Positions 1-30,114 of a stretch of 30,114 bases of DNA are shown here, piece by piece (the stretch's first letter is position 1; the number at the start of each line of letters is the position of its first letter). The translations under genes and the position numbers were made by a program. Origin of the DNA: Methanobacteriaceae archaeon (lineage in GTDB: Archaea > Methanobacteriota > Methanobacteria > Methanobacteriales > Methanobacteriaceae); contig PWMT01000068.1 of NCBI GenBank assembly GCA_003558085.1, forward strand, positions 1 to 30,114, given 5' to 3'. The notes below the pieces were generated by a model, which did not search any database, had not been told where the DNA came from, and was given only the letters and a program-made list of their open reading frames with translations.

Positions 1-95
1 AATTGGAAACTCTTTTCCAGGAATTGTTTACAAAAATAGGGGAAAAATATGATAAATTTCAATTAGAATTAAAACAGGATTATAAAAAAAGTTAG
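1..95 (+). CDS. 3' end of a CDS entering from the left edge (product unknown)
   Basis: Open frame from position 3 (LETLFQELFTKIGEKYDKFQLELKQDYKKS) to TAG at 93-95, converging on the stop of the 108..632 gene; too short to identify. Confidence 0.55.
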   Translation, partial: LETLFQELFTKIGEKYDKFQLELKQDYKKS

Positions 96-107
96 GAATT
101 AATTTTA

Positions 108-632
108 CTATTTTAACTCATACTCAAATTCCCAGAAAGGTTTTCCCTGTGATTCAACTTTATTCAAGTGTTCCATTTCATGTGAAACACCAAAAGCACT
201 GGATCCTGTAAACTTTAATGGTTTATGAATTTTTTTAAGACTGATTTTCAGATCCATAGGATTTAATATTGCTTCTAAAATATAATCACCATCCACTAAA
301 ACTTGGTATGGTCTTTGAACCAATTCCCTTTCATTTTTAGTACTGCATTTTTCCAGTCGATGAATTCGACCTTCTTGATTGAGAATTTTAGGCTCTATGA
401 ATAAATAAATCCTCTCTAAGGTGTATCCCAGTTGTTTTTTTTCATCATATCTGGTTATTTTTTCTTTAACAGCCATAACTTTTTTCGAGTTTTTTAATAC
501 GCTCCAATCACCCCCAAAGCGTATTGAAAATAGAAGGGGTAAAAAAGCATCTTCTGGTAATTGCAGTTTCTCAATAATCTGCTTTTCATTCAAACTGAAC
601 TTCAAGAGTTTTTTAAGATCATTAAATTCCAA
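108..632 (-). CDS. Peptide-deformylase-fold putative metalloprotein (archaeal, function unknown)
   Basis: IEPKIL..EG....LEKCS resembles PDF INPxI...EGCLS, followed by VQRP and HEMEHL (PDF HExDHL). TTG start with AGGTGA SD 4 nt upstream. Confidence 0.65.
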   Translation of the reverse strand: MEFNDLKKLLKFSLNEKQIIEKLQLPEDAFLPLLFSIRFGGDWSVLKNSKKVMAVKEKITRYDEKKQLGYTLERIYLFIEPKILNQEGRIHRLEKCSTKNERELVQRPYQVLVDGDYILEAILNPMDLKISLKKIHKPLKFTGSSAFGVSHEMEHLNKVESQGKPFWEFEYELK

Positions 633-785
633 TCGATCACCTGAAAATAAATAATATCATGATTGCTTTTAAAATTTAATAAATATAAAAAATTAAAAGT
701 TTAGAAGGTTTAATTCAAGAACCATGCTATAACTGCTAACCAATAAACATGCTATCCAACTGTTAAACTCAAAATAAATGCTAAC

Positions 786-2159
786 TTACGAATTATGGTC
801 CTCTATAGCTTCTTCTACTAATTCCAATATCGCTTCAGATAAATTACCATATTCTTTAGAGATAACCATAGGTATATTATCACAGTAGACTACTTCTAAA
901 CCCTCCTCAAGTGCTTCTTTAGTGGCCACATCCACTGCTGCAGCTTTAAGTTCGGTTAGCATTACATCCACTTTACTGATATATTTATCAATGTCTTTAT
1001 GGAGAAGGGTTCTATTAGAAAGATGAGGTGTAGTTCCAACAACTTTACAACCATATTCTTTTTCTAAGTGATCTACTAACACCTTTTTCACAAAATCAGG
1101 AGCAGTGGTAGCAAACAAAACATTTTTATTGGCAATATCTCCTAATGGTTTAGGCCTAAATACAGTGGGAATGATTTTAGCCTGGGGATTAATATCTTTA
1201 ACTAGATCTATTACATAATTAATTTTATCTTCATCAGCCATTGGTTCTTCACACATAGTTAATATAACTATATCAGCAAGACTAATTCTAAAAGGACCTA
1301 AAAAGTTTTCAATGTTCATCAAAGGTTGATTAACTCCCACCAGAACAATTTCTTTATCGGTTTTGATAGGGGGAATGGCTGCTCCACTGCCTTCCATGAT
1401 CAAAAAATTTGCATTGACATTATTGGCTAATTCAGCTCCTTTTTTCATATTAGTAATGAAAACATCACCTCCCATACCTCCGCCGCACCGACGGCAACCA
1501 ATAGTTAAAATACGGCTCATCAATGCACCTTCCCAATGATCAGATGCAGCGTGAACACCTTTATCAGACTGCCCCATTAAGTAATGTGGTGTGATTTCTA
1601 TTTCATGACCTTTCACAATTTCCGGGTTTTCTGGTCCGCCACGACCCATAGCTACTACACAGGGGTTATACTTTTTATTTATTACTCGGGCGGCATAGGC
1701 TGAAACCGCAGTTTTTCCAATCCGTTTACCAGTACCTAAAATTTTCAAGGATGGTTTTCGCAAAACATCATATTCAGTTAAAGGTTCAAATTTAAAATCA
1801 GGCCCTTCATAATTTATACCCCTAGCTAAAACTAATGAAGCAATTTTAAATCTCTGAGAATAGTCTAATACTGGTTCATCACTAAGATCCATTACCGAAT
1901 CAGGCTGATATTTTTCCATCATCTCCCCTATCAGCTTGTAAGGTATTTTATCTGGGTGGGGACCGAAATATACTGGCCTTCCCATGAGTTCTTCATATTC
2001 TTCCTCAGATCCTGATCTTAATTTTTCAGTACCGCCAATAAAAACAATGGATACAACCTCTACGTGTTCTATACTATCTAGTAAGTCTATAGCAGCTTTT
2101 GTGACGGGAAGATAGTGTTCTCCATCAACCAAACAAATCATTTTTTTCATTCTGGGCAT
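786..2159 (-). CDS. cpgS: Cyclic 2,3-diphosphoglycerate synthetase
   Basis: LVDGEHY N-terminus, [16 protein letters not shown]-loop-like motif, [33 protein letters not shown]; 457 aa. Confidence 0.93.
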
Positions 2160-2359
2160 TTTAACACCTACTACAAGACGATTTACTAACTTATTCTAGA
2201 ATCAATCTCTTATTATAAAAATTAGGATGAAATATCCTTTATATTTTCTGATAAATAGCCTCCTTAATATTAAGGAATAGAATAATGATTATTTTATAAA
2301 AAATAGGTTGAGAGAATAATAAGGAATGATAATTAAGATTTAAATCTTTTATTAAAATT

Positions 2360-2668
2360 TTATATAGCTTCTATTTGAAGATCGACTTTTATCAACTCTT
2401 TACGTGAACGTTTAGCTAATTCAGATAGCCCATTAACAACATTAGACGGCAAAATACCGGTATTTTCTTTGGCAATGATCTCTGATATTGCGCTGGACAA
2501 TACAAATATTGCGTATTTATGTTCTGCTTTTGTACGGTGTATGTGATGAGGACTTATATTCAAAGAAATATATTCTTCACATTCCGTTTTTATCTCATAT
2601 CCATTCTCTAGATATTTTAAAACATATACCAAAAATTGATGTAGTTGTATCATTTCATCCTTATACAT
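2360..2668 (-). CDS. UPF0058 family protein
   Basis: MYKDEMIQLHQFL and ISPHHIHRTKAEHKYAIFVL match the archaeal UPF0058 signature. Confidence 0.85.
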   Translation of the reverse strand: MYKDEMIQLHQFLVYVLKYLENGYEIKTECEEYISLNISPHHIHRTKAEHKYAIFVLSSAISEIIAKENTGILPSNVVNGLSELAKRSRKELIKVDLQIEAI

Positions 2669-3215
2669 TTTTACAGCCTCAAGTCTCCCCTAATAGATAT
2701 TATATTTTATCATATATACTTTTCATAGTGACTAAATGAGAATTAAAACGGATGAGAATATCGAATTTTTAAGATACTCTTATTTCCACTATTAGTTTAT
2801 GCAAACCACATAACATAAATTTTTCTTTGTTAAATGTCTTAAAATTATTAATACTCAATTTGCATATTTTTTATTGGTATAAAAACTATTGAAATAAAAT
2901 TTATAATTAACTAGATCAGAGATTTAGCACTTGATTCTAAACAATGAGCTTAAAATTTTTCATGCAATTTTAAGCTTGATAATAAAAAATCATATACTAT
3001 ATTCATCCTTAAAATATCAAGCTTATTTTTAATTATTTATTTGATGATCATTAATATTAAAATTAGTAAGTCTTTAGATTAATCTCAAGATCTTTACTTA
3101 TGATTAGGTTGATGGGTATTTAGAGCTTATCTTAAAATAATCTAATGGGCTTTAAAATATTAAGAATCATATATTATCCAATGATTGATGAAAAAGGAGT
3201 TATCCGAGGTATTAG

Positions 3216-4493
3216 ATGGAGATTATAGAATTTAAAAAAGAAGATGTTAAAGAACTGGTAAAAAGATCCCAGATTGATGTTGATCAGGTTATAGAAGATG
3301 TGCAGGTTATTATTGAAGATGTTAAATTGAAAGGAGACCTAGCTCTTAAGGATTATACTGAAAAATTTGACCAAGTTAATATAAACATTCTAAAAGTATC
3401 TAAAAAAGAGATTGAAGAAAGTTATAAAAGAGTAGAGCCAAACATCATCGAAGCTTTAAGCAAAGCTGCTTCTAATATTAAAAAATTCCACCTAGCCCAA
3501 ATACCTGAAGAATGGTTCATGGAAGTGGATGAGGGGATCCAAGCTGGTCAATTAGTTAGACCTCTAGAGAGTGTAGGTTGTTATATCCCAGGCGGTAGAG
3601 CTATTTATCCCTCCACCATACTCATGACTGTTATTCCTGCTAAAATAGCTGGTGTTAAAAGAGTAGTATGTTGCACTCCTCCCCAATCTGATGGTAAGGT
3701 GACCGATGCTGTACTGGTTGCTGCTGATCTCTCAGGGGCTGATGAAATATATAAAGTAGGAGGTGCTCAGGCTATTGCAGCTTTGGCTTATGGAACGGAA
3801 TCTATTCGACCTGTAGATAAAATAGTTGGTCCCGGTAATATTTTTGTTACCGCCGCCAAGAATTTGGTATATGGTGAAGTGGATATTGATTTTCCAGCCG
3901 GCCCATCAGAAGTATTAATTATAGCTGATCAGTTTTCCAATCCAGAATACATAGCTTTTGATCTTATGGCCCAAGCAGAACACGATCCTAATGCTTCTTG
4001 TGTGCTAGTAACTACAAGTGAAGAATTAGCTAATAAGGTGCATAATCAAATTCTCACAAACATTAAATATAGGGAAAGGAGGAATATTATAGAAGAATCT
4101 TTGGAAAAATATGGGAAAATTATTATTACCAGTTCCTTAGAAGAGTCTATCCATTTCTCTAATGAGTATGCCCCAGAACATTTGATTATTATGGCAGCAA
4201 ATCAGGAAAAAATTTTAAAAAAAATAAAAAATGCAGGATCCATATTTTTAGGTGATTTAACACCTGTCTCCTGCGGAGATTATGGTTCTGGAACTAATCA
4301 CGTTTTACCCACCGCAGGTTGTGCTAAGATGTATTCTGGACTTTCCACAGAATCCTTCATCAAAAAGCCCACTGTGCAAAAATTAAATGAAGAAGGCCTG
4401 CAAAAATTAAAAGAGGTAGTGATACCTTTGGCTGAATATGAAGGTCTTTATGCTCACGCAGAATCATTCCAAAAAAGATTAAAAAAAAAGTAG
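3216..4493 (+). CDS. hisD: Histidinol dehydrogenase
   Basis: [58 protein letters not shown]. Confidence 0.98.
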
Positions 4494-4571
4494 TAGAACT
4501 TTAGATGATAAAAGGACTCTTTATTTAGAGAAAAAGTAGTAGAACTTTAGATTAAGGACTCTTTATTTAGA
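4485..4571 (+). repeat. Imperfect tandem duplication (2 copies, ~45 and ~41 bp) including the hisD stop codon
   Basis: AAAAAGTAGTAGAACTTTAGAT-(GATAA / T)-AAGGACTCTTTATTTAGA at 4485-4529 and 4531-4571. Confidence 0.9.
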
Positions 4572-4611
4572 TATTAAAAAGTGATAATCGAAAATAATAT
4601 TGAGGTGAATC

Positions 4612-5934
4612 ATGTTGACAAATTCAGTGAACAATTGGAGAAGAACTAAATATTCTAGAGAAGTTAAACCAGAAATCAGTGGGGAGGAAGTCACCGTAAT
4701 GGGTTGGGCACATGAAATAAGAGATTTAGGTGGTATAATATTTGTATTGTTGAGGGATAGAGATGGCATCATTCAAATTACCGCTCCCAGTAAAAAGATA
4801 GATAAGGATTTATTTGAAAATTTAAGAAAAATCAGGAAAGAATCAGTTATAGCAGTTAAAGGAATAGTACAAAATTCACCTAAAGCACCTGGTGGAGTGG
4901 AAGTTATTCCCCATTCTTTAGCTGTTTTGAATGAATATAAACAGCCATTACCTTTAGACCCAACAGAAAAAGTAAGAGCTGAAATAGACACCCGACTTGA
5001 TTCCCGATTTTTAGATCTTAGAAAACCTGCGGTGAATGCTATTTTTAAAATAAAAAGTCGCATGCTACATTCCATAAGACTATTTCTCGAGGAGAATGAA
5101 TTTTTAGAAATAAATACTCCGAAATTAGTTGCATCCGCCACTGAAGGAGGCACTGAACTTTTCCCAATCACCTATTTTGAAAGAGAAGCTTTCTTAGGCC
5201 AAAGTCCCCAGTTATATAAGCAGATAATGATGTCTGCAGGATTTGATCGGGTTTATGAGATTGCGCCAATTTTTCGAGCAGAAGAACACGATACTTTAAG
5301 ACACCTCAATGAAGTGATATCCATTGATATTGAAGCTTCTTATATGAATCATGAAGATGTGATGGATATTCTAGAAAAATTAGTGGTTCAAGCTATTAAG
5401 GACGTGCGAAAAAATTGCTCTGCTCAGTTAGATGTTTTAGGACATGAATTAGAAATACCAGCTACTCCCTTTGAAAGAATCCGTTATGAAGACATGATAG
5501 ATCTGGTGAATTCTGAAGGTGTTTCATTAGATTATGGAGAAGATATGTCAAGGGCAGCTGAAAAGGCAATGGGAGAAATAATGGGTGGTTATTATTTTAT
5601 TATCGACTGGCCCTCCTCAATAAAACCATTTTATGTTATGCCTGATGAAAAAAATCCTGAAAAAAGTTTTTCCTTTGATTTGATGTACCGGGATTTGGAA
5701 ATTTCCTCAGGAGCTATGCGAGTACATAAACATGATTTACTGGTGGATCGAATTAAAAAACAAGGATTGAATGTTGATTCATTCGAAAAATATCTTGCAT
5801 CATTTGAATATGGAATGCCTCCCCATGCAGGTTGGGGTTTGGGAGCAGAGAGATTCAACATGAGTCTTACTGGAGTTAATAATATTAGAGAAACTGTTTT
5901 ATTCCCTAGAGATAGGCGTAGACTTACTCCTTAA
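4612..5934 (+). CDS. aspS: Aspartate--tRNA(Asp/Asn) ligase, archaeal, probably non-discriminating
   Basis: OB-fold [19 protein letters not shown], motif 2 FRAE, motif 3 [16 protein letters not shown]. His in GWAHE and Pro in KAPGG are the residues associated with non-discriminating enzymes. GAGGTGA SD. Confidence 0.97.
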
Positions 5935-5964
5935 TAATGCATAAACTAAAAAAAAAGTGATTTA

Positions 5965-6609
5965 ATGTTCATGGGTGCATCCACAAAACAAGGGCATGAT
6001 ATTGCTCTTAAAAGCAGGAAAATAGTTAGATCCTTAATAGGTGATAAAACTAATCATCTTTCAGCCAAGGAGAAAACTATAGTGGAGAGAATTGTTCACT
6101 CCACCGCCGATGTAGAATATGCAGAGCTTTGCCAGCTGAGTAAAGATTTCGTGCAAAACAGTCTGTTATCTCTTAAAAATAATAGGGACATTCTCACTGA
6201 CATTAAAATGGTCTCTGTAGGGATTAATAAACATTCTGGAGAAGTTAAATGTTTTATTGATCATCCTGAAACTATTAAATTGGCTAAAGAATATGAAATA
6301 ACCCGTGCCGCTGCTGCAATGCAATATGCTGCTGAATCTAATTTTTCAGGAATGGTAGTAATCGGTAATGCTCCCACTGCTCTTTATAAGGTAATCGAGT
6401 TAGTTGAAAAAGGCCTTATGGATGTTGATTCAGTTATTGGTGTACCCGTTGGTTTTATTGGTGCTGCTGAAGCTAAAAATGCTTTAAAAAATACTAAAAT
6501 ACCTTACATGATTACGAAAGGTCCAAAAGGAGGAACACCTATAGCTGTAGCAGCAACAAATGCTTTAATAGGTTTAAATCAAGATAATTTAAAGGAGGAT
6601 CCTTTATGA
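5965..6609 (+). CDS. cbiC: Cobalt-precorrin-8 (precorrin-8X) methylmutase
   Basis: [52 protein letters not shown]. Confidence 0.95.
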
Positions 6610-7868
6610 AATCAGAAACTTTATTTAAAAAGTCAAAAGATCTATTACCTGGTGGTGTTAGTTCTCCAGTAAGAGCTTTCCAACCTTATCCCTTTTTTGC
6701 CAAAGAAGGAATAGGATCACATTTATGGGATGTGGATGGTAAAAGATATATAGACTATTGTCTAGCTTATGGTCCATTAATTCTAGGACATGCTGCTCCA
6801 AATATTATAAATCCTGTTCATAATCAATTAAAAAAAGGTACAGCTTTTGGAGTTCCCACGGAAAATGAAATTGAACTGGCTAAAATTGTGGTTGATAAAG
6901 TTCCTTGCGCAGAAATGATAAGATTTGTTAATTCAGGAACTGAAGCCACTATGAGTGCCATAAGATTGGCTCGAGGTTTTACTGGTAAAAATAAAATTGT
7001 GAAGTTTGAAGGTTCTTACCATGGAGCCCATGACTATGTATTAGTAAAATCAGGATCCGGAGCAACCTGTTTACCAGATTCGGCTGGAGTTCCATCTAAT
7101 ACTACTGAAAACACTTTATCCGTACCTTTCAACGATGAAGAAGCCTTAATAGAATTAATTGAAGCACAGGGATTGGATATTGCTGCCATAATATTAGAGC
7201 CGGTGATGGGCAACATTGGATGTATAGAACCTAAACCCGGTTATTTGAAATTTTTAAGAGAAATAACCGTTGAAAATGATATTCTACTTATTTTTGATGA
7301 AGTAATTACTGGTTTCAGAATTTCTGAAGGAGGAGCCCAAGAATATTATGGAGTAATCCCAGATTTAGTTACTTTGGGGAAAATAATTGGTGGTGGATTT
7401 CCTATGGGAGCTTTTGCAGGATCTAAGGAAATTATGGAAAAAATTTCACCACTGGGGAATGTATATCAAGCCGGTACTTTCAATGGAAATCCAATTTCAA
7501 TTACTGCAGGATTAAATACTTTGAAACAGTTAGATAGTAATTTTTATATGGATATTAATAAAAAAGGTGAATTATTGAGAAATGGAATTAAGGATATTCT
7601 CCAAGACCTTAAACTAGAATTTAATTTGGCAGGTATAGGTTCCATGTTTCAGATTTACTTTACTGCAGAAGAAGTATATGATTATCAGGATGCTAAAAAA
7701 GCAGATGTAGATAAATTCATGACCTATTTCCATGAATTACTAAAAGAGAATGTATTCATTCCACCTTCCCAGTTTGAGTGTTGCTTCCTCTCCAAAGCCC
7801 ATAGCAGTACAGATTTAACAGATACTTTAACTAGTATGGAATCAGCCCTGAAGATGATCCTAGAATAA
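6606..7868 (+). CDS. hemL: Glutamate-1-semialdehyde 2,1-aminomutase
   Basis: [51 protein letters not shown] (PLP lysine), [16 protein letters not shown]. Overlaps the cbiC stop (ATGA). Confidence 0.98.
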
Positions 7869-7948
7869 TTTAATCACTATTTATACCTAATTTTTATTTA
7901 AAAAGAATAGTTATACTTTTAAACTAAGTTGTAATAGTTTATTTTAAT

Positions 7949-8662
7949 TTAAGTTAATATCAGCATAAAAAATAGATAAAGGAAGCCCATTATCATTAAA
8001 AAGATTATTAAAAAATATAAGTTAGGTTTAAAAATTAAAGAATCTGCTCCCTGTAACTGACCTTCAGTATGATTAGGCATCTTATCTTTGAGTGTCTTAG
8101 AACCGGTAAGCGATTCTCTTTTATTTTGTATGATACTTATGAATTTAGACTCCTCAGCAATGATGTTGTCTACTAATACTTCTTCATCATATAAATAGGT
8201 TTTTTCATGGTCAATAATATCTTGTAATAATTTTTTTTGCACTTGGATATCTTCTTCACTATTTTTTCCATCCATATCTTCCCATAAATACCATTTTGCT
8301 TTTTTTATATCGTCTAAAAGTTTTTCTTGAATTTTAAGTTTTTGAGATAATTCTTCAAACAATTTTTTTCGTTTTTCAGCCTTATTTTTTAAATTGATAA
8401 GTACTTTGTTAATTTCATCATCATCATCTGCTAAATAAATATTATCTTCTGCAGAAACTGCTTCTGGGAATTCATGAAACTCATTAATATCTGCATAATA
8501 AGATAATAGTCCTCCACATTCACAGTAGTCAAAATCAGAAGCTGATTCTCCTTCCTGTAACTGGTAATAACCATTACATTCCTTACATACTAAATATCCA
8601 TTAGTAGATATTCCAGAAGTATAAAATTCGGATAAAAACTCTTTTTTATCATTTGAGACCAT
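7949..8662 (-). CDS. Hypothetical protein: N-terminal Zn-ribbon-like motif, coiled coil, C-terminal membrane anchor
   Basis: [18 protein letters not shown]...YCECGG, charged helical middle, hydrophobic tail [31 protein letters not shown]. Confidence 0.8.
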
Positions 8663-8872
8663 AAGATCTCCCCCTTTACTCCAATGTAAAATGATATTAT
8701 AGAGAGTTAAGAATTAAAGTTCATATATGAACCATATAATTATATATTAATTTTAAATATTAATAATTAACTATTAAAAACTCTTAGCATTGGTTTTAGA
8801 AATAAAACTATAAATAAAACTTAAATAGAAATAAACCGGAAAATTAGTACAGGTAAAAGAAGTTGATAGTTA

Positions 8873-9433
8873 ATGGATAAGAAAAAAAGTACTGAAAATA
8901 ATAAAAATAAAATAGAGACTTCAAACCATACCCCAACAATAATGATAGGCCTGATTGCAATTATATTTGTTTTAATAAGCTTAATCATTATATCAACACA
9001 TATTAACACTCCAGATAATGATATAACTGAGATAGAAGCAGAATATGTAGAAACAATTAATGCTTATTCTGCTAAATATGCCAGATTATTAGTAGAACAT
9101 GGTATGGATATAGATAATTTTTCTAAGAATAGATTAAGTGAAGCTGATTTATATAAAAACACTGCAAACCGGCAAAGAGAAGTAGAATATATTTTATGGG
9201 TCAGCAAATACATTAAACCCCCTAGAAGATTTAAAGAAACTCATGAGCTGGTTATAAAAGGATTAAGTCATGGCAACCAGTCATTTAATTATATAAATTA
9301 TTATTTAGAATCAAATGATCCAAGATTCTTAGAACTTGCCTCGCAAGAAAAGGAAACTGGATTAGAAACTATAACTAAAGCCAGACAAAAGCTGATATAC
9401 TATATTCCCCCAACCCAAATACTAAAACCATAA
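8873..9433 (+). CDS. Hypothetical membrane-anchored protein
   Basis: Basic N-terminus, one hydrophobic helix (IMIGLIAIIFVLISLIII), then a helical soluble domain; 186 aa. Confidence 0.75.
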   Translation: MDKKKSTENNKNKIETSNHTPTIMIGLIAIIFVLISLIIISTHINTPDNDITEIEAEYVETINAYSAKYARLLVEHGMDIDNFSKNRLSEADLYKNTANRQREVEYILWVSKYIKPPRRFKETHELVIKGLSHGNQSFNYINYYLESNDPRFLELASQEKETGLETITKARQKLIYYIPPTQILKP

Positions 9434-9781
9434 AAAATCATCTAAATAAATAATCCTTCGCAATTAGAGTTATTAATAACTGAAATTTGATTAGTTTCCT
9501 TATTATGCAATTTGCTTAAAAAAAAATAAAATAGCAGGATATTTATAAGTAAATAAGAACCATTTTTATCAATTTCAATAGCATAATCTTTAGGCCATTT
9601 TTTTCTTTAAAATAAAATCAGACTTGAATAAAACTATTTTAATTCTAAACTAGATTTAGATAAATTTTGAATAAAATTATAATAAAAAAAAGGACAAATT
9701 AAGAATAGAAATTTAATAATCTTTATAAATTAAATTCTTATTTTAAGTAATTAGCATAATTAATATCCAGAGCTGAAAAAT

Positions 9782-10480
9782 ATGGTTAAGATTGCAGCAG
9801 GCGTAGGAGAGAATAAAAAAATTATAGAAGCAGCTCAAAAAGCTAACTTTCCAGTAATACTAGTGCAAAGCGAAGAAAAACTTCTAGAAATGTTATTAGA
9901 CTCTGAAATTGATGCTGTGGTACGGGGATCCCTGAAGGCCTCTGCAATTATGAATTATTTACGTAATGAATATGGCCATACCATAAACCGGGCTTCTTAT
10001 ATTAAGATTGATGAGCATAAATTATTATTAGCACCAGTAGGTATTGATGAGGGTAAAAATATAGCAGAAAAATTACTTTTAGTAGACCAATGCTCTAAAT
10101 TTTTAAAAAAAATAGGGAAGACGCCAAAAATTGCAATTATATCTGGAGGAAGATCACAAGATCTAGGTAGAAGTCCCCACATTGATCAAACTATTAATGA
10201 CGGGGAAAAATTAGCCTCCATCATAAAGGATAAATATTTGGTAAAACATTATTATATATTAATAGAACAAGCCATCAAAGATAAATGTAATTTAATTTTA
10301 GCACCGGATGGTATATCTGGAAATCTGATTTTCCGATCATTAGTTTTAATTGCCTCCTTAAAGAGTTATGGTGCTATCACATTGGGAATAGATAAAATAT
10401 TCATTGACACCTCAAGAGAACAAAACACCGAGGGTTATTTACGTGCTTTGAATTTTGCTCACTATTTGACTAAAATATAA
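9782..10480 (+). CDS. mtxX: Methanogenesis marker protein Mmp4/MtxX
   Basis: [51 protein letters not shown]. Confidence 0.9.
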
Positions 10481-10493
10481 GTTAGGAGAATAC

Positions 10494-11261
10494 ATGTCAC
10501 CTTTAAAACCTATTTACAAAATTTATGAATGGTATATATTACGTAATTTGAAAACAGAAAATATGCCCCGACATGTGGCCATTATAATGGACGGTAATCG
10601 ACGTTTTTCAAAAATGCAAAAAAAGATAGATGTAATAGATGGCCATAAAAAAGGTATTAAAACTCTAGAGGAAGTACTGGATTGGTGCGTGGATTTAGGT
10701 ATACAAATTGTAACGGTATATGCCTTTTCCACAGATAATTTCAATCGCAACCCTGATGAAGTCCAAGCATTAATGAAATTATTCCAGGAAAATTTTGAAG
10801 CCATAGCAAAAAATAAGAAAATACATGATAATGAAGTCCAGGTAAAGGCTGTGGGTAAACTGGAACTATTACCAGATAATGTCAGGAAGGCCATTAACCT
10901 GGCAGAAAAATCTACCTCCCATTATAAAAAAAGAAGAGTTAATGTTGCAATTGGTTATGATGGTCGTTTAGAAATTGTAGATGCTATCCAGAAAATAGCA
11001 ATGCAGGTGAAAAATGGAAGTTTAGATATTTCAGATATAGATAAAGATTTAGTAAACGATAACCTGTATACCGCAGGTTTAGAAGACCCTAACTTAATAA
11101 TTCGTACTAGTGGAGAAGAAAGACTAAGTGGTTTTCTATTATGGCAATCATCATATAGTGAACTATATTTTTGTGATATTTTATGGCCTCAACTAAGAAA
11201 AGTAGACTTTTTAAGAGCATTAAGATCTTACCACCAACGCGAAAGACGATTTGGTATTTGA
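10494..11261 (+). CDS. uppS: cis-Prenyltransferase (polyprenyl diphosphate synthase)
   Basis: [51 protein letters not shown]-terminus; AGGAG SD. Confidence 0.96.
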
Positions 11262-11314
11262 TAATTTTTATTTTATTTTAATCAGTAGCTAAAAATTTTT
11301 AAAGGAGCTATATA

Positions 11315-12073
11315 ATGATTGACACCCACGCCCATATCGATTTTAAAGATTATAACAAAAATAGAGAAGAAGTTATAAAAAGAGCTAAGAGTAAAATAAA
11401 TGCCATTATAAACTCAGGAGCAAGTCTTGGAGGTAATAGACGTACTTTAGAACTTGCAGAGAAACATAAGAGTTTTATCTATCCCAGCTTAGGTTTCCAT
11501 CCAGTTAACTCTTCAAGAGCAGAATTTAAAGTAGTAGAAGAAGTTATGGATTTGATTGAGGAAAATATCGAAAAAACAGTAGCTATAGGTGAAACCGGGA
11601 TGGATTATCATCATGTTAAAGAATTAGAAGGTAGAAAAAAACAGGAAAAAGTTTTTAAATTGTTTATTGATCTAGCAAGAGAATATGAACTTCCCCTGAT
11701 AATTCATGCCCGTGATTGTGAAGAGAAGGCTTTTAAGCTCGTGAAAAAATTCACATCCATTCCAGAGATAGTTTTTCACTGTTACAGTGGATCCTTAGAA
11801 ACTGCAAAAAAAATTGTTGAAGAGAATTATTACTTATCATTTTCTACTATGCTTACTTTCTCTAGTCATCATCAAAGATTAATTAAGGAAATTCCTTTAG
11901 AATACATACTAACGGAAACAGACAGTCCCTATTTATCTCCTTATAAAGGTCAAAAGAATGAGCCTCTATTTGTAGAAGAGGTAATAACAAAGATAGCTGA
12001 AATAAAGCAAAGCAATTTTTTTGAAGTAGATCAGATTACTGAAAAAAATGCACGGCAGGTTTTTAATATTTAA
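11315..12073 (+). CDS. tatD: TatD family hydrolase (DNase)
   Basis: MIDTHAH, GFHP, AIGETGMDY, IIHARD, FHCYSG, LTETDSPYL. Confidence 0.94.
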   Translation: MIDTHAHIDFKDYNKNREEVIKRAKSKINAIINSGASLGGNRRTLELAEKHKSFIYPSLGFHPVNSSRAEFKVVEEVMDLIEENIEKTVAIGETGMDYHHVKELEGRKKQEKVFKLFIDLAREYELPLIIHARDCEEKAFKLVKKFTSIPEIVFHCYSGSLETAKKIVEENYYLSFSTMLTFSSHHQRLIKEIPLEYILTETDSPYLSPYKGQKNEPLFVEEVITKIAEIKQSNFFEVDQITEKNARQVFNI

Positions 12074-12414
12074 ATACATATTTTTTTTGCACAATTTTAT
12101 ACCTTATTTTACATTACTTTTTCTAATTTTTAGTATTAACATAAATCTTGTATATTTTTTAAGAGTTCCAATCTATTTTGATGTCATAATATAAATATAA
12201 TTATTAACTTTTTCAGTGAATGAACCAGTATTTTAAGGAAAATCAAATATTTTTTAGTATGGTAAATGAGGATCTGCTTATACTTTGTAATTAATATTAT
12301 TTTAGTAGGATGATAAATTCAAAGACAATTTAATTATTTTATTGTAAAACCTTATATTTTAAAGGATTTATATTTAATTAGGCTATTTTGCCTTATTTTT
12401 ATATTTGAAAGCCT

Positions 12415-12431
12415 ATCGATTCATTTAAGTA
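12415..12431 (+). promoter_or_regulatory. Putative archaeal BRE/TATA promoter for the candidate small RNA
   Basis: ATCGATTCA-TTTAAGTA (TATA-like at 12424-12431); the predicted start near 12455 lies just before the GC-rich structured block. Confidence 0.5.
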
Positions 12432-12469
12432 CCAGGCGCAATATAATATTATTTAAAGAGTTATCAAAA

Positions 12470-12592
12470 ATGCGATGAGTGCTTAGTCAATAACTGGATA
12501 CCCACGTGTAAAACATGGTTCTTGAGGAGGCGTCTCACGTCATGCTTTAGACGAATCTAACCGGGGGCTGCAACCATACTGGCCGACTTTTT
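12470..12592 (+). ncRNA. Candidate structured small non-coding RNA (possibly HgcC-like or C/D-K-turn containing; family not established)
   Basis: 59/120 GC in 12471-12590 versus 10/60 in 12301-12360; no meaningful ORF; several short hairpins; GCGATGA at the 5' end and CCGA at the 3' end; TATA upstream and TTTTTCTCTT directly downstream. Confidence 0.65.
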
Positions 12593-12745
12593 CTCTTCAT
12601 TCAATCGTCAGATAAAAAAAATGTTTTCGAAAAAATGCCTTAATCCCATAAACCAGAATTAAACGTTTTTCTAACAGTGTTTAGAGACGTCGAGAAATAG
12701 GTAAATGCAGAGTATAGCAGAATTTTGTGAAAAATCTTAAAAAGG

Positions 12746-12860
12746 ATGGAAATGAAAATGACTGATTTTTTGAGAAAGAGTTTTAATCAGCCGGATGAAA
12801 TCCAGAAAGTCCCACTGCTTAAAATGGATATTATAAACATAGGCCATTGGAATTTAGGCA
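12746..12860 (+). pseudogene. Probable N-terminal remnant of a cupin-domain protein
   Basis: RKSFNQPDE...KMDIINIG resembles the KSFDxPDE...KVExVNxG start of a small cupin family; the resemblance stops after ~35 codons. Confidence 0.4.
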
Positions 12861-12937
12861 GCAGACCTGCCGTAATAGTGGCTAAACCGCGCTTTCGGTT
12901 GTATAATAAAGATAGGATATGCAAAGGAGTGTGTTAA

Positions 12938-13360
12938 ATGTCTGTTCATGCTTATATCAATTTCAATGGTAATTGTCTCGAAGCAGTAGAATTTTATAGG
13001 CAAGTTTTCGGTACGGAAGATCCGGAAATAATGTTTTACGAAGATGCCCCTCCTGACCCTGAATTTCCTATTCCTGATGAGCATAAACACCTGGTAATGC
13101 ACACCGGATTGGATATTTCTGGCACCACTGTAATGTTTTCCGATCTGCTTCCCGGAGAACCTCTCGTTCAGGGAAACAATATCAGTATTGTAGTTATGCT
13201 AAAAAATCCAAATGAGATTAAAACTTTGTTTGACAGACTAAAAGAAGGCGGTACAGTCGACATAGAACTCCAGGAAACTTTTTTCAGCAAATACTACGGT
13301 TCTCTTACAGATAAGTTCGGAATAATATGGCAGATCATGTATGATGACAGTGCGATCTAA
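12938..13360 (+). CDS. VOC / PhnB-like glyoxalase superfamily protein
   Basis: YINFNGNCLEAVEFY..VFG, VMHT.L, MFSD, LKEGG.V...LQETFFSKYYGSLTDKFGIIWQ; AAAGGAG SD. Confidence 0.92.
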   Translation: MSVHAYINFNGNCLEAVEFYRQVFGTEDPEIMFYEDAPPDPEFPIPDEHKHLVMHTGLDISGTTVMFSDLLPGEPLVQGNNISIVVMLKNPNEIKTLFDRLKEGGTVDIELQETFFSKYYGSLTDKFGIIWQIMYDDSAI

Positions 13361-13433
13361 GTTTCGCTTTATTACCATGTGATTAAATTCCGGGTAATTT
13401 ATTTTATCCTAAGATTTATATGCTTTATAAAAA

Positions 13434-14228
13434 ATGAAGAAAGGAGTAGATAACATAACAACGATGGTCCATAAGGGAATTAAACTGGCCTATGATGATC
13501 AGGGGGCAGGCAAACCAGCTTTCGTGTTCGTACACGGTTTTACGTGTGACAGGTCGTTTTTCTCTCCGCAGGTAGCACACTTCGCCCGCTTACACCGGGT
13601 CATATCAGTCGATCTGCGCGGGCACGGTGAGAGTGACAAACCCAAGGGTTCTTATCCCATAAATGCTTACGCCGACGATATTGCGCACATTATTGACCAC
13701 CTAGAACTTGGCAAAGTTGTGGCAGTGGGCCATAGCATGGGGGCGGATACGGTCTTGCAGCTGGCCGCCTCATATCCCGACCACGTCACAGCCATAGTAA
13801 TGATGGATCCCGACCCCTTCGTGTTTCCATCCGAAGTGCGAAAAGGGTACGAGGCAATTGCGAAGGCTTTCGAAGCCGGCAATCAGGAACCCTGGCGGCA
13901 GCAAATCACAACCCAAGGTTTTCTGTCCACTTCCGATCGAAAGCTGGTAGAAGATGTGACTACGGTGATGATGGCTGCCTCAAGTCATGTCGCCGCCAGC
14001 GCATTTCACGGAATTCTAGAATTTGACGGGAAAGCCTTGGCAGAGCATTGTAAGGTCCCAGCTCTGCACTTGGCGCCCATGTCACCAAGCAATCCTCCAC
14101 ATCTCATGTCAGAGTGGTTGCCGAGTGTTGTCAATGGCTTGGTTGTCGGCGCGGGCCACTTCATCCAACTCGAGGTGCCCGACCAGGTGAATGCGATGAT
14201 CGAGGGCTTTCTGCGCCATTATATCTGA
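13434..14228 (+). CDS. Alpha/beta fold hydrolase, high-GC (start uncertain: 13434, 13455 or 13464)
   Basis: FVHGF oxyanion loop, DLRGHGES, GHSMG nucleophile elbow, GAGHF catalytic His. Confidence 0.93.
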   Translation: MKKGVDNITTMVHKGIKLAYDDQGAGKPAFVFVHGFTCDRSFFSPQVAHFARLHRVISVDLRGHGESDKPKGSYPINAYADDIAHIIDHLELGKVVAVGHSMGADTVLQLAASYPDHVTAIVMMDPDPFVFPSEVRKGYEAIAKAFEAGNQEPWRQQITTQGFLSTSDRKLVEDVTTVMMAASSHVAASAFHGILEFDGKALAEHCKVPALHLAPMSPSNPPHLMSEWLPSVVNGLVVGAGHFIQLEVPDQVNAMIEGFLRHYI

Positions 14229-14453
14229 AGCCGGTGAAACAAGAAAACCGTAGAAAAGGAAACTTGAAGGGCTAGCACTGTTTTTATTTAAAGATTTTTT
14301 ATTTTAATCCACCTATGATGTATAAGTAAAAACAGAACTGAATATTTTAAGTCTAGGATCAATATTGACCTACTATTTACACTAGGAGTATTATTCTTAG
14401 GAGATGAATAAGGCTAATTCCAGGTATTTAATAATTCTATTAAACTGGCAATT

Positions 14454-15365
14454 TTAAATTATTATTAGATATACAAAATAAGTTGCTATTAAAAATACCA
14501 TTAAGATTAGTGCATTTAAAATTATAATAGATAATTGAGTGGCTTGCTGAGGGTCTTCTGGTTTTTTTATAAACCCATACATACTGGGAAGTACTAATAC
14601 CATACATATTGCTGCTATAATTCGAAAATCAATAACTGCGGGGAAAAATCCGCTTATAATTAAACTTATCAGTATTAAAGATCCAGCTAGTGCACTTAAA
14701 CCTATTAATTTAAACCCTAATTTTCGACCATATTTTACAATCAAATTCTTTTTACCGCCTAAGATATCCGCCTCTTTATCAGGTATCTGCACACTTAAAA
14801 TAAATAAGAACATATAGATAATTAAAGAAATTGAAAATAATAAGATAGTTTGATCTATATGGCCTGTTAGGGCCAGATAACCAAAACCAGGAATTAATAA
14901 TCCTATTAAAACGGTGGCAATTTCACCTAGTCCGCGATAAGATAATTGTAAAGGAGGGGCAGTATAATACCATCCTAGTAGATTACCAAAGACCGCCCAT
15001 AAAAAAATTACTAAAGTGGAATAATACCAGGCAAATAATATGGAAAGAAATATGGAGCTAAAAATTAAGAACAAGGCGAAGTTATAGGAAAAATTTATTA
15101 GGTGCGGATTATCTTGTAAAATACCACTACCACCAGTAAATGGGGTTACTTCACTAAAACGATCAGCATCCAAGTCAAAATAGTCATTACTATAGTGTAA
15201 TGATAAATGGGCGGGCATTAATACCATATACCCAAATATAAATCTAAAGTAGGAGAAATCATCAATAACCAAGGCAGCTAAAAGTCCACCTAATGAATAA
15301 AGTATAAAACCAGCCACTAAAAACTGAATTCTACCTAGTTTAATTATTTTTATCAGATCATCCAT
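14454..15365 (-). CDS. UbiA family prenyltransferase (MenA-like)
   Basis: NDYFD...D, FTGGSG, YTAPPLQLSYRGLGE, QIPDKEADILGGK; multiple TM helices. Confidence 0.9.
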   Translation of the reverse strand: MDDLIKIIKLGRIQFLVAGFILYSLGGLLAALVIDDFSYFRFIFGYMVLMPAHLSLHYSNDYFDLDADRFSEVTPFTGGSGILQDNPHLINFSYNFALFLIFSSIFLSILFAWYYSTLVIFLWAVFGNLLGWYYTAPPLQLSYRGLGEIATVLIGLLIPGFGYLALTGHIDQTILLFSISLIIYMFLFILSVQIPDKEADILGGKKNLIVKYGRKLGFKLIGLSALAGSLILISLIISGFFPAVIDFRIIAAICMVLVLPSMYGFIKKPEDPQQATQLSIIILNALILMVFLIATYFVYLIII

Positions 15366-15469
15366 TTTTTACCACTTATATACTAATCCATAATTATTCA
15401 ATCTAATTTTATGAGGCTTATATTATTTCTAATACTAAAAAAGTGGGGCTCGTGAATAGAGTTCTAACT

Positions 15470-15549
15470 AAAAAAAGAAAAAAGACTGGTTTTATTTTCT
15501 TTTGTCTAGGATTAAACCAGCAAATACTGCAAGAATTGCCAGTATCTGC
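15470..15549 (-). terminator. Two adjacent hairpins plus U-tract downstream of hsp20
   Basis: Minus strand: GCAGATACTG..CAGTATTTGC stem (15549-15520), then CTGGTTT..AAACCAG stem (15520-15486), then TCTTTTTCTTTTTT. Confidence 0.5.
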
Positions 15550-15622
15550 CCTTAAAATCTTTTTCCCTAAGTTTATTAATAATTAATTATGGTAGGATTA
15601 ATAATTAAATAAATGAATGGAA

Positions 15623-15922
15623 TTATTCTATTGGAACAGCTTTTGCTTCTTTAGGCCGAATAAGAGGTACTTTAACTGTTAAAAGTCCGTTTTCTAAGGA
15701 AGCTCTAATATTATCTCCATCAACCTCTTGTGTTAGCACCCAACATCCAGCATATAATACGTCACCCCTTGGTGCGCTAAGACATATCGTGTCATCAGTT
15801 GATTTGACTTCTATATCCTCTTTTTTAACTCCTGGAAGATGAACTTCCAGTACATAGTCATCTGAAGTGATATAAAAGCACGATAGAGGAGCTAAAGTTA
15901 TTTTTCGTTTTTCTTCCTTCAT
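15623..15922 (-). CDS. Hsp20/alpha-crystallin family small heat-shock protein
   Basis: LEVHLPGVKKEDI, ASLENGLLTVKVP, C-terminal VPI (IxI-type) motif; GGGGTGA SD. Confidence 0.88.
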   Translation of the reverse strand: MKEEKRKITLAPLSCFYITSDDYVLEVHLPGVKKEDIEVKSTDDTICLSAPRGDVLYAGCWVLTQEVDGDNIRASLENGLLTVKVPLIRPKEAKAVPIE

Positions 15923-16131
15923 TATAAATTCACCCCCAGCATTACTTTCATATCATATTTTTCTTTAAAAAAATATTTATACATTGCTATGCTTATGAAA
16001 TAGGTAAATCTTCTATTTTCAAAAATAAGATCTGATTTTTCTCTAAAAAATATATTTAAAAAAATATTTATTTTAAAATAAAAAAATCTTATGCTGCACT
16101 CTTTCTATATTTAGAACCCTATATAAGTTTA

Positions 16132-16509
16132 TCACTCTTCATCCATTTCTTCAAATGCTTCTTTAGCAATCATCATCCCATTAATAGCTGCTGGAAAGCC
16201 AGCATATACTGCCATTTGAATTATTACTTCTATTATTTCCTCCTTACTACAACCTACATTTATAGCACCTTTAATGTGACTTTTAAGTTGTAAGGGAGCA
16301 GTTCCTAATGCAGTAAGCGCTGCTACAGTGGCAATTTCCCTGGATTTTAAATCAAGATTTTCTCGAGTATAGATATCTGCATAGGGAAACTCAGCCACAA
16401 ATCTGGCTAAATCAGGTGAAATATCCTCTAAGTTTGCTTTTAAAGTATTATAAGATTTCTCATTCATCAATCTTAATTGTTCTAACCCTTTTTGATACCG
16501 TTTAGACAT
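16132..16509 (-). CDS. Carboxymuconolactone decarboxylase family protein
   Basis: [62 protein letters not shown]. Confidence 0.93.
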
Positions 16510-16763
16510 CTACTCTCCTCTTTATGATGTATAGTAGTTTAAATAAATCTAGTTTAGATTTAATCCGCTATTTAAATCCCTTTCAATGATCCATGATATT
16601 GGGAAAGAAACCATAGACAAATATAATATAATTAATTAAAGATAAACTAACTAAATAAAATTTTAGTTTAAAGTTTTATTTTACAATATAATAAGCCTTA
16701 AATTAAGGTTACTATACAGGAAAAATATAATATCATTCGATTTTCTCCTAAGAAGAATTATAG

Positions 16764-17423
16764 GTGTTAATAGTGAGACCTCATGTTATTTTAAATGCAG
16801 CCATGACCCTGGATGGTAAAATAGCCACCGAAACCTTTAGTTCAGAAATTTCAGGCCATGAAGACTTAAAAAGGGTTCATGAGTTAAGAAAAGAAGTGGA
16901 TGCTATAATGGTAGGTATAAATACCCTCTTAGCTGATGATCCCCGCTTGACTATACATAAGATTCCAACCTTGTCTAAATATAACCCTATCAGAATCGTA
17001 GTGGATAATAATGCTCGCACGCCACTTGATGCCCGTATTCTGAATAATGAAGCTCCTACCATAATTGCTGTTTCCCAAAAGGCACCTCTAGCTAAAGTAA
17101 GAAAACTTAAAGAAAAAGTTAAAGTCTATACCTGTGGTGAAGATCAAGTCAATTTAGTTAAATTAATGGAAAAACTAAAAAATATGGGAATAAATACTTT
17201 GATGTTAGAAGGAGGCTCCACCCTCAATTTTTCCATGCTAAATAATGGTTTAGTGGATGAAGTAAGGGTTTGTATAGCTCCCATGATAGTAGGGGGAATT
17301 AAGGCTAAAACATTGGTAGATGGAGCAGGGATTAATTATATGCAGGATTCTATTAAATTGCAATTGAAAAAAAAATATGTTTTAGGTAAAGATTTGATTT
17401 TAGAATACATTGTAGAGCATTAA
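16764..17423 (+). CDS. arfC: 2,5-diamino-6-(ribosylamino)-4(3H)-pyrimidinone 5'-phosphate reductase (archaeal riboflavin pathway); start more likely GTG 16773
   Basis: RPHVILNAAMTLDGKIA, VHELR..VDAIMVGINTLLADDPRLT, MLEGGSTLN, VDEV...IAPMIVGG. Confidence 0.93.
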   Translation: MLIVRPHVILNAAMTLDGKIATETFSSEISGHEDLKRVHELRKEVDAIMVGINTLLADDPRLTIHKIPTLSKYNPIRIVVDNNARTPLDARILNNEAPTIIAVSQKAPLAKVRKLKEKVKVYTCGEDQVNLVKLMEKLKNMGINTLMLEGGSTLNFSMLNNGLVDEVRVCIAPMIVGGIKAKTLVDGAGINYMQDSIKLQLKKKYVLGKDLILEYIVEH

Positions 17424-17530
17424 TATGCTTAATAACTAATATGGATTATAAGATTAAATTGTAGAGCATTAATATGCTTAATAACTAATATGGATTATAA
17501 GATTAAATTGTAGAGCAGTATTATGCTTAA
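17409..17530 (+). repeat. 49-bp tandem repeat, 2 exact copies plus a partial diverged third
   Basis: ATTGTAGAGCATTAATATGCTTAATAACTAATATGGATTATAAGATTAA starts at 17409 and 17458; partial copy at 17507. Confidence 0.95.
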
Positions 17531-17542
17531 TCTATGAAAAAA

Positions 17543-18217
17543 TTATAATAATTTTTTTTTCTGCATTATCTTTAAAGGATTATCTTCTAAAGCTTTTTCT
17601 ACTTCTTGTTCAGTTAAACCAGCACCTAATCCGAATTTATAGGCTGTTTCATAATTTATTAAATCACCAGGAGAATGTGTATCAGTATTAATAATTAAAT
17701 TAGCCCCTACTTCCCGGGCAATATTGGCCACATGACCATTTCCCAGGGAATGGCCTCTTCTAGAAGTTATTTCCAATGTTATATCATTTTTTCGTGCTAA
17801 TTCAGCTTCTTCAAGTGTGATTAAACCAGGATGAGCGAGAATGTCCACTTCTTCACAGTTTACGGCACTCCAATTAGTTCCTCCTATAACTGGCTCTACT
17901 AAAGTTTCACCGTGCACCACAATGATTTCTGCGCCTAAATCCCGGGCCTGATAGACCATTTTAGGAATAATCTCTGCAGGGGCATGGGTTATTTCTGCTC
18001 CAGGAATAACGTTTATCCCCCAATTTTCATTGATATCATCTACCGCATCAATTATACGAGAAACACAATCCATATTAGTGGCATCCACATGGTCAGTGAT
18101 GGCTATGGCACTGTGATTCAATACACAAGCTCTGCGAGCAATTTCAGATGGTAAAAGTTCTCCATCACTAAAAAGACTGTGGATATGAAGGTCAATTCTA
18201 TTTTTCATTCCAATCAC
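17543..18217 (-). CDS. PHP-domain protein (histidinol-phosphatase-like family); start probably ATG 18208
   Basis: [39 protein letters not shown] metal-binding motifs. Confidence 0.9.
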
Positions 18218-18367
18218 CCAAAAAAAATTATATTTACTTAATTAATTAAGTTTTCGTGGATATTAATTATCAATTAACTATTATTTTCCAAGTAATAATA
18301 TAAATATACATGTTATATGCTATTATTATTTACATTTCCAATCCGCAATACATAAAATAGTGATAAT

Positions 18368-19234
18368 ATGCCATGTTCAATTTTTGTTCCATCACATCTT
18401 ACTGGTTTTTTTCAAATAGTGGAGCATAAAAATCCCTTATTGAAAGGTTCCAGGGGTGCTGGAGTTGTAATAGATAGAGGAGTACTTACCACTATAAAGA
18501 CCTCATCAAAGGACCATAAATTGGAAATAAAAATAAAGGGTCTTAAAAAGCATTTCCAGGAGGATATCACTAAAAAAACTGTTGATTTGATTAAGAAATG
18601 GTTTCCTTTTACTTCTGGATTGAAAATTCAGCACCAAATTGGAGTGCCTTTAGGTTGTGGATTTGGTAGTTCGGCTGCCTTAGCTTTGGGAACTTCTCTG
18701 GGTTTGAGCCGAGTACTAGATTTACCTTTAACATTTAATCAAGCTGCAGGCATTGCTCATCAGGCTGAAATTGAGTTAGGTTCTGGTTTAGGTGATTTAA
18801 TAGCTGAAACATCAGGTGGAATTGTGATGAGGATTAAAGAAGGATCTCCTGAATTTGGTAAATTAGACAAAATTATAGCTCCACCATTATATGTTATTTG
18901 CAAGGTATTGGGACCATTGGATACTTCCAGCATTATCCACAATTCTAGGCATAAACAAAATATAAACCACTGGGGAAAATTAATGTTGCAGCAGCTTTTA
19001 AAAAAACCTAATGCTGAAAAATTTATGGCCCTGTCCTTGGATTTTGCCCAGAAAACATCACTAATGAATTCAGAAATTAAAGATATAGTTGAAGTTTTAA
19101 ATGAAGAAACTCTAGGTTCTTCCATGGCAATGTTAGGTAATACTGCTTTTGCCTTATCAAATACACCAGATACAAGTATTGAGGATAGCATTATAGGTAA
19201 AATTGATTTTAACGGTATTAAAGTTTTAAAATAA
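18368..19234 (+). CDS. Pantoate kinase (GHMP kinase family)
   Basis: FVPSHLTGFF, GSRGAG, PLGCGFGSSAA, AHQAEI..GSGLGD, SMAMLGNT. Confidence 0.88.
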   Translation: MPCSIFVPSHLTGFFQIVEHKNPLLKGSRGAGVVIDRGVLTTIKTSSKDHKLEIKIKGLKKHFQEDITKKTVDLIKKWFPFTSGLKIQHQIGVPLGCGFGSSAALALGTSLGLSRVLDLPLTFNQAAGIAHQAEIELGSGLGDLIAETSGGIVMRIKEGSPEFGKLDKIIAPPLYVICKVLGPLDTSSIIHNSRHKQNINHWGKLMLQQLLKKPNAEKFMALSLDFAQKTSLMNSEIKDIVEVLNEETLGSSMAMLGNTAFALSNTPDTSIEDSIIGKIDFNGIKVLK

Positions 19235-19380
19235 AATTTGGGTCTATTTTTATTTAATGAGGGAAATTGTTCATCCTAGAAATAGGCAGAATCCATATAG
19301 AAAAATAGTTATTTAACTAATAATATAAATGATTTTAAGGTTATCAAATAGAGGTGGCTTTTTAATCTCAGTAATGCTTA

Positions 19381-19929
19381 ATGACCAAATATGTGTATTC
19401 TATGATAAAAATTGTATACCAACTTCAAATATACCGACACAATATCTTGCATACACTTGGAAAAGATGATGTGGTAGTAGAACTAGGTTGTCACCTGGGT
19501 AATACCACCAGATTAATTGCAGAAAAATGTCCTGATGGTCATATAATAGCCATTGATAATAGTCCTGAAGCAATTATCCCCATGGAAAATTTAATGAAAG
19601 AATATCAGAATATTGAATTTATACCAGGAGATGTTAGACTTCATAAAACATTAGAAAAAGTGTTAAAAACTTTAAATAAATGTGATATCTTAACTGTAGA
19701 TTTAGGGGGAGGATACCATCCCGATACAACCTTTAAAGTTTATTTCATTTGGTCCTCATCATTGAAACCAGGTATTAGTATAATCCGGAACCAGGGTTTA
19801 TTAGATTTTGTATCTTCAGCCCATAGTGAAGAATATATAAAATCCAAGAATGGTTGGTTGGAATCCAGTGCTGATGCTGGAATTCCACCTCATCTAAAAG
19901 AATTTAAGTTGTGGTCCTCAAAGCTGTAA
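19381..19929 (+). CDS. Class I SAM-dependent methyltransferase-like protein (start possibly 19402)
   Basis: [12 protein letters not shown] motif I, IAIDNS motif II, GDV motif [13 protein letters not shown]. Confidence 0.8.
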
Positions 19930-19936
19930 GAGGAGG

Positions 19937-20737
19937 GTGGTTATGATAGGTAAAAAAATCAGGATAGAGAGAATTATAGATCGAATAACTGGCAAAAGTG
20001 TGATAGTGCCTATGGATCATGGAGTTTCCATCGGTCCGGTGGAAGGTATTATTGAGATGACCAGCACTATTAATGAAGTAGCAAAAGGCGGAGCAAATGC
20101 TGTTTTAATGCATAAAGGAATGGTTAGAGAAGGTCATAGGGGATATGGGAATGATATAGGATTGATAATTCATTTATCAGCTAGCACATCACTTGGACAG
20201 GACCCAGACCATAAGGTTCTAGTAACCTCCGTGGAAAAAGCCATAAAATTAGGTGCTGATGCGGTATCAGTACATGTAAATGTAGGTTCAGAAAGGGAAC
20301 CAGAAATGTTAATCAAGTTGGGAAGCATTTCTGAGATTTGTGATGACTGGGGGATGCCTTTAATAGCTATGATGTATCCTCGCGGGCGAAAGATAGTGGA
20401 TGAACATGATTCAGATGTGGTAAAATTAGCAGCCAGAGCCGGAGCAGAATTAGGTGCAGATATTATAAAAACAAATTATACTGGAGATCCTGATAGCTTC
20501 AAAGAAGTAATTAATGGTTGTCCTGTTCCAGTAGTCATTGCAGGAGGCCCTAAAGTAGAAACAGATCAAGAATTACTGGAAATGGTGAAGGATTCAGTTG
20601 AGGTTGGTGGAGCAGGTGTAGCCATTGGTAGAAATATTTTTCAGGCTAAATCACCAGCAAGAACTACCCAGGCCATTTCAGAAATAGTTCATCAACAATT
20701 AGAAGTCGAAGAGGCATTGAAGATATTACAAGGTTAA
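19937..20737 (+). CDS. aroA': 2-amino-3,7-dideoxy-D-threo-hept-6-ulosonate synthase (class I aldolase); start probably ATG 19943
   Basis: [36 protein letters not shown] (Schiff-base Lys), AGGPK, GRNIFQ; directly upstream of aroB'. Confidence 0.9.
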
Positions 20738-20780
20738 TTAATAAAATAAAAATTAAAAATAATATTTAGAAGGTAAATAA

Positions 20781-21905
20781 ATGAAATTCGCTTGGATAAT
20801 GGCTCCAGAAATTCCATGGGAAGAAAAAAAAGGATATATTACCACGGCATTAGAATCAGGTATAGATCATGTAGTAGACCTTTCCAACATTGAAGAGATT
20901 CGTAAACTAGGCAGTATAACTGCAATATCTGATCAGGAAGATGCTGATATAATATTGGTGGGTAAAAATGGTGAAGGTGATGGCACCCTACATTTACCTT
21001 TAGATTTAGATGATTCTAAAGACCTAGCTGTGGCTTCCAGTTATAAAAGAAAATATAAAAATGTTGCAGCCTATGTTGAAATAAGAAGTAAAAAACATGA
21101 AGAACTAGCCCGTAGACTAGGCAGAATTGTGGATTATCTTATTTTAGTAGGTAGTGATTGGAAAGTCATTCCCCTGGAAAATATTATTGCTGACTTGCAA
21201 AAAGAGAAGGTTAAATTGATTGCCGCAGTTTCTGATTATGATGAGGCAAAATTAGCTTTAGAAACCCTGGAACATGGCACTGACGGCATCCTTATACAGC
21301 CACGTGAATATAATGAGATTAAAAAAATTGCTGAACTATTAAATAAAATTAAATCTGAAAATTATGAGCTGGTAGCTGCTACTCTAACCCGCATAGAACC
21401 TGTGGGATCAGGCGATAGAGTATGTATAGATACTTGTTCCATGATGCAGGTAGGGGAAGGTATGCTTATTGGATCTTATTCTCAAGGATTATTTTTAGTT
21501 CACAGCGAATCATTAGAAAGTGAATATGTTGCTTCCAGGCCTTTTAGAGTAAATGCTGGACCAGTGCAAGCCTATGTCATGACCCCTGATAATAAAACTA
21601 AATATTTATCTGAAATCGAAACCGGTGACGAAGTACTTATTGTTGATGATGGTGGTAAAAGCCAGCCTGCTATTGTCGGCCGGGTGAAGATTGAAAAAAG
21701 GCCCCTGATTTTAGTGGAAGCTGAATACGAAGGAATAAAAATTAAAACCCTATTGCAGAATGCAGAAACTATTAGACTGGTCAGTGAAAAAGGAGATCCT
21801 GTATCTGTTTCTAATTTAAAAGAAGGAGATAAAATAATGGTCTATCTAGATAAAGGAGCCAGACATTTTGGAATGTCAATTGAAGAAAGTATTATTGAAA
21901 AATGA
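20781..21905 (+). CDS. aroB': 3-dehydroquinate synthase II
   Basis: DWKVIPLENIIA, LEHGTDG, GDRVCIDTC, ASRPFRVNAG, GRVKIEKRPL, LQNAETIRL, ARHFGM. Confidence 0.96.
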   Translation: MKFAWIMAPEIPWEEKKGYITTALESGIDHVVDLSNIEEIRKLGSITAISDQEDADIILVGKNGEGDGTLHLPLDLDDSKDLAVASSYKRKYKNVAAYVEIRSKKHEELARRLGRIVDYLILVGSDWKVIPLENIIADLQKEKVKLIAAVSDYDEAKLALETLEHGTDGILIQPREYNEIKKIAELLNKIKSENYELVAATLTRIEPVGSGDRVCIDTCSMMQVGEGMLIGSYSQGLFLVHSESLESEYVASRPFRVNAGPVQAYVMTPDNKTKYLSEIETGDEVLIVDDGGKSQPAIVGRVKIEKRPLILVEAEYEGIKIKTLLQNAETIRLVSEKGDPVSVSNLKEGDKIMVYLDKGARHFGMSIEESIIEK

Positions 21906-22180
21906 TTTCATCTAGATTGATACCGGCCTGATCTTATATTACAAGTAATAATTTCATCCACAAAGGAAAAATCCAATAGATAACTCATCCATAAACAACT
22001 ATCCTCTACCATAGATAAACCATTTATAAAGAAATATCCCCATATTAGCTAAAAATTTTATAGGCAAGATGTGGAGAACCTATAGATAAGAGGAAAAACT
22101 AATACAATAGGGTGAGTTTCATCCTACTCAAATTGGAATAAAAATATCTCTTTAGGATAATTCAGGATTAAGGTGAGCAT

Positions 22181-22747
22181 ATGAGTACTTCTCCAGTTAA
22201 TAGGACTTTTTTAGCAGTTGATATTGATGATGATTTAAAAGGTAAAATCTTGGAAGTTCAAAATACACTTAAATCAGCAGATGCTCCTGTAAAATTTGTG
22301 GAAAGTGAAAATTTACATTTTACCCTCAAATTTTTTGGAGACATTACACAAGAAAAAACAAAAGAAATATCATCTGTTATCGAAGAAAAACTAAAAAATT
22401 ATGAACCTTTCTCGATCTCACTCGAGGAAATTGGTGTTTTTCCTACTCTAAGATATATACGGGTTATATGGATTGGAACTAAGCATCATGATAGCTTCTC
22501 TAAGTTGCAGCAGGATTTAGATGAAGAATTTATTAAAATGAATTTTTCCAAAGAGAGAAGTTATATTCCCCACCTTACTATAGGTCGCTTAAAAGGTTCC
22601 ACCAATAAAGAGTTACTGGTAGAAAAGATTGAAGAATTAAAGGATATTAAGATCGGTAGTATGGAAATCAAGGAAGTTGTACTTAAAAAAAGTGAGCTTA
22701 CACCTTCTGGACCTATTTATACAGACCTGGAATTATTTAAGCTTTAA
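22181..22747 (+). CDS. thpR: RNA 2',3'-cyclic phosphodiesterase (2H phosphoesterase, LigT-like)
   Basis: RTFLAVD, two HxT motifs (LHFTLKFFG, PHLTIGR), SELTPSGPIY; AGGTGA SD. Confidence 0.94.
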   Translation: MSTSPVNRTFLAVDIDDDLKGKILEVQNTLKSADAPVKFVESENLHFTLKFFGDITQEKTKEISSVIEEKLKNYEPFSISLEEIGVFPTLRYIRVIWIGTKHHDSFSKLQQDLDEEFIKMNFSKERSYIPHLTIGRLKGSTNKELLVEKIEELKDIKIGSMEIKEVVLKKSELTPSGPIYTDLELFKL

Positions 22748-22809
22748 AATTTACTTGGTTAATATCCCTATTTTTTTATTTTTCACTATTAAATCAGAAC
22801 TTATTCTGT

Positions 22810-24192
22810 ATGAGGCTTCATATGAAATATGATTCAGTTTTAAAACAAATAAAACCTGATAAATATGAAAAAGAGAAGGTAACCAAACTAGCAGGAAAGA
22901 TTATTGCTGTGTTGAATCATCTGGCTGAAAAAAATGATATACCCGCAGAAGCTACGTTGGTCGGTTCAGTAGCTAAAGGTACTTGGCTTTCAGGGAAGGC
23001 AGATGTTGATATATTTTTAAAATTTCCTTTGGAAACTTCTATGAGAGAATTAAAAGAAAAAGGATTATATTTAGGTTATGAATGTATAAAAAAAATTGGC
23101 GGCTATGGTGAAGAACGTTTTGCATCCCATCCCTATGTTACTGGAAAATTAGAAGGCTATGAAATTGATTTTGTACCCTGTTATTCGATTAAAAGTTCTA
23201 AACAACTTAAATCTGCTGTAGATCGTACCATTCTACACAATATATATATTCAGCAAAACTTGAAAAAGGACCAGATCGATGAAGTGTTACTACTCAAAAA
23301 ATTTATGGATAGTGTGGAATGTTATGGATCGGAATTTAAAGTAGGTGGATTTGCAGGATATCTCTGCGAATTACTAATCTTAAAATACGATGATTTTGAA
23401 GGTGTATTAAATGCAGCGGCCCAAGAATGGAAACCCGGCTTGATAATCGATCTTGAAAATCTAAAAACTGGTGAAAAATTTAGCGAACCATTAGTGTGTG
23501 TAGATCCAGTAGATGAGAATAGAAATGTAGCAGCGGCCTTAACCTTAAAAAAAATGGCAGAATTTGTGATTGCTAGTCGAAATTTCTCTAATAAACCTCA
23601 AGAAGATTATTTCTCAACAAGAAATATTTACACCAATCCAGAATCAATTCTAAAGCAATTTAAACAAAGGAAAACTAAAACTATACTGATCACTTTTAAA
23701 GCTCCTGATATCCCCCCAGATGCCCTATATGCACAATTAGAAAAAACAAAAATTGCCTTAACTAAAAAATTAGTTGATGAGGGATTTATGGTTGAAAAAA
23801 GTAGTTATTGGACTAATGAAAATGATTTAGCAATTTTTATCCTGGAATTTGTTTTATGGTCTCTTCCAGCTTATCAAAAACATTGGGGTCCGAAAATTTG
23901 GAATCAAGTACATCAAAATAAATTTTTAGAAAAATATGGTGAAGATGCCTATCTAGACCAAGACCGCTGGGTAGTGGAATTACCCTGGAAATATGAAGAT
24001 GCTTATTCTTTCTTGAAGTTTATACTTGCAGAAGAAAACATCCATCATCTAAAAACAGGTAAGCAAATTAAAAATGAACTCAGGAGAACCTATAAAATCA
24101 ATGATATAGATGAAGTTATATCAGATATGGAGCTGGGAGTTTTAAATTTTTTATTTAAATTTTTAAATCCAAATTGGCACTTATGGAGATAA
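22810..24192 (+). CDS. cca: CCA-adding tRNA nucleotidyltransferase (archaeal class I); start possibly 22822
   Basis: VGSVAKGTWL...DVDIF, ASHPY, DFVPCY, SAVDRT..H, GFAGYLCELL, DPVD..RNVAAAL. Confidence 0.96.
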   Translation: MRLHMKYDSVLKQIKPDKYEKEKVTKLAGKIIAVLNHLAEKNDIPAEATLVGSVAKGTWLSGKADVDIFLKFPLETSMRELKEKGLYLGYECIKKIGGYGEERFASHPYVTGKLEGYEIDFVPCYSIKSSKQLKSAVDRTILHNIYIQQNLKKDQIDEVLLLKKFMDSVECYGSEFKVGGFAGYLCELLILKYDDFEGVLNAAAQEWKPGLIIDLENLKTGEKFSEPLVCVDPVDENRNVAAALTLKKMAEFVIASRNFSNKPQEDYFSTRNIYTNPESILKQFKQRKTKTILITFKAPDIPPDALYAQLEKTKIALTKKLVDEGFMVEKSSYWTNENDLAIFILEFVLWSLPAYQKHWGPKIWNQVHQNKFLEKYGEDAYLDQDRWVVELPWKYEDAYSFLKFILAEENIHHLKTGKQIKNELRRTYKINDIDEVISDMELGVLNFLFKFLNPNWHLWR

Positions 24193-24224
24193 AAAATGCG
24201 GCTATTAAAACAAACTAAATATTA

Positions 24225-25205
24225 TTAAAATTCTTTTCTCTCCCTAACGAATTTAGGAACCGCTTCTTTTAATGGATCAAAATTTTCTATATTATCAACC
24301 TTCATGCATTTCATAGAAACTTTGGAGTGTAGCGAAGTAGGTAATCTCAGTATTCTTTTAAGATCAATGGAAACCTTAGCATCCACCAGGCCCAGGTTAA
24401 GTTTAGCTATTCCATCCACTAAATTTTTATATCTACGAGGTCCGATTTTATTTTTAAACAAACCCCACTTTTCCTCTTCTAGAAAATGGCGATTTTGCAT
24501 AACATCCTTAAGCAGTCTGGGATTAATCTGGTCAATTTCTTCTTCCCCGGTAAGATGAAGGATGATATATTTTATTCTATCTGTAAAAACAGCTGAATAT
24601 CCCACTGGTATGGTGAAATGTTCCAATTCATAAGGTTTTTGTCCAGGAAGTGATTCCATATAGTATCTGTTTTTAGGATTAAATGCACCAGATACGTATT
24701 TAAGTATCTGGGATCTTACTTCACTATTTAACTGCATTGCTGCTGGATCAAGGACACGTATATGATATCCCCTACCAGAATAAATCACATGAACATTTTT
24801 TAATCCTAAATCTTCTTTTAAAACATCTATTATGCTCCCGACAATTTGGAGAGCTTCATCTAAACAAATTTCACATACACTATCACAATTACAGGATCTT
24901 ACCGGTAAATCCTTTGCATCAACATCAAAGACTAGTTCAGATTTTAACCATTCCCCTCTCTTCCAGGGTTTCTTATAGAAAGCTACAGAGGAGTAAACCG
25001 CAAAAGGTGCACGATATCTTAAAAATTTTCTTAACAGATCAGAATTCTTGAAAACACGATAACGATCATTAGGACCTCTACCTAGATGATCGAAACCAAA
25101 TTCTCTTTTATTCAAATCCGCTATTATAAAGTCTGGTAGATCCTGAATTTTCCATTCTTCCCGGTAGTATCTTTGACGTTCTTCTAAAGTAGCTGATTCA
25201 AATAT
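24225..25205 (-). CDS. priS: DNA primase catalytic (small) subunit; frame extended to an ATA codon at 25205 (326 aa)
   Basis: REFGFD, YSSVAFY, ELVFDVD, Zn motif CNC...CEIC, YSGRGYH, DLKRILRLPTSLH. The frame stays open 30 codons upstream of the tracked TTG (25115) to ATA, with GGTGA 5 nt upstream and an in-frame TAA immediately before. Confidence 0.93.
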   Translation of the reverse strand: MFESATLEERQRYYREEWKIQDLPDFIIADLNKREFGFDHLGRGPNDRYRVFKNSDLLRKFLRYRAPFAVYSSVAFYKKPWKRGEWLKSELVFDVDAKDLPVRSCNCDSVCEICLDEALQIVGSIIDVLKEDLGLKNVHVIYSGRGYHIRVLDPAAMQLNSEVRSQILKYVSGAFNPKNRYYMESLPGQKPYELEHFTIPVGYSAVFTDRIKYIILHLTGEEEIDQINPRLLKDVMQNRHFLEEEKWGLFKNKIGPRRYKNLVDGIAKLNLGLVDAKVSIDLKRILRLPTSLHSKVSMKCMKVDNIENFDPLKEAVPKFVRERKEF

Positions 25206-25289
25206 TTAAATCACCTGCAGTTATTACATCTAATAAGGGCTAATTTAATTTTGATAGTTAAGGGGGGTGAGCTTAACTTAACCTTATTT

Positions 25290-26633
25290 CTAATTACCTT
25301 CACTTTTTTTAGTATTTTCAGTCTGCTGATTGGTCATTGATTGTTTCATTAACCATTTTTTTAAATTATAATAAGATAGAGGATTACCTATTTTTTTACA
25401 ATTCTCATCTGGTTGGCATAATACTGGTAAGTGTATCTTGATTTTTTCACAGCTCATAGGCGTGTACCATTTACTTTCACCTTCTTTATCCAGTTCAGGG
25501 GTTTCATGTACACCGAAACCAAGTTTGGCGGTTATATTCAACTTTTCCTGGGGGTCATCCTCAAATAGGGGAGGGTTACAATTCTGCGCAGCCTCATAAA
25601 TTAAAGGCAATATTTCTGTAGTGGTTATTTTCAGCCCTTTATCTAGATCTGAAATTTTAAGATCAGCCTTATTTTTAAAAACTGATGGATATAATCTAGC
25701 GTAAGACAGAAAGGAAGTCATTAGAAGTACTATGGCATCGTTACGATTTCCAGCACTTACACCATCCATTGTATTTTGTATACAGGGTGGGAAAGCTTCA
25801 ACTTGGAATTTAGAAGCTTTAATATCACCTCCCTGATTTGAAGAATAGGAGTAGTTCTCAGTTAATGTTTTTGAAATTTTAGCTCCTATTTGAATTAAAG
25901 AAGGATGGGCTTCAACGTTGGAGACCATTTCATGCACTTTGGAGATATAATTTTCCGTATTTTGCATTATCATACGGTTAACAATAAGTTCTTTAATTTT
26001 ATCCCCGATTAAAATATCATACATTTTCTCTGGAATCCTATCTTCAATTTTATGCTCAAATCTATCTAAAAAATCTTTTTTATCCAGTATAATCTGTCCC
26101 TTATCAATTATAAGATGGCTAAGATTGATTTTTTTGGATCCTAATAATTCAGCTAAAGATGTCCAGTGGAGATTATCCGCAGCAATTAACTGGTTAAGTA
26201 ACTTTGCGATGGTTTCCTCCCGTAAAGTTTTACTCAGAGTTTCTAAACGTTCCTGGATTAGTTGGCCCTGGGATTCAATGAATACTCTGCTTTCTCTTGA
26301 ATTAGGATTAAAATTAATACCAATAGATTGGGCAGCAATATAAAAAGAAATAACATCATAGATTTCTAATTCAGGGTTCAATAAAAAGGCATAATCATTG
26401 TGCTCATATTCTTTATCATATTTTTTTCTTACATACCATTCTACTCTTTTTAAGGTATATTCTGCCAAAGATTTAGGAATATAGGAATCATTAGAAATAT
26501 TCTGAGATTTAGTATGAATCACTAAATCCATTAAATCTTTATCTTCAAGGAATAAATTTTCTAAAGAACCCTGCTGTCTGACTATCTGTTCTCCTTCATC
26601 AGAAAGAGGATATAAAAAATATGAACTAACCAT
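25290..26633 (-). CDS. priL: DNA primase large (regulatory) subunit
   Basis: FPPCI, GNRN, YTPMSCEKIK...LCQPDENC..IGNPLSYY (Fe-S cysteines); adjacent to priS. Confidence 0.92.
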   Translation of the reverse strand: MVSSYFLYPLSDEGEQIVRQQGSLENLFLEDKDLMDLVIHTKSQNISNDSYIPKSLAEYTLKRVEWYVRKKYDKEYEHNDYAFLLNPELEIYDVISFYIAAQSIGINFNPNSRESRVFIESQGQLIQERLETLSKTLREETIAKLLNQLIAADNLHWTSLAELLGSKKINLSHLIIDKGQIILDKKDFLDRFEHKIEDRIPEKMYDILIGDKIKELIVNRMIMQNTENYISKVHEMVSNVEAHPSLIQIGAKISKTLTENYSYSSNQGGDIKASKFQVEAFPPCIQNTMDGVSAGNRNDAIVLLMTSFLSYARLYPSVFKNKADLKISDLDKGLKITTTEILPLIYEAAQNCNPPLFEDDPQEKLNITAKLGFGVHETPELDKEGESKWYTPMSCEKIKIHLPVLCQPDENCKKIGNPLSYYNLKKWLMKQSMTNQQTENTKKSEGN

Positions 26634-27039
26634 ATTGATATGTTAATTTATCAAGAATAAAAACTTGATTATGAGGGTAAAACACCATCTCTAATAGTTA
26701 AGAATAATAGCAAAACTTTATTATAAGACCTTATATTGAAAAAAATATATTAAAAAAGTTATATTTAATAAAAGAAGATTTTAAAGTTTTAAATAGAAGA
26801 TAAAAGTAAAAAAATGAATAGATTAAGACTATGGAAGCTTTTAAAGTTATGATTAAGGATGTATTAATCATTATCTTTATATATTAACATAAATAAATAG
26901 GATATATTCTAATATTTTATATAGTAACCTGCCTTTAAATAAATTATATCATTAAAATCATGGATTATTAGCTAATTTCTAATTTAAAACTATATTATTA
27001 AGCTTAAAATATGCTTATTTTCAACTAGGAGGATTTAAA

Positions 27040-29031
27040 TTGAGTAAGATATTTATTACCTGTGCCCTGCCTTATGCCAATGGGCCAACCCATTTAGGTC
27101 ATTTAAGATCAACTTATATCCCTGCAGATATTTATGCACGTTATAATCGGATGAAAAATGAAGATGTATTATTTGTATGTGCAACTGACGAACATGGGAC
27201 TCCCATAGCAGTGAAGGCAGAAAAAGAAAATAAAAAACCTCTAGAAGTTGCTGCTAATTATTATGAAATTATAAAAAAAGACTTAGCTAATTGTAACATT
27301 TCCTTTGATAATTTTTCCCGCACCAGTGACCCTATTCACTATCAGATCGCACAGAATTTCTTTTTAGATCTATATGATAAGGGTTTTATTTATGAAAAGG
27401 AAATAAAACAGCCTTATTGTGAGGAATGTGAGAGATTCCTTCCAGATAGATATGTGGAGGGAATTTGTCCTGAATGTGGTGTAGAAGGTGCTCGAGGAGA
27501 TCATTGTGAAGCTTGTGGCAGACATTTAGAGGCTACTCACCTTTTAGAACCTGGTTGTTTAATTTGCCATAACGAACCATTGATTAAAGAATCAAAGCAG
27601 TATTTTTTCAAATTAACCCATTTTCAGGAAGATCTAAAAAAGTGGGTGGAAAATAATAAAGAAATGCCCAGCAATGTTCGAAATTATGCCTTACAATGGA
27701 TTAGAGAAGGTTTGAGAGATTGGATATTAACTCGTGATATGGATTGGGGAGTTCCAGTCCCCTTAGAGGAAGCTGAAGGAAAGATAATCTACGTATGGGG
27801 CGAAGCATTCTTAGGATACATATCTTCAGCATGGCAATGGTCACAACGAAATGAAAAAGATTGGAAAGATTATTGGGATCAAAAAGCCATCCATTTCATT
27901 GGTAAGGATATCATATATCATCATTCCATTTTTTGGCCGGCATTGCTAATGGCCTATGGATGTGAATTACCTCAAAATATAATTGCTGGTGAATATCTTT
28001 CATTAGAAGGACATAAAATGTCCACCAGTAAAAACTGGGTAATCTGGACTGACGATTTTTTGAAAACTTTTGATACCGACATGCTGCGATACTATTTAAC
28101 CATAAATGCTCCTCTCAATCGGGATACCGATTTTTCTTGGGATGATTTTCAAAGAAGAATTAATGACGAATTAGCAGATGTTTTAGGAAATTTTCTGCAC
28201 CGTACTTTTTCTTTTACCAATCGTTTTTTTAAAGGCAAATTGCCTGAACAATATTCACCAAGTAGAGAAGACGTAGAATTTGAAAAAATGATAAATAAAG
28301 CTCCAGAACAAATTGGAGCGCTTTTAGAAAATTATAAATTTAGAGAAGCTTTAGTAAATCTAATTAAATTAGCAAAAAGTGGTAATAAGTATTTCAATGA
28401 CCAGGAACCATGGAAAAATGTAAAAGAAGATTTAAAAAAGGCTGGAAACTGTCTATTTTTATGTAATCAATTATCAAAAGTATTAGCTATTCTAATTTAT
28501 CCTTATATGCCCTCCAAGTCCCTAGAAATATTAAAAATATTAAATTTAGATGAAAGAGACTTATCTTGGGATAATGCCCATGAATTTCTAGCACCACAAC
28601 ATCCAATTAATAAAACCAAACCCTTATTTAAAAAAATAGATGATGAAATAATTGAAAAAGAAAAGGAAAAACTTTATCAAAACTTGGAAGGAGCCGTAGA
28701 AGTGGAAAATATAGATGAATTGATAAGTATTGATGATTTTGCTAAAATAAAATTAAAAATAGGTCAAGTGATTTCTTCTAAACCAGTTAAAGATTCCGAT
28801 AACCTCTTAAAACTTATAGTGGATGTGAAAGATAAAAAACTACAGGTAGTGGCTGGTTTAGCTAAAGAGTATATGCCTGAGGAGATATTGAATAAAAAAG
28901 TGGTAGTCCTGGTAAATTTAAAACCAGCCCAACTATTTGGTATCCGATCAGAGGGTATGGTCCTGGCCACCTCCGAAAGTTTATCGCTTTTAAGTGCTGA
29001 AAATGCAGATATTGGTGAAATAATAAAATGA
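27040..29031 (+). CDS. metG: Methionine--tRNA ligase with C-terminal tRNA-binding OB domain
   Basis: [19 protein letters not shown], four CxxC, HFIGKDI, KMSTS, C-terminal ISIDDF...[10 protein letters not shown] start with AGGAGG SD. Confidence 0.98.
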
Positions 29032-30114
29032 ATGAAACATTTCTAATTTCTAAATCAGAGAAATTTCTAAGGCACATTCAGCAAGAGAAATTCAAATTCT
29101 CCGAAATTTATAATTTAGATTGTTTTATGGAAATTTATGATAAATTAAAGGAAAATCTTGAAGAATTACATGACTTAAGAGAGATAATGGAAATGAAAGG
29201 ATATATGGCCCCTTATCGTTCTCTTACGCGTTATGGTCCCACCTCATCAGGGGAAGTTATGGTGGAAGAACTTCAAGAAAGCAGCCGACATTCTCAATAT
29301 TTTAGAATGAAAGCAGCTGCAAAAAAAAATATTTTAGATAGGATTAAATCATCCATCTCCTCCCATAAAATAGCTCTCGGTAATCTAGAAGAATATGGAA
29401 TAATAAAGTGCAATTCTTGTTCTAAAAATTATCATTTACTAGAATTAAAAGCAAAAAATAATTCTAATTTAAAGTGTAGCTGTGGATCATCAACTTTTAT
29501 TCTAGAAATTAATGAAACTGGTGTTTTTAGACTAGGTATCCTTCCCTATCTTCCTTTATCAGGAGATTACATGGTAAAAATGTCTCATTTATCTAGCTGG
29601 GGAAGGGAATCCTTTAAAAAAATTATAAAAGTTTTAAAACAAGAAAGAAAAGGGGCAGTCAAAACCATATCTTTGGTTATAAAAGTGATGGAATCAGGAC
29701 GATGGATTAGGAAAAGAGTGACCATTAATGCCGAAGATAAAACTAATTATGAAAAGGAACTTAGAAAAAAATATGGCTCTGATATGCGTATAGAATTTTT
29801 ACAATTCCATCGTAAAAAACCAGCCATTATAAATGACCGGCACACCAGAACTGCTCTGGGTTTAGCCTATGTAAAATTTGCTGAAAGAATTGTTAATGAA
29901 ATTGAGGAAGACCTTTATTCTTCTTATCTTCAAGATAAAAATCAGATTGAATGGTATGATCATCTCTTGCGAGAATCTAGATCCGCCAAATTAGATCCTC
30001 TAGAGGAAATGGATGATTTAGAAAAAGTACAGGAACAAAAATTATATGGGCTTCTACGAGAAAATAATCTACTAAATAATGTAGGGGAATTGAAAAAAAG
30101 CTTAGCGGAAGATC
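29028..30114 (+). CDS. DUF530-like archaeal protein, truncated by the window end (absent from the ORF track)
   Basis: ATG overlaps the metG stop (ATGA). Frame reads [14 protein letters not shown]...[10 protein letters not shown]...[20 protein letters not shown]...CNSC...CSCG...[11 protein letters not shown] and appears open to the end. Confidence 0.8.

Follow-up and report, generated by a model that had tools for sequence, protein, structure and literature searches.

In a genome of the Methanobacteriaceae (G000), translation of priS, the gene for the catalytic subunit of primase, probably starts at an ATA codon at positions 25205 to 25203 of the minus strand, a near-cognate codon that stands behind a Shine-Dalgarno (SD) sequence. 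Based on the sequence comparisons given below, we put the probability of this reading at about 0.85. The case for ATA as the priS start is that the frame offers no other usable start and that the codon occupies the orthologous start position. The codons ATT, ATA and ATC (ATH in what follows, AUH in the mRNA) are found at this position across three families of the Methanobacteriales, a state that goes with a strong SD. The window, by which we mean the whole stretch of DNA that was analyzed (30,114 nucleotides), is one contig (C73) of a 175-contig assembly. Its features that bear on the start of priS are the following.

25210 to 25216, minus strand: Shine-Dalgarno sequence AGGTGAT, 4 nt 5′ of the ATA (5 nt if counted from GGTGA)
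25206 to 25208, minus strand: in-frame TAA stop, directly 5′ of the ATA, which closes the frame; the same-genus loci L003 to L005 have TGA there
25203 to 25205, minus strand: ATA, the proposed initiation codon of priS, from the sequence, the orthologue alignment and the contigs of two samples
25116 to 25202, minus strand: codons 2 to 30, FESATLEERQRYYREEWKIQDLPDFIIAD, the conserved N-terminus of PriS, lying 5′ of any canonical start
25113 to 25115, minus strand: TTG, codon 31 (Leu), the start used by the automatic gene call P0001 (296 aa)
24225 to 25205, minus strand: full priS coding sequence, 326 codons plus stop
25290 to 26633, minus strand: priL, primase large subunit, with an ATG start and a match to PF04104 at 5.3e-21

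Read on the minus strand, the 5′ end of priS is ...ctgcAGGTGAT-T-TAA-ATA-TTT-GAA-TCA-GCT-ACT-TTA-GAA-GAA-CGT..., and translation of the priS frame from the ATA gives IFESATLEERQRYYREEWKIQDLPDFIIADLNKREFGFD. The frame is open from the ATA for 326 codons, up to the stop at 24227-24225. A preliminary description of this DNA had proposed an AUA start at 25205 behind a GGTGA SD, and its reading of the site proved exact: no ATG, GTG or TTG occurs in frame between the TAA and the TTG at 25115, the spacer between GGTGA and the ATA is 5 nt, and inspection of the window sequence finds no SD-like word 5′ of TTG 25115. This TTG (25115-25113) is the sole in-frame ATG, GTG or TTG between the TAA and the conserved REFGFD block, and both the mechanical list of open reading frames and the public gene call P0001 (296 aa) open there. 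An in-frame GTG at 25214 lies within the SD word and reaches the TAA after one codon. Since the TAA closes the frame, this GTG cannot be the start of priS in the window. An out-of-frame TTG at 25201 was also considered as a start and was discarded, as it meets a stop after 5 codons.

The encoded protein matches the PriS equivalog TIGR00335 over residues 9-323 (313.5 bits against a cut-off of 143.5) and PF01896 at 2.9e-15 (57.5 bits against a cut-off of 26.8). The best PriS match in the PDB is 9f26_A (5.3e-73), with residues 4-323 of the query corresponding to residues 6-333 of the chain. The acidic FDxDAKD block, which we take to be catalytic, appears in this alignment as LVFDVDAKDLP of the query paired with LVFDIDAKDLP of 9f26_A. 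In the Thermococcales PriS chains 9f26, 1v33 and 1g71, residue 6 of the chain pairs with residue 4 of the query. The gene is present as a single copy in G000, and the partner PriL is encoded nearby by the PF04104 protein at 26633-25290, which precedes priS on its strand at a distance of 84 nt.

The 326-residue PriS protein was used as query against the genomes of 41 relatives and then against 81 genomes of the phylum (one class only in the release). Matches were obtained in 40 of the 41 relatives and in 80 of the 81 phylum genomes; genome G007 gave no match to this query in either search. The start region was read in 64 Methanobacteriales loci, consisting of the window and 63 other genomes (29 from the search of the relatives, 9 read in addition and 25 from the 81-genome search), a count that leaves out 30 further genomes that matched in the 81-genome search. 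At the codon aligned with the ATA, designated position 1, the loci are distributed as follows.

ATT: 14 of 64 loci
ATA: 8 of 64 loci
ATC: 7 of 64 loci
ATG: 26 of 64 loci
TTG: 1 of 64 loci
Other codons: 8 of 64 loci, with ATG, GTG or TTG 3-15 nt upstream

The preliminary description had raised the prospect that near-cognate starts are conserved among the Methanobacteriales. Alignment of the priS 5′ regions bears this out, with ATH kept in about half of the loci (29/64), in 16 of 28 genera (tallied from the genus columns) and in the families f1, f2 and f3. The eight loci with other codons have slightly longer N-termini, and genus g5, which has been sampled heavily, supplies 16 of the 26 ATG loci. 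In the three other genomes of the window's own genus the site is aGGTGAT-T-TGA-ATT-TTT-GAA, which is the layout of the window with another stop and another third base. In eleven of the 29 ATH loci (L002-5, L009, L011, L022, L027, L034, L037 and L038) the stretch between the upstream stop and codon 16 contains no canonical start in frame, and for six more the sole canonical alternative is far upstream, at -63 or -102 nt. An in-frame GTG at -9, inside the SD, is found in ten others, one of which (L006) has a TTG at -3 as well; L045 has an ATG at -3, and L018 has an ATG at -18 plus -102. The GTG at -9 may be an alternative start in those ten ATH loci, all of which are in other genomes, and in the window and its genus it is ruled out as a start by the stop codon.

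The 30 outgroup-phylum loci conserve the N-terminus MF.EAT.EER..YY. Their aligned codon is canonical in 18 cases (ATG 12, GTG 4 and TTG 2), most of the remaining loci have a canonical start 3-9 nt upstream, and L135 has ATA with a GTG at -3. The proposal of an AUA start is thus supported by the orthologues, which have ATT, ATC, ATA or else ATG or TTG at that codon, and further by the alignment with solved PriS structures and by the ATG, GTG or TTG of the outgroup (18/30 loci). On the conservation pattern, the alignment with the solved chains and the outgroup codons, position 1 is, as judged from sequence, the translation start of the PriS family.

Base-wise conservation was computed over the 56 loci that have ATH, ATG or TTG at position 1. 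The first base of this codon is A in 55 of the 56 loci and the second is T in all 56, and the third base has an entropy of 1.78 bits; its tally over the AUN loci is G 26, T 14, A 8 and C 7. Three-base periodicity begins at codon 1, with varying third positions and conserved first and second positions. The conserved pattern from the start onward is TT[T/C], then GC. A[CG]. and G-A at codon 9, TA. TA., and the 24 bases upstream of the start codon have no such periodicity in these 56 loci. Over the 29 codons from codon 2 to codon 30, the window differs from each of six relatives by 7-10 synonymous and 7-9 non-synonymous changes.

Other explanations of the site have to be weighed against initiation at the ATA. 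The ATA might have arisen as an error in sequencing or assembly, or it might be a private ATG>ATA mutation of very recent date in a gene that is decaying, considering that the assembly is in 175 contigs and that the third-base A is private to the window species, its genus mates having T. Base 25203 agrees, however, in the Logan contigs of two samples, X1 (record 3) and X3 (records 8 and 9), on which this check rests, as X4 leaves 25193-25218 uncovered and the RNA run X15 has no contig on the stretch. Record 3 of X1 has 0 differences from the window, and X1 may be the source sample of the window assembly. A more independent witness is the variant contig of X3, record 8, a strain variant that departs from the window here at one base, 25167 G>A, by which codon 13 is altered synonymously (TAC>TAT). 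The preliminary description had allowed for a sequencing error at 25203, with a C at this base that would make the codon ATG, and this is excluded by the contigs of X1 and X3, the variant strain included, all of which read ATA. Its other suggestion, a strain-specific change from an ATG held by all close relatives, fails as well, for the three same-genus genomes have ATT with a TGA directly 5′, and what is private is the third base alone (A versus T). The priS reading frame is intact, single-copy and under purifying selection, and we judge error or private mutation to be exceedingly improbable. A start at TTG 25115 would give a 296-residue protein and turn the upstream 30 codons into an untranslated leader. 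It is the first canonical start in frame and is the one used by the public gene call P0001, but it has no SD in front and this codon is TTA, CTG or CTT in the six relatives. L003 and L005 have no canonical start at all in the 37 codons examined. Furthermore, codons 2-30 evolve as coding sequence and align with the N-terminal end of the solved PriS chains and of TIGR00335, and it had been noted correctly at the outset that a TTG start would remove this conserved segment. Initiation at the TTG is improbable, and the comparisons indicate that TTG 25115 is not the real priS start and that P0001 is a truncated gene call.

Initiation might also take place at GTG 25214, followed by read-through of the TAA, or by re-initiation at the ATA after a two-codon mini-ORF. 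All four genomes of the genus have GTG-ATT-TAA/TGA-ATH in one frame, and the ten further ATH loci have an in-frame GTG at -9. Yet no SD lies upstream of the GTG, and wherever a GGTGAT SD is followed by a 4-nt spacer, a GTG falls in frame at -9 as a matter of course. Seven ATH loci (L009, L011, L022, L027, L034, L037 and L038) lack an in-frame GTG before the ATH, their SD word being missing or set at another spacing, and they still keep the ATH and the N-terminus. We consider a start at the GTG to be very improbable.

In the reading that we prefer, with initiation at the ATA, the 30S subunit would be anchored by the AGGUGAU Shine-Dalgarno sequence and the AUA would thereby be placed in the P site. 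Despite the mismatch at the third base, the AUA would be paired with the usual initiator Met-tRNA, whose anticodon is CAU, such that ATA 25205-25203 would be read as methionine and the 326-residue product would begin Met-Phe-Glu-Ser. In G000 the anticodon of the initiator tRNA is the usual CAT. A special AUH-reading initiator tRNA was considered and rejected: among the four tRNAs of the genome with a CAT anticodon, the one that carries A1 and a GGG/CCC anticodon stem, features that we assume to identify the initiator, is ordinary. An infC-like loop through aIF1 was set aside too, the aIF1 gene of G000 starting with ATG behind GAAGGAG. A hairpin with the AUA in its loop, formed by UGAUUUAA paired with UUGAAUCA, was rejected as a regulator, with z = -1.15 for the 116-nt fold around the AUA; 26 of 200 shuffles fold as well.

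The AGGTGAT of priS matches what we presume to be the anti-SD sequence. When GGTGA-N(k)-ATG sites that open ORFs of at least 100 codons were counted in G000, the counts peaked at k=4, with 106 sites, and k=5, with 40; the spacing of priS, k=5, is inside this main peak of the genome. An SD of at least 5 nt at an aligned spacing of 7-9 is present in 27 of 29 ATH loci versus 6 of 26 ATG loci, a comparison that serves as description and not as an independent test, the loci being related. In 28 of the 29 ATH loci the gene immediately upstream of priS is priL, at a distance of -29 to 351 nt, and in the remaining one (L038) the upstream sequence, which spans just 500 nt, contains no priL. In genus g5 the priS gene has an ATG, no SD and a TTTAAA-type box about 25 nt upstream, and it is at least 600 nt from priL wherever priL falls within the locus. 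From these arrangements we infer a switch in priS between an SD-led ATH and a leaderless ATG; the mRNAs of the ATG loci that stand apart from priL would apparently be leaderless.

A tree of the 64 PriS proteins, computed with IQ-TREE in quick mode after removal of the first residue and rooted on the single f4 genome, was used to follow the history of the codon. ATH is found on it in all five f3 rows, in the basal f2 row and in many f1 branches, and the changes needed number 5 for ATH (4 of them forced by well-supported branches) versus 4 for ATG. Given these counts and the spread of ATH over f3, basal f2 and f1, the simplest history is that ATH was ancestral to the order and would have been replaced by ATG three or four times, with no reversal. 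The replacements would have occurred notably where priS left priL and lost its SD. As read from the tree, third-base changes amount to about 6-7 among A, T and C versus about 4 to G. The data show persistence of ATH, not selection against ATG. A different account of this persistence is neutral drift, with the need for priS expression so low that any AUN behind a strong SD suffices. All four third bases do occur, changes to G are not visibly rarer on the tree than those among A, T and C, and a private ATC start of hacA (see below) shows that such changes arise and are tolerated. What drift leaves to be explained is that ATH lasted in three families, whose PriS proteins are about 40% different, where a slightly favored ATG should have been fixed. 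We regard neutral drift as a possibility to be taken seriously, while leaning against it. It concerns why ATH has been kept and not whether translation starts there, and it overlaps with our best explanation. The persistence could also reflect weak selection together with AT-biased mutation, and not a tuned low expression.

The same genome was scanned for ATH codons that follow an SD and stand in frame 12 or more codons ahead of the first canonical start. Of 266 sites overall, 36 are ATH, and among the 18 sites whose codon usage is most gene-like the number is 7; there are about 8-10 further SD-led ATH starts in G000. The genes concerned include these.

hacA: ATC; position 2 of NF040615 falls on residue 2
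NAD-binding oxidoreductase: ATT; position 1 of PF03446 falls on residue 2
Prephenate dehydratase (pheA): ATT; position 1 of PF00800 falls on residue 12, and the next canonical start is 50 codons on
DUF429: ATT; the profile opens near the ATH codon
DUF356: ATT; the profile opens near the ATH codon
NUDIX hydrolase: ATA; aGGTGAT-TAA-ATA layout, as in priS
Periplasmic binding protein: ATA; the profile opens near the ATH codon
Mfer335-family protein: ATT; the profile opens near the ATH codon

The ATC of hacA is private to G000, with ATG in 22 of 22 orthologues (the 24th locus, L100, is a paralogue). The ATT of pheA is common to the genus and, by our own reading of the alignment, ATT is also found behind an SD in five other genera. 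Opening codons were counted for ORFs of at least 100 codons with an SD of at least 6 nt, a stop no more than 12 codons upstream and no canonical start between. The counts in G000 are ATG 120, TTG 27, GTG 12, ATA 9, ATT 3 and ATC 1. Among the non-canonical openers whose next canonical start is at least 10 codons off, ATA and ATT together make up 10 of 38, some of these ten being doubtful, and no other codon exceeds 2. ThrC was rejected as an ATH-start gene, its profile starting at a canonical ATG, and other false positives of the scan were a C-terminal fragment of Rad50, short ORFs on contigs C82 and C157, and the GC-rich contigs C10 and C111.

In current annotation, the NCBI proteins RJS48452.1 and WP_211534299.1 (326 aa, from Methanobacterium relatives) begin MFEAASLEER, as read from the ATT, and WP_248612511.1, also of 326 aa, begins MFEASTLEER. 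The NCBI Methanobacterium models of PriS have the protein and the N-terminus described here and imply an ATT start at the orthologous codon; this is an annotation decision, and the feature is implicit in it. Models of the same PriS cluster from other pipelines have 307, 296 or 253 residues. In the literature outside subscription journals, we found no discussion of a non-AUG start of priS or of AUH starts in the Methanobacteriales.

SD-led AUU, AUA and AUC starts are known from bacteria, with infC and pcnB of E. coli as examples, and ATT, ATC and ATA are among the starts of NCBI translation table 11. As in infC and pcnB, the priS start is a near-cognate AUH at a normal distance behind an SD and the only possible start of a conserved housekeeping protein; also as in these genes, relatives have kept the AUH, and the ordinary initiator tRNA would be expected to initiate weakly on it. 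The differences are that archaeal start selection proceeds via aIF1, aIF1A and aIF2 and not via IF3, and that the third base of the priS codon drifts among A, T and C, whereas in the bacterial genes it is fixed as AUU. Unlike the case of infC, no feedback logic is apparent, priS not being a fidelity factor. Seen in this light, priS is a deeply conserved archaeal case of the SD-led AUH start known from bacteria.

The site closely resembles one from another archaeon. The model initiation site of the P. abyssi aEF1A mRNA is given as GGAGGUGAU-UUAA-AUG (PMC6237735), and the AGGTGAT-TTAA-ATA of the window equals it save for the last base. The SD, the spacer and the first two bases of the start codon are shared (GGUGAU-UUAA-AU), and the third base of the start codon is A in priS of the window versus G in aEF1A of P. 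abyssi. The same study describes discrimination by aIF1 against non-canonical starts in Sulfolobus (PMC6237735), from which a weak use of AUA is predicted for priS. It is from this discrimination and from the AUU starts of bacteria that weak initiation is argued here: the near-cognate codon would initiate weakly, and little PriS would be made from the priL-priS unit. By this analogy, it is plausible that the AUA keeps PriS levels low. In the available part of a 2020 review of archaeal initiation, the only start codons named are AUG, GUG and UUG (PMC7531240).

The priS start constitutes an extension of known biology and not a new mechanism, being of a kind that is known in bacteria and that NCBI annotates in relatives. 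It has consequences for gene models, as callers that are restricted to ATG, GTG and TTG truncate PriS in this clade (the 296-, 307- and 253-residue models). The truncated models miss the N-terminal part of the catalytic domain and other models extend into the SD. The same callers mis-model several other genes of G000, among them pheA, hacA, the NUDIX hydrolase and the NAD-binding oxidoreductase. The AUH of priS, an essential replication gene, is a natural substrate with which to test how a third-base mismatch is handled by aIF1, aIF1A and aIF2, and it could be used to find out whether the ratio of the subunits made from the primase operon is set by weak starts. On a broader and more speculative view, which we consider unlikely though worth stating, AUH codons may form a third tier of starts in the Methanobacteriales, regular and selectable, used by some 0.5-1% of genes and perhaps by 5% of the strong-SD starts in G000, with the priS start having been kept since the ancestor of the order to throttle PriS relative to PriL. 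If this were true, the supply of primase would respond to how stringently aIF1 proofreads start codons, and the capacity for replication would be coupled to the state of the translation apparatus.

The ATA proposed as the start of priS (primase catalytic subunit) is not the only ATH codon (ATT, ATA or ATC) that appears to open a gene in this assembly, G000. For six further genes the family profile starts at or near an ATT or ATA led by a Shine-Dalgarno (SD) sequence, far ahead of the first canonical start (ATG, GTG or TTG).

L068, contig C68: NAD-binding oxidoreductase
L066, contig C165: DUF429
L071, contig C140: DUF356
L073, contig C158: NUDIX hydrolase
L070, contig C68: periplasmic binding protein
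L074, contig C75: Mfer335-family protein

The start region of the NUDIX hydrolase reads aGGTGAT-TAA-ATA, the same layout as in priS. Two more genes were compared with their orthologues in related genomes.

L067:1-1248 = G000:C101:54765-56012, plus strand: hacA (homoaconitase large subunit), ATC behind GAGGTG
L069:4-840 = G000:C165:30409-31245, minus strand: pheA (prephenate dehydratase), ATT behind AGGAGGT

In the profile comparison, the NF040615 alignment to hacA of G000 begins at residue 2 counted from the ATC, and the next canonical start lies 28 codons past it. The aligned codon is ATG in all 22 orthologues of relatives, members of the same genus among them, and the ATC is therefore private to G000. 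The pheA frame runs for 50 codons without any canonical start. An identical ATT, preceded by GGAGGG, is found in the three other genomes of the same genus, and ATT with an SD in front, as judged by eye, was recorded at L105, L111, L117, L120 and L123; the start is ATG or TTG in other genera. At L114, from one genome of family f2 (G027), pheA has ACA at the position of the relatives' ATG and no canonical start was found nearby, CTG or ATA being possible candidates.

A 700-codon open frame (L076, G000:C75:19589-21691, minus strand) is matched by Rad50 profiles only from profile position ~190 on, and this gene may be split, frameshifted, or start upstream in another frame. Local G+C in contigs C10 (2257-2583) and C111 (3996-5840) is far above that of the rest of the assembly; both contigs may have entered the bin as contamination.

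The gap between priL (primase large subunit) and priS contains a short hairpin.

Window 25256-25278, minus strand: 7-bp hairpin AGTTAAG / CTTAACT with a C-rich 9-nt loop, ~12 nt past the priL stop

The fold of the whole gap was no better than that of shuffled sequences (z = -1.15). On the same strand, the sequence around 25241-25252 is A/T-rich and TATA-like, and from it priS would have its own short-leader transcript. In the heavily sampled genus g5 (16 loci: L041, L043-L044, L047-L048, L051-L056, L058, L060-L061, L063 and L065), priS starts at ATG without an SD, with a TTTAAA-type box ~25 nt upstream. The distance to priL is at least 600 nt in 14 of the 16, and priL is absent within L060 and L061. 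From these upstream features the priS mRNA of g5 looks leaderless, unlike that of the lineages with SD-led ATH starts.
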